Source: Fibrobacteria bacterium (lineage in GTDB: Bacteria; Fibrobacterota; Fibrobacteria; UBA11236). From it: 64,000 nt of DNA. The stretch is from positions 61,614-125,613 of the forward strand of contig JBGTHM010000032.1 of the NCBI GenBank assembly GCA_041746255.1, given 5' to 3'. Position numbers and translations under genes: made by a program. The notes beneath the pieces are model-generated. The model was not told the origin of the DNA. It ran no database searches and saw nothing but the letters and a program-made list of their open reading frames with translations. Of this stretch, positions 1 to 64,000 are shown in pieces; position 1 is the first letter of the stretch, and the number at the start of each line of letters is the position of its first letter.

Positions 1-1014
1 GGTATGGCCGCAACCTATGCCCAAGTGGAATTTCCCCATGAAGTCCATACCCACCGGGGATTGTCGGAAATCAGCACGATCATCTCCAGTTCCGAATTGA
101 ACGCCGAGGTGAAACGCCGGAGTCTGGCCATCTTCCAACGTCTGGCCGAAGTCGAGGCCCGGATACACGGTGTTACTCCCGAAGAGGTCCACTTCCATGA
201 ATTGGGAGCGCTCGACACTATCGTCGATATCACGGGAGCATGCATTGGCTTTGAAATGCTGGGTATAGAGGAGTTTTTCTGCACGTCATTCCCTTTCGGA
301 AAAGGGTCGATTCGCGCGGCCCATGGAAACCTTCCGCTTCCCGCGCCCGCTACCCTTGCATTGACGGAGGGATTTCCTTCGCATCGTACGGACATCACAG
401 CCGAACTGTGTACGCCTACGGGTGCGGCGATAGTCACCCACTTTGCCCGACCCCTGCCTTCAGGCATGCCTATGCGCCTTAGGCGCATCGGTTACGGAGC
501 GGGAACCCGCGACTTGCCTGACGGACCGAATGTATTGCGGTTGTGCTTGATGGAAAAAACCGACGCTCCGCCGGAAACGGAAGTTTTTCAGGTCGAATGC
601 AATATCGACAATATGCCCCCCGACTGGCTGGCCCATGCCTCGGGGCTTCTCTTCGAAGGAGGGTGCCGGGATGTCTGGCAGGAGCCCATCTACATGAAAA
701 AAAACCGGGCGGCCGTGAAGCTTTGCGCCCTGGTGGATACCGAAAAATTGGACGCCATTCTCAGCCTATTCGTAAGGGAGCTGTTGACCGGAGGAGTCCG
801 GTATTACCCCGTGAAGCGGCTTGTCGCGGAAAAGTCGGAAACCATCGTATCCACGCCCTGGGGCGATTTGCGCGCCAAGCGGGTGACGTTTCCCGCGCAG
901 GGGATAGAACGGGTCGAACCCGAGTATGAAAGTCTGCGGACGCTGGCGGCAGTGCGCGGAATACCTTTACATGTATTACATCGCGAAGTGATGGAGTATT
1001 TAAAATCCTCGTAG
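1..1014 (+). CDS. larC: Nickel-pincer cofactor nickel insertase LarC family, 5'-truncated by window edge
   Basis: HEVHTHR, EVHFHELGALDTIVDI, AAHGNLPLPAPATL, ELCTPTGAAI, ECNIDN, PIYMKKNR and PEYE motifs; C1 and C2 halves in one ORF. Confidence 0.9.
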   Translation, partial: GMAATYAQVEFPHEVHTHRGLSEISTIISSSELNAEVKRRSLAIFQRLAEVEARIHGVTPEEVHFHELGALDTIVDITGACIGFEMLGIEEFFCTSFPFGKGSIRAAHGNLPLPAPATLALTEGFPSHRTDITAELCTPTGAAIVTHFARPLPSGMPMRLRRIGYGAGTRDLPDGPNVLRLCLMEKTDAPPETEVFQVECNIDNMPPDWLAHASGLLFEGGCRDVWQEPIYMKKNRAAVKLCALVDTEKLDAILSLFVRELLTGGVRYYPVKRLVAEKSETIVSTPWGDLRAKRVTFPAQGIERVEPEYESLRTLAAVRGIPLHVLHREVMEYLKSS

Positions 1015-1051
1015 GCTGTTTTACCAAGGCCCAATAACGCACCGGTGAACT

Positions 1052-1429
1052 TTATCGTACCAGCTTCCGGATTTTTTGACGCAGCATGGCGGGTTCGAAA
1101 GGTTTGGGAAGGAATAAAGCCGATTTCTCGCCCAGTTCATTCTGAACGACGTCATTCATGGCATACCCCGAAATGTATATCACCTTTATTTCGGGCCGTA
1201 ATATACGCATGCACTCGGCTAATTCGCTGCCGCTCATGAAGGGTGGAATGACCTGATCGACGATGAGTATGTCGATGGCGGCGGCGTAATCGTCGCTGAG
1301 CCGCATGGCTTCGTCGCTATTCGTGGCTTGCAGCACACGATGCCCATCCGCCTCCAAGACCCGGGCGATGAGTCTTAGGATGGATGCGTCGTCATCAACC
1401 AATAGAAAAGTAAGTTTGTCTGCTTCCAT
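1052..1429 (-). CDS. Single-domain response regulator (receiver)
   Basis: LLVDDD, phospho-acceptor ILIVD, YISGY, LPKPF. Confidence 0.9.
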   Translation of the reverse strand: MEADKLTFLLVDDDASILRLIARVLEADGHRVLQATNSDEAMRLSDDYAAAIDILIVDQVIPPFMSGSELAECMRILRPEIKVIYISGYAMNDVVQNELGEKSALFLPKPFEPAMLRQKIRKLVR

Positions 1430-1540
1430 GAAATTTCCCCGTCAAACCTCACCAAAACTTACAAAAGGTGAGAAAAGACCTGCAAATATATGCTCGAACG
1501 GTGACTTAAAAACCGTCACATCCGGAAAAATCGTACCTGA

Positions 1541-1562
1541 GTGCGGATTTTTGAGTCCGCAC
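1541..1562. terminator. Stem-loop just downstream of the sigma factor stop codon
   Basis: GTGCGGA-TTTTTGAG-TCCGCAC 7-bp inverted repeat; no clear U-tract. Confidence 0.35.
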
Positions 1563-1567
1563 CCCCG

Positions 1568-2536
1568 CTAGGTTGTGCTCAGGTGAGACAATTTTTGCAC
1601 CCGGGAAGGATGTCGCAAGCGCTTCAAGGCTTTTTCCTTGATTTGCCGGACCCTCTCTCGAGTCAGGTTGTACCGTTGCGCAATTTCTTCCAAGGTGTAG
1701 GTTGTTTCCATGCCGATACCGAAATAAAGCCGGAGCACTCTCTCTTCGCGTTCCTCCAAAGTTCCCAGCATCTTAATGATTTCTTCGCGTGTGGAGCTGT
1801 CCAGTGAGGTTTTGTCCGGACTTTGCACGTTATCATCCTTCAGGACGTCCTGAAGTTTTCCCTCTTCGTCATTCTGAACCGATGCGTCCAACGACATGGG
1901 GGACGAGCTGAGTTGCAGACATTCGTGAATGTCGAGGACATTGATTTCCAACGCTTCCGCCAGCTCATTCGCATCGGGTTGTCGGCCGAGCTTTTGTTCC
2001 AATTTTATGCTGGTTTTCCCGATTTTATGGATTACGCCCACTCGGTTAAGGGGGATGTTGATGATGCGGCTTTGATCCGCCAAGGCCGAAAGAATCGCCT
2101 GGCGAATCCACCAAACTGCATAGGAGATGAACTTGAAGTTCATGGTTTCATCAAATCGTTGGGCGGCTCGGATGAGTCCGAGATTTCCTTCGTTAATCAG
2201 GTCTCCCATCGGTAGGCCTTGATATTGATAATTGCGGCAAACCGAGACCACGAATTTGAGATTGGCCTGGACCAGTTTATTCAATGCTTCCTTGTCACCT
2301 TTCTTGATGCGACGCGCCAATTCGGCCTCGTCTTGAAGGCACAGGGATTTGTTATGGCTGATTTCTTTCAGATAATTGGAAAGGCTTACATCATCACCCA
2401 GAAATTTCAGGTTTTTTTCCGGTTTCTTGCGCAGGGTGCTTGCCTTTTTACCGGTTTTGGAAGCCTGAGCGGCCTCATTATCACTGGTTATGGTATCTAT
2501 TGATGTGAATTTATCGTTCACTGCATACTCCTTCAT
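1568..2536 (-). CDS. RNA polymerase sigma-70 factor, RpoD/SigA-like, lacking region 1.1
   Basis: YLKEI (1.2), ANLKFVVSV/DLINEGNLGLIRAA/KFISYAVWWIRQAI (2), TLEEIA..LTRERVRQIKEKAL (4); AGAGG SD-like upstream. Confidence 0.93.
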   Translation of the reverse strand: MKEYAVNDKFTSIDTITSDNEAAQASKTGKKASTLRKKPEKNLKFLGDDVSLSNYLKEISHNKSLCLQDEAELARRIKKGDKEALNKLVQANLKFVVSVCRNYQYQGLPMGDLINEGNLGLIRAAQRFDETMNFKFISYAVWWIRQAILSALADQSRIINIPLNRVGVIHKIGKTSIKLEQKLGRQPDANELAEALEINVLDIHECLQLSSSPMSLDASVQNDEEGKLQDVLKDDNVQSPDKTSLDSSTREEIIKMLGTLEEREERVLRLYFGIGMETTYTLEEIAQRYNLTRERVRQIKEKALKRLRHPSRVQKLSHLSTT

Positions 2537-2701
2537 GGATTTCCTCTCGATCGCCTCTTCACTTGGGTTCGACCGTATTTTCTTTTAAAATCGTTATTTC
2601 CAGAGTGGATGCAAAGGAAAAAGAGTGTTTTGGCTATCTTTTTGCTCAAGTCGTGCTTTAGCCGAATCCTCCAAAGCTGCCGATTTAGAAAGATAGGGAA
2701 A

Positions 2702-3475
2702 ATGGCGTCGAATCGATTGATTTCCTGGAATGTCAACGGACTCCGGGCAGTTTGCAAAAAGGGGTTCTGTGATTGGCTTCTCCGGGAAGACCCGGATATT
2801 CTTTGCTTACAGGAAACCAAGGCGCATGAAGACCAGGTTATTCACGAAATGGCGCCCCTCGGAAACTATCATCGAGTTTTCACCAAGCCGGAAAAAAAAG
2901 GTTATAGCGGAGTCGCGATTTTTTCCCGTGTAAAACCACTGGAAATCGGTGTCGGGCTCGGTGTCGAAAAATTCGATCGGGAAGGGCGAACCCTGATTGC
3001 CCGGTACCCCGGTTTCACCTTATTCAACATCTATTTCCCCAACGGAAAATCCGGGCCGGAGCGCCTGGCTTACAAGATGGATTTTTATGAACACTTTTTA
3101 CAAACCGTAACGGCTTTGCTTAAGCAAGGCGAGAAAATCGTAGTCTGCGGCGATGTCAATACCGCGCACACCGCCATCGACTTGGCGCGCCCTCGCGCGA
3201 ACGAAAAAATATCCGGTTTCCTTCCAGAGGAACGGGAGTGGATGGATAGGTTTCTGGCAGCGGGATTCGTCGACACCTTCCGACTCTTTGAGACCCAAGG
3301 TGGGCATTATTCCTGGTGGGATATGAAATCGGGAGCCAGGGCGAGAAATGTCGGTTGGCGCATCGATTATTTCTTTGTTAGTGACAATCTGGCAAAAAGC
3401 GTAAAAAGTGCCGGAATTCGCCCGGAAATTGAGGGATCCGACCATTGCCCCGTCACCCTCGAGCTCTCCGTCTAA
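2702..3475 (+). CDS. xth: Exodeoxyribonuclease III (AP endonuclease)
   Basis: SWNVNG, LQETK, GYSGVA, YFPNG, GDVNTAH, WRIDY, SDHCP; start trimmed to ATG 2702. Confidence 0.95.
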   Translation: MASNRLISWNVNGLRAVCKKGFCDWLLREDPDILCLQETKAHEDQVIHEMAPLGNYHRVFTKPEKKGYSGVAIFSRVKPLEIGVGLGVEKFDREGRTLIARYPGFTLFNIYFPNGKSGPERLAYKMDFYEHFLQTVTALLKQGEKIVVCGDVNTAHTAIDLARPRANEKISGFLPEEREWMDRFLAAGFVDTFRLFETQGGHYSWWDMKSGARARNVGWRIDYFFVSDNLAKSVKSAGIRPEIEGSDHCPVTLELSV

Positions 3476-3637
3476 GGGTTGAAATTCTCCTCTTGGCCCG
3501 ATAAGAAACATTCCGGCACCTATTCGGGGTGATAGCTGGGTGAATGGGATGATTTTTTTATTATTTCGGCAAATCACTTTTGAGGGTCGAATGGCCCGCC
3601 GCAGTTTTACACAAACTTTCGGGACAAAGGGGTAGGC

Positions 3638-4480
3638 GTGGAAGACGAGTGCTTGTCGGAGATGAAAAGAATTCGGGAGCTGGAAGCAGCGGTCCAGAGA
3701 AATCCATTCGATGAAACCCCGGTATTGGAGTTATGTCGCTCCTATCTGGAAGTACGGCGTTTTCAGGATGCCACCATGGTTCTGGAAAACCTGCGTGACT
3801 GCAAACCCGATACGCAAGAACTCTATTCCCTTCTCGGAATTTCCTACTTGAATACAGACCGACCGGACGATGCTTTGTACCACCTTCGTCGGGCGGTAGA
3901 ACATCGACCCGAGGACGCGGGTCTGTATACGCTTATGGCGGACGCCTTGTTCCGTACGGAAAAATATCCTCAAGCCATCGCATATTATAAGAAGTCCGCG
4001 GAAATGGAGCCGGGAAATACCGCCACCTTACGCAAACTGGCTCAGGCCTTTTTCGATGTGGGAATGATGGCGGAAGCAGTCGATATCCTCTCCGAGGCCT
4101 TGCAATACGAACCCGAAGCGCCGGAATTGTGGAGCAGCCTGGGGTGGGCGCAAATACACATGGCTCGTTATCGGGAAGCGGTCGAATCCCTGCAAAAGGC
4201 GCTGGAACGTTGTCCAGACGATTTGCAATGCATCAAAAGCTTGGCATTGGCCGCATTCGCCCTAGGACGGAAAGAGGAAAGTTTCCGTTTCTATGAAATT
4301 GCCCGCCAGTACAATCCCCAGGATGAAGAAGCGCTTTTCGGAATGGGTATCATTTATGTTTCCGTGGGGGACTTGAAAACCGCCTACAGGTTTTATGAAG
4401 ACTTGCTTATTTCCAATCCTTCCTTAGCGGCTGATCTATACGTGAAAATCGTGGAGCAGAAAAACCTGCACCACGCCTAA
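3638..4480 (+). CDS. Tetratricopeptide repeat protein
   Basis: About 7 tandem 34-aa repeats of the LG..Y....A......A....P type. Confidence 0.88.
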   Translation: MEDECLSEMKRIRELEAAVQRNPFDETPVLELCRSYLEVRRFQDATMVLENLRDCKPDTQELYSLLGISYLNTDRPDDALYHLRRAVEHRPEDAGLYTLMADALFRTEKYPQAIAYYKKSAEMEPGNTATLRKLAQAFFDVGMMAEAVDILSEALQYEPEAPELWSSLGWAQIHMARYREAVESLQKALERCPDDLQCIKSLALAAFALGRKEESFRFYEIARQYNPQDEEALFGMGIIYVSVGDLKTAYRFYEDLLISNPSLAADLYVKIVEQKNLHHA

Positions 4481-4593
4481 GCCCTACTCCGGGCATTCAC
4501 TCCTTGTATTCCAATCTTCGATAATTTTATTTCGAAAGAGGTACTCCGGTCTTTGGGGTGCTTATTTATATCATGGGGAATAAGGGAGGTTAC

Positions 4594-4794
4594 ATGAATA
4601 CATTTTTGAAAGTTATGGGAGGCTTTGGTTTGGCTGCTGCGGCCTTTACGTATTTCTGGGATAAATCCCGTCGCGACCAGGCCACCATGGCCGGAAAACT
4701 GGGTTTTGAAGGTGGCGGCACGGTTGGATATTTAAAGGGCTTCGGAAAAGGGCTAAGCAAAGGTTTTAAGTCAGCGCTGCGGATTCGCGCCTGA
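4594..4794 (+). CDS. Small (66 aa) Gly-rich putative membrane protein
   Basis: SD AAGGGAGGT before ATG 4594; hydrophobic N-terminus and GxxxG-rich basic C-terminus. Confidence 0.65.
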   Translation: MNTFLKVMGGFGLAAAAFTYFWDKSRRDQATMAGKLGFEGGGTVGYLKGFGKGLSKGFKSALRIRA

Positions 4795-4942
4795 CAGTAA
4801 TCTATAAACAGCCCCTAAAACGATTTAATTTTAAAAAAAGACGGTTTTGAATAACCTTCCCCTGCGATGGGGATAATTTATCCTCTTGACGGTATTCGTT
4901 AAAACAAATAGTTTCTTCTCTTCACCCATCAAGGAGGATTCT

Positions 4943-5590
4943 ATGAATTTCAAAAAAACCTTTATGCCCGTAGCTTTAGGGATTTTTGTAGCGGGTTTCA
5001 CGAGCCTGCCGGCGGCGGAATATGATATCGATCCCTCGCATAGCGAAATCGTGTTCAAGGTCAAGTACATGGGCCTCAGTACGGTAACCGGACGCTTCGA
5101 AAAATTTTCGGGAAGCTTCACCTTGGATACTGCCAATGTACTGGCTACCAAGGGTAGTGCGGTAATCGATGCAAAATCAATCAATACCAACGAGACGAAA
5201 AGAGACGATCACATACGTGCGGAAGACTTCTTCCATGTGGAAAAGCATCCCGAAATCAAATTCGTGGGCAAGCACGTGAAAGCGAAGGGCGATAAAGGCT
5301 ACCAATTGGTGGGTGACCTAACCATGCGGGGAGTGACCAAGGAAATCGCCCTCGATGTGCAACCCGGTGGTCTGGGTATAGATCCTTGGGGAAATACCCG
5401 AGCCGCCTTCGAGGCTACCGGATCCATCAATCGGAAAGATTGGGGCCTGCAATGGAACAAGGTGTTGGAGGCCGGCGGTTTGCTTGTAGGCGATGACGTG
5501 ACTCTCAATCTGTCGTTCCAAGGAATCCAGAAAGCGGCGGCCACGCCCGCCAAAGCTGAGAAAAAAGCCGCTCCCGCGAAAAAGAAATAG
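4943..5590 (+). CDS. yceI: YceI family polyisoprenoid-binding periplasmic protein
   Basis: SD AAGGAGG; signal peptide; IDPSHSEIVF, GRF, SINT..KRDDHIR..DFF, GDLTMRGVTK, DPWGN, NRKDWG. Confidence 0.92.
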   Translation: MNFKKTFMPVALGIFVAGFTSLPAAEYDIDPSHSEIVFKVKYMGLSTVTGRFEKFSGSFTLDTANVLATKGSAVIDAKSINTNETKRDDHIRAEDFFHVEKHPEIKFVGKHVKAKGDKGYQLVGDLTMRGVTKEIALDVQPGGLGIDPWGNTRAAFEATGSINRKDWGLQWNKVLEAGGLLVGDDVTLNLSFQGIQKAAATPAKAEKKAAPAKKK

Positions 5591-5647
5591 CGGAAGTAGA
5601 TAGGCATGCTGATGGAACACCGCTTAGGCGGAATTCCATCGCTCGTC

Positions 5648-6292
5648 CTACATGGCCCACATTTCAAAAACCAGCGAAGCTAAAATTTTAATGTCGCGGG
5701 TTTGAATACCTCCCAAGCCGGGAACCTCGTCTTCCAGCAAGTCAATAAAACCGTGGGTATATCGCGCGTCAAGTCCTAGAAGAACCGTGGGCGCCACCCT
5801 GAAACTGAAACCCGCTCCGACATCCACTCCCATATCAAGAGGCGCGAGGGCGGATTCGAAGTCTTCGGTCACCTCATCAAAATCGGCTTCCACCGTTAAA
5901 TTGTACGCGAAATTCGGTCCGGCGAAAACGAAACCGAAAGCATCGGGATTCCCGAATTTCAGCTTAAACAACACGGGCAATGACAGGTAGGTGAGACGAG
6001 GTCTACCCGTGATTTCCACCTCATCGGGCGTAATGGTGAAATCGGAACCCCGCGTCACGTACATGGGTTGAATCGCCAGGCTAATCGGTTTGCCGAAACC
6101 GAATTCAGCCGAAAGGCCGGCAGCCCATCCTAAATGGCCTTCCGCTTCTCCCTCGGTGATGTCGGCATTCGCAAAATTTATTCCACCGATAGGCCCCATG
6201 CCCCACTCGCCGAATCCCAGGCCGGCGATAATGGCGCAGAGCGTCAGGAAATTTCTTAGGCGATATGATATTGGTTTCGATTCTACAATCAT
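5648..6292 (-). CDS. Outer membrane beta-barrel protein, PorT/porin-like
   Basis: GGINFA, YLSLPVLFK, FAGP, LDARYTHG alternating beta pattern; GGGAG SD before ATG 6292. Confidence 0.75.
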   Translation of the reverse strand: MIVESKPISYRLRNFLTLCAIIAGLGFGEWGMGPIGGINFANADITEGEAEGHLGWAAGLSAEFGFGKPISLAIQPMYVTRGSDFTITPDEVEITGRPRLTYLSLPVLFKLKFGNPDAFGFVFAGPNFAYNLTVEADFDEVTEDFESALAPLDMGVDVGAGFSFRVAPTVLLGLDARYTHGFIDLLEDEVPGLGGIQTRDIKILASLVFEMWAM

Positions 6293-6436
6293 ATGACTCC
6301 CTTGTGTTAATTGAAGCGCCCACCTTCCTGGATCGGAACAGAGGAGGTCAGACATACGCAAAAAAGCTTTTTCGGCGCCGAAGGAAAAGCTTTTCTAATT
6401 TCTTTCCCCTTGCAAACGGTGATTGGGGTAAGTTGG

Positions 6437-7633
6437 ATGGGTACGAAAATCAATGAAAAAGTGCTGCTGCTGATATTGGCGGCGGTACAATTCACCCATA
6501 TTCTCGATTTCATGATCGTCATGCCGCTAGGCCCCCAGTTCATCCGGGTTTTCGGCATCTCCACCGCCGAATTCGGATTTTTGATATCGGTGTATACTTT
6601 CAGCGCCGGAATCAGCGGGCTATCGGTGGCCCTCTTCATCGATCGCTTCGATCGGAAGCGTGTGCTCCTTTTCAGTTATGCCGGCTTTACCGTGGGGACG
6701 CTTTTATGCGCGCTGGCACCCACCTACGCCTTTCTGGTGGCGGCACGATTGCTGGCCGGCGCATTCGGAGGAGTAACCAGTTCGATGACGCTTGCGATCG
6801 TAGGCGACGTCATTCCGGTGGCGCGCCGTGGCTCCGCCATGGGCAAGATCATGGCGGCCTTTTCACTGGCTTCCATCGCCGGAATTCCTATCGGATTATT
6901 TCTGGCGAACCGCTGGGATTGGCACGCTCCTTTTTTCATGCTGGTCGGATTAGGCGTCTTTATCGGATTGGTGGGTTGGTATTTTTTGCCGTCCTTGCGC
7001 AGTCATCTCGTCCCTGGGGAGGAAAGGCGCAATGCTTTTCGGGAGATGCAAAGCCTGTTGTCGCACCCCAATCATCTCCGCGCCCTGTCTTTGACGGTAC
7101 TGATGACCTTTTCCGGATTCATGGTAATCCCCTATATCAGCCCCTACCTCGTCGCGAATTCCGGCCTGACGGAAGCGCAATTACCCTTTATTTACCTGAT
7201 TGGCGGTTTCTGTACCTTTTTCAGCATGCCGCTTTTCGGCAAATTGGGCGATCGGTTCGGATTATTACGGGTTTTCACCATCATGAGTCTTTTGACCATT
7301 GTACCCATCGCGGTATTAACCAATCTTCCGGTGGTGCCCTTGGGGGCGGCATTGGCAGTGACCACGCTATTCATGGTCATTTCTTCGGGCCGGATGGTTC
7401 CCGGGATGGCCATGGTGACTTCCAGTCCGGCTTCCCGCGTGCGCGGGAGTTTCATGAGCGTGAATTCGGCGGCGCAACAGTTTTCCACTTCCTTGGCGGC
7501 TTTCACGGCGGGGCTGGTTTTGCATCAAACCGCTTCCGGGGAGTTTTCGGGATACCCTAGGGTCGGGTTATTGTCGATGCTCTTTCTGATCCTGAGCGTG
7601 GTGGTGGCCCGGGGCTTGCGCTTCCAGAGGTAG
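6437..7633 (+). CDS. MFS transporter
   Basis: About 12 hydrophobic segments; motif A DRFDRK and GKLGDRFG. Confidence 0.92.
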   Translation: MGTKINEKVLLLILAAVQFTHILDFMIVMPLGPQFIRVFGISTAEFGFLISVYTFSAGISGLSVALFIDRFDRKRVLLFSYAGFTVGTLLCALAPTYAFLVAARLLAGAFGGVTSSMTLAIVGDVIPVARRGSAMGKIMAAFSLASIAGIPIGLFLANRWDWHAPFFMLVGLGVFIGLVGWYFLPSLRSHLVPGEERRNAFREMQSLLSHPNHLRALSLTVLMTFSGFMVIPYISPYLVANSGLTEAQLPFIYLIGGFCTFFSMPLFGKLGDRFGLLRVFTIMSLLTIVPIAVLTNLPVVPLGAALAVTTLFMVISSGRMVPGMAMVTSSPASRVRGSFMSVNSAAQQFSTSLAAFTAGLVLHQTASGEFSGYPRVGLLSMLFLILSVVVARGLRFQR

Positions 7634-7674
7634 CGGGCTAAGGAGCCGGGAAAAGTATGTAAATTACCTCCCTT

Positions 7675-8373
7675 ATGTCGGAAATCCGCCTCCGGGTCAG
7701 CGAAATCTACAAGTCCATCCAAGGTGAATCGACCCATGCGGGCCGGGTTTGCACCTTCATCCGCCTGGCGGGATGCAACTTGCGTTGCGCCTATTGCGAT
7801 ACCCCTTATGCCTTAAGTGCGGTATCGGGCGAGTGGTGGAACATCGAGGATATCCTAGCGCGTGTTCGCGAGTTGGGAACGGGACTGGTGGAACTGACCG
7901 GGGGCGAACCACTCCTGCAAAAGGCGACACCCGCCCTGGCGGCACGCTTGCTGGATGAGGGCTTCGAGGTGCTCATCGAGACCAGCGGGTCTTTCGATAT
8001 CGATGTTTTGCCGAGCGGGGTGAAGCGCATAATGGATGTGAAGGGACCGTGCAGCGGTGAAATCGAATCGCTTCGCCAAGAAAACCTGGAAAAGTTGCAG
8101 GCCCGTGACGAGGTGAAATTCGTCCTCCACGATCGCGAAGAATACGAGTGGGCGCGCGGCTTTCTGGCTACTCACCAACTGGATTCGCGCTGTACCGTGC
8201 TTTTCTCGCCGGTATTCGCCAATAGCGTTCCGGTCGCCCCCTACCGCAAGCCGGTGGATACGGGGCTAGCGCCCAAGGAGTTGGCGGCCTGGATTCTGGA
8301 GGACAACCTTCCCGTACGCCTCCAGCTCCAGCAACACAAGTATATTTGGTCTCCGGAAGCGCGAGGCGTTTGA
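7675..8373 (+). CDS. queE: 7-carboxy-7-deazaguanine synthase (radical SAM)
   Basis: SIQGE, FIRLAGCNLRCAYCDT, TGGEPLL, LQQHKY; adjacent to queD. Confidence 0.92.
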   Translation: MSEIRLRVSEIYKSIQGESTHAGRVCTFIRLAGCNLRCAYCDTPYALSAVSGEWWNIEDILARVRELGTGLVELTGGEPLLQKATPALAARLLDEGFEVLIETSGSFDIDVLPSGVKRIMDVKGPCSGEIESLRQENLEKLQARDEVKFVLHDREEYEWARGFLATHQLDSRCTVLFSPVFANSVPVAPYRKPVDTGLAPKELAAWILEDNLPVRLQLQQHKYIWSPEARGV

Positions 8374-8394
8374 GGGTTTTCGGCGGAGGCAATC

Positions 8395-8856
8395 ATGTAT
8401 CGAGTCAGCAAATCATTCGAGGTTGAAAGCGGCCATTTCCTGTCCAAGCACCAGGAAAAATGCAAAAATCCGCATGGCCATACCCGGCGTATTGAAATCG
8501 TAGTGGCTTCCGAATCGCTCGACGCCAACGACATGGTATGCGATTTCAAGGTTTTCAAACTGGCCGTGGGGGAATTCCTCGATTCGCTGGACCATGCCAT
8601 GCTTATCAGCACCGAATCGCCCCATCTGGAATATTTCCGTAAAGCTTTCGAAAGGGTAATTCCCGTGGAAGGGTCTGACCCCACCACCGAAGTGATGGCG
8701 CGCCTCATCTATACGCGTGTGCGTGACGAAATCGCCCGGAAGAAATCCTATACCGCCCCCTCCGGAGCCCGCTATCGTTTCCCCGAGAGCCTACGCCTCG
8801 AAAGGGTCCGGGTGTGGGAAACCTCCACCACCTGGGCGGAATTCGAGGAGAAATGA
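8395..8856 (+). CDS. queD: 6-carboxy-5,6,7,8-tetrahydropterin synthase
   Basis: ESGH, CKNPHGH (CxxxHGH), DF, LDH, PTTE, WET. Confidence 0.9.
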   Translation: MYRVSKSFEVESGHFLSKHQEKCKNPHGHTRRIEIVVASESLDANDMVCDFKVFKLAVGEFLDSLDHAMLISTESPHLEYFRKAFERVIPVEGSDPTTEVMARLIYTRVRDEIARKKSYTAPSGARYRFPESLRLERVRVWETSTTWAEFEEK

Positions 8857-9848
8857 CCGTCGCTCCGCTGCTACGGAGATTCTCCGTCGCTCCCATGATG
8901 GATTGCACCGACCGCCATTGCCGGTTTTTCCACCGGTTGCTTTCGCGGCGCATGGTGTTGTACACCGAAATGGTGACGACCGGTGCGGTCATCCATGGAA
9001 AAGCCGATAGGTTGCTGGCCTTCCATGAGGACGAACACCCGGTGGCGGTGCAATTGGGCGGAAGCGACCCGCAAGCCCTGGCACAAAGCGCTCGACGTGC
9101 GCGTGAGTTCGGCTATGACGAGGTGAACCTCAACGTGGGTTGTCCCAGCGATCGGGTCCAGTCGGGTCGTTTCGGCGCCTGCCTGATGGCCGAACCCGAT
9201 TTGGTGGCGCAATGCGTGGAAGCCATGCGCGCCGCCGTGGACTTGCCTATTACGGTCAAGACCCGCATCGGCATCGACGACAAAGACTCATACGAAGAGT
9301 TGCAGGGTTTCATTGCCAGGGTTGCGGCGGCGGGTTGCACGACTTTCATCCTGCATGCGCGCAAGGCATGGCTCAAGGGGCTCAGCCCCAAGCAGAACCG
9401 GGAAAAACCACCGCTGCGATACGACGTGGTAAGGCGCGTGAAAGCGGATTTTCCCGAATTGGAAATCATCATCAACGGCGGCATTACCGATTTGGAACAA
9501 GCGCGCGAGCATTTGCTCGTATTGGATGGGGTGATGCTCGGTCGCGAGGCTTATTCCAATCCCTATATGCTTACCGAAGTTGATTCGTCGGTATATGGAG
9601 AAACAGGAACGATACCGTCACGAGCGGATATTGTCGCGAAATACCTTCCCTATGTTCGCGCGCGCGTCGAAGAGGGTTGTCCCCTGGGAATTCTGCTCAA
9701 GCCCGTGCTGGGTCTTTATCATAACCGCTATGGCGCCCGGAGCTGGCGTCGGCACCTCAGCGAGAACATGTTCCGGCCGGGAGCCCGTCCCGAACTGCTG
9801 CTGGAGGCTCTCGACTGGGTGGAATCGGCCGCGTCTTCATCAACATGA
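8853..9848 (+). CDS. dusA: tRNA dihydrouridine(20/20a) synthase
   Basis: SVAPMMD, QLGGSDP, NLNVGCPSDRVQSGRFGACLM, HARKAWLKGLSPKQNR; ATGA overlap with queD stop. Confidence 0.95.
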   Translation: MTVAPLLRRFSVAPMMDCTDRHCRFFHRLLSRRMVLYTEMVTTGAVIHGKADRLLAFHEDEHPVAVQLGGSDPQALAQSARRAREFGYDEVNLNVGCPSDRVQSGRFGACLMAEPDLVAQCVEAMRAAVDLPITVKTRIGIDDKDSYEELQGFIARVAAAGCTTFILHARKAWLKGLSPKQNREKPPLRYDVVRRVKADFPELEIIINGGITDLEQAREHLLVLDGVMLGREAYSNPYMLTEVDSSVYGETGTIPSRADIVAKYLPYVRARVEEGCPLGILLKPVLGLYHNRYGARSWRRHLSENMFRPGARPELLLEALDWVESAASSST

Positions 9849-9867
9849 GGCTTCCGTGCCCTCCCAC

Positions 9868-10605
9868 TTATCGGTCGAGGCTGCGGAGTCCCATCATATA
9901 GCCTCCGGCAACATCCAGATTGATCCCCGTAATATAAGCTGCGCCGTCTCCTATCAGGAATTCCAGGGCGTCGCAGACATGGGAGCATTCGCCCAGATGT
10001 CCGAGAGGAATGTAATCCTTCGGTCTATCGGGAAGCTCCACGCTGTTGGAAAGGACCCCGGGAGAAATCATATTAACGCGAATGTTACGGGGTCCCAAGG
10101 CCTCGGCATGGGATTTGGTCAGTATGTAAAGACCGGTTTTGGAAACCAAGTAAGCCGTGTTGTAGGTGGAGGACGTGAGATTTTCCAGCCCGGCATAGCC
10201 GATGTTGATTATCGACCCGCCTTCGGAAGGGAAAAGCCGCAGGCTTTTCGTGATGAGATGGTAGGGTCCCACGAGATTGGTTTGCAGAGTCACATCGAAG
10301 TCGGCGGTGGGGTACTCGAGCAACTGCCCCGTTTTGTACAGGCCCACATTGTTTACCAACAGGTCGATTCGCCCCGAGGTGCGTTCAATTTCATCCACCA
10401 TAAAATCAATATCGGCTTGCCGGGCTATATCACCGCCGACTATGGCTGCGCTTCCGCCCGCGTCCTCGATTAGCCGCGCGACCTCTTTCGCTTCCTTTTG
10501 GGAAGCGCGGTAATGGACGTGCACGAAGTAACCGAGCCTCCCCAGGCGCAAGGCCATATCGCGGCCCAATCTTTTCGCCGCACCTGTTACCAGCGCCGCT
10601 TTCAT
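9868..10605 (-). CDS. Pteridine reductase-like SDR (FolM/PTR1 type)
   Basis: TGAAKRLG pteridine-reductase-type nucleotide motif, VHY, LVNN, YLVSK; ATGA overlap with folB. Confidence 0.8.
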   Translation of the reverse strand: MKAALVTGAAKRLGRDMALRLGRLGYFVHVHYRASQKEAKEVARLIEDAGGSAAIVGGDIARQADIDFMVDEIERTSGRIDLLVNNVGLYKTGQLLEYPTADFDVTLQTNLVGPYHLITKSLRLFPSEGGSIINIGYAGLENLTSSTYNTAYLVSKTGLYILTKSHAEALGPRNIRVNMISPGVLSNSVELPDRPKDYIPLGHLGECSHVCDALEFLIGDGAAYITGINLDVAGGYMMGLRSLDR

Positions 10606-10958
10606 GTCCGGGCCCTTTCGGCAGTGGCGGAAGCATGGCGGGCTGCGGGAAGCGCCGAAGGCTTTTTCACCTTCATCCGGCAACGCGTGATTTGCGGCCA
10701 TTTTTCCAAAAACAAATCGCAACCTTTTTCCGCCATGGTTTCAATCAACTTGAATTTCCGGGTTTGCGCCCAGTCCGCCAGGTAATCCGCCATGGCGGCA
10801 TAATCGACCGTATGGGAAAGTTGATCGCTCCCGGCGGCGTCCTCGAAAGGAATTTCAATTTGCACGTCCACCGACAATTCCTGCAGCATTTCGCGTTCAT
10901 GGCTGTGGACTCCGACCACGCAACGGATTTTCAAATCTTCCAGCGCCAACCATCCCAT
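10602..10958 (-). CDS. folB: Dihydroneopterin aldolase
   Basis: VGVHSHER, TVDY, LIETMAE, KVKKP; 118 aa. Confidence 0.88.
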   Translation of the reverse strand: MGWLALEDLKIRCVVGVHSHEREMLQELSVDVQIEIPFEDAAGSDQLSHTVDYAAMADYLADWAQTRKFKLIETMAEKGCDLFLEKWPQITRCRMKVKKPSALPAARHASATAERART

Positions 10959-12007
10959 TAAATCAACCCCAGGGTAAATGCATGTTCAATCAAAACCCGC
11001 GTGGGTTCGTTCAGCGGTAAAGATAATGCCTCGCGCGGCAAGGTCCAGAGATAATCCACCGCCTCGTAATTGAGAGTGACCGCAGTGCTGTCACCCGCCT
11101 CCAATTTCGCCAGATAATTGACAAGAATGAAATGCCGGGGCCGATGGAATTGGGGATGCTCAATGCAGTCCTGTACCATCACGAAATCCACTTTTCCGGG
11201 ATGGAGGCCGGTTTCTTCGCGTAACTCGCGGGAAAGGGCCTGTTCCAAGGTTTCGCCATAATCGACTTTGCCGCCGGGTATGCCATAGAGTCCCGACCAT
11301 TTTTTCGTACGCACCAAAAGGGCTTCCCCGCGCGCATTGATTACAAGAGCTCCAACGGTGGCCAGGGGAAACAGATGTTCGGCCGCCAGCGAGTCGCGGG
11401 CTGCGAAACGCTTGATGTCGGCGGCCTGGCGGAAAACCATGTCCGGCTCCGCCATTTTAAGTAGGGCTGCGTCTGAATATCCGTAGAGGGCCGCTCCCGC
11501 CTGGATGCCGTTCCGTCGTGCGGCTTCCAGGTCGTGGGGGGTGTCGCCGATCAAAATGCATTCGGTGGGCGAGTCGGTGAAAGTCTCCAGTTCGCGGGCC
11601 AACACATGGATTTTATCCCGGGCGCCGCCACGAATTTTATGGAAGAGATTCTGAAGTCCCAAGCGATTCAGGGACTCCGAAATAAGGTTTTCTTCCAGGG
11701 AAGACAGGATGAAGAGGCGATGCTCTCCGTGAAGGCAATGCAGCAGGGAGTGCATGCCTGGGTGGAGGCGGACTTCGCTGGGGTAATTCTTCCGGCAGAT
11801 TTCGGCAAACAGGTTCTCTATAGTTTCGGGATCGTGGCCCGGGGCTTTTACGGAGTAAAACGCCGCTGCGGGAAGCGAGAATTCCCGTCTATATTCCTCA
11901 TACGAAATCGATGAGCATCCCAATCCGGTGAGAGTCGCATCGGTGAGTCGCCAGGTCAATTCCTGATCGTCGGCCAGGGTCCCCGACCAGTCGAAAATAA
12001 TATCCAT
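10958..12007 (-). CDS. HAD phosphatase-NUDIX hydrolase fusion
   Basis: N-terminal IIFDWSGT, ILSS, K, IGDTPHD; C-terminal Nudix box GGKVDYGETLEQALSRELREETGL; stop overlaps folB start; start trimmed to ATG 12007. Confidence 0.88.
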   Translation of the reverse strand: MDIIFDWSGTLADDQELTWRLTDATLTGLGCSSISYEEYRREFSLPAAAFYSVKAPGHDPETIENLFAEICRKNYPSEVRLHPGMHSLLHCLHGEHRLFILSSLEENLISESLNRLGLQNLFHKIRGGARDKIHVLARELETFTDSPTECILIGDTPHDLEAARRNGIQAGAALYGYSDAALLKMAEPDMVFRQAADIKRFAARDSLAAEHLFPLATVGALVINARGEALLVRTKKWSGLYGIPGGKVDYGETLEQALSRELREETGLHPGKVDFVMVQDCIEHPQFHRPRHFILVNYLAKLEAGDSTAVTLNYEAVDYLWTLPREALSLPLNEPTRVLIEHAFTLGLI

Positions 12008-12144
12008 GTTTTTGGGTAGAAACCTCTGGGAAAAGCTACAGCGCCGATACCCTCGGCAGAAGGGCCAGAATATAGCAACCTGCCCGGACCCGGCCGAAGG
12101 CGGGAGTCGGTTTCGGAAAGGGTTTCTTGCTAGATTAACCTCAC

Positions 12145-13371
12145 ATGGGCAGGGTAGCATTTAGAGACGGGCATTGCGGCGGGATGGCCGCCATCCTTTT
12201 TTTCGTGGGTATCAGCCATGGCTTCCAAACTCCTCGCGAAGCCTCAGGCGTCAATCAAACCGCGCTCGAGGCATTCGGAGCCCGGAATGCGGGAATGGGG
12301 ACTGCCTTTGGAGGTTTCGGTGTCGATGCGAATGCTGTGGTAAACAGCCCTGGCTCCATTAACGACGTAATGGATCTCACCGTCGCTTTCGCCCATGCGG
12401 AAAGATTCGCCGAAGCCGGTTTCGATAATTTCGCAGCACTTATTCCCCTCAACGGCCGCTCCACTTTGGGCTTGGCCTTTTCGCGCTACGGAGTGGGGGG
12501 AGTGCAGATTCGTGAAGACGAAGCGCGTCGCTTTGAAGACCCGCGTTTGCTTAATATAGCCGATTACCATGCCGCCCTGGCCTTTGCCCGGCGTTGGGGA
12601 GGCTTGGATGTCGGCGCCAACCTTCACCTGTTATACCGAAGCCTGGATCAAAGTGGATTGGGTATACGCGCCGATTTGATGTCTCAGTACACGCTCTTCA
12701 GGAATTTTCGCGCGGCGGCCTTATTGCGTGGCCTGGTACCCGCGGCGGCGCGCTGGGAATCGGGTCTGATTGAATATGAAAGTCCCGATATTCATTTGTC
12801 TTTCGCATCGCGGTATCCTTCTCGATATTTCTATGGCGAAGCGCATATCGTCTACGAAACGCAAGGTATTTTTCAAAAAAATGCGAAATCAGAATCCAGA
12901 TTGAGGGGTGGCCGTGGTTGGGAAGCGCCGCTGCAATTCCTGGCTCTAGGAAGCCTGGGTGTGGAATACCTTTTCGATATGGGACTCAGTTTTCGTATGG
13001 GATTACGCGAGTTGGTTTCCCCCCAACCGAATTTCGGAATTGGATATCGGTATCGCCAACGTATCGGTATCGATTATGCCTTTTCCCCCCATCCCGATTT
13101 GCTTTCCTCTCATCGCGTCGGAATAGTAGTGACGCCCCGGTGGAAATCTTTTGATGGAGCCGGTTATCGGAATCGATTCAAGGACGAGAGTCCACGCCGG
13201 CCCCTTCCTCCCGAGGCCGGAGCCCAGCCGGATACGAACAAACCAGGGCCTGCATCGGAAGGCTGGGATGAACCGGGTGAGGAACTGAAAAGAAGTCCGG
13301 AAAATCCGGCGAAGCCTCAGGGTGCTCCGTCCATGGAAGTGCTGGAAGTTGAGGACGACTGGGATGAGTAG
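12145..13371 (+). CDS. PorV/PorQ (FadL-like) outer membrane barrel with acidic low-complexity tail
   Basis: GARNAGMGTA....DANAVVNSPG N-terminal motif; IDYAF..HPDL..SHRV C-terminal strands. Confidence 0.72.
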   Translation: MGRVAFRDGHCGGMAAILFFVGISHGFQTPREASGVNQTALEAFGARNAGMGTAFGGFGVDANAVVNSPGSINDVMDLTVAFAHAERFAEAGFDNFAALIPLNGRSTLGLAFSRYGVGGVQIREDEARRFEDPRLLNIADYHAALAFARRWGGLDVGANLHLLYRSLDQSGLGIRADLMSQYTLFRNFRAAALLRGLVPAAARWESGLIEYESPDIHLSFASRYPSRYFYGEAHIVYETQGIFQKNAKSESRLRGGRGWEAPLQFLALGSLGVEYLFDMGLSFRMGLRELVSPQPNFGIGYRYRQRIGIDYAFSPHPDLLSSHRVGIVVTPRWKSFDGAGYRNRFKDESPRRPLPPEAGAQPDTNKPGPASEGWDEPGEELKRSPENPAKPQGAPSMEVLEVEDDWDE

Positions 13372-13387
13372 CGATTTTTCGGGGAGT

Positions 13388-13960
13388 TTACCCTGAAAGC
13401 GCGTCCCGATAGCTTCGGAAAGAGGAAAATACCGAAACGACCCGGTCCAGGCCAAGCATATGTAAGCTCTCCCGTGTCGCCTCATCCTCGGTTACGATAA
13501 ATGCCGGCTTTTCCATCCGATACGCCTCTTTCAGCGCTTTCACCATCAAATTGACCAGGGTGCTGTTCAAATAGTTGCAGCTCCTCAGAACGAATGCGAG
13601 AGAGGCGAATCCTTCGGATTCCGCCTTTTCGATGAGGTCTTTCAGCATTTGAAGGCTCCCCATGTCATAGGTTGAGCCGGTAAGGTGGATCAGCAGGTTT
13701 CCATTCCAAACTTGTTTGCGTAGCCAGGGTATGTTGCTATTCGCCGTTGCGGGTTCCTGACAGTCATCGCATAGGCCTTGTTGGACCCGGATTCCGGTCA
13801 GAAAGGACCCGCAATTCCGGCAAGAGTCCCAGCCTGGCGCTTCCCACTCCACCTCATCTTCCTTTCTAAGCCCGAGGGAGGGCTTCCCGTTTGGGGTAAA
13901 CACTAGTTTAGCTTGTGAATGGGGTGAAAACAAGGTGGTTTCATCCGGTAGGGAGGTCAT
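13388..13960 (-). CDS. Zinc-ribbon plus STAS domain protein
   Basis: CRNC...CDDC followed by STAS-like IHLTG..D, YLNST, LHMLGLDRVV. Confidence 0.7.
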   Translation of the reverse strand: MTSLPDETTLFSPHSQAKLVFTPNGKPSLGLRKEDEVEWEAPGWDSCRNCGSFLTGIRVQQGLCDDCQEPATANSNIPWLRKQVWNGNLLIHLTGSTYDMGSLQMLKDLIEKAESEGFASLAFVLRSCNYLNSTLVNLMVKALKEAYRMEKPAFIVTEDEATRESLHMLGLDRVVSVFSSFRSYRDALSG

Positions 13961-14075
13961 CTAGCCGTGAAAAAATTGTTAGTTTTATGGCAGCTCTTGG
14001 ACTAAATTGTTTAACATCCCGTGGAATGGGATCGCTTTTTCCCAATAAACAATCATGGGCTTGAGGAGGTAGTTT

Positions 14076-16040
14076 ATCAAGTTCGACATCCGATCTGTAG
14101 GTATTTTCGATGTCGTTTCCGCCCGGCTTTCGGATGGAGAGGTTTTCGATTCCGCCAAGCTTAAAAATACGATTCGTTTTCTAATCGAAAACGATATGCG
14201 TAACATCGTTATCGATTTGGGAAATCTGGAGTACATCTATAGCGATACCATCAACGCCTTCATCGCAACCAATCGCCAAATGTTGGAGGTAAGCGGACGT
14301 ATCGCCATCTTAAGCGAGCATCCCAAAGTTCAGGACATTCTTAAAAGAGCCGGTCTTGATAATATCATGCGGATTTATCGCTCCGAAGCGGAGATGGTGG
14401 CCGACTCCAAAGAGATTCTTCGTCAAACCTCCAGTTACCGTATCGAAGAGCTACAGAAAATCTCCAATCAGGATTTTCAGGCCCCGCCCCAGGAGCCGAA
14501 ATCAGAATTCGACGATTTCCGGGACGAAATGGGGGAACAACTCGGATCCAAAATTGAAAACAACGAGTATCCCGATTATCAATACGGGGGACAACCTTCC
14601 AATCCCCCTCTCCAACCTCCCCCTCAACCCCCTCCGCAAGCCGGAAATTTCGAGTACCCCACGGTACAATTGCCAATAGGTCAGTACGGAGATATGGCTC
14701 GCGGAAACCCGGGTGTTGATCCGGAAAGCGAGGATAATCGGCAACGGCGCTCTCCCAACGACCGTTTACGCAGCCCCAATGCCCGTAAGGAGCAAGGGCG
14801 TCGCGTGGGCGGTCGCAATGATATTCCTGAAACCCAACCGTTCCAATACCCGGATGAATCCCAATTCCAGCGGCCCCAGGCACCGGAACCCGCAATGCCT
14901 GTCTATTCGGAGCCGGCCTACTCGACTCCGCAACAGCCACCCCAACAACCCTATCAAGGGCAGGGTTATGGCGGTGAACCTTATATGCCTACCGGTTCGC
15001 AGCCTGTTTTAATGGAAGAGAAATCCTTTCCATGGAAGGGGATGCTTTTCATCTTTTTCTTTTTGGTGGCTGGCGGCGGACTGATTTATTATATCAACCA
15101 GCGCGTGGGGGAATTGCCCCAAACTCGATCGGTTGAAGAACCACCTGTGCCTCCGCCCACTCTGGAATCCGTTCCGGCACAGACGGCTGAACCCGAGAGA
15201 GTACCGGATCTATCGGCTCCTGCCGCAACTCCGCCGGTGGTTGAAGCTCCACGGGCAACTGCACCTGCACCTGCACCCCGGGAACGCGTCGAAAAAGCCC
15301 CCCCTAAGCCACGGGAGACTCCGCCGCAGCGAGAGGCGCGCGTTACTCCCGCTCCTGCTCCGACTCCGGCTCGTGCTCCGACGGCGACTCCTCCTAGCTC
15401 GGGATCCTCCACCATTCGCATCACCAGCGATCCTTCGGGCGCTGAGGTTCTGGTGAATTTTTCCAAAAAGGGCGAAACTCCGCTGGACGTGGAATTAATC
15501 AACAATTCCAATAAAATTATCGTTCGGAAGGCCGGTTTTGAGAAATTCGAAACCACTTTATCCAAGAGCACGACAGAAAGGGAATTGCGAGTGGAATTGG
15601 GTAAGGAATCCGGCGATCCGGAACCTGAATTCGTCCAACCCGTGCGGTCGGCCGACCCAACCCCGGCGCCGACTCCGCCTCCTCCTGTGGCGGTTCAAAG
15701 GCCGGCACCGGTGGCTCCAGCGCCTACAGCTACTCCACCACCACCTGCACCGGCACCGGAACCACCTGCGGTACGCAGGCCCGATCCTCCCCCCGCACCT
15801 CCGGCGGCAGCCCCCTTCACACCGGGTAGCGGACCTCCTGGGGAGATTTTTCTGTCGAGCAGTCCGGCACGGGCCGATATTTATGTCAATGGAAAAAATA
15901 TCGGTAAAAAGACTCCCGCGAAGTTGGACCTTCCTTCCGGCAGCCATCAGATTAGGATGGTCAAGGATGGACAGTCTGCGTCGGTTGAGCATCGGGTTGA
16001 TGTCGGAAAAAACCGGGCGCTGCATTTGAGTCTGCAGTAA
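14076..16040 (+). CDS. STAS - Pro/Gln-rich linker - TM - Pro-rich - two PEGA domain protein
   Basis: IVIDLGNLEYIYS..ILKRAGLD (STAS); TM GMLFIFFFLVAGGGLIYYI; ITSDPSGAEVLVN..GETP and LSSSPARADIYVNG..KTP (PEGA). Start extended from ATG 14196 to in-frame ATC 14076 (see findings). Confidence 0.8.
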   Translation: MKFDIRSVGIFDVVSARLSDGEVFDSAKLKNTIRFLIENDMRNIVIDLGNLEYIYSDTINAFIATNRQMLEVSGRIAILSEHPKVQDILKRAGLDNIMRIYRSEAEMVADSKEILRQTSSYRIEELQKISNQDFQAPPQEPKSEFDDFRDEMGEQLGSKIENNEYPDYQYGGQPSNPPLQPPPQPPPQAGNFEYPTVQLPIGQYGDMARGNPGVDPESEDNRQRRSPNDRLRSPNARKEQGRRVGGRNDIPETQPFQYPDESQFQRPQAPEPAMPVYSEPAYSTPQQPPQQPYQGQGYGGEPYMPTGSQPVLMEEKSFPWKGMLFIFFFLVAGGGLIYYINQRVGELPQTRSVEEPPVPPPTLESVPAQTAEPERVPDLSAPAATPPVVEAPRATAPAPAPRERVEKAPPKPRETPPQREARVTPAPAPTPARAPTATPPSSGSSTIRITSDPSGAEVLVNFSKKGETPLDVELINNSNKIIVRKAGFEKFETTLSKSTTERELRVELGKESGDPEPEFVQPVRSADPTPAPTPPPPVAVQRPAPVAPAPTATPPPPAPAPEPPAVRRPDPPPAPPAAAPFTPGSGPPGEIFLSSSPARADIYVNGKNIGKKTPAKLDLPSGSHQIRMVKDGQSASVEHRVDVGKNRALHLSLQ

Positions 16041-16053
16041 AAGCAAAGGGATT

Positions 16054-17076
16054 GTGGAATTCTCACATTGGGATTTCCGCCCCAAGCAGCGTCAGCGTTT
16101 CGTGGGCAAGCCGGGACGCAAGGTCCCATTCCTGCGGATCTTGCTGTTGTTGGCGTTGGGAGGAACGCTTTACTGGCAATTCGATAATCTGATTTCCATA
16201 ACTTGGATTACATCAATACGCGAATCTGTTTCCGAGTTACGCGCTCCCAAGCCCGAATCCTCACCATCACAAAAACCGGGGTTCCAAAGCAACTGGTCGA
16301 ATGACTCCACACTGCTGGATGTGAACTGTCCCGATGCGCGAAAATCAGAATGCGTGAAATTTCTCGACAGCCTCCATTCCGGATTGGGCAACTCCTTTCT
16401 CGCCTTGAGCGAAAAAGCCAAAAGAAAAATACCGGTAAGCGCACCCTATGATTCCGTATCCGCAAGCATCCGGTTTCCCGGCGATGTTCCGGGCTCGAAA
16501 CCGGACTTTCCCTGGCCACTTTCCTTCACCCTCCGGGGCGCGAATGCCCGGGAAGTATTCTCCCTGCAACGGTTCGAGTCGGGACCGGCCTTACCCGATC
16601 TGAAAGCCTTATTGACACGATATGACTATTGTTCAGTTCGTCACGGTTGCCTTCGATCCCGTGAAGTGGGCTTGCCGATGCCCAAGGCGGAGATATTTCA
16701 AATTTCGGGATCCCCATCCGAACGGGTTTCTGTGAGGGGAAATCCAGTTATCCTGAGGGATGCGGAATCGCCCGCGGTCTTTCCCGCACTCCCGGGAAAA
16801 TTAGTGGACATTCGAGCGGAGGAGCACGGAGTTTTCGCGGTCAAGCTTTACCATGGTCGCGGCTTGTTTACTTATTACGGCGGCCTTTCGCGCCTGCACC
16901 TCAACGTTAAAATGGGGAGCATATTGGCTTCCCGGGATACTTTGGGATTCGTCGACTCACTCGGGGGGAAAATTTCATCCATGGCGTTCAGCGCGGAGGA
17001 AGCGGGACGATTCGTGGACCCGATGGCCTTTCTGAACGTTCAGACAGAGAAGGGTGGCGTTGCGCATGGACCTTGA
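16054..17076 (+). CDS. Membrane-anchored protein with degenerate M23/LytM domain
   Basis: N-terminal TM; C-terminal VFPALPGKLV, VKLYHGRGLFTYYGGL, VKMG, TLGFV, VDPMAFL; zinc ligands absent. Confidence 0.65.
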   Translation: MEFSHWDFRPKQRQRFVGKPGRKVPFLRILLLLALGGTLYWQFDNLISITWITSIRESVSELRAPKPESSPSQKPGFQSNWSNDSTLLDVNCPDARKSECVKFLDSLHSGLGNSFLALSEKAKRKIPVSAPYDSVSASIRFPGDVPGSKPDFPWPLSFTLRGANAREVFSLQRFESGPALPDLKALLTRYDYCSVRHGCLRSREVGLPMPKAEIFQISGSPSERVSVRGNPVILRDAESPAVFPALPGKLVDIRAEEHGVFAVKLYHGRGLFTYYGGLSRLHLNVKMGSILASRDTLGFVDSLGGKISSMAFSAEEAGRFVDPMAFLNVQTEKGGVAHGP

Positions 17077-17401
17077 CCTAGTGTACGCCGACCTGATAAA
17101 GAGAGAAGCGGTCGCTCATCCCAAGCGGTGCTATGGATATATTCTAGCGGTACTCCGGCAATTATCGGAAGAAAACTCCGGGGCGGATTTCGGTGCAAAC
17201 GAAGTGACGGGCTACTTCCGGAAGCGGTTGCGTCAGGACTTCGGCGCCTTGGCTCCCAAGGTAACAGCGTATTGGGAGTTGCAGAAAGGATCCGATTTGG
17301 GCACAGCCCTATCCGTATTGGCGAAGCAAGGCTGCTTGCGATGGGGATCCCACGACACATTGGAGGATTATGCGGCCCAGGGTCCATTACTTGAAGATTG
17401 A
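17066..17401 (+). CDS. Minf_1886-like conserved hypothetical protein
   Basis: Y.YIL..L, FGALAPKV..YW, DLG.AL..L...G.L.....DTLEDY pattern resembles this PVC-associated family. Confidence 0.6.
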   Translation: MDLDLVYADLIKREAVAHPKRCYGYILAVLRQLSEENSGADFGANEVTGYFRKRLRQDFGALAPKVTAYWELQKGSDLGTALSVLAKQGCLRWGSHDTLEDYAAQGPLLED

Positions 17402-18113
17402 AGGCCTTACCCTTTTCCTGTTTTCTTTCCTTTTGGCAGCGTGCGGACCCTCACTGAAGGAACCGCGCGAAACCCGCCGGGTGGAGAACGTACCCGTAGA
17501 CAGTTTACGTTTCCACCCCACGGGAATGCGTTATTTACAGACAGGTCAGGAGGCGGTTGTTCATTTGCGTGGGATGCAAGGTGGATTTGCTTGCGCGCGG
17601 TTCACGCGCGTCGATCTGGAAAGCAGCAATATCCCTTCCGGACAAGTGGTAGATGCCCGGGTTGACGTAGAATTACCGGCCTATCCCGATTGTCCGGTAA
17701 GCGCGGGCCGCGATTCCTTGGTGTCATTTCCGGCTGGCGGGGACAACAACAGATATTTAATGCTCCGTAACACGCTACTTGCGATAACCGATGCGGTACG
17801 TTATGTCGACTTACCCGAAAAAATACGGCAATACCATTTTAAACCAAATACCCAGGGAAACGACACTATTGTTACAGAAGCAGGCGGGAACATGACCGCG
17901 GACACTCTGGTTTATGGACTTTTACTGGGCCATCCGCAAATATCCCTGCCGCTCTCGGTTTGCGATAGCGTCAATTATGCTCAAATCCGGAATCGAAGCG
18001 ATACTATTTCCGTAACGGTATCGATAGTCAGCTTTGCCGGGGAAGCGGTTTTTCCGGCTATGTGCTTGGAAAGGTCGGCGCGGCAGGTATTGGCGTATCC
18101 GGCCCGGGATTAG
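17391..18113 (+). CDS. Hypothetical lipoprotein
   Basis: TTG start overlapping the upstream gene end; lipobox LLAAC; additional Cys residues. Confidence 0.7.
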   Translation: MKIEGLTLFLFSFLLAACGPSLKEPRETRRVENVPVDSLRFHPTGMRYLQTGQEAVVHLRGMQGGFACARFTRVDLESSNIPSGQVVDARVDVELPAYPDCPVSAGRDSLVSFPAGGDNNRYLMLRNTLLAITDAVRYVDLPEKIRQYHFKPNTQGNDTIVTEAGGNMTADTLVYGLLLGHPQISLPLSVCDSVNYAQIRNRSDTISVTVSIVSFAGEAVFPAMCLERSARQVLAYPARD

Positions 18114-18128
18114 CCCGGCAGGCCCAAG

Positions 18129-19268
18129 TCAAGACTTCGGTAATCCCAGGCAATTCCGTAAGGCGCTTGCCAAATCGTACCTCGCAATCCGGGGAAACCT
18201 TTCCGCCATGGCTTTTTCCAGTTTCGCCCTTACATCCTCCGAGCGCCATAGGGTTTCCAAGCCTGTGGACAAGGCTTCGGGATCGCCGCAATCCACTCCC
18301 AAGGCCAGCCCTTGCGCGAACTCCTCCTGGGCCGAACCGGCATGGTAAAGGGAGGGTGCTCCGTGCAAGAGCGCTTCGAATAGGGGATAACCCCAACCCT
18401 CGTAGAGGGAGCTGGAAATGAATACCCGGCAGTTACGGTAATAGTTTTTGAGATTGGATTCGGAGACATGGCCCGTCAGAAAAACCGAACCGGTCAGGCC
18501 CAGGTCGGCAATTTTGGCCGCGATTTCGGCATGGCCCCAAGCTTTGTTCCCCACCAGGTAAAGCGGAGGAACGCCCTTCTTTCTGGACCGTAATAGCGCA
18601 TAGGCAGAGATTAACCCTCCGAAATTTTTCCGCGGCTCGAGGTTACCTACGGCGAGAAAATAGGGAGCGTCGGGAAGATTGCTCCCCCCAACTTTTTTCG
18701 CCACACCGTTAAAATGGTGGGGGTGGATAGGACGTATAACTCGGATTGAGTTGCGAGGATACCTCAATAGGGATTCAATGCGACTGGCGGTGAATCGTGT
18801 ACTGGTTACCAAAACATCGGCCTGCGGCGCGCGATGGGCAAGCCACCTTCGGTTATACGGGTTGTGCAGGGACGCCCGGAATTGCAATGAGGGTTCCAGC
18901 GGACCCATGTCGGGAATCAGTTGCAGGTAACGGGGTCGTCGCGGACGAAACGGTGGGAGGGATTGACCCAGGCAGAATACCTGGTCGGGCTTGAAGCGGG
19001 TGATGGCCAGGGGAAATTGCAGCCAGGTGAAAAGTTTCCAGGAAAAAAAACGGGGGCGAAGCGTAATGCCGGGAAGGGATGGCGCATACCCTGGGGGCAA
19101 AATGAAAATGAAATCAGCTGCATCGGCCGAAGCCGCGAGAGCTTCCACGAACATGCGCACGTGTTTGCCCAGCCCCGAATCGTTTTTCGCCGCCAGGGCT
19201 TCCACCATTATACGTGGCCGCGAGGAACCCCGATCCTCGGATGCAGTAGGCTCCGGGTTGGTTTTCAT
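18129..19268 (-). CDS. Glycosyltransferase family 4
   Basis: AVGNLEPRKN, SLYEGWGYPLFEA (EX7E); ATGA overlap with upstream gene. Confidence 0.9.
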   Translation of the reverse strand: MKTNPEPTASEDRGSSRPRIMVEALAAKNDSGLGKHVRMFVEALAASADAADFIFILPPGYAPSLPGITLRPRFFSWKLFTWLQFPLAITRFKPDQVFCLGQSLPPFRPRRPRYLQLIPDMGPLEPSLQFRASLHNPYNRRWLAHRAPQADVLVTSTRFTASRIESLLRYPRNSIRVIRPIHPHHFNGVAKKVGGSNLPDAPYFLAVGNLEPRKNFGGLISAYALLRSRKKGVPPLYLVGNKAWGHAEIAAKIADLGLTGSVFLTGHVSESNLKNYYRNCRVFISSSLYEGWGYPLFEALLHGAPSLYHAGSAQEEFAQGLALGVDCGDPEALSTGLETLWRSEDVRAKLEKAMAERFPRIARYDLASALRNCLGLPKS

Positions 19269-20524
19269 GCCGGTACCACCCGGATCCGCAGCGCGCGCGC
19301 CCACACGCCTCCCAGCCAAAGCAGCAGCAAGGGCAACAAGGGATAGACGAAGCGGGCGTAGGAACTGACCAGGGAGAAAGCCACGAGGGATAGCGCCAGA
19401 ACTCCGACCAGGATGAGTATTTCCGCGGGGAAATGCCGCCAGCGTAGGAGAGTGGGAAAGAGGAGAAAAAGAGACAGAAAGAATGCAGGGAAATAGACCA
19501 AGCTCCAATTACCGGTGTTAAGACGGGAGTGGGAGCCTGGAAAGGTGGAAAAGGGAAAGTCCATGATAAGGCGGTTCAGGTTTGCCCTCCAATTGAGTAA
19601 GGCTTTGAGGGGATGGTTGCGGATATTCCGCACAGCCTCCCGAAGCAGCGCGGAGTTGTATTCCACGTGGTTGAGCTGGGACAGCGATGGCAGGTAGGCA
19701 CTTTGGCTTGGAAAGATTTCCGGATATTCGGAAACGATGTTGAGAGGAAAGATATCTCCCAATAGATTCGGCTCCGGAGCGGAAAGAGTGTAGAGTGCGG
19801 TTCCTCCGGAATTGGCCCAGTAGAATATCCTTCCCGTCAAAGCATAGGTATACAGTAGATATGGCAGGCAGAAAAGCAGTGCTCCAGCGAAGATGAATCC
19901 GGCGGAGGAAATCGCCCGGGTGGGTTGGAACACCCGCAGGCCCAAGCAAAGCGCCGCACATGCGACCAGCACATAACCGAAAAACACCTTAGTCAAAGCG
20001 AGATACCCGAAAAATGCGGCGGCTATCCATAGGTAAGAGACGCTTTCAGAAGACCTGCTGGCTCGGCAGAGAAAATAAGCCCCGCCCGAAATCAAAAAAT
20101 AGCAGATGGCTTCCGTCATCAGGAGTGGAAGCCAGGCTAATCCAAAAACTCCGGCGTAAAGGCTGAACACGGTTGTCAGGAGAAGGGCCGTTCGCGGCGG
20201 TAGATAAAAGGTCAGGGTACGGTATTGGAAAAATGCCGCGGCGGCCAGGAAGATGGCATTGCAGGCTTTGGCGAAAATTAAGGGGATGTTCCAGAAAACA
20301 AAGGGCGCGAGAAAAAGCGGGTAGCCCGGTCCATTCCAGATATAGAGCGTATCCGGCGGAGCGTAAAATCCGCGCAGCAGATTATGGGCATAATAAACAT
20401 AGCGTTCCTCGTCTTGGGCATAATGGCCTACGGCATTCGCAAGGATGTAAAGCAAGGCGGCAAGGAAAACTCCGACCGGGAGCAGATACCGGCCAAGGCG
20501 CGGGGGAAGTGAGGCATCGGGCAT
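19265..20524 (-). CDS. Integral membrane glycosyltransferase (GT-C, ArnT/GT39-like)
   Basis: QDE..Y..YA.NL, PGYPLFLA, MTE, LTK, final ARFVYP; about 11 TM segments. Confidence 0.72.
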   Translation of the reverse strand: MPDASLPPRLGRYLLPVGVFLAALLYILANAVGHYAQDEERYVYYAHNLLRGFYAPPDTLYIWNGPGYPLFLAPFVFWNIPLIFAKACNAIFLAAAAFFQYRTLTFYLPPRTALLLTTVFSLYAGVFGLAWLPLLMTEAICYFLISGGAYFLCRASRSSESVSYLWIAAAFFGYLALTKVFFGYVLVACAALCLGLRVFQPTRAISSAGFIFAGALLFCLPYLLYTYALTGRIFYWANSGGTALYTLSAPEPNLLGDIFPLNIVSEYPEIFPSQSAYLPSLSQLNHVEYNSALLREAVRNIRNHPLKALLNWRANLNRLIMDFPFSTFPGSHSRLNTGNWSLVYFPAFFLSLFLLFPTLLRWRHFPAEILILVGVLALSLVAFSLVSSYARFVYPLLPLLLLWLGGVWARALRIRVVPA

Positions 20525-20693
20525 TTCGGTCTTTTCCGCCTCCTTCAATTCAAGCACCCCGAAAACGGGGGTAGCCGCCTTTTCCGACCGGGGAAGCGCC
20601 AGGCTTCGAATCGCCGCCGGAGTAGGCGCCTTTTAGGATACTATATTGGGACGAAGGCTTGCATTACTCTCTCCAACGGATTCGCATCGACTT

Positions 20694-21914
20694 GTGATTT
20701 ACACCGCCGATCTTGTCGTTACTTTGGATGGCGCCCCCTTGGAGCGCGGTTTTCTGCGAGTGGAAAACGGCTTTATCACCGAGGTCGGAGTTCAAACCGA
20801 TCTGGTCGGATATGTCGGTATCCGGCGTGATTTGGGAGACGCGGTTCTGCTCCCCGGGCTTATCAACTCACATTGCCATTTAGAGTTGGGCATGGCCCGG
20901 AATTTTGCCCAACCGGGAGTCTCCTTTACCCTTTGGGTGGCGCGCCTCCGGAATTTCCTGGAAGGGCGTGCTGCGGCTGAATATGGTATCGCCGCTCGCC
21001 TGGGCGCCTTGGAATGCCTGAAAAATGGTATCACCACCGTGGTGGACGTGGGGAATACCGGCCATGCGCTAGAGGCGCTGTCGCGGGTTCCCTTGCGCTC
21101 CTTCGCCCATGTCGAAGTGCTGGGATTGAATCCGGCGGAGGCTTTGGAAAGATTGGAAAAGGCCCGAGTCCTGCTTGCGCGGGATTTTCCCGATCACTGT
21201 CGCGTAGGTCTTGCGCCGCACGCACCCTATTCCTGTTCGCATCAATTGTTGCTCGCCCTGATCGCTGATGCCCGGACGGAAGGAGGAAGCGGGATTTTCA
21301 CCATGCACGTGGCTGAAAGCGCGGAAGAGGATGAATTTTTTCGGCGGGGGAGCGGGGCGTTACGGGATTTTTGCGAACGGATTTTTCCCGGCTTACCACC
21401 GTCGTCCGCCTGCGGAAGCGTGCGCCACCTCCTTGATAACGGATTGTTGCCTGCAGGCGCCTTGTTGGCGCATTGCAATACCCTGGATGGCGGCGATATC
21501 GCCGCGTTGCGTGACTTGGATGTTTCCATCGTCCATTGCCCGAAAAGCCATGCGTATTTTAAACATCCGGAATTTCCGCTGGAGAAATGCCTGGCTGCGG
21601 GAATCAACGTGTGCCTGGGAACGGATAGCCTGGCTTCTAACGACACGCTGAACCTATTCGATGAAATGGCGGAATTGCACGCGCTGCACCCGGAAATTCC
21701 TGCCCTGGAAATTGTGGCTATGGCCACGGTGAATGCCGCCAGGGCCCTGAATCTTTCCGATTTTCTCGGGCGCCTGAAGACAGGATTTCGGGCGGATTTC
21801 ATCGCGTTGCGGCCTGGAGCTTCCGCAGGAGATAATGTCTATGCGGAGCTGGTTTCCGAGGAAAGGGAGGTTATGCTGGTGGTAATCGGAGGGGAGGAGG
21901 TTATCTGTGAATAG
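20694..21914 (+). CDS. Amidohydrolase family metal-dependent deaminase (MtaD/aminodeoxyfutalosine deaminase-like)
   Basis: PGLINSHCHLE, APHAPYS, HVAES, HCPKS, GTDS. Confidence 0.85.
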   Translation: MIYTADLVVTLDGAPLERGFLRVENGFITEVGVQTDLVGYVGIRRDLGDAVLLPGLINSHCHLELGMARNFAQPGVSFTLWVARLRNFLEGRAAAEYGIAARLGALECLKNGITTVVDVGNTGHALEALSRVPLRSFAHVEVLGLNPAEALERLEKARVLLARDFPDHCRVGLAPHAPYSCSHQLLLALIADARTEGGSGIFTMHVAESAEEDEFFRRGSGALRDFCERIFPGLPPSSACGSVRHLLDNGLLPAGALLAHCNTLDGGDIAALRDLDVSIVHCPKSHAYFKHPEFPLEKCLAAGINVCLGTDSLASNDTLNLFDEMAELHALHPEIPALEIVAMATVNAARALNLSDFLGRLKTGFRADFIALRPGASAGDNVYAELVSEEREVMLVVIGGEEVICE

Positions 21915-21936
21915 ATTCCCTTGTAATTTAGGCGCT

Positions 21937-23190
21937 ATGCGTTTTCCGGTCTCTATCCTATTGCTGGCGCTGTCCATTGTAAGAGCCGACATGCTGCTCA
22001 TTCCCATGGACTTGACCCAGACCAATCATTTGAAGGCCTATGGCGCGGCTTACCGGGCCGTGAACGGGGGCCTGACGGTGGAGTGGCTTCTCAATTACCG
22101 CGGCGGGAGCTTCCTCATGCCGCCTACTACGGAGCTGCGTTTGTGGGCCGCCGAACGGGGCATCCTCTTCGAGGTCATCGGCGACAGTCGGGTCGACGCC
22201 CTATTCACGGAGATGGAGGCCTCCAATATGGAGCGGGTAATTCTTGAGAAGGCTCCGCAAATCGCGGTTTACACTCCGCTGACGAAACAACCTTGGGACG
22301 ATGCGGTAACCTTGGCCTTGAGTTATGCCGAAATTCCTTATTCCAAGATTTACGACCGAGAAATTCTGGAAGGCGAATTGGGCCGCTACGATTGGTTGCA
22401 TTTGCATCACGAAGATTTCACCGGCCAGAACTCCAAGTTTCACGCGGCTTTCAGTAATGCACCGTGGTATATCAATCAATCGGCGACCAATCAACGTCAA
22501 GCCGAAGAGTTGGGCCTGCGAAACAACGTGCAGTTGAAAAAGGCGGTGGTACTGGCCTTGCGCGATTATGTGGAAAATGGCGGGTTCCTTTTCGCCATGT
22601 GTCTGGCTTGCACGACTTTGGACATCGCCTTGAGCACGGTTAAAACGGATGCCGTGGGGGCCATTTTCGACGGGACTCCGCCGGCTCCCGATTTTCGCGA
22701 CAAAATGGATTACAGTCTCGCGCTGGCTTTCGAGAATTTCGACGTGGATCCCGATCCCATGTCGTCGACGCATGGCGATCTCGATTACAATCAAGTGAAC
22801 GCGGGTCCCTTATTGCGGCGGCCCGCCAATGATTTCATACTGTTCGATTTTTCGCCCAAATACGATCCGGTGCCCTCCATGCTGGTCCAGAATCACACCG
22901 ATCACGTGAAAGGTTTTTTCGGCCTGGCCACCTCTTTTCGCAAAAAATACGTCAAGAGTTCCATGACCATTTTGGCGGAGGTTGATGGCCAGGACGCGGT
23001 GCGGTACCTGCACGGCAATCTGGGCCGGGGACAATTCACGTACTATGGCGGACACGATCCGGAGGATTACTCCCATGCGGTGGGAGATGCCCCCACGGAT
23101 CTCGATTTGCACCGGAATTCTCCGGGCTATCGCCTTATTCTCAATAACGTACTCTATCCCGCCGCCCGCAAGCAGAAGCGCAAGACTTGA
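21937..23190 (+). CDS. Secreted class-I GATase-like fold protein (Bacteroidota family often labelled 'asparagine synthetase B')
   Basis: Signal peptide; LIPMD..QTNHLKAYG, WLLNYRGGSF, PWDDAVTLAL, DWLHLHHEDFTGQ, GGHDPEDY, SPGYRLILNNVL. Confidence 0.75.
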   Translation: MRFPVSILLLALSIVRADMLLIPMDLTQTNHLKAYGAAYRAVNGGLTVEWLLNYRGGSFLMPPTTELRLWAAERGILFEVIGDSRVDALFTEMEASNMERVILEKAPQIAVYTPLTKQPWDDAVTLALSYAEIPYSKIYDREILEGELGRYDWLHLHHEDFTGQNSKFHAAFSNAPWYINQSATNQRQAEELGLRNNVQLKKAVVLALRDYVENGGFLFAMCLACTTLDIALSTVKTDAVGAIFDGTPPAPDFRDKMDYSLALAFENFDVDPDPMSSTHGDLDYNQVNAGPLLRRPANDFILFDFSPKYDPVPSMLVQNHTDHVKGFFGLATSFRKKYVKSSMTILAEVDGQDAVRYLHGNLGRGQFTYYGGHDPEDYSHAVGDAPTDLDLHRNSPGYRLILNNVLYPAARKQKRKT

Positions 23191-23202
23191 CATGGGCGCG
23201 CC

Positions 23203-24240
23203 ATGAGCCAGGACCTGCGCAGTCTTTTGGCCGATTTTTTCGCGGGCGAGGAGTGCGTACTCGAATGGGGGGTAGCACCGGCGGAACCCCCTCCGCACGC
23301 CGATTTGCTGCGCGCTTGGGTGGGGGAAGGCAAGCATGCGGGCATGGGCTATATGGCTACGGCCCTGGAGGAGCGCTGCGATCCCCGGATTCGCTACCCC
23401 TGGGCCCGCTCCATCGTGATGTTCAGTCTTGCTTACCCCGACGCCTGGCCTACGCAAGACGAGGGGCTTCCGTATCAAGTCGCGGCCTATGCACGGGGGA
23501 AAGATTACCATGCGGTGGCGCGGGGTGTGCTGACCCGGTGCGAAGGGCGTATTCGCGAGGCCTGGCGGAATACCTTGCAGTTCGCCGGGTTTGTCGATAC
23601 CGCGCCGGTATTCGAGAGGGACTTGGCCGCAGAGGCGGGATTGGGATGGCGCGGCAAGAATTGCTGCACCTTGAGCCGCACCCAGGGATCCGGTTTCTGC
23701 CTGGCGGGATTTTTCCTCGATCAATATCTGGAAACGGCGGCGCCCTTGCAGGAATTTTGTGGAGGATGCACTCGCTGCATCGATAGCTGCCCCACCGAAG
23801 CGTTTTCAGCTCCAGGCCGTCTGGATGCCGCAAAGTGCATTTCCTATTGGACCATTGAGCATAAGGGAGCCGTGCCTCCAGAGCTTTCCCATCGCTTCGG
23901 AGACTGGATTTTCGGCTGCGATATTTGCCAGAGCGTTTGCCCGTGGAATCATAAACACCGCGCTCCCCGGCAAAAGGACGATGCTTATTCCTTGAGCGGT
24001 CCGGAATGGGCGCGGCTGCTTCGCAAGGGAGGCGGGTTTCAATCCCGTTTCAAGCAGAGTCCGCTCACGCGCGCCGGACGGAAATCGTTGCTTCGTAACC
24101 TGGCGATAGCCGCACGCAATCGGGGGGATGTCGAGATGGTGGATCCGTTGCGCGAAGCTTTGTCGGATGAAACGGACGAATCGCTTCGGCTGGAGTTGGA
24201 ATCCACCTTGCGCACGCTGGATTCAGGTTCCCTTCCTTAG
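23203..24240 (+). CDS. queG: Epoxyqueuosine reductase
   Basis: YARGKDYH, VDTAPVFER, AGLGWRGKN, CGGCTRCIDSCPT, CISYWTIE, FGCDICQSVCPWN. Confidence 0.93.
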   Translation: MSQDLRSLLADFFAGEECVLEWGVAPAEPPPHADLLRAWVGEGKHAGMGYMATALEERCDPRIRYPWARSIVMFSLAYPDAWPTQDEGLPYQVAAYARGKDYHAVARGVLTRCEGRIREAWRNTLQFAGFVDTAPVFERDLAAEAGLGWRGKNCCTLSRTQGSGFCLAGFFLDQYLETAAPLQEFCGGCTRCIDSCPTEAFSAPGRLDAAKCISYWTIEHKGAVPPELSHRFGDWIFGCDICQSVCPWNHKHRAPRQKDDAYSLSGPEWARLLRKGGGFQSRFKQSPLTRAGRKSLLRNLAIAARNRGDVEMVDPLREALSDETDESLRLELESTLRTLDSGSLP

Positions 24241-24249
24241 CGTATCGCC

Positions 24250-25368
24250 CTATTTGACGGGAATTTTGGGAACATAGGTGAGGATATCGTCGCCTCCGCT
24301 TTCTTTCACGCTGTACATGGCTTTGTCCGCCTGGCGGATGAATTCCTTGAGCGCGTCGTCTTGCGATTCGAGGTTGGGGTCGTATTGCGAAATACCGATT
24401 GAGAGCGAGGTCGGTTTCAAGGCATGCTTGCGGTACAAGGTCAATATCCGCTCGCAAATCGCCTGGCCTCCCTCGGCGGTGGTATCCGGAAGCACCAACA
24501 CGAATTCGTCTCCGCCGTAACGGTAGGCGGTATCCATGTCCGAACGTAACTCGGCGTTGAAAATATGGCCCAGGGTGACCAGCAGTTGATCGCCTGCCTG
24601 ATGTCCCTTGGTGTCATTGTATTCCTTGAAATGATCGATGTCTATCAGCACTATGGTCAGCGGCCGGTCGGGAAAGCGCTTTTGCGCCTTCATCAAGCGG
24701 CCCAGCTCCGCGTTGAGATGCCTTACATTGAACAGGCCGGTAAGGGCGTCGGTCATGGAAAGCCGAAGTAATTGCTCGTTCTTCTCCTGGAGCTGGCGCT
24801 CCAAGTGCCGCCTGTTGGTCACATTGCTGCAATTGAAGACTTCTCCGATAACCTCCTCTTCCCGCTTGAGCATACGCTTGACGCTTACCGAAAGCCAAAC
24901 CTCATTTCCCTCTTGGGGAGATTTCACTTTTATTTCTGCGGCCTCCGCTGAACCCGTGGCCTCGACCTTCCGCAACAATTCATCCACTTCCTCCGGATGG
25001 GCGAACAGCGACTGGACTTCCTTGCCTACCACTTCCGACTGGGATGAACCAAAGGTCTGTTCGGAACCGCGGTTGAATTTCAGAATGCGATGATCGGTGT
25101 CGGTGGTGAAGATGATGTTTCCGGAATTGGTGATGACCGCTTCGAAATACCACGCCTTGGTTTCCAGACGCCGTTGCTTGAGTTCCAATACCTTTAAAAC
25201 TTCGGTTTTTTCGCGTAACTGGCGATGCAGCAAAACCAGCAGGGCCGATAGCAACAGGGCCAAGCCATAAGCGGGCGATTGGTCCGATCTTACACCGTAG
25301 GTGAAAAGGGCGAGCATCCCCACGAGGAGGCTAGCGTGGCCAATCGTGACCCAACTTCCTGTTTGCAT
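24250..25368 (-). CDS. Membrane-anchored PAS-GGDEF diguanylate cyclase
   Basis: Two N-terminal TMs, PAS (FNRGSEQTFG), DALTGLFN, DIDHFKEYND, RYGGDEF. Confidence 0.92.
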   Translation of the reverse strand: MQTGSWVTIGHASLLVGMLALFTYGVRSDQSPAYGLALLLSALLVLLHRQLREKTEVLKVLELKQRRLETKAWYFEAVITNSGNIIFTTDTDHRILKFNRGSEQTFGSSQSEVVGKEVQSLFAHPEEVDELLRKVEATGSAEAAEIKVKSPQEGNEVWLSVSVKRMLKREEEVIGEVFNCSNVTNRRHLERQLQEKNEQLLRLSMTDALTGLFNVRHLNAELGRLMKAQKRFPDRPLTIVLIDIDHFKEYNDTKGHQAGDQLLVTLGHIFNAELRSDMDTAYRYGGDEFVLVLPDTTAEGGQAICERILTLYRKHALKPTSLSIGISQYDPNLESQDDALKEFIRQADKAMYSVKESGGDDILTYVPKIPVK

Positions 25369-25436
25369 TATTTGTGATATACCTTTGGGTGAATTCTATC
25401 CAATTAATCCAGCTCAAGCAACTACAGAAACGGCAC

Positions 25437-26930
25437 TTAACCAAAATAATCTTGGATTTCGCTGATTGCCTGGTGGAGTCGCATTTTACGTAAGTTGAGA
25501 AATTCATCCAAAGGTAAAGTATTCAGTCCGTTGATGGCAATGCGATAGGCTTCCCAGATAATGTTGTTCGCATGTCGGAGGGAAAAATCGGCTTCCAATT
25601 GTTCCACGCGTTGCAAATGGAGTGCATTGGGCTGGAGGCGGGCTGATTCCAGTGCGGAAAGGAGCTCTGTGGCCCCCGTATTCCAGGGAGAGGGTGAAAT
25701 GGGTGGGTAAGCCGGAGGCTGCAGGGAGGAAGATGCAAGGGAGGGAGCAAAAAGGGGGAGACGTCTTCCGGATCCCTGTTGGTAGGGGTGGGGGTTATGC
25801 TGGGGGTCTCGGAGGATTTGGGCCTGCAGGCCATCGTCCCAAGTCGTTTCCCATAAAGGGATTTTTGTGGGAATTCGCCCACGTAAAATCAAACCCGCTA
25901 CCGTTTCGGAGGTGATTTCAGCCAGGCTTGGGCTAGGATCCGATAAGGCCAGTTTGGGAGTATGGGGCGGCTGGATTTGCAAGATGAAATGCCCTGGACC
26001 GTAGGGACCCGTTTCGATGGGATTGGAAGCTCCGAAAAGCGCGATGCAGCGCTTACCGGTCAACGCGGCCAAATGCATGGTCAAGGTATCGCCGCTTACC
26101 ACCAGACTACTGCTGCGAACCCGTTCCGGCATGTCACGCAGGCGAGTGCAGCCAACTTGGTTATCCACCCGTGGGCGGGTGGATTCAGGAAGGTCATGCA
26201 TAATCAATTCGGCAAGCGTCTTTTCCTCGGGGGCGCCGGTGAGAACCAGGGTGTGACCCGCTTCAACCAGTAAGTGAGCCAAACGAACCCAATGAGGCGC
26301 CGGCCAGCGTTTCCCCGGCCATGCGGAACCCGGATGCAGGAGGATGGGTAGGTCATTTGCCGGTAGGGGGTTAAGGCCGACTTCAGGGTTGGGCGTATAG
26401 GCGCTAAGATGCAGGGGAGCGGCTCCAGGCGGCAAGTCTTGCCGTAAGGCGACAATACAGGCCCGGACATAAATATCCACGGCATGCCAGGGATTCTGCG
26501 GCCTTGCGGCTGGTATGGCGAAGAGATGCTCCAGAGCCCGGGAAACAACGCGCATGGGCCCCCGGTCGTCTAGTTGCAGCCCAATTTTGGAGCGGGCCTT
26601 TACCAGGGATTGTAAAACTCCGCCGAAATTCTCCTGGAATAGGTTAACGGATAAATCATAGGTCTCAGTCTGCAATTCCTTGATCCATGAGGTCAAATCC
26701 GCTAACAACCCGGAGTAATCCTCTTGCGATAAAGCTTGGTTGAGGGCGGCACGGGGCAGCACATGGACCCGGTTTAGTGCGGGATGGCCTTCGACCAATT
26801 CGCAGGTTTCGTCCGCGGCAAGATAATCGATGTCGATGGCCGGAAAATGGTGTTTTAGACGTTCCGCCGTGATTAACCCCATAACCACGTCTCCCGGATT
26901 ATGGGGTAGGATAAGGAGCACCCGCTTCAC
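25437..26930 (-). CDS. Glycosyltransferase family 9 (heptosyltransferase-like) with C-terminal extension
   Basis: PGDVV, HPGSAWPGKRWP, SGDT..MHLAA, LFG. Confidence 0.85.
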   Translation of the reverse strand: MKRVLLILPHNPGDVVMGLITAERLKHHFPAIDIDYLAADETCELVEGHPALNRVHVLPRAALNQALSQEDYSGLLADLTSWIKELQTETYDLSVNLFQENFGGVLQSLVKARSKIGLQLDDRGPMRVVSRALEHLFAIPAARPQNPWHAVDIYVRACIVALRQDLPPGAAPLHLSAYTPNPEVGLNPLPANDLPILLHPGSAWPGKRWPAPHWVRLAHLLVEAGHTLVLTGAPEEKTLAELIMHDLPESTRPRVDNQVGCTRLRDMPERVRSSSLVVSGDTLTMHLAALTGKRCIALFGASNPIETGPYGPGHFILQIQPPHTPKLALSDPSPSLAEITSETVAGLILRGRIPTKIPLWETTWDDGLQAQILRDPQHNPHPYQQGSGRRLPLFAPSLASSSLQPPAYPPISPSPWNTGATELLSALESARLQPNALHLQRVEQLEADFSLRHANNIIWEAYRIAINGLNTLPLDEFLNLRKMRLHQAISEIQDYFG

Positions 26931-27079
26931 TGGTCGGTATAGCCTTGCTCAAGCCGGGTTTGCTTGCGGGTAATAAAATAGGCGAGAAGCAGGATTTTAT
27001 CCTCTTCGGTCAAAAGATCTTCCCTTTTCCGTTTTTCGGATACAGCTTCCGCCATACGCTTGAAGCGGGCTTTATCCAT
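26927..27079 (-). CDS. Small hypothetical protein (50 aa)
   Basis: MDKARFKRMAEAV...; stop overlaps the GT9 start codon (GTGA). Confidence 0.5.
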   Translation of the reverse strand: MDKARFKRMAEAVSEKRKREDLLTEEDKILLLAYFITRKQTRLEQGYTDQ

Positions 27080-27159
27080 GGTTATAAGGTTCCCATTTAA
27101 TTTCTGGAAAAGGCAAGTTTTCATGGAAAGAACCGGGGAGACAGGTTATTTTTTCCCTC

Positions 27160-27366
27160 ATGCCGAAGTATGCCATCGCTTTTGTGAGTCCCGATTCGTC
27201 CATTGTACATCGAGTCGTGGAAATGGATTCCCGCGAATCCGCCTTGCAGTTTTTTTTCCAGCAATTCGTGTCCCAAGGGTATACCCAGGATGCGGAGGGA
27301 TTGAACTATTTCATGGAAGATTTTTTCGACCCTGAATGTCCCATGGGAAGTGTCCTGGAGATTTAA
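27160..27366 (+). CDS. Small hypothetical protein (68 aa)
   Basis: Fills an intergenic gap, globular-looking composition, TATTTT 7 nt before ATG. Confidence 0.6.
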   Translation: MPKYAIAFVSPDSSIVHRVVEMDSRESALQFFFQQFVSQGYTQDAEGLNYFMEDFFDPECPMGSVLEI

Positions 27367-27508
27367 GGGCGAAAAGGACGCGCGTTCTCATCAATTCTTG
27401 ATTCAGACGCATCTCACCGGCATCACTTCAGCGTCGTCCACACCGAAATAAATCACGCTGCGAGGGAGCCGCCCCGGTTTATTCTGTTCTAAATTGGAGG
27501 GAAGCGAC

Positions 27509-28555
27509 ATGCATACGAAAAAATTGTCTGTTGGCGTGGTCATGGGCGGGATCTCCTCCGAACATTCCGTCTCCCTGGTTTCAGGGTGCGGGATGTTCAC
27601 GCATATGGACAGAACCCTTTTTCGACCTTTCCCCATTCTTATCAGCCGCGATAACCAATGGATTTGGCCGGCAGCCCTGGAAGAATATGCGAATGACAAG
27701 TTGACCTCCAGCATGGCTGAAGCCTTGATCAGTGACCCTCCTGAGGATTGGATAAAGGTCGAGTTTCCTGCTTTCTCCCACTTTCCCCACTGCGATATTC
27801 TGTTCCTGGGCCTGCATGGTGTGGGTGGCGAAGACGGCCGTCTACAAGGCTTTTTGGAACTGGCGGGCCAACGTTATACCGGGAGTGATAGTCGGGGGTG
27901 CATTCTCGCCATGGATAAGATTCTCGCCAAGCAAACCTACCTGGCCAATGGAATACCTACCGCGCCTTTTATCATTATCCATCGCGCCGAGTATGCTTCC
28001 GCCTCCATGCTTGACCGGCTGAAAAAGAGCCTGGGCTTTCCGATAGTCGTTAAAGACCCACTGGGCGGCTCCAGTTTAGGCATGGGCATAGCCCATACCC
28101 GCGAGGAACTCGCGGCTCTGATAGCCAAGCTGGGGGAGCATTCGCATCGGCTGCTGGCCGAAAAGTTCATCAAAGGCCGTGAAGCGACTTGCGGAGTCTT
28201 GTCGAATGGTCCCCGTTTACCCCCTACCGAAATTAGGCCAAAAGAAGACAGCTTTTTCAACTTTGAGGCCAAATATGTTTCCGGGCGTACGGAGGAAATC
28301 ACTCCCGCAACCTTCGCTCCCGCCATCAATACACGTCTACAGGAGCTGGCGCTTCGCTGCCATGAGGCGCTGCAATTGTCGGTATATAGTCGCACGGATT
28401 TCATTGTGGCCGACAAGGAGGTATTTGTTTTGGAAACCAACAACCTTCCCGGTTTCACGCCCACCTCCTTTCTACCCCAGCAAGGCGCAGTGGCCGGCCT
28501 GGACTATACGCAATTGCTCACCCTCATTCTGGAAGAAAGTATGATCCGGCCATGA
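27509..28555 (+). CDS. ddl: D-alanine--D-alanine ligase
   Basis: GGISSEHSVSL, LHGVGGEDG, MDK, GSSLG, FEAKY, ETNNLPG; GGAGG SD. Confidence 0.93.
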   Translation: MHTKKLSVGVVMGGISSEHSVSLVSGCGMFTHMDRTLFRPFPILISRDNQWIWPAALEEYANDKLTSSMAEALISDPPEDWIKVEFPAFSHFPHCDILFLGLHGVGGEDGRLQGFLELAGQRYTGSDSRGCILAMDKILAKQTYLANGIPTAPFIIIHRAEYASASMLDRLKKSLGFPIVVKDPLGGSSLGMGIAHTREELAALIAKLGEHSHRLLAEKFIKGREATCGVLSNGPRLPPTEIRPKEDSFFNFEAKYVSGRTEEITPATFAPAINTRLQELALRCHEALQLSVYSRTDFIVADKEVFVLETNNLPGFTPTSFLPQQGAVAGLDYTQLLTLILEESMIRP

Positions 28556-29208
28556 AACCCCTCCACCTGCTCATCGATTTGGCAGTGTCGGGGTATGTGG
28601 CTTTGTTTGATGCGGAAGGGAATCTCCTCACGCATGGCAAGAACCCCGAGGGAGCGAAGGGCGAACATGCGGAAGCCTTGGTGCGGGAACAACTGGAGGA
28701 GTCGGGAGCGCATGCCGGCGATATTGCTTCGCTGAGCGTGGGCATCGGACCCGGTAGTTTTACCGGAGTTCGCGTCGGAGTGGCGCTGGCTCAAGGCCTG
28801 GCCTTTCCCGACTCATTGCCTATTTACCCTTTCTCCTCCCTGGAGGCCTTGTTATGCAAGGTTCCGGAGCAGGAAACGGGTTTGGCCGTACTTCCCGCCC
28901 ATGGAGGACTCGCCTATATGCGCAGCAATATCGACGGATGGGAATTGGTGGAATCCTTGGAATCGGTCCGGCGTCGTGCATTCAACCATGCGCATGTGGT
29001 GCTGCCGGCTCCGCCTACGGAACCTTGGCCGGGACCGCAAATGCATGTGTTAAGCGAGGGCTATCCATTCGAGGCGGTGCGTCGCATGGCGTTGCAAAGA
29101 AGTCCAATCTTCGATGGAATCGTCAAACCCAACTATAAACTGCCTTCGGCGGCGGAAAGTAAGCGTTTGGGATCCGAAAGTGATTTCGAATTGGGATCAA
29201 ATGCATGA
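28552..29208 (+). CDS. tsaB: tRNA threonylcarbamoyladenosine biosynthesis protein TsaB
   Basis: GIGPGSFTGVRVG; adjacent to rimI. Confidence 0.87.
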   Translation: MKPLHLLIDLAVSGYVALFDAEGNLLTHGKNPEGAKGEHAEALVREQLEESGAHAGDIASLSVGIGPGSFTGVRVGVALAQGLAFPDSLPIYPFSSLEALLCKVPEQETGLAVLPAHGGLAYMRSNIDGWELVESLESVRRRAFNHAHVVLPAPPTEPWPGPQMHVLSEGYPFEAVRRMALQRSPIFDGIVKPNYKLPSAAESKRLGSESDFELGSNA

Positions 29209-29705
29209 ACGGTGTTCGCTCCATGACCTTCGGCGACTTGGATGCCGTTTTAAGCTTGGAGCGTGACGTCAGCCCCCAGCCCTGGGCCCGGAGTCATTTC
29301 GAAGCGTTTATCTGCGAACGCGATGGGGAAACGCACAAGCAAACGTTACGGACCATGCCGGTTTCGATAACCTGGGTACGCAGTGGCTGGGTCGTATACG
29401 AAGAAAAGGAATTGATCGGATTTATCTGCGCCAGCGAATTGGCGGAAGCCGTAGAGGTTGAGAACCTGGCAGTGCATCAGAGCTTTCGGCGTAGGGGATT
29501 GGGAAGGCGCCTATTGGAAACGGTAGTCCTTTTTGCCAAGAAAAGGGGAGCCTTGTCGATAAGGCTTGAGGTGCGTGCGGAAAATAAGGCCGCACGCAGC
29601 CTTTACGAAGGGTTGGGATTCCGCCTAACCGGCATCAGGCCTCGATATTATGCGGATAACCGGGAAGACGCCGTGCTTTATGACTTACCGCTTACGCAAG
29701 GATAA
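29205..29705 (+). CDS. rimI: Ribosomal protein S18 alanine N-acetyltransferase
   Basis: NLAVH..RRRGLG, LEVRAEN, LYEGLGF, RPRYY, EDA. Confidence 0.88.
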   Translation: MNGVRSMTFGDLDAVLSLERDVSPQPWARSHFEAFICERDGETHKQTLRTMPVSITWVRSGWVVYEEKELIGFICASELAEAVEVENLAVHQSFRRRGLGRRLLETVVLFAKKRGALSIRLEVRAENKAARSLYEGLGFRLTGIRPRYYADNREDAVLYDLPLTQG

Positions 29706-29762
29706 GCGCATTTTATTATCTTACCCCTCATTCTCCATCCACAGGCTATTAGAGAGGAGCTC

Positions 29763-30254
29763 ATGCAAAAAGTGCTGATCCAAACGCGATTCGGAAACAT
29801 GGAAATTGAATTCTTTCCGGATTCCGCTCCCGGACATGTCGAGAACTTCATCGAACTCGCGAAGCAGGGTTTTTATGATGGATGTCTTTTCCACAGGGTG
29901 ATTCCGGGATTCATGATTCAAGGCGGAGACCCCAATAGCAAGCTTCCCGACAGGCAATTACACGGAACCGGGGGATCCGGCAAAAACCTCAAGGCGGAAT
30001 TTTCCCAGCGTAACCACGTGCGTGGTACCCTTTCAATGGCCCGCTCCCAACATCCCGACTCAGCCTCGTCCCAATTCTTCATCGTATTGGAAGACCAATC
30101 CCACTTGAACGGACAGTATACGGTTTTCGGCCAGGTGGTTGAGGGTATGGACGTGGTGGATAAAATCGCTGAAGAAGAAACCGATTTCCGCGACAATCCC
30201 GTTGAACCGGTGGCCATGACTATCTCTTGGGTGGAAGAGACTCAAGAAGCCTAA
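29763..30254 (+). CDS. Cyclophilin-type peptidyl-prolyl isomerase
   Basis: FHRVIPGFMIQGGDP, SMAR, SQFFI, YTVFGQV; AGGAG SD. Confidence 0.94.
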   Translation: MQKVLIQTRFGNMEIEFFPDSAPGHVENFIELAKQGFYDGCLFHRVIPGFMIQGGDPNSKLPDRQLHGTGGSGKNLKAEFSQRNHVRGTLSMARSQHPDSASSQFFIVLEDQSHLNGQYTVFGQVVEGMDVVDKIAEEETDFRDNPVEPVAMTISWVEETQEA

Positions 30255-30289
30255 CCACCCGGCCAAGACGGCCCGTGAAAGTGGAATCT

Positions 30290-31123
30290 ATGCCTATTCG
30301 GCCGAAATCGCCTTCGACATCCGTTCGTCCCTCCCGGGGCCAGCGTCGATTTCTGCCCTTGACCTATTTGATTCTACCGGCGGCAGCCATAGTGTCCGTG
30401 GTGGCGGCGCTGGTACTGTGGAGATCGGGACTCTGGTTGGTCCGCACCGACTCATTTGAAAAGGTGAAGTGGGCCGTGGTGCTGGCCGGTGAATCGCGGG
30501 ACATGGAGCGTACCGAGGCCGCGGCTTTGCTCATGCGCGAGGGACAGGTCGACTCCCTGATTATTTCGGGGAACCGGATTTTCGGCAACCGCTATACCAG
30601 CGAATTTGCGGCAAGGGTATTTCTCGAGCAGGGAGTGGAACCGATCCGGGTTTTCGAGTTCAGGAACGACGCTTATTCCACGGTTGAAGAGGCTGTGGAG
30701 TTGATTCGGCAATTCCGGTTCATGGGTTTGGATACCGTACTTGTCATCACGTCCAATTTCCATACCCATCGGGCAGGGTCGATTTTCCAAAGGCTGGCCG
30801 GCGGGGATCCCGAAATCCTGGTGCATGCGGCCGACTACCCTCTCTTCGATCCCGGGGCCTGGTGGAGTTCACGCGAAAGCCGTAAACACTGGCTTACCGA
30901 ATGGCTGAAGGTCGTACATGGAACTATGGAGGCGACCGGTAAAAGGAAAGTGGAGGGCCAAAGTGACTTCAATCAACTCTTGCCGGTTTCAGCCGCCGCT
31001 CCTGGTACCGGTATTGCAATTCGGGGCAAGCAAGAAAGTTTGCCGGGGCCGAGTAAACCGGTTTCGGATGGGGAAACCCTGCCTAACCCGACGGATTCCG
31101 GCATGAATTCCGAGTCGCCTTGA
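30290..31123 (+). CDS. YdcF/DUF218 family membrane protein
   Basis: TM then AVVLAG, R, IISG, STVEEA, ITSNFHTHRA. Confidence 0.82.
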   Translation: MPIRPKSPSTSVRPSRGQRRFLPLTYLILPAAAIVSVVAALVLWRSGLWLVRTDSFEKVKWAVVLAGESRDMERTEAAALLMREGQVDSLIISGNRIFGNRYTSEFAARVFLEQGVEPIRVFEFRNDAYSTVEEAVELIRQFRFMGLDTVLVITSNFHTHRAGSIFQRLAGGDPEILVHAADYPLFDPGAWWSSRESRKHWLTEWLKVVHGTMEATGKRKVEGQSDFNQLLPVSAAAPGTGIAIRGKQESLPGPSKPVSDGETLPNPTDSGMNSESP

Positions 31124-31174
31124 CTTGCGGCGCCCGCTAGCCGGGTTAAGGGTTGGGGCCTTATTCCACCTTGC

Positions 31175-33949
31175 CTACTTCACCTTCGCGAAATGAGCCA
31201 GGAGGTTGGCGAAAAGAGCGTCGGCCATGGCATTCCGCCCCAACCTCTCCAACATTTCGAATTGACAGAAGATGACCTTGCCTTTGCCCAGGGAAAGATG
31301 GGCGATATCCATTCCCCATTTTATCAAAGGCGTTTTGGTATCCACGGTGCGACCTGAGGGTTCCGGAGGGATTAGGGAGGCACAGCCGGCCGCCATGGTT
31401 AGGGACGCGCAATGATCCAGGCTCCAGGTGGGCAGAATGTCCGCAAAGCTTTGGTCCAAAAGGCATTGGCTGGGCAAGTCCTTGAAAACCGGGGATTGCA
31501 AGGCGAAATGGTAGGAGCCGAAAGCGGTTCCGTTGGAACGGTGGCAGGAAATGGATTCGGGCAAAACTTTGAGCGCGTTGATGCGCTGCGCTTCTTCGTC
31601 GGTGATGGGGCCCAACATTAGGATTTTTCCGGATTTGGCATCCGCGAATATTCTCGCGAGGTCGGCATCCGAAATGTCGGAAACCTTGGCGGCCAAATTG
31701 AGGCTACCCGTGTCGGAGGCGAAGGAGGCGATGGTATCGGACATCGGACCGGTTACCTGGATATGTTTGAGCAGTTGTTCCAGCTTCACTTCAGGAGGCA
31801 CGAAGAATACCTCTTCGGTTCGCATCACCTCTTTATTGTTCTTGGAGAGGTTCAAGTCGAAAGTAAAGCGTCCTTTTTCGAAACCGACGGGAAATTTGAA
31901 TCGGCCTACCAGATTGACTCCGGGCTTGGCCCGACCTGGAAGAGATTCCTGATGCCATATGCGTCCATTGGGACCTTTCACACGCAAGAGAAGACCGTAA
32001 TCACCCAAGTCGCCGTCATTGACCATATGGATTTTAATGGCGGCCGAAGTTCCGCTATAGGGAGTCCTTTCTTCGGCTTCGGCTATGACATATACCGGCC
32101 GGTTCAATTTCTTGAAGGATTCGAATGCGGGTTTGGGCTGCCGAAGCCAGTTGGTGAGTCCCGAAAAATTAAGGCCGTAATCGGCATAGGTATCGAGTAC
32201 ATACCCCGACACGTTGGGATTGATGAAAAGGGCTTCGATTTGCGCGACGAGCGCCTGTCGTGCGGATGCCGCCGCGTCTTTCCAGAAATCCTCGGTGGTT
32301 TTCCAGATGGAAATGCCATGCTGTTTTAAACCCGCTCCCAATTCTTTTTGCAAACGGGTGAAAAGCAGAATCTCGGTGCTACGGGAATGCTTCGCGGCTC
32401 CCGTGGCCAGTTCTTCCGGATTTTCCGGCATGGCTACACCCATGCCGTCGATGAGAATTTTACCCTGTATCCCGTCTTTGAGATAGTTGTAGCGTTCCCA
32501 AAACGATTTGTTACCGTGAATGCCATCCGCCACGCTTTTCCCATCCTTGGATGAACAATAGGTGGACAGCATGCCGAAGGTTTTAAGGGCGAGAGGAAAG
32601 GTGATTCTCAATTTGTGCCATTCGCTGGGCCCGATTTGTTGCAGGGTAGGCTCATACACTTTGCCGATGTCGATTTTTCCGCCGCCGTTGCTGTCCAACG
32701 AAACCGAATTCAAGTTGGAGAAAATCGGTCGGCTATTGTCCAGCTCGGCGGTATAGCGCAGCAGTTTGTTCCCATTTTCCAGCACCATGGAACCGTTTTC
32801 GGAGCCGATGGCCCACGCGAAAATACAGGGATGCGAACCATCGCGCTCGATGAGAAAACGGATTTGGTCTTTCAGATTCTCAAGACCCAGTTTGCTGGAT
32901 TTTTGATTGAAACAGGTGGTTTCCTGAATTACCAACATTCCGATTTCGTCGCAAATATCCAGAACCTGGGTCGGAAGGGGTGCGCCGTCGGAGCGTATCA
33001 GGTTAAACCCAGCCTCTTTCAGGCCGGTCAATTCCTTGCGCAATTCCAGGTCGCGCGGGGGAGTTCCGGGGTGGAAAGCGAACAACCAGGGATAACCGAC
33101 TCCACGAACCTTGATGGTTTGATGGTTCAGCTTGAAATTACCCCTTTCGATGTCCGCGCCGCGCATACCGAAACGCGTTTCCATTGAGGGTGAATTGGGT
33201 ATGCTTACTTTGAGCTTATAGAGCGAACGCTCATTCAAGTTCCAGAGCTTGACATCCTCCAATTGCAACGAAATGGAGAGCGTGCCGTTTTCTTTGTCGA
33301 TTTTGACGTCTTTGGTGAAGCCACCGGCTTCTCCCTTGGGATCGGTGAGTTCAAACTCGAGGTTGGCCTGGAAATTTTTCGGGTTCCAGAATCGGGTGAG
33401 GATGGTGATCCGGTCGGCTTCATAATCCGGCAGACAAACCAGGGAGCGAATGCCGGCGCGTCCGATACAAATCAACTCCGCTCCGCCCAGGAACCCGGCG
33501 AAAGGCGCACGTAGATAAGGCCCGCCCAGGGCCAGTTCGGACGCATGTTGGTCGATAAGCTGCTGGGAATTATCCGGCTCTTGCACGCGTATGGCCAGAA
33601 GGTTGCTCTCACCCGCTTTGAGATGGCGAGAAACATCGAATTCGAAGGGAAGGAAGCTACCGAAATGGGTGCCGATTTCTTCGCCGTTGAGCCAAACCGT
33701 AGCGAAATGCTGGATGGAATCGAGTCGCAGAATCCACCGGGTAGGGCCCGTGCGCTTTTCCGGAGTAAAAGTATTGAAATAATACCCGATGTGGGCGTTT
33801 TCGCTACCGCGAATGCCGGTCCAATCGTGGGGTAAGGCGGCTTTGGCGGCCTTTGGCGGTTTTTTCACGAACCACTCTTCGAGCAATCCCTCATCCAGGG
33901 GATCGAAAATGAATTCCCAATTTTCTTCCAGCTTGAAAGAATTACCCAT
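31175..33949 (-). CDS. Glycoside hydrolase family 2-like protein (no signal peptide)
   Basis: Sugar-binding domain (VWLNG..IGTHFGSFLPFEFDVS), RFGMR, GFNLIR, CDEIGMLV, HPCIFAWAIGSE. Confidence 0.82.
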   Translation of the reverse strand: MGNSFKLEENWEFIFDPLDEGLLEEWFVKKPPKAAKAALPHDWTGIRGSENAHIGYYFNTFTPEKRTGPTRWILRLDSIQHFATVWLNGEEIGTHFGSFLPFEFDVSRHLKAGESNLLAIRVQEPDNSQQLIDQHASELALGGPYLRAPFAGFLGGAELICIGRAGIRSLVCLPDYEADRITILTRFWNPKNFQANLEFELTDPKGEAGGFTKDVKIDKENGTLSISLQLEDVKLWNLNERSLYKLKVSIPNSPSMETRFGMRGADIERGNFKLNHQTIKVRGVGYPWLFAFHPGTPPRDLELRKELTGLKEAGFNLIRSDGAPLPTQVLDICDEIGMLVIQETTCFNQKSSKLGLENLKDQIRFLIERDGSHPCIFAWAIGSENGSMVLENGNKLLRYTAELDNSRPIFSNLNSVSLDSNGGGKIDIGKVYEPTLQQIGPSEWHKLRITFPLALKTFGMLSTYCSSKDGKSVADGIHGNKSFWERYNYLKDGIQGKILIDGMGVAMPENPEELATGAAKHSRSTEILLFTRLQKELGAGLKQHGISIWKTTEDFWKDAAASARQALVAQIEALFINPNVSGYVLDTYADYGLNFSGLTNWLRQPKPAFESFKKLNRPVYVIAEAEERTPYSGTSAAIKIHMVNDGDLGDYGLLLRVKGPNGRIWHQESLPGRAKPGVNLVGRFKFPVGFEKGRFTFDLNLSKNNKEVMRTEEVFFVPPEVKLEQLLKHIQVTGPMSDTIASFASDTGSLNLAAKVSDISDADLARIFADAKSGKILMLGPITDEEAQRINALKVLPESISCHRSNGTAFGSYHFALQSPVFKDLPSQCLLDQSFADILPTWSLDHCASLTMAAGCASLIPPEPSGRTVDTKTPLIKWGMDIAHLSLGKGKVIFCQFEMLERLGRNAMADALFANLLAHFAKVK

Positions 33950-34072
33950 GACTTGTCCTTTGGGGCCGTCGAGGCGACCGGGATGATGGCTTGTAGTTTT
34001 CCCCTTTCGGGGGCCTAAAAATAGTTAAAACGAAGGGGAATTGGGGTTAAATAGCGGGATTTTCCGTTTATC

Positions 34073-34885
34073 TCAAAGGTTGGGGAGTGGGAAGAGATTG
34101 AAATACCAAGTCCAGATTTTGTCTCCGGCCAATGCTGCCAGAAGAATTCCGGCACAAATAAAGGGGCCAAAAGGAATGTGATTGGACGTGCCGGGCTTAC
34201 GCACCAGCAGTAGGGGAATGCCGATGAGGCAGCCCAGAATGGAGGCGAGGAGAAGCCCCAGCAAAGTGATGTTCAGACCGAATAAAGCGCCTGCCATCGC
34301 CAATAACTTGACATCTCCCAACCCCATGGCCTCTTTTCGCAGGAGTTTTCCGGCGGCAAATCCCACCAGCCAAAGGCAACCTCCAGCGCCCACCAATCCG
34401 ATTAAGGATTCGGAAAATTCCAACCCGTTTGGAAGTAGGCTAATTGCCAATCCCAATGCCATGCCGGGATAAGTGAAAAGATCGGGGATGAGATAATGCC
34501 GAAGGTCGATGACGAGTATAGGGATACTGACCAGGGCGAGGTAAACCAGAGCAATGGAGAAACCCGCGTCCAAGGGCCTGGTGAAAACCCACGCCACCGT
34601 CACCGTCGCCGTCACACCCGTTATCAGTTCAATGACAGGATAAATCCGGCCGATTGGCGCCCGGCAGGAACGGCATTTCCCCCCGAGCAGCAGCCAGGAC
34701 AGGACGGGTATGTTATCGTAAAACCGGATGCGGTAATCGCAGCGTACGCAATGGGAAGGCGGCCAGGCAACCGACTGGTTCCGTGGCATTCGGTAAATGA
34801 CCACATTGAAGAAGGAGCCGACCAGCGAGCCGAATACGAATGCGGAAAACAGGATAAAGGCAATGGGAGGGACGATGAATTCCAT
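34073..34885 (-). CDS. pilD: Prepilin peptidase/N-methyltransferase
   Basis: GSFFNVVIYR, SHCVRC, CRSC, IDL..YLIPD, MGLGDVKL, IPFGPF. Confidence 0.93.
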   Translation of the reverse strand: MEFIVPPIAFILFSAFVFGSLVGSFFNVVIYRMPRNQSVAWPPSHCVRCDYRIRFYDNIPVLSWLLLGGKCRSCRAPIGRIYPVIELITGVTATVTVAWVFTRPLDAGFSIALVYLALVSIPILVIDLRHYLIPDLFTYPGMALGLAISLLPNGLEFSESLIGLVGAGGCLWLVGFAAGKLLRKEAMGLGDVKLLAMAGALFGLNITLLGLLLASILGCLIGIPLLLVRKPGTSNHIPFGPFICAGILLAALAGDKIWTWYFNLFPLPNL

Positions 34886-34960
34886 GGATGCTACCCGATT
34901 GTCGCATAAAAATCGCGCCGGGTCAAAGTCACCGTAAGCCTTGGAAACATGTCGTATAAT

Positions 34961-35587
34961 TTAGAACAGTACAGCGAGCCGAGCCAGGGACGCCGAAGGT
35001 AATCCTTGGCGGAGTTTTCCAAATAACCATTTGTTTTCCAGCTCCAACTCCAATTGCCGGTCTGATTCGCGAAAAAGAGCTATGCCCACTGAGGCGCTCA
35101 AATTGAACCCAGTCGCACTTTCATTGGCGCCGTCCGCCAATCCGAAACCCGTTCCCAAACCGAAATAAGGCGAGGTTTCAAACCGATGGGTATAGAGATT
35201 CCCTCCAATATTCACGCTCAGAAAATGTCCCTCCGCGAAATCCGTAATCCCCTCGCTCCAAACCCGAAATGCGCTATAGGGAGGAACGGCCCAAAACCGT
35301 CCCAAGGAAAAATGGTAGGACAGGTTCCGCGCCTCCATGTTAGATAGTCCCACCAGGCCCACGCCCGCCAGGGTTCGAATATTAATGACCCCCCTTCCAT
35401 TTACCGGATCCAGATGTCCTTGCCAAAATTCGGTGTCAGGAACATCCGAAGGCGATTGGCTCTCCGTGATCGAGGCTGAGTCCGGGGAAAAAATCTCCTC
35501 ACTTTGCGAAATCGGATCACGCGGATCCTCGCCAAATGCCGCCGCTACAACGGTAAAAAGGAAAAAACAGGATGCACGGAATAGCAA
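34961..35587 (-). CDS. Hypothetical exported beta-barrel-like protein
   Basis: GGAGG SD plus TTG; signal peptide; SPYFGLGTG, terminal Phe. Confidence 0.6.
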   Translation of the reverse strand: MLFRASCFFLFTVVAAAFGEDPRDPISQSEEIFSPDSASITESQSPSDVPDTEFWQGHLDPVNGRGVINIRTLAGVGLVGLSNMEARNLSYHFSLGRFWAVPPYSAFRVWSEGITDFAEGHFLSVNIGGNLYTHRFETSPYFGLGTGFGLADGANESATGFNLSASVGIALFRESDRQLELELENKWLFGKLRQGLPSASLARLAVLF

Positions 35588-35672
35588 ATTCGGCCTCCAC
35601 GCTGGCTACTCTTGGGAAACAAATCCCATCCTGGGCGCCAGTCAATGGGAATAGCTGCTTGTGCATGGCAAT

Positions 35673-35688
35673 TGGTAGTCGAATTGCT
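35673..35688 (+). promoter_or_regulatory. Sigma-54 (-24/-12) promoter upstream of P-II gene
   Basis: TGGTAG-TCGAA-TTGCT, exact GG-N10-GC spacing, 31 nt before the ATG. Confidence 0.6.
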
Positions 35689-35719
35689 ATCTCCTCATGA
35701 ATGATGCCGGAGATTCCCC

Positions 35720-36055
35720 ATGAAAAAAATTGAAGCTGTTATCAAGCCCTATAAGCTGGATGACGTCCATGAAGCCTTACGGGATGTGATTTCGGGAATG
35801 AGCGTGAGCGAGGTCCGTGGATTCGGGCGCCAGAGGGGGCATAGCGAAATCTATCGCGGATCCGAATATAAACTCGATTTCGTACCCAAGATTATCCTGG
35901 AATTTTTTTGCAAGGACGAGGACGTGGAGACAATCGTCACGCGACTACAAGAACATGGACGGACGGGCAAAATCGGCGACGGGAAGGTTTTCATCTCCAG
36001 CGTGGACAATGCCCTGCGCATACGCACGGGCGAACGGGGCGAAGAGATCCTCTAG
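35720..36055 (+). CDS. glnB: Nitrogen regulatory protein P-II (GlnB/GlnK)
   Basis: GFGRQRG, T-loop YRGSEY, TGKIGDGKVF, RIRTGERG. Confidence 0.92.
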   Translation: MKKIEAVIKPYKLDDVHEALRDVISGMSVSEVRGFGRQRGHSEIYRGSEYKLDFVPKIILEFFCKDEDVETIVTRLQEHGRTGKIGDGKVFISSVDNALRIRTGERGEEIL

Positions 36056-36070
36056 AGGTCGCCGGTGCCT

Positions 36071-36880
36071 TCAACGGTGGGAAGCCATCCAATTCGTGAT
36101 GGAAGACTCCACCCTTTCACGATCGTAATCCAGGGTGATGATGTGGTCGCTCCTATTGAGGGCGACCAGGGTCTTGTCGTCGCTTCCCAGGGCGCGGATC
36201 AACTCGAGACTTCCGGAAAAGTCGCTGGTGCGGTCCTCCGTACTGTGCACTATCAGAGTGGGCGTCTTTATTTCTCCCAACCGATTCCGTATTTGCCGGG
36301 AACCTTCCATGATACCTTGCAATACCCGCGCGGGCATGGCATGGTAGGCGATGTGGTCGGGCAACGCGTAAACCTGTCGAATGGGCCCCTTGGCCGACTT
36401 CGCCAGGTTTTTAATCCACCATGGAATATGGCGAACCATCCAATGGTTGGGTATGATATTCAAGGTGCGTCCGGAGGGATACAGGAATGGAGCGATCAGC
36501 ACCAGGTTGGCGACTTTGCGGCGCGCGGCCAAATGCAGGGCCAACAAGCCGCCCATGCTGAATCCGCATACCGACACCTTGTCGCATTTCGCCGTCATGT
36601 CTTCGAAAGCCCGGGTCGCGCTTTCCAGATAAAGGTTCCAGCCGGTGCTTTGCAAGGCGCGCAAGGTAGTGCCGTGTCCCGGTAACAGGATACCGCGACA
36701 ATGGAATCCCTCTTGTGCGAGCTTTTTGGCTAAAAAGCGCAGCTCCCGCGGAGTGGAAGTCCATCCGTGCAGGAATAAAATTCCGTGGCGACCGTCCCCC
36801 AGCGAAAAGGGTTCGGCCCCCTCAATGATGTGGCTATGCGGATCGCGCGGTTGCGCTTTTTCCGTTTGGTAAAAAGTCAT
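36071..36880 (-). CDS. Alpha/beta hydrolase (carboxylesterase-like)
   Basis: LHGW, LPGHGT, GFSMGG, D and H of the triad (TEDRTS, SDHII). Confidence 0.88.
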   Translation of the reverse strand: MTFYQTEKAQPRDPHSHIIEGAEPFSLGDGRHGILFLHGWTSTPRELRFLAKKLAQEGFHCRGILLPGHGTTLRALQSTGWNLYLESATRAFEDMTAKCDKVSVCGFSMGGLLALHLAARRKVANLVLIAPFLYPSGRTLNIIPNHWMVRHIPWWIKNLAKSAKGPIRQVYALPDHIAYHAMPARVLQGIMEGSRQIRNRLGEIKTPTLIVHSTEDRTSDFSGSLELIRALGSDDKTLVALNRSDHIITLDYDRERVESSITNWMASHR

Positions 36881-37692
36881 ATTTGGTCCGGATGCTTGCC
36901 CTCGCTGATGTGGTGGAGGCCTTTGGTTACGTATGCGAATGCTTCTTCAACGGTATCGCAGATCTTGAAAAGGTTCAGGTCTTCGGGGCTAATCATGCCG
37001 GATTCGACGAGAAACTCGAAATTAAGCGCCTTCTTCCAGAAATCGCCGCCGAAAAGTACGACTACCATTTTTTTGGTGACCCTTTCGGTTTGTACCAAGG
37101 TCAACACCTCCATCATTTCATCAAGGGTGCCGAATCCACCGGGAAACATGACTATGGCCTTGGCCATGTAGACGAACCAGAATTTCCGGACGAAAAAATA
37201 ATGGAATTCAAAATTCAAGTGGGTGGAGATATAGGGATTCGGCTGCTGCTCGAAAGGCAAGTGGATATTCAATCCGATTGAGGGCGCCTTGGCTTTATGG
37301 GCGCCGAGGTTGGCCGCTTCCATGATTCCCGGGCCGCCGCCGGAGCAGATGGCGAAACCTTTTCCCTGCTCCCGGTTCCACTCGGAAAGTTGGCGCGCGA
37401 GTTCGACAGAGTCGTCGTAATAGCGGGACATGGCAATCAGATGATCGGCTCTGCGGATTTCCGCCGGTGTGGCTTCCGGCTTTTTTTTCAATTCGCGCAG
37501 CAGTTTGCGGGCCGTCTTTTCGGGAAGGATGCGGGCGGACCCGAAGAAGACGATGGTATCTTGAACTCCATAGCGTTTAAAGCGGAAATCGGGTTCCAGG
37601 AACTCGGATAATACCCGGAGGGTGCGCCCATCTTTGCTGCGAAGGAACTCGGTATTCAGGTAGGCGAATTGCCCGTTTTTTGTTTTGCTCAT
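36877..37692 (-). CDS. LOG family Rossmann-fold nucleotide phosphoribohydrolase
   Basis: FFGSAR, GGGPGIMEAAN, YFFVRK, PGGFGTLDE. Confidence 0.92.
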   Translation of the reverse strand: MSKTKNGQFAYLNTEFLRSKDGRTLRVLSEFLEPDFRFKRYGVQDTIVFFGSARILPEKTARKLLRELKKKPEATPAEIRRADHLIAMSRYYDDSVELARQLSEWNREQGKGFAICSGGGPGIMEAANLGAHKAKAPSIGLNIHLPFEQQPNPYISTHLNFEFHYFFVRKFWFVYMAKAIVMFPGGFGTLDEMMEVLTLVQTERVTKKMVVVLFGGDFWKKALNFEFLVESGMISPEDLNLFKICDTVEEAFAYVTKGLHHISEGKHPDQI

Positions 37693-37837
37693 TTTTCCCC
37701 CGGCGCTCGCCGGTTCATGTGAAGTGGATATAATGGATATAGTTTATAATTACCAGGTGTGAAGTCAAGTTGACCTTGATACCGTATGCATGGTAAGACT
37801 GTGGGATGCCGATGCACCTGCTCCGGGTGGGAGAGCC

Positions 37838-38863
37838 GTGACGAGACTGCGTGATGCATTGCGATGGGGAGCTCGTAAGGCATTGCGGCTGTTGCCACCC
37901 ATGGCTTCCCCAATTACCGATGGCGCCGACGTGACTCGCGTCGCCTATCTTTTTGCCGGTACATACGGGGATTTCGTGCAAATCCTGCCCACGCTTCGGG
38001 AGATGGACAGGCGATTTCCACAAGCGGATCTTTTTTTGGCGGCGCCTAAGGCGCTTTACCTTGCCTTCCGCTCCGAATTACCAACAAGGGTGCAAAGGGC
38101 AAAGCCAATCCACTTGCTTCTGTGGGCGATTTTCCCTGTCGAGGCATTGATGACCAATGCCGTCGGTGTTTATCGGGTCCGCTTCGATTTCGCGGCTCGT
38201 TTTTGCGCGCGTATCTCCCTGGGTTTCCGTTACCCCGGCGAACCCCCTCGCTCCGCATACTCATTTACCTTGGAGCTTCCGCCGCCACCGGCCAATTTCG
38301 GTCGGGAAAACCTCCGGCTGATCAATAGCGCGGCATCCTTTTTCGCGTTTGATTTATCGCAGCAGTCTGAGACGCAAGTGCCCGAGTCCGTGGCGAAAAG
38401 GGCTGGCTCCGGGCGACGGGTACTTTTTCATATCGGCAGCGCGGGGTTGCAAAAGGATTTCGGAACGAATACCTATCTGCGCATTATCAATACCGTGTTA
38501 AACCAATTGCCGATCCATGCAGTCGAAATTTACCATGGGCCTGGCGAAATGGCCGTAGCTCAGACTCTACGCGGGATGCATCCGGGAATGACTGTGAGGA
38601 TTTTACCCATGGCCGATTTCATCGCGGAAGTCAGGAGGCACGAAGGGACATTGCTTTGCTTCAACAGTTTCATGGCGCACTTATGCCATTACCTGGGAAA
38701 ACCGGCCCTGGTCATCCATCGCGATGCCGTACCCTACGGGTATGATTGCGCGCCTTTGCATGAGCAAATTATTCTGACGGGCCAGGATGGATATACCGTT
38801 CCGGTTTTGCGCCCCTACCTTGGCCAAGACCGAATTGAGGCCGACCCTCTAAATTTGCCGTAA
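37838..38863 (+). CDS. Divergent glycosyltransferase family 9-like protein
   Basis: GTYGDFV..LP.L..M, FHIGS, FNSFMAHL...LGKP; start uncertain. Confidence 0.55.
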   Translation: MTRLRDALRWGARKALRLLPPMASPITDGADVTRVAYLFAGTYGDFVQILPTLREMDRRFPQADLFLAAPKALYLAFRSELPTRVQRAKPIHLLLWAIFPVEALMTNAVGVYRVRFDFAARFCARISLGFRYPGEPPRSAYSFTLELPPPPANFGRENLRLINSAASFFAFDLSQQSETQVPESVAKRAGSGRRVLFHIGSAGLQKDFGTNTYLRIINTVLNQLPIHAVEIYHGPGEMAVAQTLRGMHPGMTVRILPMADFIAEVRRHEGTLLCFNSFMAHLCHYLGKPALVIHRDAVPYGYDCAPLHEQIILTGQDGYTVPVLRPYLGQDRIEADPLNLP

Positions 38864-39022
38864 GGCAATTTTTTCCGTTTCCCCCGACTTTCCGGTAGAT
38901 TCTACCCAAACTTTCTTTATCGGCACTTCTCCGAAAAAACTGAAGGCCCATTTTTCGCATTTAAACCCGTCTTTGGGGTGTGGACACGAGGCATTCTATC
39001 CAGGCGAGGTATTTCCAGAGCT

Positions 39023-39038
39023 TGGCACGTTCATTGCA
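39023..39038 (+). promoter_or_regulatory. Sigma-54 promoter of the flagellar basal-body operon
   Basis: TGGCAC-GTTCA-TTGCA, perfect consensus, 34 nt before flgB ATG. Confidence 0.85.
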
Positions 39039-39072
39039 TAACCAATCGGAAGAACCCCTAAAAGGGAAAAAA

Positions 39073-39492
39073 ATGCTGGTTAAGAACGCACTTTATTCGC
39101 ACACAGCGCTCCCCTTGGTGGGTCGCAGCCTGGACGCCGCGGCTCTCCGGTCGAAAGCCATCGCCAATAATCTGGCGAATGTGACCACGCCCGGTTATTC
39201 GCGCATGGAGGTTTCTTTCGAGGATAGGCTGAAAACGGCTTTGGAAAACCGTGAGCATGGCGGTGTGCAGCATCCAAAGCATATTCGCACCGCCGGCCCG
39301 TATCCGGAGCAGGTGCGTCCGGAAATCCGTATCGTAAAAGAATTGGCGGCTCCCGGTGAAATCAACAACGTGGACATCGATATGGAAGCGGCCAAGCTGG
39401 CGGAAAATCAACTGTCCTTCCTTTATGGAGTCAAAGTTTTCAAAGAACGCAAGGAAGATATGGATGCGGCCATATCCGGAAGGCCCCGCTGA
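39073..39492 (+). CDS. flgB: Flagellar basal-body rod protein FlgB
   Basis: IANNLANVTTPGY, NNVDIDME..KLAEN. Confidence 0.93.
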   Translation: MLVKNALYSHTALPLVGRSLDAAALRSKAIANNLANVTTPGYSRMEVSFEDRLKTALENREHGGVQHPKHIRTAGPYPEQVRPEIRIVKELAAPGEINNVDIDMEAAKLAENQLSFLYGVKVFKERKEDMDAAISGRPR

Positions 39493-39530
39493 CCGGATGA
39501 ATAGGGACGCGAGATGAGAAGGAGGGTATA

Positions 39531-40037
39531 ATGGGAATGATTGGAATGTTTTCGGGACTCGGTATCAGCGCCACGGCGCTGCGGGCTCAGCGTATCCGAC
39601 AGAACGTAATCGCCTCCAACCTGGCGAACGTGGAGACGACGCGGACGCCCGACGGCGGACCGTATAAGCGTCAAACGGTGGTGCTGCGCGAAAATCCGGT
39701 GGAACCCGAAAGAAAGTTCATTTTCGAGAAACCCAGAATGCATGGATTCACAACGCATGAGAACCATATCGCCATCCCCAAGCCGGGATTTCCGGAATCC
39801 CGGGATAAGGTGGGAAGCGGCGTCGAAGTGGTGGCAATCGAACAGGATGCGACACCGCCTCGCCTGGTTTATAATCCGGAACATCCGGATGCGGATGAAC
39901 AGGGATACGTAGCCATGCCCAACGTCAACGTAGTGCAGGAGATGACGGACATGATAACGGCCACCCGATCTTATGAGGCCAGCGTAACGGCCATGAACTC
40001 GACCAAAGCCATGTTGCTCAAGGCATTGGAACTGTAA
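39531..40037 (+). CDS. flgC: Flagellar basal-body rod protein FlgC
   Basis: SNLANVETT, GPYKR, YNPEHPDA..QGYV.MPNVNVVQEM. Confidence 0.95.
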   Translation: MGMIGMFSGLGISATALRAQRIRQNVIASNLANVETTRTPDGGPYKRQTVVLRENPVEPERKFIFEKPRMHGFTTHENHIAIPKPGFPESRDKVGSGVEVVAIEQDATPPRLVYNPEHPDADEQGYVAMPNVNVVQEMTDMITATRSYEASVTAMNSTKAMLLKALEL

Positions 40038-40048
40038 GGAACGTAAGC

Positions 40049-40297
40049 ATGGAAATCGGCGGAGGAAGATACGACCTTCAGGGCTTCGAAGCGATGCGAA
40101 GCCGGGCCTCGCAGCGCCTTGCCGGCGCGCCCGCCAAATTGTCGCTGGAAGAATTGGTTCGGAGCAAGCGTGATGAATTACACAAGGGAAGTCCTGCGCC
40201 GGCCCCGCTGGGCGCCGGATACGGATCCTCGCAGCCTACGGCTTCCCTGGAGACGAAAGAGCCGCAACTGGGCCGTTTCATCGATTTGGTTGCATAG
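40049..40297 (+). CDS. Small hypothetical protein inside the flagellar operon
   Basis: AAGGA SD, exactly fills flgC-fliE gap; ends LGRFIDLVA. Confidence 0.65.
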   Translation: MEIGGGRYDLQGFEAMRSRASQRLAGAPAKLSLEELVRSKRDELHKGSPAPAPLGAGYGSSQPTASLETKEPQLGRFIDLVA

Positions 40298-40313
40298 GTA
40301 AAGGAGAATGGAC

Positions 40314-40625
40314 ATGGCTGATATCGATCCGATATTCCAGGCGGGCCCCAAGCCCGAAATAGAAATCAATCCAACGGGCAAGTCCCTGGTCGGAGGCGCG
40401 AAGGGTCCCGGCTTCGAAGACATGTTCACCAAGTTCCTTACGGACGTCAACGGAATGCAGGTCCAGGCCGATCAATCCATTCAAAAAATGGTATCGGGCG
40501 AAATCAAGGACGTGCATCAGGTCATGCTCGCCGTGGGTGAAGCCAAAGTGGCGTTCAACCTGCTTCTGGAGATTCGCAACAAGGTCATGGACGCCTACCA
40601 GGAAGTGATTAAGATGAGAGGATAA
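40314..40625 (+). CDS. fliE: Flagellar hook-basal body protein FliE
   Basis: DVHQVMLA, EIRNKVMDAYQEVIKM; AAGGAG SD. Confidence 0.95.
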   Translation: MADIDPIFQAGPKPEIEINPTGKSLVGGAKGPGFEDMFTKFLTDVNGMQVQADQSIQKMVSGEIKDVHQVMLAVGEAKVAFNLLLEIRNKVMDAYQEVIKMRG

Positions 40626-40719
40626 CCACATCCTGCTTATGGTTCTTGCATAGAGATTTACACGCGGTCCCTCACACAATTCGGAAAAACAAAAAACCCA
40701 ATACGGGTCTGGAGAAGCT

Positions 40720-42291
40720 ATGGATTTTTTAAAACAACTGGCCATGCAATTCAAGAGCATTTGGGATCACTTGAATGCCACCCAAAGAATCATCCTGGTC
40801 TCCACGTTCGCGGTTTCGGTGATGGGATTCGTGGCGGTGATGACCTGGTCTTCCATGAATGGCACGCAATCCGGCCACGCCACGTTGTTCGTAAATCTCG
40901 ATGGCGCCGATGCGGCCAAGGTTACCGAGGCCCTTAAGGAGTCGGGTACTTCTTATAAGTTGGAAAACGACGGAAGGACTTTGTTGGTTCCCAAGAAGGA
41001 CCTCTACGAAGTACGTATGCAAATGGCCCGTCTGGGACTTCCCCAGAAGGGTGGGCAGGGGTACGAGATATTCGACAAGGTTAAACTCGGCATGACTGAA
41101 TTCGTCCAGAATCTGAACTTCCGCCGTGCCTTGGAAGGGGAGCTTAGCCGGACGATAGAGAGCCTGGCGGAAGTCGACAAGGCCCGCGTCCATGTCACCA
41201 TTCCCAAGCCGTCGCTGTTTTCGGAACAGAAAGAGGAGGCTACGGCTTCTGTGATTTTAATGCTGCGGCCCGGCGCTGAAATCACTCCGCGGCAGGTGAA
41301 GGGAATTACCCACCTCTTGGCGAGCTCGGTGGAAGGGCTGAAAAGCCGACAGGTTTCCGTACTCGACGTACATGGCAACCTGCTTACCCGCGGATTCGCG
41401 GACAACGACATGGCGGAGCAAACCGACCACAACCTGTCCATCCAACGCGAAGTGGAAACCCATTTGGAACGAAAAATCCTGGACATTTTCCAAGGCCTGC
41501 TCGGACCCGGTAAAGCCAAGGTGAAGGTGGCGGCTGAACTCGATTTCGACCAGGTCAAAAAAAGCGTGGAGAGCTACGATCCCAATACGCGCGTGGTCCG
41601 TTCCCAGCAGCGGGACGACGGAATGACCCGGGGCAGCCCCATGGCCGAGCTGGAACAGAAGGAGGGTTCCATCACCAATTATGAATTCGATAAGACCATG
41701 GCGCATATCATCAGTTCGCCGGGTGCGCGGCAGCGCGTCACGGTCTCGGTAGTGGTGGACGGCACCTACGAAACCCTGGAGGACGGTACCCGAAACTTCG
41801 TGCCACGAACGCCGGAAGAATTGGAAAAATTCAATGCCATCGTGAAAAATACCGTCGGGTATTCGCCGGGAACCAAGGACGAGGTATTCGTAACCAGCGT
41901 TCGCTTCGACAATCAATATCTGTTGGAAGAACAACAGGAAATGGTGCGTTTACAACGTCAGGAAACCTATCAGTTTTGGGGTAAGATCGGCATTATCGCG
42001 GCCATTGTGATTTTCGCGCTTATTTTCCTGCGCGGACTGACCAATACCCTCATCTCCGCCATGAATCCGCCCGCACCCAAATACGCGGCGCTTGACCTTT
42101 CTCCGAAAGAGCCAAAGATTCCCGAAGAAGTCCAAAAACAGAAGGAGATTTTGGAAAGAGTAGAGGTATTGACGCAAACCGAACCGATTAACATCGCCAA
42201 TCTCATCAAATCTTGGATCCACGAGGGTAATATGATGGAAAATGGGAGTGGGGGAGGCAATAAGTCGGCCGCCTCGCAGAACAAGGGATGA
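40720..42291 (+). CDS. fliF: Flagellar MS-ring protein FliF
   Basis: Two TMs, GYEIFD, RALEGELSRTI, ARVH, ATASV. Confidence 0.95.
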   Translation: MDFLKQLAMQFKSIWDHLNATQRIILVSTFAVSVMGFVAVMTWSSMNGTQSGHATLFVNLDGADAAKVTEALKESGTSYKLENDGRTLLVPKKDLYEVRMQMARLGLPQKGGQGYEIFDKVKLGMTEFVQNLNFRRALEGELSRTIESLAEVDKARVHVTIPKPSLFSEQKEEATASVILMLRPGAEITPRQVKGITHLLASSVEGLKSRQVSVLDVHGNLLTRGFADNDMAEQTDHNLSIQREVETHLERKILDIFQGLLGPGKAKVKVAAELDFDQVKKSVESYDPNTRVVRSQQRDDGMTRGSPMAELEQKEGSITNYEFDKTMAHIISSPGARQRVTVSVVVDGTYETLEDGTRNFVPRTPEELEKFNAIVKNTVGYSPGTKDEVFVTSVRFDNQYLLEEQQEMVRLQRQETYQFWGKIGIIAAIVIFALIFLRGLTNTLISAMNPPAPKYAALDLSPKEPKIPEEVQKQKEILERVEVLTQTEPINIANLIKSWIHEGNMMENGSGGGNKSAASQNKG

Positions 42292-42294
42292 CAA

Positions 42295-43350
42295 GTGGCA
42301 ACTGAGAACCAAACCTCGGACGATCTCGGAGCTGCATCCGGAAAGTCCGCGGGGCTGAGAGGTCCCACCAAAGCCGCCATCATGATGGTGACGTTGGGTG
42401 CGGACGCCTGTGCGCAGATTTTCAAGGGACTGGACGACGACGATGTCGAGGTGTTAACCGCGGAAATCGCGCGCCTCCAGGGGGTATCATCGGAGGTACG
42501 TCAGCAGGTGCTGGAGGAATTCCACCAAATGGCCGTGGCGCAGAAATATGTGCTGCAGGGCGGTGTGGACTATGCCCGCCAGGTCTTGGAAGCGGCCATG
42601 GGGCCCCGACGGGCCAAGGAAATCCTGGAGCGCGTGCAAAGCACCATCCGCACCACGGGTTTCCGCATGTTGATGGACGCCGATCCTTCCCAGCTCGTCA
42701 ACTTCATTCAGAAAGAGCATCCGCAAACCATCGCCTTATTACTGGCGCATATGGATACGGCTTTGGCCTCACCTATTCTTTCCTCGCTGCCGCAGGACCT
42801 GCAGGTGGATGTGACTACCCGCTTGGCCACCATGCAAAGCGTGACGCCGGACGTATTGGAACAGGTCGAGGAAGTACTCGCCCAGCAAATGAAGTCGCTG
42901 TTCGGAGGTAACGTTTCGGAAGTAGGGGGCGTTAAATTCGTCGCCGAAATGCTGAATAACGTCGATCGCGGGGCCGAGAAGAACATTCTCGGAAACCTGG
43001 AAAGGGAAAATCCCGAATTGGCGACGGAAATCAAGAATCTCATGTTCATTTTCGAGGATATCATGATGCTGGACGACCGCGGCATCCAGCGGCTGCTCAA
43101 AGAAGTGGACACCAAGGAATTGGCGCTGGCGCTGAAGGGCGGCAGCGAAAGCGTTTCGGAGAAATTCTACAAGAACATGTCTTCACGCGCGGCGGATATG
43201 ATGCGCGAAGACATGCAATACATGGGCCCCGTCCGCCTAAAGGATGTGGAGGGCGCGCAACAGAAAATCGTGGACGTGGTCCGACGCCTGGAAGACGAAG
43301 GCGAAGTGGTCATTTCCGGTCGCGGTGGCGACGATGAAATCGTGGTGTAG
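42295..43350 (+). CDS. fliG: Flagellar motor switch protein FliG
   Basis: KAAI, GGVDYA, EHPQTIA, MFIFED, GPVRLKDVE.AQ. Confidence 0.96.
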   Translation: MATENQTSDDLGAASGKSAGLRGPTKAAIMMVTLGADACAQIFKGLDDDDVEVLTAEIARLQGVSSEVRQQVLEEFHQMAVAQKYVLQGGVDYARQVLEAAMGPRRAKEILERVQSTIRTTGFRMLMDADPSQLVNFIQKEHPQTIALLLAHMDTALASPILSSLPQDLQVDVTTRLATMQSVTPDVLEQVEEVLAQQMKSLFGGNVSEVGGVKFVAEMLNNVDRGAEKNILGNLERENPELATEIKNLMFIFEDIMMLDDRGIQRLLKEVDTKELALALKGGSESVSEKFYKNMSSRAADMMREDMQYMGPVRLKDVEGAQQKIVDVVRRLEDEGEVVISGRGGDDEIVV

Positions 43351-43355
43351 TGGGC

Positions 43356-44180
43356 ATGGCGAATCCAATTTTCAACACGCCCGGCGCGCAAGGAGCCGAC
43401 ACGGGAGGCGCCGGAACCCCCTATACGGCTCATGTGGTCAAGCCTTCCGGTGCGGGAGTTTCCCCGGGCCATACGCTCAACGATTTCAGACTCACCGCCT
43501 TTCAAGTGCCGGGCCGACTGGCTCCGGGATTGACCCGGGAAGAATTGCGTCTGCAAAACCTGGAGCGGCAACTCGCCGACGAAAAGAAGTTGGCCCGCGC
43601 TTTGGCCATCAAGGCCGAAAGCGATAAAGCCCAGGCCGAACGCGAGGCTTATGCGAAAGGGCTGGCGGAGGGAGAGAAGAAGGCGGGTGAAGCCCATCAA
43701 ACCGAATTGCAAAAATTACGGAATTCCTATCAGGAAATCCTGAATGATTTGGGAACTCATAAGACTCGCCTTTTCCGTTCCTTCGAAGCAGAGGCCTTGC
43801 GGTTGGTCATGGTTTGTGTCCGCAAGCTTTTTAAACATATAGCCGATGAACATGAAGATGCGGTGTTGCCGGTGGTACGCGAAGCGGTTGCGTCCCTGGA
43901 TAAAGCGCACGCCCTGGTCGTCAAGGTGAATCCCGCGGATTTACCCCTGGTGGAGCAAGGCATGACGGACTGGTTGCCCATGCAGGCGGATACCGATGCG
44001 GTCAAGCTCGTAGCCGATCCCCGCATTGTTCGGTCCTGCTGCCTGGTGGAGTCTGAAGGCGCCTCAACCGGGCTGGATTACCGGGCCGTGGCTGAGGCGA
44101 TGGAGGTGGCTTTGCAAAAAGCCCATCACCACTTGGACAAAGGTGAGCGGGAGGAGACCCACGACGATGTCGGCGCCTGA
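43356..44180 (+). CDS. fliH: Flagellar assembly protein FliH
   Basis: AYAKGLAEG repeat, VKVNPAD, ADPRI...CLVESE; position between fliG and fliI. Confidence 0.85.
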   Translation: MANPIFNTPGAQGADTGGAGTPYTAHVVKPSGAGVSPGHTLNDFRLTAFQVPGRLAPGLTREELRLQNLERQLADEKKLARALAIKAESDKAQAEREAYAKGLAEGEKKAGEAHQTELQKLRNSYQEILNDLGTHKTRLFRSFEAEALRLVMVCVRKLFKHIADEHEDAVLPVVREAVASLDKAHALVVKVNPADLPLVEQGMTDWLPMQADTDAVKLVADPRIVRSCCLVESEGASTGLDYRAVAEAMEVALQKAHHHLDKGEREETHDDVGA

Positions 44181-45531
44181 ACCTCACTCTCCGACGCTTC
44201 CCGAGGGACTTGCTACGGAGGGTCTCGGACGCTATGCCGAATGCATCGAAGCATTGAATATGGCTCCGGTGCGCGCAAAGATCGTTCAGGTCATTGGCCT
44301 GGTGGTGGAAAGTTCGGGATTACAGGCCGGATTGGGCGAATGTTGCCGTATTTACGATGGGCTCGAATGCGTCGGTCTAGCCGAAGTGGTTGGGTTCCGC
44401 CGGAAATCGACTTTGCTTATGCCGTTGGATCATCTGGAAGGCATAAGACCCGGAATGGAAATCGTTGCCACGGGAGTTCCTTTTCAGGTACCGGTGGGGA
44501 AGGGCATGCTGGGCCGCATCGTTAACGGATTGGGTGAGCCCATCGATGGTAAGGGCCCCCTGCCTTCCGAAGCTCCCAGGCGTATCCATAGTGTTCCTCC
44601 CGATCCTTTGCAGAGAAGGCGCATCGAAAGTCCCATGACCACGGGCATACGCAGCATCGATGGGTTTCGCACCCTGGGTAAGGGCCAACGCGTGGGAATT
44701 TTCGCGGGCTCGGGCGTGGGAAAATCGGTGCTCATGGGCATGATTGCCCGTAACTGCACCGCCGATATCAATGTTATCGCGCTTATCGGCGAACGTGGGC
44801 GCGAGGTGAAGGAGTTTCTGGAAAAAGACCTGGGCCCCGAGGGCCTCAAAAGGTCGGTGGTAGTGGTAGCGACATCCGATCAACCCGCGGTGGTTCGCAT
44901 CAAGGCTGCTTTGGTGGCCACCACCCTGGCGGAATATTTCCGGGACGAGGGCGCGGATGTCATGTTGATGATGGACTCGTCTACCCGTCTGGCCATGGCG
45001 CAACGCGAGATCGGCCTGGCCATCGGGGAGCCGCCGGCCACGCGCGGATATACGCCTTCGGTATTCGCTTTCCTTCCCCGCCTGTTCGAGCGTGCGGGAA
45101 TGGGGGAAAGGGGATCCATCACAGGCTTATATACCGTGCTGGTGGAAGGCGACGATTTGGACGAGCCGGTATCCGACGCGGTACGTTCGATTCTCGATGG
45201 CCACATTGTGCTGTCGCGGGAATTGGCCCATCGAAACCATTATCCCGCGGTCGACGTACTGAAGAGCGTCAGCCGCTGCATGAAGGATGTTACCACTCCG
45301 GAGCATCGGGCGGACGCGGGAAAGCTTCTCAAGTTGATGGCCGCCTACTCGGAGTCCGAAGACATGATTACCCTGGGCGCCTACGTGCGGGGTACCAGCC
45401 CATTGCTCGATCAGGCGATAGCGGTGCATAAGGATTTGGAAAGGTTTTTGGTCCAACCTCCTGAGGAATTCAGCGAATTGTCCGCAACCCTCGAGGCTCT
45501 CGGTTCGGTGGGTGTAGGTCGCGGCAAATGA
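44167..45531 (+). CDS. fliI: Flagellar export ATPase FliI
   Basis: GIFAGSGVGKS, IGERGREV, MDS.TR.AMAQREIGL, ILDGHIVL. Confidence 0.96.
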   Translation: MSAPEPHSPTLPEGLATEGLGRYAECIEALNMAPVRAKIVQVIGLVVESSGLQAGLGECCRIYDGLECVGLAEVVGFRRKSTLLMPLDHLEGIRPGMEIVATGVPFQVPVGKGMLGRIVNGLGEPIDGKGPLPSEAPRRIHSVPPDPLQRRRIESPMTTGIRSIDGFRTLGKGQRVGIFAGSGVGKSVLMGMIARNCTADINVIALIGERGREVKEFLEKDLGPEGLKRSVVVVATSDQPAVVRIKAALVATTLAEYFRDEGADVMLMMDSSTRLAMAQREIGLAIGEPPATRGYTPSVFAFLPRLFERAGMGERGSITGLYTVLVEGDDLDEPVSDAVRSILDGHIVLSRELAHRNHYPAVDVLKSVSRCMKDVTTPEHRADAGKLLKLMAAYSESEDMITLGAYVRGTSPLLDQAIAVHKDLERFLVQPPEEFSELSATLEALGSVGVGRGK

Positions 45532-45983
45532 AAGCCTTCCGTTTTACCTTGGCGCAAGTACTTCGGTTCCGGGAATGGACCGAAGCGGAAGCGAAAAAAA
45601 AATTGGCGGCGGAGCAGTCCGTGCGCTTAGCGTTGGAAACCGAAATACAGGCGTTGGAAGGGGGAATGCAGGAGCTTTGGAAAGTCGAGGCAGGAGTCCC
45701 CGTGGATTGTAATTCCCGTATGCAGCGTTTGGAATATTCACGGCACCTGGGATACGTCATCGAAGACAAAAGGGCGGAAAGTGAGGCGCAGAAGTTGAAG
45801 GTGGAGCAGGCCTCCACGGTGCTCATGCGCGCAGCCCAGGAACGTAAGTCGCTGGAAAAGCTGCGCGAGCGGCAAAAGCAGCGTCATTACAAGGACCAGG
45901 GACGCCGGACGGCTGCGCAGCTCGACGAAGTGTCGGCCAATTTTGTGCAACGTGCCGCTGAGTCGTCCGATGAAAACCCATGA
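45528..45983 (+). CDS. fliJ: Flagellar export chaperone FliJ
   Basis: MKAFRFTLAQVL.FR, coiled coil, ERKSLEKLRE, LDE. Confidence 0.88.
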   Translation: MKAFRFTLAQVLRFREWTEAEAKKKLAAEQSVRLALETEIQALEGGMQELWKVEAGVPVDCNSRMQRLEYSRHLGYVIEDKRAESEAQKLKVEQASTVLMRAAQERKSLEKLRERQKQRHYKDQGRRTAAQLDEVSANFVQRAAESSDENP

Positions 45984-48900
45984 CCGGATATTATCGCGCG
46001 GCTCGACCCCGGTCCGGGGCAATGGCGGCATTAGGCCTTTCCCTGGCTTGTATATTTACTCCCTACGCTCTCGAATATAACGTCACGAATTTTTCGGCGG
46101 ATTATGCCGGCGGTGTAGGCGATACTCTGCACCTTAACAGGGAATGGGGCGATTCCCTTTTCCTCGCCCCGGAAAGCCGCAACCTCGTTCATGTCCTGAC
46201 ACGGGTCCTGAACAATGGAACGGGCTTTAACGGGAACTCGGGTTCATCCCCGGTCATTTCCTATGCCGGCCAGGGATTGTTTTCCGTGGTTTACCTCGCA
46301 TGGCAGACCGCGCACCAAAACGGACTGGGGACTCCGCCCACACGACCGAACCTGGTCAGACAATCTTTGTCGATGGGAGAGGAAACCTATGTATTCAACG
46401 GGACGGGAGAAATCCTGGCCTCCCAGGAAACGCGTGATACCACGGCCTGTATTTTTTATGCCTGTTTCGATCCGAAGCCGACACCCCATTATTTGAATTA
46501 TGCTGCGCGAGGCCAAAAGTATGCGGCTTATTGGGGTACGCGCGAAATATTCGGACCCTACCGTCGCGCTTCGCTGGCCGCCGATAATATCGCCTGGAAA
46601 CGCTATATCCCTCCGCATGACCCGATAAAAACGGGAGGCTTCGGTCAAATCTCGGCGGTGGCGCGTCCGGGACCCGGCAGTTTCCGTACCGCGATGGCCT
46701 ACGAAACCAGCTACTCCCCACCCACGGTAGAAATACGCTGGGAGGATTTGGACGCGGCTACTACCGATACGGTGCGCTTCATTCGACCCAATCAACCTCG
46801 GGATTTCGCCGTGGCCCTGGATTCGGCGGGTAACGCCCTCGTTTTATGGCGACAATTGGATACCCTATGGGCTGTGGCCTATAACGAGGCGCGTGTGCAG
46901 ATAGTCCCGCCTGTAGCCCTCGATACCGGTATCACATTCAAGGACGCCGTGACCGATCACCAGTATCGGCCCTATGGTATCAAGGCTACGGTAAACGGCC
47001 GCTTCGTGTTGACCTTCGCAAAAAATAACCGGGTATTCTATCGGTTAATCGACATTCCCCACGGTAGTTTGGCATACTCGCTCGGCGCTCCTCAGGGGCT
47101 TTCCGATGCCTCGCATACGGCCTTTTTCCCGGACCTGGATGTAAACCAGGAGCAAATCGTCTTCGCCTGGTTCCGCCATAAAACGGCTGCGAATCACAGT
47201 ATGGATGCCGCGCTTTTCAGCCATGCCGGCGGTACCCTCAATCCGGCTTCGCGTATCGATTTTGATTTGGCTAAAGACACCATTGGTTTCACCGAGGTGG
47301 GGGCGGCCTGGTATCCCTGGCACTATTTCAAATCGGCTTCGGTAGCTATCGATGACAAAGGCAATATCGCGGCGGCTTATGACGACGGGTTTTCCGCCAA
47401 GGTGGCCCTGAACTGGCATCAACCGATTTATTTCGATTCCGGCCTTTTCGTAAGCAGAGCCATTAGCGTCGAAAATCCGGCGGTCGGCGTGGCATTCGAT
47501 CCCGCTCTGGATTCGGTCGAATTCAAACAAGTGATACCCAACGGAACTTTATTGGAATACGTCGAAGTTTCCTTGGGAACCTCGGTTTCCCCGGCTTTCA
47601 CGGGAACCGAGGTTTTTCAAACCACGCAAACGCCATTCCGTTCCAACGGCGGATATTTCAAATACCGCGTGGTGCTGCGTCCCCAGGCTCCGGGCAAATT
47701 CCTGACTTCGCGGCTTCGGTCCTTGGACGTCCGGTATAACGTAAAGCCCCGCCCGCCCACCATCGACTCCCTCTCGGTGGGACAAACTCCGCTTGCGCCT
47801 TTCAACTCTTCGGTTACTCCCCTTATCGCGGCACGCCGGGATTCGTTACGTCTTTCCTTTTCAGGCTTGGATCTCGATGACGGGGACAGTCTCGTATTCG
47901 TGGTGGAGATGGCGGGAGTGGAAATCTCCCGGAATACCGTGAAAACTAAAATCGCGCCGGGAAGGTACCGATACGCTATGGCTTTTCTTCCGCCGGATAC
48001 GGTGGGTTCAGCCATTCCCATCACGGTGAGAACGCAAGATGCGGCCGGGTGGTGGAGTTCATCCACTTTACTTCCCGTCAATATGGTCAACCCTCCTCCA
48101 TCGGATTCAACCCTGATATTGCGCCACAGGCACGGTGAAACCGAAATAGGCTATGGCTTGCTGCCCGGGCCCCAGGATACCCTGCAACTGCAATCGGGAG
48201 ATCCGCTGACGTTGTTCAAAGGAGACACCGCTACGTTACGGATCTTTTTTGCGGACGAAAATGACGACAACCTTCGGTTGGTGCGTTTACGCAACGGGTC
48301 CGTGTTGGAAAGCGTGAACGTACCCTCCAACCAATTTCTGGAATTTATCCTGGCGGCGGAGCAGGCCCCGCGCGCGGTCGATACTTTGGTTTTCCGGGCC
48401 GTGGATGGAAACGATTCCACGGAGTATAGCCTGCGATTGCGATCCAATCATCTGCCCCGGCTGGATTCCATTCGGGTGTTGGAATACCAGACACCTCAGG
48501 GTCCGGTGAACCCTGCCTTCGCCAAGGCGGTTCCTGGAGATACCGGATTATGGATTCCCGCCAGTTTCCCGGCTTCGCTTCGCGGCTATTTTTCCGATCC
48601 GGATGAGGTGACCTCCGCCTCTTTGCAGTTACGGTGGAGGGTTTTGCGGCAGGGTCCCGGTTGTGATGAGTCCGATCCGGCCTGCCATTCGGTTGGTTTG
48701 GAAACGACGGGTGCGCTCTTCGACCATACCTTCGCTACGGGGGAAAATTATGTCGAACTTCGAGTAACCGATGCACTGGGAGCCTACATCGAAGAACGTT
48801 TCCGGTTAATGTATCCGAAATTGGATACCTCGGCGTCTACGGGTTTCAAAGCCTCTCTGAGCAGCCTACAAGAAGATCTTGATTTCGTGCTCGATTCGAA

Positions 48901-50554
48901 AGTGCTTTCGCGTCACATCGAAGCCGGCATCCGTAATGCGGGCAATGTGCCGTTAAACATCAATTCAGTGCGAACCGGCCAGAATAATGAAGTGTGGATG
49001 CGGCTGCTGCTGGAATGGCCCGAAGGAGGTATACTCAGAAGCCTGCTCATCGATAAATCCACCCATGTCAATACCATTTCGATGGCCAATCCGTTGCAAG
49101 TCGATCCCGGGGGGATTTTCAAGCTTTCCTTCCTTTTCTTCGTCGATTCGCTCCGGGGCGATTCGGTACTAACCGACACGTTGTATTTGGGAACCAACGA
49201 TCCTTCGCAACCCGTGGTCGCCATTCCTTTCCGTTTGATACATCGCGATCTCCCGCTATTCAGCATGAACCTGGGCGGAAGCTCGGGTACGCCAAGTTTT
49301 CACAGGCCAACCTCCGGATTCAACGATAAAGCGATCCCCGCCTTCATTCCCGCCAGAACCCGCTTGGCCTTCAATTTCACCGAACCGGTAGTAGCAAATC
49401 AGGTAGACCAGCGTATTCGCATCTATTCGGTGCTGGATTCCTTGGCCAATCCCACCGGCTTCAGGTATATACCCGGGGACTTTACCCTGCTCCGGCATGC
49501 CGCACCGCTCGCCAAGGCGAACCTGCCGGTAACTGCAGGACGTACTTTCGCTCCCGGCGATACGCTGGCGGATCAGATTCTGTTCGCCCCCCGCTACCAA
49601 CTTCCCTCCGATTCTCTCGGAGTCATTCCACCTCCAGGGTATTTCATCCAGGGAGATTTGCTGCGGGTCAGGGTTTCCAACGCCTTCACCGATGCCGCGG
49701 GGAACGCGCTGGACATGCGCTTGGACCGGGAGGTACTCGCGCCCGGAGCCTTCGATACCTTGTTTACCTTGCAAGTGGATACCTCCGTTTTCAAGGTGGT
49801 GGAAACCCAGCCTTTTGAGGGACAGTCGGATTGGGATTCTTTCGCGCCCATCCGTATTCGCTTCAACGCACCCTTGGCACGCAACGCGGACGCGGACGGA
49901 AGAGGTTCGTTACCCATCGATATCCGGACGCTTCACGGCGATTCCAACAGTTTTTTACGCGTTACTTCGACGGCGGTGGGGGGTAAAGCGCATAATTTCC
50001 GCTTCCTGGCCTTGGAAAGAGGTGATTCCGTGCTCACATGGCAAACCTTCCCTTCTTTGGGCGGCGAGGACACGGTTACCGTGAGAGTATCCGCCAAGGT
50101 ACTGGATAGAGATGGCCGCAGCTTGGACGGCAATGGGGACGGCCTTTCCGGTTACCTGTATAATCCTCTCGATACGACCGATTTCTTTTCCTTCACTTTT
50201 ATCACCGGAAAACAGGATTTTTACCTCTTCCCGAATCCCTATCGCTTTTCAGATTTTCGCCATCTGGAAAAAGGCGGAATCACCTTTAAAAATATCCACC
50301 AATTGCGGGGTTATACGCGGGAAAATCCGGTTATCCTGCGTATTCATGGCATGACCGGTGATTTGTTGTACTCCTCCGACGGCAAGGGATCGGCTCGACC
50401 GGGAGCCTCTCGCAGCGCCAAAGGAATTACCCAATTGGATTGGGATTTAAAAAATACCCATGGAAATACACTCGCAACCGGGATTTACCTCTATACGCTT
50501 ACCTTGGGCGAAGATAGGCTCTTGCACAAGGGAAAGGTGGCCTTGATCCGCTGA
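45980..50554 (+). CDS. Large secreted multi-Ig-like-domain protein with T9SS type-A-like/FlgD-Ig C-terminal domain
   Basis: Signal peptide; FNFTEPV, TDAAGNAL, IRFNAPL, DRDGRSLDGNGDG; C-terminus YLFPNP...WDLKN..GNTLATGIYLY...GKVALIR. Confidence 0.78.
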   Translation: MTGYYRAARPRSGAMAALGLSLACIFTPYALEYNVTNFSADYAGGVGDTLHLNREWGDSLFLAPESRNLVHVLTRVLNNGTGFNGNSGSSPVISYAGQGLFSVVYLAWQTAHQNGLGTPPTRPNLVRQSLSMGEETYVFNGTGEILASQETRDTTACIFYACFDPKPTPHYLNYAARGQKYAAYWGTREIFGPYRRASLAADNIAWKRYIPPHDPIKTGGFGQISAVARPGPGSFRTAMAYETSYSPPTVEIRWEDLDAATTDTVRFIRPNQPRDFAVALDSAGNALVLWRQLDTLWAVAYNEARVQIVPPVALDTGITFKDAVTDHQYRPYGIKATVNGRFVLTFAKNNRVFYRLIDIPHGSLAYSLGAPQGLSDASHTAFFPDLDVNQEQIVFAWFRHKTAANHSMDAALFSHAGGTLNPASRIDFDLAKDTIGFTEVGAAWYPWHYFKSASVAIDDKGNIAAAYDDGFSAKVALNWHQPIYFDSGLFVSRAISVENPAVGVAFDPALDSVEFKQVIPNGTLLEYVEVSLGTSVSPAFTGTEVFQTTQTPFRSNGGYFKYRVVLRPQAPGKFLTSRLRSLDVRYNVKPRPPTIDSLSVGQTPLAPFNSSVTPLIAARRDSLRLSFSGLDLDDGDSLVFVVEMAGVEISRNTVKTKIAPGRYRYAMAFLPPDTVGSAIPITVRTQDAAGWWSSSTLLPVNMVNPPPSDSTLILRHRHGETEIGYGLLPGPQDTLQLQSGDPLTLFKGDTATLRIFFADENDDNLRLVRLRNGSVLESVNVPSNQFLEFILAAEQAPRAVDTLVFRAVDGNDSTEYSLRLRSNHLPRLDSIRVLEYQTPQGPVNPAFAKAVPGDTGLWIPASFPASLRGYFSDPDEVTSASLQLRWRVLRQGPGCDESDPACHSVGLETTGALFDHTFATGENYVELRVTDALGAYIEERFRLMYPKLDTSASTGFKASLSSLQEDLDFVLDSKVLSRHIEAGIRNAGNVPLNINSVRTGQNNEVWMRLLLEWPEGGILRSLLIDKSTHVNTISMANPLQVDPGGIFKLSFLFFVDSLRGDSVLTDTLYLGTNDPSQPVVAIPFRLIHRDLPLFSMNLGGSSGTPSFHRPTSGFNDKAIPAFIPARTRLAFNFTEPVVANQVDQRIRIYSVLDSLANPTGFRYIPGDFTLLRHAAPLAKANLPVTAGRTFAPGDTLADQILFAPRYQLPSDSLGVIPPPGYFIQGDLLRVRVSNAFTDAAGNALDMRLDREVLAPGAFDTLFTLQVDTSVFKVVETQPFEGQSDWDSFAPIRIRFNAPLARNADADGRGSLPIDIRTLHGDSNSFLRVTSTAVGGKAHNFRFLALERGDSVLTWQTFPSLGGEDTVTVRVSAKVLDRDGRSLDGNGDGLSGYLYNPLDTTDFFSFTFITGKQDFYLFPNPYRFSDFRHLEKGGITFKNIHQLRGYTRENPVILRIHGMTGDLLYSSDGKGSARPGASRSAKGITQLDWDLKNTHGNTLATGIYLYTLTLGEDRLLHKGKVALIR

Positions 50555-50698
50555 AATGTGGAAATTGATGCCTAAAGGCATCTGTTAAGCCCCTGCGATG
50601 GGGAATTGAGTTACCTTTACCACCCAAATTAATACTTTAATGCCGGCGGCTTCTGCGAAGTCGCTTATGCCAAACCCGTTCCAAAGGGTTCATCCAAT

Positions 50699-53524
50699 AT
50701 GATTTTGAACGTAATTCTGACAAAACTTTTCGGCACCTCCCATGAACGGGAGGTCAAACGGCTTTTACCTACGGTGGAAGCCATCAATGCCTTGGGCGCC
50801 CAGTTTGAGGTGCTTGACGATGCCGATCTGGCCGCCAAGACGCAAGATTTCCGGGCGCGGCTACAGGATGGGCAAACCCTCGATGACCTGCTGAACGAAG
50901 CCTTCGCCGTTTGCCGTGAAGCCAATGATCGCCGGCTGGGCATGCTCAATGTCCTGGACGAGCAGTACGGGTTCGATCTGACCCAATTGAGCGAGGCATC
51001 CCAACTCCTGGTCAAGGATGCTCGCACCAAGCTGACGGAAGAAACTCCCGTTTACACCCTGCATTTTCCCGCTTCCTTCTATGCGGAAATCCGCACCCTC
51101 ATTCCCGAAAGCCGTTTTCCTTTCCGATATCGTCCTTTCGATGTGCAACTATTGGGAGGCATGGTCCTGCATCACGGTAAAATCGCGGAAATGAAAACCG
51201 GCGAAGGTAAAACCATGGTGGCCACCCTGCCCGCCTATCTCAATGCCTTATCGGGTAAAGGGGTGCATGTGGTGACTGTGAACGATTACCTGGCGCGCCG
51301 CGATGCCGATACCATGGCCAAAGTGTATCGCTTTCTCGGCCTTACGGTGGGAGTCATTGTACACGGCCTGAACGAAAGAGAACGTCGCGAAAATTATTCC
51401 GCCGACGTCACTTATGGTACCAATAATGAATTCGGTTTCGATTATCTGCGCGACAACATGGCCCATCATTTCGACGATTGCGTGCAGCGCGAGCTCAATT
51501 TCGCCATTGTGGACGAAGTGGACAGCATTCTTATCGACGAGGCGCGAACGCCGCTTATCATTTCAGGCCCGGCGGCCGAGTCCACCGACAAATACCTGCG
51601 CGCCAACAACGTGGTCAAGTTCCTGAAAAAAGACACGCATTACACCCTCGATGAAAAAGAGAAACATGTCTCGCTCAATGAAGAAGGTGTGAATACCTGC
51701 GAAGCCCAACTCGGGCTTGAGAATCTTTACGGAGATCTCAATACCGAATGGGTGCACCATATCAGCCAGGCGCTTAAAGCCAACGTAATGTTCAAGAAGG
51801 ACGTGGACTACGTTGTGAAGAACCAGCAAGTGGTCATCGTGGATGAGTTCACGGGCCGCCTGATGGAAGGGCGCCGCTATTCCGAAGGTCTGCATCAGGC
51901 CATTGAGGCCAAAGAAGGCGTGCCCATCGCGCGGGAAAACCAGACGCTGGCCACCATCACCTTTCAGAACTATTTCAGGCTCTATACCAAATTGGCCGGC
52001 ATGACGGGCACGGCGGACACCGAAGCTACCGAGTTCGGCCAGATCTACAAGCTGAAAGTAGTGGCCATTCCCACCAATAAGCCCATGATACGCGCGGATC
52101 AGCATGACGTGGTGTATAAGACCCGCGCAGAGAAGGTGCAAGCCATCGTTGCGGACATCAAAGAAAGAAACGCCAAGGGTCAGCCCATCCTGGTAGGAAC
52201 CGTTTCCATCGAGAAATCGGAGGAATTGAGTTCTTTCCTCAAGCGGGAAGGCGTCGAGCACGATGTTCTGAACGCCAAACAACATGAACGCGAAGCCCAC
52301 ATCATCGAAAACGCGGGCAAGCTGGGCAAGGTTTCCCTGGCCACCAATATGGCCGGCCGAGGCACGGATATCCAACTGGGGCCGGGAGTCCTGGAAGTCG
52401 GCGGCCTCTACGTACTGGGTACTGAGCGGCACGAAAGCCGACGTATCGATAATCAGCTTCGCGGCCGCGCAGGACGCCAGGGCGATCCCGGCGCATCGCA
52501 ATTCTATCTCTCACTCGAAGACGACTTGATGCGCATTTTCGGTTCCGACCGCATTTCGCGCATCATGGATAGAATGGGTGTGGAAGAAGGCGAAGTCATC
52601 AGCCACCCGCTGGTGAACCGGGCGATTGAAACCGCCCAGAAACGGGTCGAAGGCCAGAACTACGAAGTCCGCAAGCATCTGCTGGAATACGACGATGTGA
52701 TGAACCGGCAGCGTACGGTGATTTACGGATTGCGACGGCGTATCCTCAAAGGAGAGGAAATCAAGGACGAGATTATCGCCCGCATGGAAGACGCCGTCGA
52801 TTTGATCGTCTCGCAATATGCGGTGACGGGCAATTATCCGGAAAACTGGGAACTCGAAAACATGTACGGCGAAATCAAACGTGCTTTCGACGTCGAATAT
52901 AAGATTCCTGAAGAAGGGCTATCTTCGCAAACGGCGGAGGCAACGGTGGACGAGGTTGCGGCCCTCGCCCGCGAAAATTACGAGCGAATCGAAAAAGACA
53001 TCGGGTCGGAGCAACTGCGCGAAATCGAGCGCCAGGTGCTGCTTTCGGTCATAGACCATATCTGGCGCGAACACCTCTACGCCATGGATCACCTTCGCGA
53101 TGCAACCCGCTTCCGAGGCTACGCGCAGAGAGATCCCTTGCAGGAATACAAAAAAGAGGGTTTCGCCCTTTTCGGCACCACCCTGGATCGCATCGCTCTC
53201 GAAGTAGCCCAACGCATTTTGCACATCGATCCCGATTTCATCCGCCGTCAACAGGAAGCCATGGTGCGTGCTCGCGAGCTCGAACTATTGCGTCGACGTC
53301 AGGCGCAACTTTCCGGGCCTTCCATGGATAACCAGTCCGGGGCTCTATCGGGAACAATCATGTCCCCAGGCGCGCCTAATTCCACCGGAATTCCCGGAAC
53401 TTCTGGGCAGCGTGCTCAGGCTCGCTCCGCCAATCCGACGGTGATGAAAACCGTGGGTCGAAACGATGCATGTCCCTGCGGTAGCGGCAAAAAATTCAAG
53501 AAATGCCATGGCGTGGGTGCCTGA
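50699..53524 (+). CDS. secA: Preprotein translocase ATPase SecA
   Basis: MKTGEGKT, VTVNDYLA, DEVDSILIDEARTPLIISG, ATNMAGRGTDI, C-terminal GRNDACPCGSGKKFKKCHG. Confidence 0.98.
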   Translation: MILNVILTKLFGTSHEREVKRLLPTVEAINALGAQFEVLDDADLAAKTQDFRARLQDGQTLDDLLNEAFAVCREANDRRLGMLNVLDEQYGFDLTQLSEASQLLVKDARTKLTEETPVYTLHFPASFYAEIRTLIPESRFPFRYRPFDVQLLGGMVLHHGKIAEMKTGEGKTMVATLPAYLNALSGKGVHVVTVNDYLARRDADTMAKVYRFLGLTVGVIVHGLNERERRENYSADVTYGTNNEFGFDYLRDNMAHHFDDCVQRELNFAIVDEVDSILIDEARTPLIISGPAAESTDKYLRANNVVKFLKKDTHYTLDEKEKHVSLNEEGVNTCEAQLGLENLYGDLNTEWVHHISQALKANVMFKKDVDYVVKNQQVVIVDEFTGRLMEGRRYSEGLHQAIEAKEGVPIARENQTLATITFQNYFRLYTKLAGMTGTADTEATEFGQIYKLKVVAIPTNKPMIRADQHDVVYKTRAEKVQAIVADIKERNAKGQPILVGTVSIEKSEELSSFLKREGVEHDVLNAKQHEREAHIIENAGKLGKVSLATNMAGRGTDIQLGPGVLEVGGLYVLGTERHESRRIDNQLRGRAGRQGDPGASQFYLSLEDDLMRIFGSDRISRIMDRMGVEEGEVISHPLVNRAIETAQKRVEGQNYEVRKHLLEYDDVMNRQRTVIYGLRRRILKGEEIKDEIIARMEDAVDLIVSQYAVTGNYPENWELENMYGEIKRAFDVEYKIPEEGLSSQTAEATVDEVAALARENYERIEKDIGSEQLREIERQVLLSVIDHIWREHLYAMDHLRDATRFRGYAQRDPLQEYKKEGFALFGTTLDRIALEVAQRILHIDPDFIRRQQEAMVRARELELLRRRQAQLSGPSMDNQSGALSGTIMSPGAPNSTGIPGTSGQRAQARSANPTVMKTVGRNDACPCGSGKKFKKCHGVGA

Positions 53525-54184
53525 ATGGCCTTGCCTACCTGCGCGCCCCGGGCTTTTTTTTCATTGGAAGGCTTAGACGGCAGCGGTAAAAGCACCCAGC
53601 TTACTCTGCTCGAATCGGCGCTTCGCGGTGAGGGACACCAAACCTTGAGCGTGCGCGAGCCGGGTGGCACCGCCCTTTCCACGCGTATTCGGGAAATATT
53701 GTTGGCGCCGGAGCATGGGGAAATGGCGCCCATGACTGAACTTCTGCTTTATTCGGCCGCCCGGGCGCAGTTGGTGCATGAAATTATCTCCCCCTCCTTG
53801 CGGGCCGGCTCGGTGGTTTTGGCCGATCGCTTCGGTTGGTCCACGCTTGCCTATCAGGGCTACGGGCGTGGCATGGACCGGGCCGTTATCGATTCGTTAC
53901 TCCAGGCCGCTTGCGGTGATGTCTGGCCCTTGCATAGCTTCCTTTTGGATATTCCCCCCTCGAGCATGCGGGACAGATTGGCGGCCGAGGGGCGCAATCT
54001 CGACCGAATGGAAAACGAAAACCTGGAATTTTACGGTAGGGTCCGGGAGGGCTATCTCGCCTTGGCGCGGGAAAACCCCGGCTCCTTCACGGTTCTGGAC
54101 GCCCGGCAAGATCGGGAATTCTTGCATCAAACCATCCTGAGCGGCGTTCGAGATTGCTTACGAGCGGTGAAAAAGGAAATTTAA
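53525..54184 (+). CDS. tmk: Thymidylate kinase
   Basis: EGLDGSGKSTQ, REPGGT, DRF..STLAYQGYGRG. Confidence 0.95.
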   Translation: MALPTCAPRAFFSLEGLDGSGKSTQLTLLESALRGEGHQTLSVREPGGTALSTRIREILLAPEHGEMAPMTELLLYSAARAQLVHEIISPSLRAGSVVLADRFGWSTLAYQGYGRGMDRAVIDSLLQAACGDVWPLHSFLLDIPPSSMRDRLAAEGRNLDRMENENLEFYGRVREGYLALARENPGSFTVLDARQDREFLHQTILSGVRDCLRAVKKEI

Positions 54185-54254
54185 GAGAAAATTTCATAAG
54201 ATATAATGGCTGGTGAACCGCTTGAAGCTTTTCGATCGGGAATGAGGAGTGTCC

Positions 54255-55964
54255 ATGGAAAACAACAAGGGAAAAGTCTTCTATCTCAGCGTATTTGCCC
54301 TGATTGTCGGTTTCGGGGTGATTGGAACGCGCGTTCAAGCGGGAGGCGAGAGGTTTTATTCCGACCTCATCCGTCTCGACAAAGTCGTCACCAAAATCAA
54401 CGAGCATTATGTCGAAGACGTCACCTCCTCGGAACTGGTGGATGCGGCTATCGACGGCATCCGGGGGATACTCGACCCGCATACCGCCTATTTTACGCCC
54501 AAGGATTACGAAGATCTGAAAGTGAATACCGAAGGCGAATTCGGCGGACTCGGCATACAAATCGGGATTCGGGATAAAATCCTTACCGTCATCTCGCCAT
54601 TGCAGGGAACGCCCGCGCATCGCATGGGGCTCCAGTCCGGTGATAAAATCATCCGCATCGACACTACCAGTACGCAGGGAATAACCATCGACGAGGCGGT
54701 GGAGAAATTGCGTGGAAGGCCGGGAACTTCGGTACGCATCCGGGTCAGCCGCCAGAGCCAACTCGAACCCATGGATTTCACCATCGTTCGCGAAGTGATT
54801 AAAATTGAAAGTGTTCCCTACGCGGCCATGCTCAACGATACGGTGGCGTATGTCAAGATCACCCAATTCGCCAAATCCACTTCCGACGATTTGGAAGCGA
54901 AAATCAAGGAATTGCAAAAGAAGCATGCTCCCAAGGCGTTGATTCTCGACCTTCGCGTGAATCCCGGAGGATTATTGAATCAGGCCATCTCGGTTTCGGA
55001 ACTCTTCCTCGAGAAGGGCCAGAAAATCGTATACACCCAAGGACGGGTCCGGTCGCAGAACCAGGAATACGTCAGCAAACGCAAACCCCTCTGGACGGAA
55101 AAGGTGGTGGTATTGGTCAATGAAAATTCTGCATCCGCTTCGGAAATCGTCGCCGGCGCCATCCAGGATTGGGACCGTGGCTTGATATTGGGTGAAACCA
55201 CCTTCGGCAAAGGCTCGGTGCAGACCATTCTCCCTCTGGATGGGCAGCAAAACACCTTAAAGCTTACTACGGCCTACTATTATACCCCGGCTGGACGTAA
55301 CATCAACAAACCGGAAAACGGGGTGCGTATCCACAACGGTGATGATAGCACGAAGAGCACGGATACCGCTTTCTTTTTCACCAAGGCCGGTCGCAAGGTT
55401 TTGGCCAAAGGCGGTATTACGCCGGACATCCGGGTAAAAGGACGGACCTACAACCGATTCACCCAGGAATTACTGCGCCATACCCTTTTCTTCAATTATG
55501 TGATTAAACATCGAGACACGATGACCCAAGGGGTCAAAATAACTCCCGATTTCGTAATCACTCCGGCCATAGTGGCCGATTTCCGCCGCTTCATCTTCGC
55601 CGATAGCGCTTTTTCCCGTTACAAAACCGGTCCTTTGTTGGCATTGGAAAATTTCCACTCCGTGCTAAAACGTGAGAAGGCGGAAAAGCCGGAGGATACG
55701 TTAAAAGTGGATATGGGGAAAGAGGTGGCTGCGGCTTTGACGGAATTGGAGAAACAGCTCAAGCTCGATGGAGCGAAGGAATTCGAGAAGAACCTGGATT
55801 TCATCCGGTATCAACTCAAGGCGGAATTACTCAGCGCCGTTCTGGGCGAGGACGCTCGCACGGCTTTTGAGTTGAAGAATGACGAACAGGTTCAGACCGC
55901 GACACGCTACCTTCTCGATCCGAAACGCTATACCCAGGCATTGTCCAAGGGGAATAAAGGCTGA
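54255..55964 (+). CDS. ctpA: Carboxy-terminal processing protease (S41, CtpA/Prc)
   Basis: LDPHT, GEFGGLGI, PDZ, DLRVNPGGLL, SASASEI, FGKGSVQ; GAGGAG SD. Confidence 0.92.
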   Translation: MENNKGKVFYLSVFALIVGFGVIGTRVQAGGERFYSDLIRLDKVVTKINEHYVEDVTSSELVDAAIDGIRGILDPHTAYFTPKDYEDLKVNTEGEFGGLGIQIGIRDKILTVISPLQGTPAHRMGLQSGDKIIRIDTTSTQGITIDEAVEKLRGRPGTSVRIRVSRQSQLEPMDFTIVREVIKIESVPYAAMLNDTVAYVKITQFAKSTSDDLEAKIKELQKKHAPKALILDLRVNPGGLLNQAISVSELFLEKGQKIVYTQGRVRSQNQEYVSKRKPLWTEKVVVLVNENSASASEIVAGAIQDWDRGLILGETTFGKGSVQTILPLDGQQNTLKLTTAYYYTPAGRNINKPENGVRIHNGDDSTKSTDTAFFFTKAGRKVLAKGGITPDIRVKGRTYNRFTQELLRHTLFFNYVIKHRDTMTQGVKITPDFVITPAIVADFRRFIFADSAFSRYKTGPLLALENFHSVLKREKAEKPEDTLKVDMGKEVAAALTELEKQLKLDGAKEFEKNLDFIRYQLKAELLSAVLGEDARTAFELKNDEQVQTATRYLLDPKRYTQALSKGNKG

Positions 55965-55981
55965 GCGTACGTTTTTCCCGA

Positions 55982-56161
55982 CTATTCCAGGGTACGTTCG
56001 AAGTACAGGCAAACCGACTCGAAAAGCCGATCGGGCTCGGCTTTTAAAAATACCCATCCCTCATTCCACCATTTTTCCACTTCGGATTGTATGGCTTCCG
56101 CGGTAGCTTCCGGTTCCCAGTCCGGAGAGAGGCTGAGAATGAATTCCCGTCTTTCCTTCAC
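55982..56161 (-). CDS. Small 59-aa protein missed by the ORF track
   Basis: GTG start, MKERREFILSLSPDWEPEATAEAIQSEVEKWWNEGWVFLKAEPDRLFESVCLYFERTLE; TATAAT 6 nt upstream. Confidence 0.6.
   Translation of the reverse strand: MKERREFILSLSPDWEPEATAEAIQSEVEKWWNEGWVFLKAEPDRLFESVCLYFERTLE
56022..56045 (+). terminator. Candidate intrinsic terminator for ctpA
   Basis: AAAAGCCGA-TCGGGC-TCGGCTTTT perfect 9-bp inverted repeat 57 nt after the ctpA stop. Confidence 0.5.
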
Positions 56162-56238
56162 GGGAGAATTATATCCTGAAGCCCGACCCAGATGCCAGTA
56201 ATCCGGCGTTCCTGTGATGAAATAACCGTGCTGAAGGG

Positions 56239-58968
56239 CTACATCCGGAACGACAGCCCGAGAAAAAGGATTGGAATCGGGTAATTCAATTCCAGAAATC
56301 GAAACCGTCCGGACTGTGCGTCCCGTAAAAACATATTGGGACTATTATAAGCGTTCCAAATCTCGGCATAGCTTTGGAACGGGTAGCCGAATAAGGTTGA
56401 ATTTTTGGTGACCCGTATATCAAATCGATTAGTGGCCGCATAACGCCCGGAGTTGCGTGGCGCGACATAAACGAGGGTATCGGAAAACCGATCCGCTGCA
56501 TTATAGAATCCGGCGATACTACCCCCGTATGGCGTGTAGGGTTGGCCCGCGGATAATTTGTAGCGCAAGGAAAGCTCATATTGGCTAGGCATCTTGAAAT
56601 AATTAACCCAATTCAGCGTCCAGTTTCGGTGGTAGCGATAACTGTACCAGCGCTGACCGGGCTGGTCCTGCCTGAGTGAGTTGGCCATCTCCATCGACAT
56701 CCATCCCCCCCAGGTAACGGCCGGATCGTAGAATAAGGAAAATTCCATTCCTACGGCGCGTCCTTTTCCGATATTGCGGTAGCGGAATTCCTTGTCGCCA
56801 TACCATCGCAGCAGCTCCATTTTTGCCACAGTGTTCAGCGTGTCGAATCGCGCGCTGTCCATGCCTGGAATTCCAGAGGCAAGCCAATCCACCTTTCCGG
56901 TGAGCTCCAACGAAGGGGACACCAAATCGTAATAGACCTTATAATAATTTTGCCATTCAAAGCGATAATTTCCGGAAAACCGGTGAGTCCATTCGATGTT
57001 ACCATGCCAGGCTTTTTCGGATTTGAGGCGGGGATTTTGATTCCGCATTTGAAAGGGAAGATCGTTTTGAGAGTATAATCCCGAGGCTAATGTGATCTCA
57101 TCCGATGCGCCGAGTTTTTGGAAAAGAGCCACACGAGGACTGGGGAAAATTTCCTCGGATCCGCTTTCCCATTCGCCACGAACTCCATAGGTCAGGCGTC
57201 GGTTGGGACTCAAATCCCAAACGTCGGATGCAAAAAGTGAAAGGTAATGCAAGGTTGAAGTCCCTTTATGGTCGAACCGAATTCTGTAGGGAAGGTCGGA
57301 AAGAAAGGATCCCGTGGTGTTAAGGAAAGAGTCGGATTGGGTGATTACGAATCCATCCGGTTCCCCATATCCGAGGCTATTCAGCAAATCAACGTTGGAG
57401 TTCACTAAAATTTCATAGATAGGGCGAGGCAAATGCGTATCGAATTTCTGGCTCCATCGATCGTATGCGGCGCCAAATGTAAACAAGTGTCCATCCAGGC
57501 CGGAGTACCCTAATTTGATTTGGCTGTTGTAAACTTCGCGATCCAAGCCAAATCGGTAGCTACCCGATCCATAGGTGCGTCTACCTTGGTAGACGCCTGC
57601 GATATCGACCGTGTCATGCAGCCAAATTTCTTCATCCAAAAAAAGCACGTTCCAATTCTGATTCTGTCTCGCCAAATATCCTTCCAGACGCAAGCCGTTT
57701 TCTTGCCGCCAGGTAAAACCCATGATGTGAGCATCGTTGTCTACATTGGTCAATGCGATAGTGTCGGGCATATCCCGCTTTACTCGTCCGTTCGTCAACT
57801 CGGGAGAAAAAAAGGTGCGTTCATAATGACCAGGGGAAATTTCTCGTCCATGGAGATAATAGCGCCGCCTGTTCTGCATGGTCGTGAATACGTCGCGGGA
57901 TAACAGCCCCGTATACCCGAGAGTCAAGCTGGGGTGCGGATTCCAATCGGTTCCGAATTGAAAATCCTTGAAATTCGGAAGTTCGATATACCTCTGAAAG
58001 GCTTGTTTTTGGGCCGTGAAACCGCTATCGTCAGCCGCCCACGCTAATACATCCCAACCCCGGTTTATGACCTGATCATACCAGAAGGAGTGAAAGGAAG
58101 CGTAAACTCCCAATTTGTTCTCGATAATCGGAGTTGCGAAATAGGCGTTACCCCGTAACAGCGATAGGTCTAGTGCCAGCGACGTGGAATCCATGGGAAC
58201 TCGCCGGGTCCTTAGGAAAAGCGCGCCGGATAAGGCATTTCCCCCTTCCACGGGAAAGGAGCCGCTATAAAAATCCAGGTCTTCAAGGGATTCGGAATTG
58301 AATATCGAATAGACGCTTCCAATATGATAGGGTTGTAATAAGGGGATTCCGTTCAGGAACACCCGAGTCTCTTCCGACTTGCCGCCTCGCACAAAAGGCC
58401 TGACGCTCATGTCGCTTTGATTGGAAACTCCGGGAAGCATGCCTATGGCCTTTAGGGGATCGTTTTGGGTGGCGACGACTCGCTGAAGGTCTCGTCGCTG
58501 GAGGCGGTGGCGGCTGGCTTCTTTGCGTAAGTGCAAAGATTTTCCCCGCGAAATCACGACCAATCCGGAGGAGTCGAGGCGTTCGGTTGCGCCGGAAGAC
58601 GTTGTCTGCCATGTGATCACGCGAAGTATGCTGTCTTGGGCGAAAACTATGCTGTCCAATAGCAAAATTTCATCATCTGCCGACCAAAGCTCCAGACTAT
58701 CCGGTACCTGAGGTGGAAGGAAAAGTCGGCCCAAACTATCGGTGTATAGGGTTTCAGCAAAGGTCGGAGAAATGACGGGAAGTGCGGCCACGGCCAGATT
58801 CGTATTCGAATCCAGGACACGCAAGATTCTAGGCAGCGGAAAAGAATCATTCTCACCCGGTTGGGCTAAAATTTCGGTCTCAGTCGTGGCGGGTGATAGG
58901 GTCGAAGGGAGTTCCTGCGACCAAAGAAAGGCAAGGCCCATAACCATGATACCGGCGCAGAATTTCAA
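56239..58968 (-). CDS. TonB-dependent receptor
   Basis: Plug motif DPLKAI.MLPGV....VRGG...T.VFLNGIP..QPYH....SIFN; barrel SPR, L.SEKA, GMEF, RFDIRV; TTG 58968 overlaps upstream stop. Confidence 0.85.
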   Translation of the reverse strand: MKFCAGIMVMGLAFLWSQELPSTLSPATTETEILAQPGENDSFPLPRILRVLDSNTNLAVAALPVISPTFAETLYTDSLGRLFLPPQVPDSLELWSADDEILLLDSIVFAQDSILRVITWQTTSSGATERLDSSGLVVISRGKSLHLRKEASRHRLQRRDLQRVVATQNDPLKAIGMLPGVSNQSDMSVRPFVRGGKSEETRVFLNGIPLLQPYHIGSVYSIFNSESLEDLDFYSGSFPVEGGNALSGALFLRTRRVPMDSTSLALDLSLLRGNAYFATPIIENKLGVYASFHSFWYDQVINRGWDVLAWAADDSGFTAQKQAFQRYIELPNFKDFQFGTDWNPHPSLTLGYTGLLSRDVFTTMQNRRRYYLHGREISPGHYERTFFSPELTNGRVKRDMPDTIALTNVDNDAHIMGFTWRQENGLRLEGYLARQNQNWNVLFLDEEIWLHDTVDIAGVYQGRRTYGSGSYRFGLDREVYNSQIKLGYSGLDGHLFTFGAAYDRWSQKFDTHLPRPIYEILVNSNVDLLNSLGYGEPDGFVITQSDSFLNTTGSFLSDLPYRIRFDHKGTSTLHYLSLFASDVWDLSPNRRLTYGVRGEWESGSEEIFPSPRVALFQKLGASDEITLASGLYSQNDLPFQMRNQNPRLKSEKAWHGNIEWTHRFSGNYRFEWQNYYKVYYDLVSPSLELTGKVDWLASGIPGMDSARFDTLNTVAKMELLRWYGDKEFRYRNIGKGRAVGMEFSLFYDPAVTWGGWMSMEMANSLRQDQPGQRWYSYRYHRNWTLNWVNYFKMPSQYELSLRYKLSAGQPYTPYGGSIAGFYNAADRFSDTLVYVAPRNSGRYAATNRFDIRVTKNSTLFGYPFQSYAEIWNAYNSPNMFLRDAQSGRFRFLELNYPIPILFLGLSFRM

Positions 58969-59792
58969 TTGAATTTCCAACCAAAAGTCCAATTAACATT
59001 CCATTCCAATATACCGGACTCGCTTACCTTTAACTTTTCCTCGGTAGCGGGCACACCTGGCCAGGTAAAAGTTACCTGCGGGGAGAAATAATCGGGAATT
59101 ACTGGAATATTCGGAAGGTCCCACATTACGCCCAATGACCCTTGGTTAATCCAGCGGCGCTTGTGAATGAAGCGCAAGTCTTCGTTTATCCTCATAATGT
59201 CGAAGGGTTGTGTTGCCAACCAGGTGGCTTTCAGGTTACCGTAGAGGCCAAAACTTCCCCAGAAGCGGGAAGCCCCGTATTCCATAAACCAGGAGTTGTC
59301 CGCCCACATACCGATTATCCATCCTGCGGACACGGAGTGGGCTGATGCCCATCCGGGAAAAGGCGTTAACCCCAGCTTTATATCAAACGCGACTAGGGGA
59401 GGGTAGTGAAGCGGTACTTCGTGATGGTAGCCTATTTCAACTCCCGAGAAAGGCCCCCATTTCCCTCGAACACCCAAACGATAGTCAAATCCTATTTTCG
59501 GGTAGAAGCGAGTGAGTATATTGGCGGGAACGGTATCGATTTGGGAGCTGGACCATTGGAGGCAGACAGGGGAGCCGTCCTCTAGGACCTCGTAGCCCCA
59601 GTAACCTTGGCCTTGAGGACATTTAACCTCATATGCATAAGAGCTTCCATAGGTAAGACCGACAGCTGTCTTTCCGGGCTCAAGAATCCTACCGGTATTA
59701 AAATGGTGGGTGGAATAGAGGCAGCCCGAAAAAAAGAACGCAGAGCATCCCAGCATATAAATAAGAGCGGTAGATTTTAGGGCCGGGTTCAT
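58965..59792 (-). CDS. Hypothetical lipoprotein
   Basis: Lipobox FFSGC; beta-rich; coupled to the receptor gene. Confidence 0.7.
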   Translation of the reverse strand: MNPALKSTALIYMLGCSAFFFSGCLYSTHHFNTGRILEPGKTAVGLTYGSSYAYEVKCPQGQGYWGYEVLEDGSPVCLQWSSSQIDTVPANILTRFYPKIGFDYRLGVRGKWGPFSGVEIGYHHEVPLHYPPLVAFDIKLGLTPFPGWASAHSVSAGWIIGMWADNSWFMEYGASRFWGSFGLYGNLKATWLATQPFDIMRINEDLRFIHKRRWINQGSLGVMWDLPNIPVIPDYFSPQVTFTWPGVPATEEKLKVSESGILEWNVNWTFGWKFN

Positions 59793-59935
59793 CGGGAAAC
59801 GAAAATTAGTTATGTTTTGTTAGCGTAACCAGTAAATTTTTCAAAAAATTATTTCCGAAATTTTTTGTAATCCCAGGTTTTTGGGTGACCCTAAGTTACC
59901 CTGCATTTGAGAATGCAAAATAACTGGAGGCCGGC

Positions 59936-61423
59936 ATGGGTATTTTAGAAAAAGCCAATGAGGCGATTGTAACCTTAAAACATACCTTGGGTGTGCCGCC
60001 GCTTTTTTTGTTAACTGCGCTATTACTGGGTTGCCTCGATACCAAAGTATGTGGTACATGCGAAGATTTTGACGAATTTGACCGTTTTGAGAGAGTCGCT
60101 TTTTCGGATATTTCGTATCCCACCCTAACCTTCGATAAAAATGGGGCGCCCTTGATTCTCGCTAATGTTAGGTTGATTTATTCGCGGCCTGATTCGGATG
60201 AGTTCCCCGGGCAAAGCATCTCTCGCAGGGATACCAGTGCCGTCAATTCGACAACTTTATTGTTTCAGCGTGAGGTCGCCGGCTGGAAGAACTCGGCATT
60301 TCGTAATCTACACTATGTGGGCCGCTCCGATTATTACGGCCCTTACGGAATAAGCGAACCCTCTGGGTTTTTTATTCAAGATTCGGAGGGGCAATTGTAC
60401 AGCGGAATCCGGGATCGGAATAGGGTGGTTATTTACTCGCAACAGACGGCCTCAGGCAAGTGGGAAAAAGAGACGGTACTCCAAAATGGAGGTTTTATCT
60501 CCGGATGGGAATATGCTATGGTGGGTGCATTTCCTGGCGGGGATATGATTTTAGTTAATAAACCGTCATCAAACCTGATTTCAATTCATAAGGAAAATTG
60601 GCCTTCGCGTTTTCTTGATACCTCGTACAGATATGCTAATAATCTCCTCGATATAGGAGCGACTCGCAATGAAGCCTTTGTCGTGGCAGAGCAGTATGAT
60701 TATAATTCTCACTTGGAGGAGTCCAATTCATCCAACTCGTTACTGATTTTGTATCGAGTTGACGCAAATTCTTTCCGCAAGGATACCTTGGATGCTTTTG
60801 GAAATTCTTTCATTAATTCTTGTAACATTAAAAATCATAAAGAATTCGTTTCACTACTTTGTCGAACCAACGATTCGTCCTATGTTTATGAAATTGGTTT
60901 GTCGGGAGTGAAGCGGATATCCCAATGGGCTAGGCTTAATGAAGGTGTTTTCTTCGATAAAAACACGGATAAGCAATTTTCCGGGTCGACAAAGCTAACT
61001 TCAACCCAATCCTGTATTTCCCAAATCGATGGTTGTGACTATTGCCTGCAAATTTATTCCGAAGATTTGAGTACGGTAAAAATTCAACAATTCAATACCT
61101 GTCGGGTGAGCGAAAATGGTTCCTATTCTCTTCCACTCTCGCTTACATCCAAGGCCGACCAACTTAATATTCTCAAGTTGACCCTTGACCCGGAAAAGCA
61201 GCCGGCGCTTCTGCTAAGTATTCGCAAGAATCCTTATTTTTCCGGTACAGACAGCCTATCCACCAACTCCTTAAATTTCCAGAATCCAGTAAACGACCCG
61301 GCAAATGACTCCCGCCTTTACCTGGTGAGGCGTATCGGGGGAACATGGACTCAAGAAGAGCTGGTCCTGAAGGTAAATCCTTTCGCTACTGGAGCGCCTG
61401 GCCCCGCAAATTATTTAGAGTAA
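59936..61423 (+). CDS. Hypothetical lipoprotein, possibly beta-propeller
   Basis: GGAGG SD; lipobox LLLGC; beta-rich with W..E.V/L repeats; visibly AT-richer than flanks. Confidence 0.65.
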   Translation: MGILEKANEAIVTLKHTLGVPPLFLLTALLLGCLDTKVCGTCEDFDEFDRFERVAFSDISYPTLTFDKNGAPLILANVRLIYSRPDSDEFPGQSISRRDTSAVNSTTLLFQREVAGWKNSAFRNLHYVGRSDYYGPYGISEPSGFFIQDSEGQLYSGIRDRNRVVIYSQQTASGKWEKETVLQNGGFISGWEYAMVGAFPGGDMILVNKPSSNLISIHKENWPSRFLDTSYRYANNLLDIGATRNEAFVVAEQYDYNSHLEESNSSNSLLILYRVDANSFRKDTLDAFGNSFINSCNIKNHKEFVSLLCRTNDSSYVYEIGLSGVKRISQWARLNEGVFFDKNTDKQFSGSTKLTSTQSCISQIDGCDYCLQIYSEDLSTVKIQQFNTCRVSENGSYSLPLSLTSKADQLNILKLTLDPEKQPALLLSIRKNPYFSGTDSLSTNSLNFQNPVNDPANDSRLYLVRRIGGTWTQEELVLKVNPFATGAPGPANYLE

Positions 61424-61486
61424 TTGTTAATATCCCATTTCGATGCTTGGAAATTACCCGCCGAATTTAAACAAGGAATTTTGAAT

Positions 61487-62134
61487 ATGATGGATCTGGT
61501 AACGACTCTGGCGCCTATGCTGCTTTTCTTAGAAGGGGTAATTCTGGTCCTGTTACTCATCCTGGGGGTGGCCATTGTGGCTATTTTTTCATGGCGTCTG
61601 TTGCATTGCCGCAAACAAGTCGGTGATGCCGGAAAGTGGATGAAAATCCTTTCCAAGGACATCGCGGACCCAGGCACCTCACTTGCGGGTGTGGTTGAAG
61701 ATGAATTCGCCAACGTCCCGGGGCGACTGGCGAAAACCATGCTAAGCAATCCCGGATTGGCTCCGGAAGCCTTGCAACAGGTACTTGAGGTGCAGCTATC
61801 AGCAGAAAAACGTGAGTTGGAAAAAGGTTTGGCCTTCCTTGGTACGGTAGGCGCCAATGCGCCTTTTATCGGGTTAACCGGAACCGTTTTAGGTATTCTC
61901 ACTGCCTTTGACAGTTTTGCCGCAAGTGGAGGAAGCGGCAGTAGCGAAGTTATGTCGGCAATTTCACGCTCCCTGGTGGCTACTGCTGCAGGCCTCATGG
62001 TGGCGATTCCTGCCGTTATCTTCCATAACATCCTTCGCAGCCGGGTACGAAGCATTCTGGAAAAGTCCAAGGAGGTGGGTGGGATGGTGATGGCCCGCAG
62101 TTTGCAAGCGTGGGCTGTCGGGGCGGAGTCCTAA
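61487..62134 (+). CDS. exbB: ExbB/TolQ/MotA proton channel
   Basis: LAFLGTVGANAPFIGLTGTVLGI, ISRSLVATAAGL.VAIPA. Confidence 0.9.
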   Translation: MMDLVTTLAPMLLFLEGVILVLLLILGVAIVAIFSWRLLHCRKQVGDAGKWMKILSKDIADPGTSLAGVVEDEFANVPGRLAKTMLSNPGLAPEALQQVLEVQLSAEKRELEKGLAFLGTVGANAPFIGLTGTVLGILTAFDSFAASGGSGSSEVMSAISRSLVATAAGLMVAIPAVIFHNILRSRVRSILEKSKEVGGMVMARSLQAWAVGAES

Positions 62135-62135
62135 C

Positions 62136-62558
62136 TTGGCTATCGGGGCGGCGGACGAAGAAGATGGGATGATATCTGCTATTAATATCACTCCCTTGGT
62201 GGACATATTTCTGGTATTGCTTATCATCTTCATGATTACCAGTTCGGTGCAGAATCGTGCGGAGATCCCCCTTAATCTACCCACCTCCGCAAAAGCCGGA
62301 GATGCCGCTCCCAATGCCTCGGGATTGGTGTTAGACAAGGATAAACAAATGTTTCTCGACGGATTGCCCTGTGCTTCGGCTGAAGCCGTACAATTGTTGG
62401 GTCGAGCCGTGGCAAAGGACAGTTTACACCAGGTGCTGATAGCGGCTGACCAGGATTTGCGCTATCGGGACGTGGTGGCGCTATTGGATTTGGTTCGCGA
62501 AGCGGGTGTGCGGAAATATGCCCTCAAAGTGATTCGGGGCGCGCGGAGTGGAACCTGA
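62136..62558 (+). CDS. exbD: ExbD/TolR biopolymer transport protein
   Basis: INITPLVDIFLVLLIIFMI, IAAD..L.Y..VV. Confidence 0.92.
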   Translation: MAIGAADEEDGMISAINITPLVDIFLVLLIIFMITSSVQNRAEIPLNLPTSAKAGDAAPNASGLVLDKDKQMFLDGLPCASAEAVQLLGRAVAKDSLHQVLIAADQDLRYRDVVALLDLVREAGVRKYALKVIRGARSGT

Positions 62559-62563
62559 AGGGA

Positions 62564-63304
62564 ATGCGTAAGCGAAAACAGTCCCGGCTGAAGCCTGGGA
62601 TACACGATAACACCCCTCGGGATTTGCATTTATTTTTCCCTGAAAGCCGAAGCCTGGGGGTTCTACCCAGTCTCGCTGCATTCGTCCTACTGGCGGGGAT
62701 TGCGGCTGCTGTTTGGCAAATATCCCAGTTAAAATTTCCTACCAGGGAGCTTTTCGAAGCTGTGGATTTGGTTATAGAAGAAGCTCCGCCGCCGCCTCCC
62801 CCTCCGGAGGTGGTTCAGGAGCCCCCCAAGCCTCCGCCGCCCCCTCCACCGGATCCCGATGCGGTACCTCCGCCGTCCAAACCGGAAGAACAGCCTCCAA
62901 CTCCACAATTTGGTCTTCCGGAAGAAGCCATGGCAAACCATGGGGATATGGAAGTGGCTACCGGAAACACTTTACGTGCCGCACCGGATACAATCGTAGG
63001 CCCCGCACCGGGGGCTTTACCGCCTGCTCCGGAGCGATTGGATGAGGCTCCGCAATTCTTAAGGCAAGTGGTGCCGGAATATCCGGAGTGGGCGTTACGC
63101 GATGGTAGGGAAGCCACGGTAGTGGTGGAAGTGGTAATCGGTGCGGATGGGAGAGCCCAATCCGCAACTATTCGGAAATCGGGTGGAGGCGAATTCGATC
63201 GCAGCGCCCTCAAAGCGGCCCAGGCTAGTCGGTTCAAACCCTTTTTCAAAGAAGGTCGACCGGTTCCCTGCATCGCTCCGGTTACCTATTATTTTAGACT
63301 GTAA
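62564..63304 (+). CDS. tonB: TonB energy transducer
   Basis: TM, poly-Pro linker, PEYPEWA...GREATV, FDRSAL.A, FKP. Confidence 0.9.
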   Translation: MRKRKQSRLKPGIHDNTPRDLHLFFPESRSLGVLPSLAAFVLLAGIAAAVWQISQLKFPTRELFEAVDLVIEEAPPPPPPPEVVQEPPKPPPPPPPDPDAVPPPSKPEEQPPTPQFGLPEEAMANHGDMEVATGNTLRAAPDTIVGPAPGALPPAPERLDEAPQFLRQVVPEYPEWALRDGREATVVVEVVIGADGRAQSATIRKSGGGEFDRSALKAAQASRFKPFFKEGRPVPCIAPVTYYFRL

Positions 63305-63368
63305 CCCCTGGGTACTTTGGGTTGGTGAGAATCGGAAACTGGCCACTAAATACTTTGAAAAAGCCTGT

Positions 63369-64000
63369 TCAGGGGTTGGAGGCCGGCTGAATGGCACCCG
63401 GATTTGCTCCCTCTCGGTTTTGTGCCAGTTCATCCGCAAATACTTCTTCGAACATTTGCCAAATACTGATGAAAATGGCGGCGATAACGGGGCCGATGAC
63501 GAAGCCAGCTAAGCCGAAAAGGGTTAAGCCTCCGATGGTGCTTAGCAGAACCAACAGATCATGCATTTTGATGTCTTTCCCCACCATGACCGGCCTAAGC
63601 ACATTGTCGACGCTGGAAATAATCACCGCGCCTACCGCGATGACCACTATGCCCGAAATGATTTGGCCTTTTAGCATCAATACTCCCGCTACGGGAAGCC
63701 AAACCAATCCGCTGCCAACGGCGGGAAGGATACTGAATACAAAGATAAGAACGCCCAATAAAATGGGTGAGCCCACGCCTACTATTAAAAAGAGCAGGGC
63801 GCCGATGAATCCTTGGATGAGGCCGATGACCAGCACCCCTTTAAGGGTTCCCTTGCTTACCGAGAGAAAACGATCGATAAGTATATGTTCATACTGGTCC
63901 TTGAGGGGAGACCATTTGATGAGGCGCTGTACGATGCGAGGGCCGTCCACGTAGAAGTAAAACATCATGAAAAGCATGAGAAAGAATTTAAGGATTTGGT
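63369..64000 (-). CDS. AI-2E family transporter, 5' end beyond window
   Basis: FYFYVDG, LPAVGSGLVWLP, DNVLRP, GG..LFG..GFVIGP. Confidence 0.9.
   Translation of the reverse strand, partial: QILKFFLMLFMMFYFYVDGPRIVQRLIKWSPLKDQYEHILIDRFLSVSKGTLKGVLVIGLIQGFIGALLFLIVGVGSPILLGVLIFVFSILPAVGSGLVWLPVAGVLMLKGQIISGIVVIAVGAVIISSVDNVLRPVMVGKDIKMHDLLVLLSTIGGLTLFGLAGFVIGPVIAAIFISIWQMFEEVFADELAQNREGANPGAIQPASNP

Follow-up and report, generated by a model that had tools for sequence, protein, structure and literature searches.

A HAD-Nudix fusion protein encoded together with FolB in a Fibrobacteria bacterium: candidate dephosphorylating module in the pterin branch of folate biosynthesis

Two groups of hydrolases provide the closest described parallels to the protein studied here. 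The first consists of FolQ (Lactococcus lactis YlgG), Arabidopsis NUDT1 and E. coli NudB, which like it contain a Nudix domain of small size whose Nudix box is intact. The second consists of the riboflavin-pathway 5-amino-6-ribitylamino-uracil phosphate phosphatases, which we take to be HAD enzymes filling a 'non-specific phosphatase' step of vitamin synthesis; they are subfamily IA proteins with a C1 cap, proposed to take the last phosphate off a GTP-derived vitamin intermediate, the role suggested below for a HAD domain. To our knowledge these phosphatases keep the DxD sequence in motif I, are usually unlinked to the genes of the pathway and are promiscuous. FolQ is the Nudix enzyme of the L. 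lactis folate cluster (folKEPQC), and a FolQ-FolB fusion occurs in Parachlamydia, as stated in PMC1971073. In the folate pathway the removal of the final phosphate was ascribed to a non-specific phosphatase in statements from 2007 (PMC1971073) and 2014 (PMC4161248). In the literature searched, which included few of the subscription journals, we found no dedicated enzyme for the last phosphate of dihydroneopterin phosphates, no HAD protein tied to these compounds, and no HAD-Nudix or HAD-FolB fusion.

In the window (the whole stretch of 64,000 nucleotides of Fibrobacteria DNA that was analysed) the ORF list and the sequence place three genes on the minus strand in the order HAD-Nudix fusion, FolB and FolM/PTR1-type short-chain reductase (SDR), with overlaps of 1 nt at the fusion/folB junction (TAATG) and 4 nt at the folB/SDR junction (ATGA). 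Their coordinates are in Table 1. The preliminary description of this DNA had proposed a single ORF joining a HAD domain to a Nudix domain with an intact box, overlapping folB and followed by an SDR gene; the ORFs and the Pfam matches agree with this arrangement, and its limits, 9868-12007, proved exact when compared with the ORFs and the minus-strand sequence. A longer fusion ORF extending up to 12160 was not supported. Because every homologue in the alignment begins at the equivalent MxxIFDWSGT, the ATG at 12007 was taken as the start of the fusion. No promoter-like signal was found in the 5' intergenic region, promoter and terminator scans gave nothing relevant to the operon above shuffled sequences, and a search for a riboswitch or other RNA leader in 7000-13500 gave no Rfam match at E<=1.

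Table 1. Positions in the window of the genes, protein domains and upstream region of the operon
Feature	Position	Strand	Remarks
HAD-Nudix fusion, 349 aa	12007-10958	-	start ATG at 12007, stop TAA 10960-10958
folB, dihydroneopterin aldolase, 118 aa	10602..10958	-	ATG 10958-10956, TGA 10604-10602
FolM/PTR1-type short-chain reductase (SDR), 245 aa	9868..10605	-	ATG 10605-10603, TAA 9870-9868
HAD phosphohydrolase domain (fusion residues 1-205)	11393..12007	-	Pfam HAD_2
Nudix pyrophosphohydrolase domain (fusion residues 206-349 + stop codon)	10958..11392	-	Pfam NUDIX
5' intergenic region, divergent from + strand ORF at 12145	12008..12144	-	no element recognised

The operon is adjoined by convergent queE-queD-dusA genes at 7675-9848. 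QueD likewise uses dihydroneopterin triphosphate. The adjacency is not conserved: a QueD-like match was found in 1/80 related loci (L017, about 4 kb away) and in 0/16 loci of the phylum. A functional tie was therefore rejected, and the queE-queD-dusA neighbourhood is treated as a coincidence.

The C-terminal half of the fusion matched the Pfam NUDIX family over residues 216-340 (E 8.2e-20; 71.6 bits, cut-off 21.1), and the intact Nudix box at G246-L268 (G246-x5-E252-x7-R260-E261-L-x-E264-E265-x-G-L) places it in the superfamily. The REx2EE core was present in 80/80 related loci; 27 loci deviated from the full pattern of the box, in most cases with N, D or M at the final G. In the PDB, the best sequence matches of this half were 4dyw at 2.1e-10 followed by Arabidopsis Nudix hydrolase 1 at 3.7e-7. 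Two of these comparisons count against assigning it a FolQ/NudB-like activity: the similarity to Arabidopsis NUDT1 is generic, and the NudB equivalog model NF006961 gave 19.6 bits (cut-off 103). The latter value sets the Nudix half apart from FolQ, NUDT1 and NudB as an apparently separate, HAD-fused subfamily. What it has in common with FolQ is genetic association with folate genes (for FolQ see PMC1971073), in this case with pterin-branch genes, through an adjacent FolB and through Nudix-FolB, Nudix-FolP and PTPS-Nudix fusions. The Nudix half is probably a dihydroneopterin-triphosphate pyrophosphatase, and FolQ3, entered as 'Putative DHNTP pyrophosphatase' in the supplement of PMC6593275, may belong to the same Nudix family.

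A check of the synteny between HAD-Nudix homologues and folB, suggested in the preliminary description, revealed tight linkage. Among the best 80 loci of 566 confirmed relatives, 77 had at least 400 nt of downstream sequence, and in 72 of these 77 a FolB gene followed the fusion on the same strand (63 passed a strict gap rule and 9 had an over-extended FolB ORF start or fused genes). The surroundings were otherwise unrelated, with no other folate gene among 122 flanking ORFs of 34 loci. Adjacent FolB was missing at 5/77 loci and at 6/16 inspected loci of the phylum, which counts against the association. In 5/5 Verrucomicrobia genomes tested, the FolB linked to the fusion was the only FolB, and FolK was encoded elsewhere. 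The further HAD-Nudix fusions that had been looked for also came to light, some of them extended by FolB. Of 1.84 billion representative proteins (50% identity), the 150 best included 36 that combined HAD and Nudix, 7 more that joined both to FolB, 16 Nudix-FolB and 7 HAD-FolB single proteins; 30 representatives were thus covalently joined to FolB, and the same 150 included one Nudix-FolP and one PTPS-Nudix protein. The triple fusion was also seen in a genome, at locus L071.

These frequencies bear on the explanation in which the fusion acts as a pair of general house-cleaning enzymes, degrading nucleoside triphosphates to monophosphates and then to nucleosides, with folB next to it by accident. 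Among NCBIfam models the Nudix half indeed scored best with nucleotide pyrophosphatases of the MutT, NudG and NudI type, all below cut-off, and public annotations went no further than phosphoglycolate phosphatase, ADP-ribose pyrophosphatase or NUDIX domain protein. Yet adjacency to FolB was maintained at most loci despite unrelated flanks, and one fifth of the best 150 representatives are fused to FolB, which makes the house-cleaning explanation highly improbable.

Profile searches of the host genome (100% complete) for folate-pathway families identified the FolB of the operon as the only one (a single PF02152 match). FolE2, one FolK, FolP and FolA (a canonical DHFR) are encoded elsewhere in this genome, and the searches found neither type I FolE nor Biopterin_H. 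Taken as a whole, the sequence comparisons make a strong case for the folate link of the fusion, and the module very probably serves FolB and the pterin branch.

The N-terminal half matched Pfam HAD_2 over residues 3-171 (E 7.5e-20; 72.2 bits, cut-off 23.8). It has a C1 cap and a COG0546/phosphoglycolate-phosphatase-like fold: the AF2 model (pLDDT 92.3) had 2ah5, 3sd7, 2nyv and 3mc1 as Foldseek neighbours, and the nearest solved sequences were 2ah5 together with two phosphoglycolate phosphatases of Aquifex, 2yy6 and 2nyv. The HAD motifs are D6-W-S8-G-T10 (I), S102 (II), K132 (III) and G154-D155-T-P-H158-D159 (IV); with D6, S/T102, K132, D155 and D159 fully or almost fully conserved across the 20 sequences aligned, the nucleophile and motifs II, III and IV of HAD enzymes are in place. 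Motif I departs from DxDxT at Asp+2, which is Ser in the fusion and Ser, Ala or Cys in the subfamily. The preliminary description had pointed out DxS instead of DxD at this position, and this feature turned out to be subfamily-wide: 120 homologues had DWSGT (66), DWAGT (48), DFSGT (2) or a truncated N-terminus (4). Asp+2 was absent from 116/116 non-truncated homologues, from 79/79 loci and from 58/59 representatives, the one deviating case being a canonical, unrelated HAD in tandem. Motif IV was GDxxHD, with an invariant His, in 80/80 loci.

On sequence grounds, HAD domains with DW[S/A]GT and GDxxHD are a distinct subfamily. The COG0546 proteins (2ah5, 2nyv, 2yy6, 3sd7 and 3mc1) are closest in sequence and fold and have the same core and the same four-helix cap, but the aligned 2ah5 and 2yy6 carry DLDGT and have Phe or Ala at the position of the invariant His. 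The fusion is also far below all phosphoglycolate phosphatase equivalog cut-offs (best NCBIfam model NF009695, 51.2 bits, cut-off 225). From the riboflavin-pathway HADs the subfamily differs in both motifs and in being fused or adjacent to the next enzyme of the pathway.

From these comparisons we infer as follows what each hydrolase domain acts on and in which order the steps occur. FolE2 is assumed to be the source of 7,8-dihydroneopterin triphosphate, which is the product of bacterial type IB GTP cyclohydrolases. The FolQ/NudB-like Nudix half would convert the triphosphate into monophosphate and pyrophosphate. The HAD half, a presumed Mg-dependent aspartyl-phosphate phosphohydrolase, would then convert the monophosphate into dihydroneopterin for FolB, and might take more phosphates. 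The FolM-like SDR would draw upon substrates or products of FolB. This sequence of events, in which Nudix removes pyrophosphate and HAD the last phosphate, with the SDR as a clade-specific add-on, is our preferred reading, held with moderate confidence. Within it, the HAD half is somewhat more likely than not a dihydroneopterin-phosphate phosphatase. Hydrolysis of primary-alcohol phosphomonoesters normally requires Asp+2 as general acid/base, and the missing Asp+2 therefore counts against a monophosphatase role. The invariant His of motif IV (H158) is proposed as the proton donor replacing it, and a backbone carbonyl at the Asp+2 position still binds Mg (PMC10541634). If this assignment is true, the subfamily would represent a new HAD catalytic variant functioning without the canonical Asp+2.

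The consistent loss of Asp+2 would be accommodated more easily if the HAD domain served FolB not as a monophosphatase but by cleaving good leaving groups only, that is, the pyrophosphate released by Nudix or the triphosphate itself, and if it replaced FolQ where it occurs alone with FolB. The pyrophosphatase PpaX was among the best NCBIfam models (38 bits, far under cut-off), no Nudix orthologue was found in HAD-FolB genomes within the limits given below, and Akkermansia has no assigned FolQ in the curated table of PMC6593275. However, the two halves of the fusion would then be redundant, whereas 36 of the best 150 representatives retain both and 7 more retain both with FolB. Cells possess a general pyrophosphatase already, and the HAD-type pyrophosphatases known to us keep DxD. 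We regard this explanation as unlikely, although it is the strongest of the rivals to the monophosphatase assignment.

The distribution of the two domains shows that either module can be lost and that HAD is dispensable. In a sample of 201 genomes from the phylum of genome G201, 22 genomes gave a match, 6 with the full fusion and 16 with the HAD half only. All 16 HAD-only matches were HAD-FolB, encoded by one ORF in 15 cases and by two genes with a 4-nt overlap in the other. No Nudix orthologue was found in the HAD-FolB genomes within 3 kb on either side or, at E<=1e-20, genome-wide. Conversely, 4 loci of the taxonomic family of the host had Nudix-FolB-SDR without HAD, and at 5 loci sampled from the host phylum a HAD remnant had lost the catalytic motifs; both observations count against the preferred reading. 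With the query used, no relocated HAD orthologue was found in 5 such genomes (weak paralogues with E 1e-4 to 3e-6, and none in one genome). Family f3 of the host phylum has FolB in 77/78 genomes and the module in 0/78, which makes the module one of several solutions. The preliminary description had proposed the fusion as a candidate two-step dihydroneopterin triphosphate dephosphorylase. The folate link stood (72/77 loci, fusion proteins, sole FolB), but the idea of an obligatory two-step unit has to be qualified: since some relatives have Nudix-FolB but lack a functional HAD, and others have HAD-FolB but lack Nudix, each half can occur without the other, and their functions may overlap.

The Chlamydia-type bypass, in which RibA plus TrpF yield the monophosphate directly (PMC4161248), was considered for the HAD-FolB genomes and found unsupported. 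Of the 22 module-bearing genomes 21 have FolE2 and one has FolE, and therefore the triphosphate is presumably made. Akkermansia HAD-FolB proteins are named merely 'HAD hydrolase-like protein', and in the curated 2019 folate table (PMC6593275 supplement) FolQ, FolQ2 and FolQ3 are blank for Akkermansia muciniphila ATCC BAA-835. Many genomes lack an assignment for FolQ, that of A. muciniphila in this reconstruction included. Tentatively, and with considerably less confidence than for the preferred reading, we suggest that the DW[S/A]GT/GDxxHD HAD could be a dedicated dihydroneopterin-phosphate phosphatase, which in HAD-FolB proteins of the Akkermansia type would replace FolQ by converting the triphosphate into dihydroneopterin, would use His as proton shuttle without Asp+2, and would feed FolB within one polypeptide or complex. 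Through cross-phylum synteny and three types of covalent fusion to FolB, the HAD subfamily is a concrete, delimited candidate for the 'non-specific phosphatase' step of the pterin branch. If the proposed role is true, folate prototrophy would be predicted better in Verrucomicrobiota, Fibrobacterota and related groups from the gut and the environment, and the annotations 'phosphoglycolate phosphatase' and 'HAD hydrolase-like' would be corrected.

A HAD-FolB fusion could belong to an enzyme that follows FolB in the pathway no less than to one that immediately precedes it. FolB might cleave the monophosphate directly and release glycolaldehyde phosphate, which a phosphoglycolate-phosphatase-like HAD would detoxify; the nearest named HAD families are phosphoglycolate phosphatases, whose substrate is one oxidation state away, and the DWAGT motif is reminiscent of phosphonoacetaldehyde hydrolase. 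Against this, the scores were low for the phosphoglycolate phosphatase (51 bits, cut-off 225) and phosphonatase (18.6 bits, cut-off 220) models, the alignment has no Lys in the cap domain that is invariant and could form a Schiff base, and we know of no FolB that uses the monophosphate. A phosphonatase-like reading of DWAGT was rejected on the latter model and the missing Lys, and the glycolaldehyde phosphate explanation as a whole is quite improbable.

The aldolase itself matched the FolB family (Pfam E 7.7e-27) and exceeded the cut-off of the equivalog TIGR00525 (79.6 bits, cut-off 72.15), while the FolX epimerase model NF008418 gave 44.4 bits (cut-off 152). Residues E21, Y53, E73 and K99, which we take to be catalytic from E. 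coli and S. aureus FolB, were at least 99% conserved in 71 aligned sequences. The SDR (Pfam adh_short_C2, 1.8e-42) has the motifs of the FolM/PTR1 group, TGAAKRLG (TGX3RXG) at residues 7-14 and Y152-x3-K. TGX3RXG, which replaces TGX3GXG as the FolM/PTR1 signature (PMC1971073), was present in 14/14 folB-linked SDR orthologues. In fold, in TGX3RXG and YxxxK, and in clustering with pterin-branch genes the SDR thus resembles E. coli FolM, Leishmania PTR1 and TmpR. It differs in remaining below the cut-offs of TmpR, a dihydropteridine/dihydrofolate reductase and its best NCBIfam model (184.1 bits, cut-off 325), and of the pteridine-reductase equivalog (126.9 bits, cut-off 288), and its host also has DHFR.

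A FolX/FolM-like monapterin route had been offered as an alternative in the preliminary description. The main product of the operon would then be a reduced pterin cofactor of the tetrahydromonapterin/tetrahydroneopterin type instead of folate. The signature of the SDR and its best model would suit such a role, folM-like genes clustered with pterin-branch genes were predicted to make tetrahydropterins, and FolB also epimerises dihydroneopterin to dihydromonapterin (both PMC1971073). As the main function this route was not supported and is very unlikely. The operon has the only FolB of a genome in which FolK and FolP are present, and this FolB must therefore feed folate; the aldolase scored above the FolB and below the FolX cut-off; a search of the host genome for a pterin-dependent aromatic amino acid hydroxylase gave none; and the SDR followed FolB in only 6 of the best 80 loci. 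The SDR is best read as a clade-specific dihydropterin reductase added on to the module, and a side branch leading to reduced pterins is plausible in the SDR-bearing clade.

The three minus-strand genes at 12007-9868 were recovered from ORFs and sequence reading exactly at the coordinates of the preliminary description (see table). A longer ORF reaching 12160 is not supported as the HAD-Nudix fusion gene, because in the alignment every homologue begins at the equivalent of MxxIFDWSGT. Pfam matches in the fusion protein were HAD_2 (residues 3-171, 7.5e-20) and NUDIX (216-340, 8.2e-20); the second gene product matched FolB (7.7e-27) and the third adh_short_C2 (1.8e-42). The Nudix box is intact and HAD motif I is DxS rather than DxD (D6-W-S8-G-T10), both as described before, and motifs II (S102), III (K132) and IV (G154-D155-T-P-H158-D159) are all there. 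Among the NCBIfam equivalog models, the aldolase scored above the cut-off for FolB (79.6 vs 72.15) and below that for FolX (44.4 vs 152). No Rfam element, riboswitches included, was found in window positions 7000-13500. Three genes convergent with the operon occupy 7675-9848; dihydroneopterin triphosphate is also the substrate of QueD, and this adjacency is not kept in relatives. The divergent ORF upstream has no Pfam match, and beyond it lies a gene whose product matches STAS weakly. At L011, whose fusion is the nearest to that of the window (76% identity), a 401-aa ORF without Pfam match and a STAS-domain ORF occupy the equivalent upstream places. The L011 contig, from a MAG, is labelled Bifidobacteriales, and the Verrucomicrobia-like loci L045 and L069 are labelled Bifidobacteriaceae; these labels look inconsistent with gene content.

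Coordinates of the operon, its neighbours and selected genes at other loci
Feature	Position	Strand	Remark
HAD-Nudix fusion gene	start ATG at 12007, TAA at 10960-10958	minus	349 aa
folB	ATG shares one base with fusion TAA (TAATG at 10960-10956)	minus	
SDR gene	ATG overlaps folB TGA (ATGA at 10605-10602)	minus	
queE	7675-8373	plus	
queD	8395-8856	plus	
dusA	8814-9848	plus	
ORF divergent from operon	12145-13371	plus	408 aa
ORF with weak STAS match	13388-13960	minus	190 aa
folK, own genome	contig C14, L005:736-2085	minus	449 aa, ORF start provisional
Vut_1 family transporter gene	L015:4255-4995; L020:4240-4995		immediately upstream of fusion-FolB-SDR unit
Stand-alone NUDIX gene	L021:2612-3295; L030:3928-4458		just upstream of fusion (Verrucomicrobia)

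The genome carrying the operon (130 contigs, rated 100% complete) has a single FolB match (PF02152), that of the operon, and one match each for FolK (HPPK), FolE2 and FolP, with a second Pterin_bind match within a 1282-aa ORF. DHFR is present, and neither FolE type I nor Biopterin_H, the pterin-dependent hydroxylase, had a match in this assembly. From these family counts, the operon folB must serve folate synthesis. The only FolK ORF combines HPPK (residues 69-195) with a deoxynucleoside kinase domain (243-434) and adjoins pantoate-beta-alanine ligase and rho. Like this genome, which has the type IB GTP cyclohydrolase FolE2, 21 of 22 HAD-module carriers (G201, G209, G210 and others) have FolE2 and one has FolE, a count made in carriers only; the prevalence of FolE2 may simply reflect phylogeny.

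A word-based search returned 766 relatives. Each of the best 120 combines HAD and NUDIX in about 350 aa, and they come from MAGs labelled Fibrobacterota and Verrucomicrobiota; those that have a name are called phosphoglycolate phosphatase, ADP-ribose pyrophosphatase or NUDIX-domain protein. When one genome of each species was scanned, 566 stretches were confirmed, the best 80 of which were kept as loci; three end too near the fusion for the downstream gene to be judged. Synteny with folB, seen before in the window, extends to the relatives: at 72 of the 77 judged loci FolB comes directly after the fusion, in the same orientation. Using a FolB HMM made from the loci themselves, 63 of these satisfied a strict gap rule; in the other nine the HMM match overlaps the 3' end of the fusion, the ORF start being over-extended or the genes fused. 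FolB was absent directly downstream at L028, L058, L059, L082 and L088. At three of these five (L028, L059, L088) the fusion is followed by a small ORF (about 75-80 aa) that encodes a CDGSH-like Cys/His motif; L028 also has an IMPDH/GMP-reductase family gene (Pfam) on the opposite strand, and L059 an ORF there with a near-identical start. Beyond the fusion-FolB pair the flanks are unrelated between loci: the 122 flanking ORFs scanned from 34 of the 80 loci included gyrA, ComEC, RRF and pseudouridine synthase, and no further folate gene. In all five Verrucomicrobia genomes tested the fusion-adjacent FolB is the sole FolB, and FolK is elsewhere. Two loci have a transporter gene of the Vut_1 family, which includes the YhhQ queuosine-precursor transporter, and two others a second NUDIX gene (see table).

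The proposed folate linkage was further supported by covalent joining. When 1.84 billion representatives were searched exhaustively with HMMER, 8281 matches reached E<=1e-3 and 68 reached E<=1e-30. The best 150 were classified by our FolB HMM and BLAST of both halves (51 also by Pfam) as Nudix alone or with other partners (68), HAD-Nudix (36), Nudix-FolB (16), HAD alone (12, one a canonical DLDGT tandem HAD, the outgroup), HAD-Nudix-FolB (7), HAD-FolB (7) and partial (4); thus 30 of the 150 are joined to FolB. The triple fusion occurs as a single ORF at L071, on a Verrucomicrobiia MAG contig, and the Nudix-FolB form corresponds to the FolQ-FolB fusion listed for Parachlamydia in Table 2 of PMC1971073. 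Nudix-half orthologues were also found fused to FolP (Pterin_bind), PTPS, dCMP/cytidine deaminase, tetrapyrrole methylase and a Cof-type (Hydrolase_3) HAD with canonical DxD (P0212, P0209, P0197, P0175 and P0206); some of these may be gene-calling run-ons.

That both hydrolase modules have been joined to FolB repeatedly and independently, amid otherwise shuffled neighbourhoods and in several phyla, is a classical sign of enzymes working beside FolB in the pathway. No more than two reactions separate the cyclohydrolase product from the substrate of FolB, namely release of pyrophosphate and removal of the last phosphate. The first is known to be carried out by a Nudix enzyme (PMC1971073), and the second is ascribed to a non-specific phosphatase there and in the Figure 1 legend of PMC4161248. 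The Nudix half would take pyrophosphate off dihydroneopterin triphosphate, and the HAD half is a natural candidate for removing the last phosphate before FolB. On this comparative evidence the module very probably serves FolB and the pterin branch, the Nudix is likely to be the dihydroneopterin-triphosphate pyrophosphatase, and the HAD would, on balance, be the monophosphatase of the branch.

In the phylum of G201, 22 of 201 sampled genomes matched at E<=1e-20. Six have the full fusion; in the other 16 the match is confined to the HAD half, and each of them has HAD-FolB, as a single ORF in 15 and as two genes with a 4-nt overlap in one. None of the 16 has a Nudix orthologue within 3 kb of HAD-FolB. 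Such genomes raise the possibility that HAD removes all three phosphates. Among the 62 members of one HAD-FolB cluster are proteins of Akkermansia muciniphila that carry the name 'HAD hydrolase-like protein'. Rodionov et al. 2019 (PMC6593275) give, in their curated folate table, a row for A. muciniphila ATCC BAA-835 in which FolE2, FolB, FolK, FolP, FolA and FolC are filled and all three FolQ columns are empty.

In the own phylum, 31 of 201 sampled genomes matched at E<=1e-20 (30/200 without G194, a genome flagged as unpublished): 14 over the full or nearly full length, two from residue 66 or 75 on, three from about residue 140, and 12 in the Nudix half only, at 59% identity or less. FolB is present in 153/201 (152/200 without G194), and in one family 77 of 78 genomes have FolB and all 78 lack the module. 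Sixteen of the 31 loci were inspected, and FolB is adjacent at ten. The full fusion is present at three and separate HAD (DFNGT, GDTNHD) and Nudix genes at one; four, in a sister genus of the same family, encode a Nudix protein by itself (143-186 aa) with FolB and the SDR after it. Five retain an N-terminal remnant without the catalytic motifs; at L098, for instance, Asp, Gly and Thr of motif I are replaced, as is each Asp of motif IV. No relocated HAD orthologue was found in five genomes lacking the HAD domain. Mean pairwise identity in a 20-sequence alignment was 37% for the HAD half vs 53.5% for the Nudix half; taken with the loss pattern, this makes the Nudix the part under more constraint. 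The HAD is an accessory, which some lineages have let decay and which in others is FolB's sole partner, a pattern that fits a step which generic phosphatases can back up.

The earlier warning about DxS was borne out for the whole HAD subfamily, a distinct one in which DxD never occurs as motif I. Motif I was DWSGT in 66, DWAGT in 48 and DFSGT in two of the 120 homologues (four N-truncated), and DWSGT in 77 and DWAGT in two of the 80 loci (one truncated). The 59 representatives with an N-terminal HAD alignment had DWSGT 49, DWAGT three and DWSGV two times, and DFSGT, DWCGT, DFAGT and DHCGT once each, besides the DLDGT outgroup. Motif IV is GDxxHD at 80/80 loci, in the HAD-FolB proteins and in all but two stand-alone members examined, whereas the closest solved relatives have Phe or Ala at the His position and DLDGT as motif I. 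Foldseek comparisons of the confident AF2 model (pLDDT 92.3, pTM 0.82) grouped the HAD half with C1-cap COG0546/phosphoglycolate-phosphatase-like structures, while the neighbours of the Nudix half were small MutT, NudI and NUDX1-like enzymes. On the equivalog models for phosphoglycolate phosphatase, PpaX and phosphonatase, the HAD half stays far below every cut-off. In HAD enzymology Asp+2 is the general acid/base; the His158 position is presumably Asn in many HADs, touching the phosphoryl group. According to the active-site description in PMC10541634, the Asp+2 side chain normally touches the substrate phosphate and the backbone carbonyl binds Mg. With Ser or Ala at this position the carbonyl contact would be kept. 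The invariant His158 is suggested to replace Asp+2. An active site without a general acid would be better suited to phosphoanhydride leaving groups, which fits removal of all three phosphates by the HAD.

The Nudix FolQ, the FolQ-FolB fusion and the clustering of FolM with pterin genes are already known. In a literature search covering few subscription journals, no HAD enzyme tied to dihydroneopterin phosphates, no HAD-Nudix or HAD-FolB architecture and no DW[S/A]GT / GDxxHD HAD subfamily was found; prior mention elsewhere may exist, FolQ3 being given without a family definition in the folate data of PMC6593275.

The SDR contains TGAAKRLG, which conforms to TGX3RXG, the signature of FolM and PTR1 in the account of de Crecy-Lagard et al. 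2007 (PMC1971073), where folM-like genes clustered with pterin genes are predicted to reduce dihydropterins. By analogy, a 7,8-dihydropterin (neopterin, monapterin or hydroxymethylpterin) is the probable compound that the SDR reduces. The NCBIfam model with the highest score for it is TmpR, a dihydropteridine/dihydrofolate reductase, with 184 bits, short of the cut-off of 325. FolB is followed by the SDR at only 6 of the 80 best loci, and this FolM-like enzyme is an add-on in the clade of the window; the SDR-bearing own genome also encodes a canonical DHFR.
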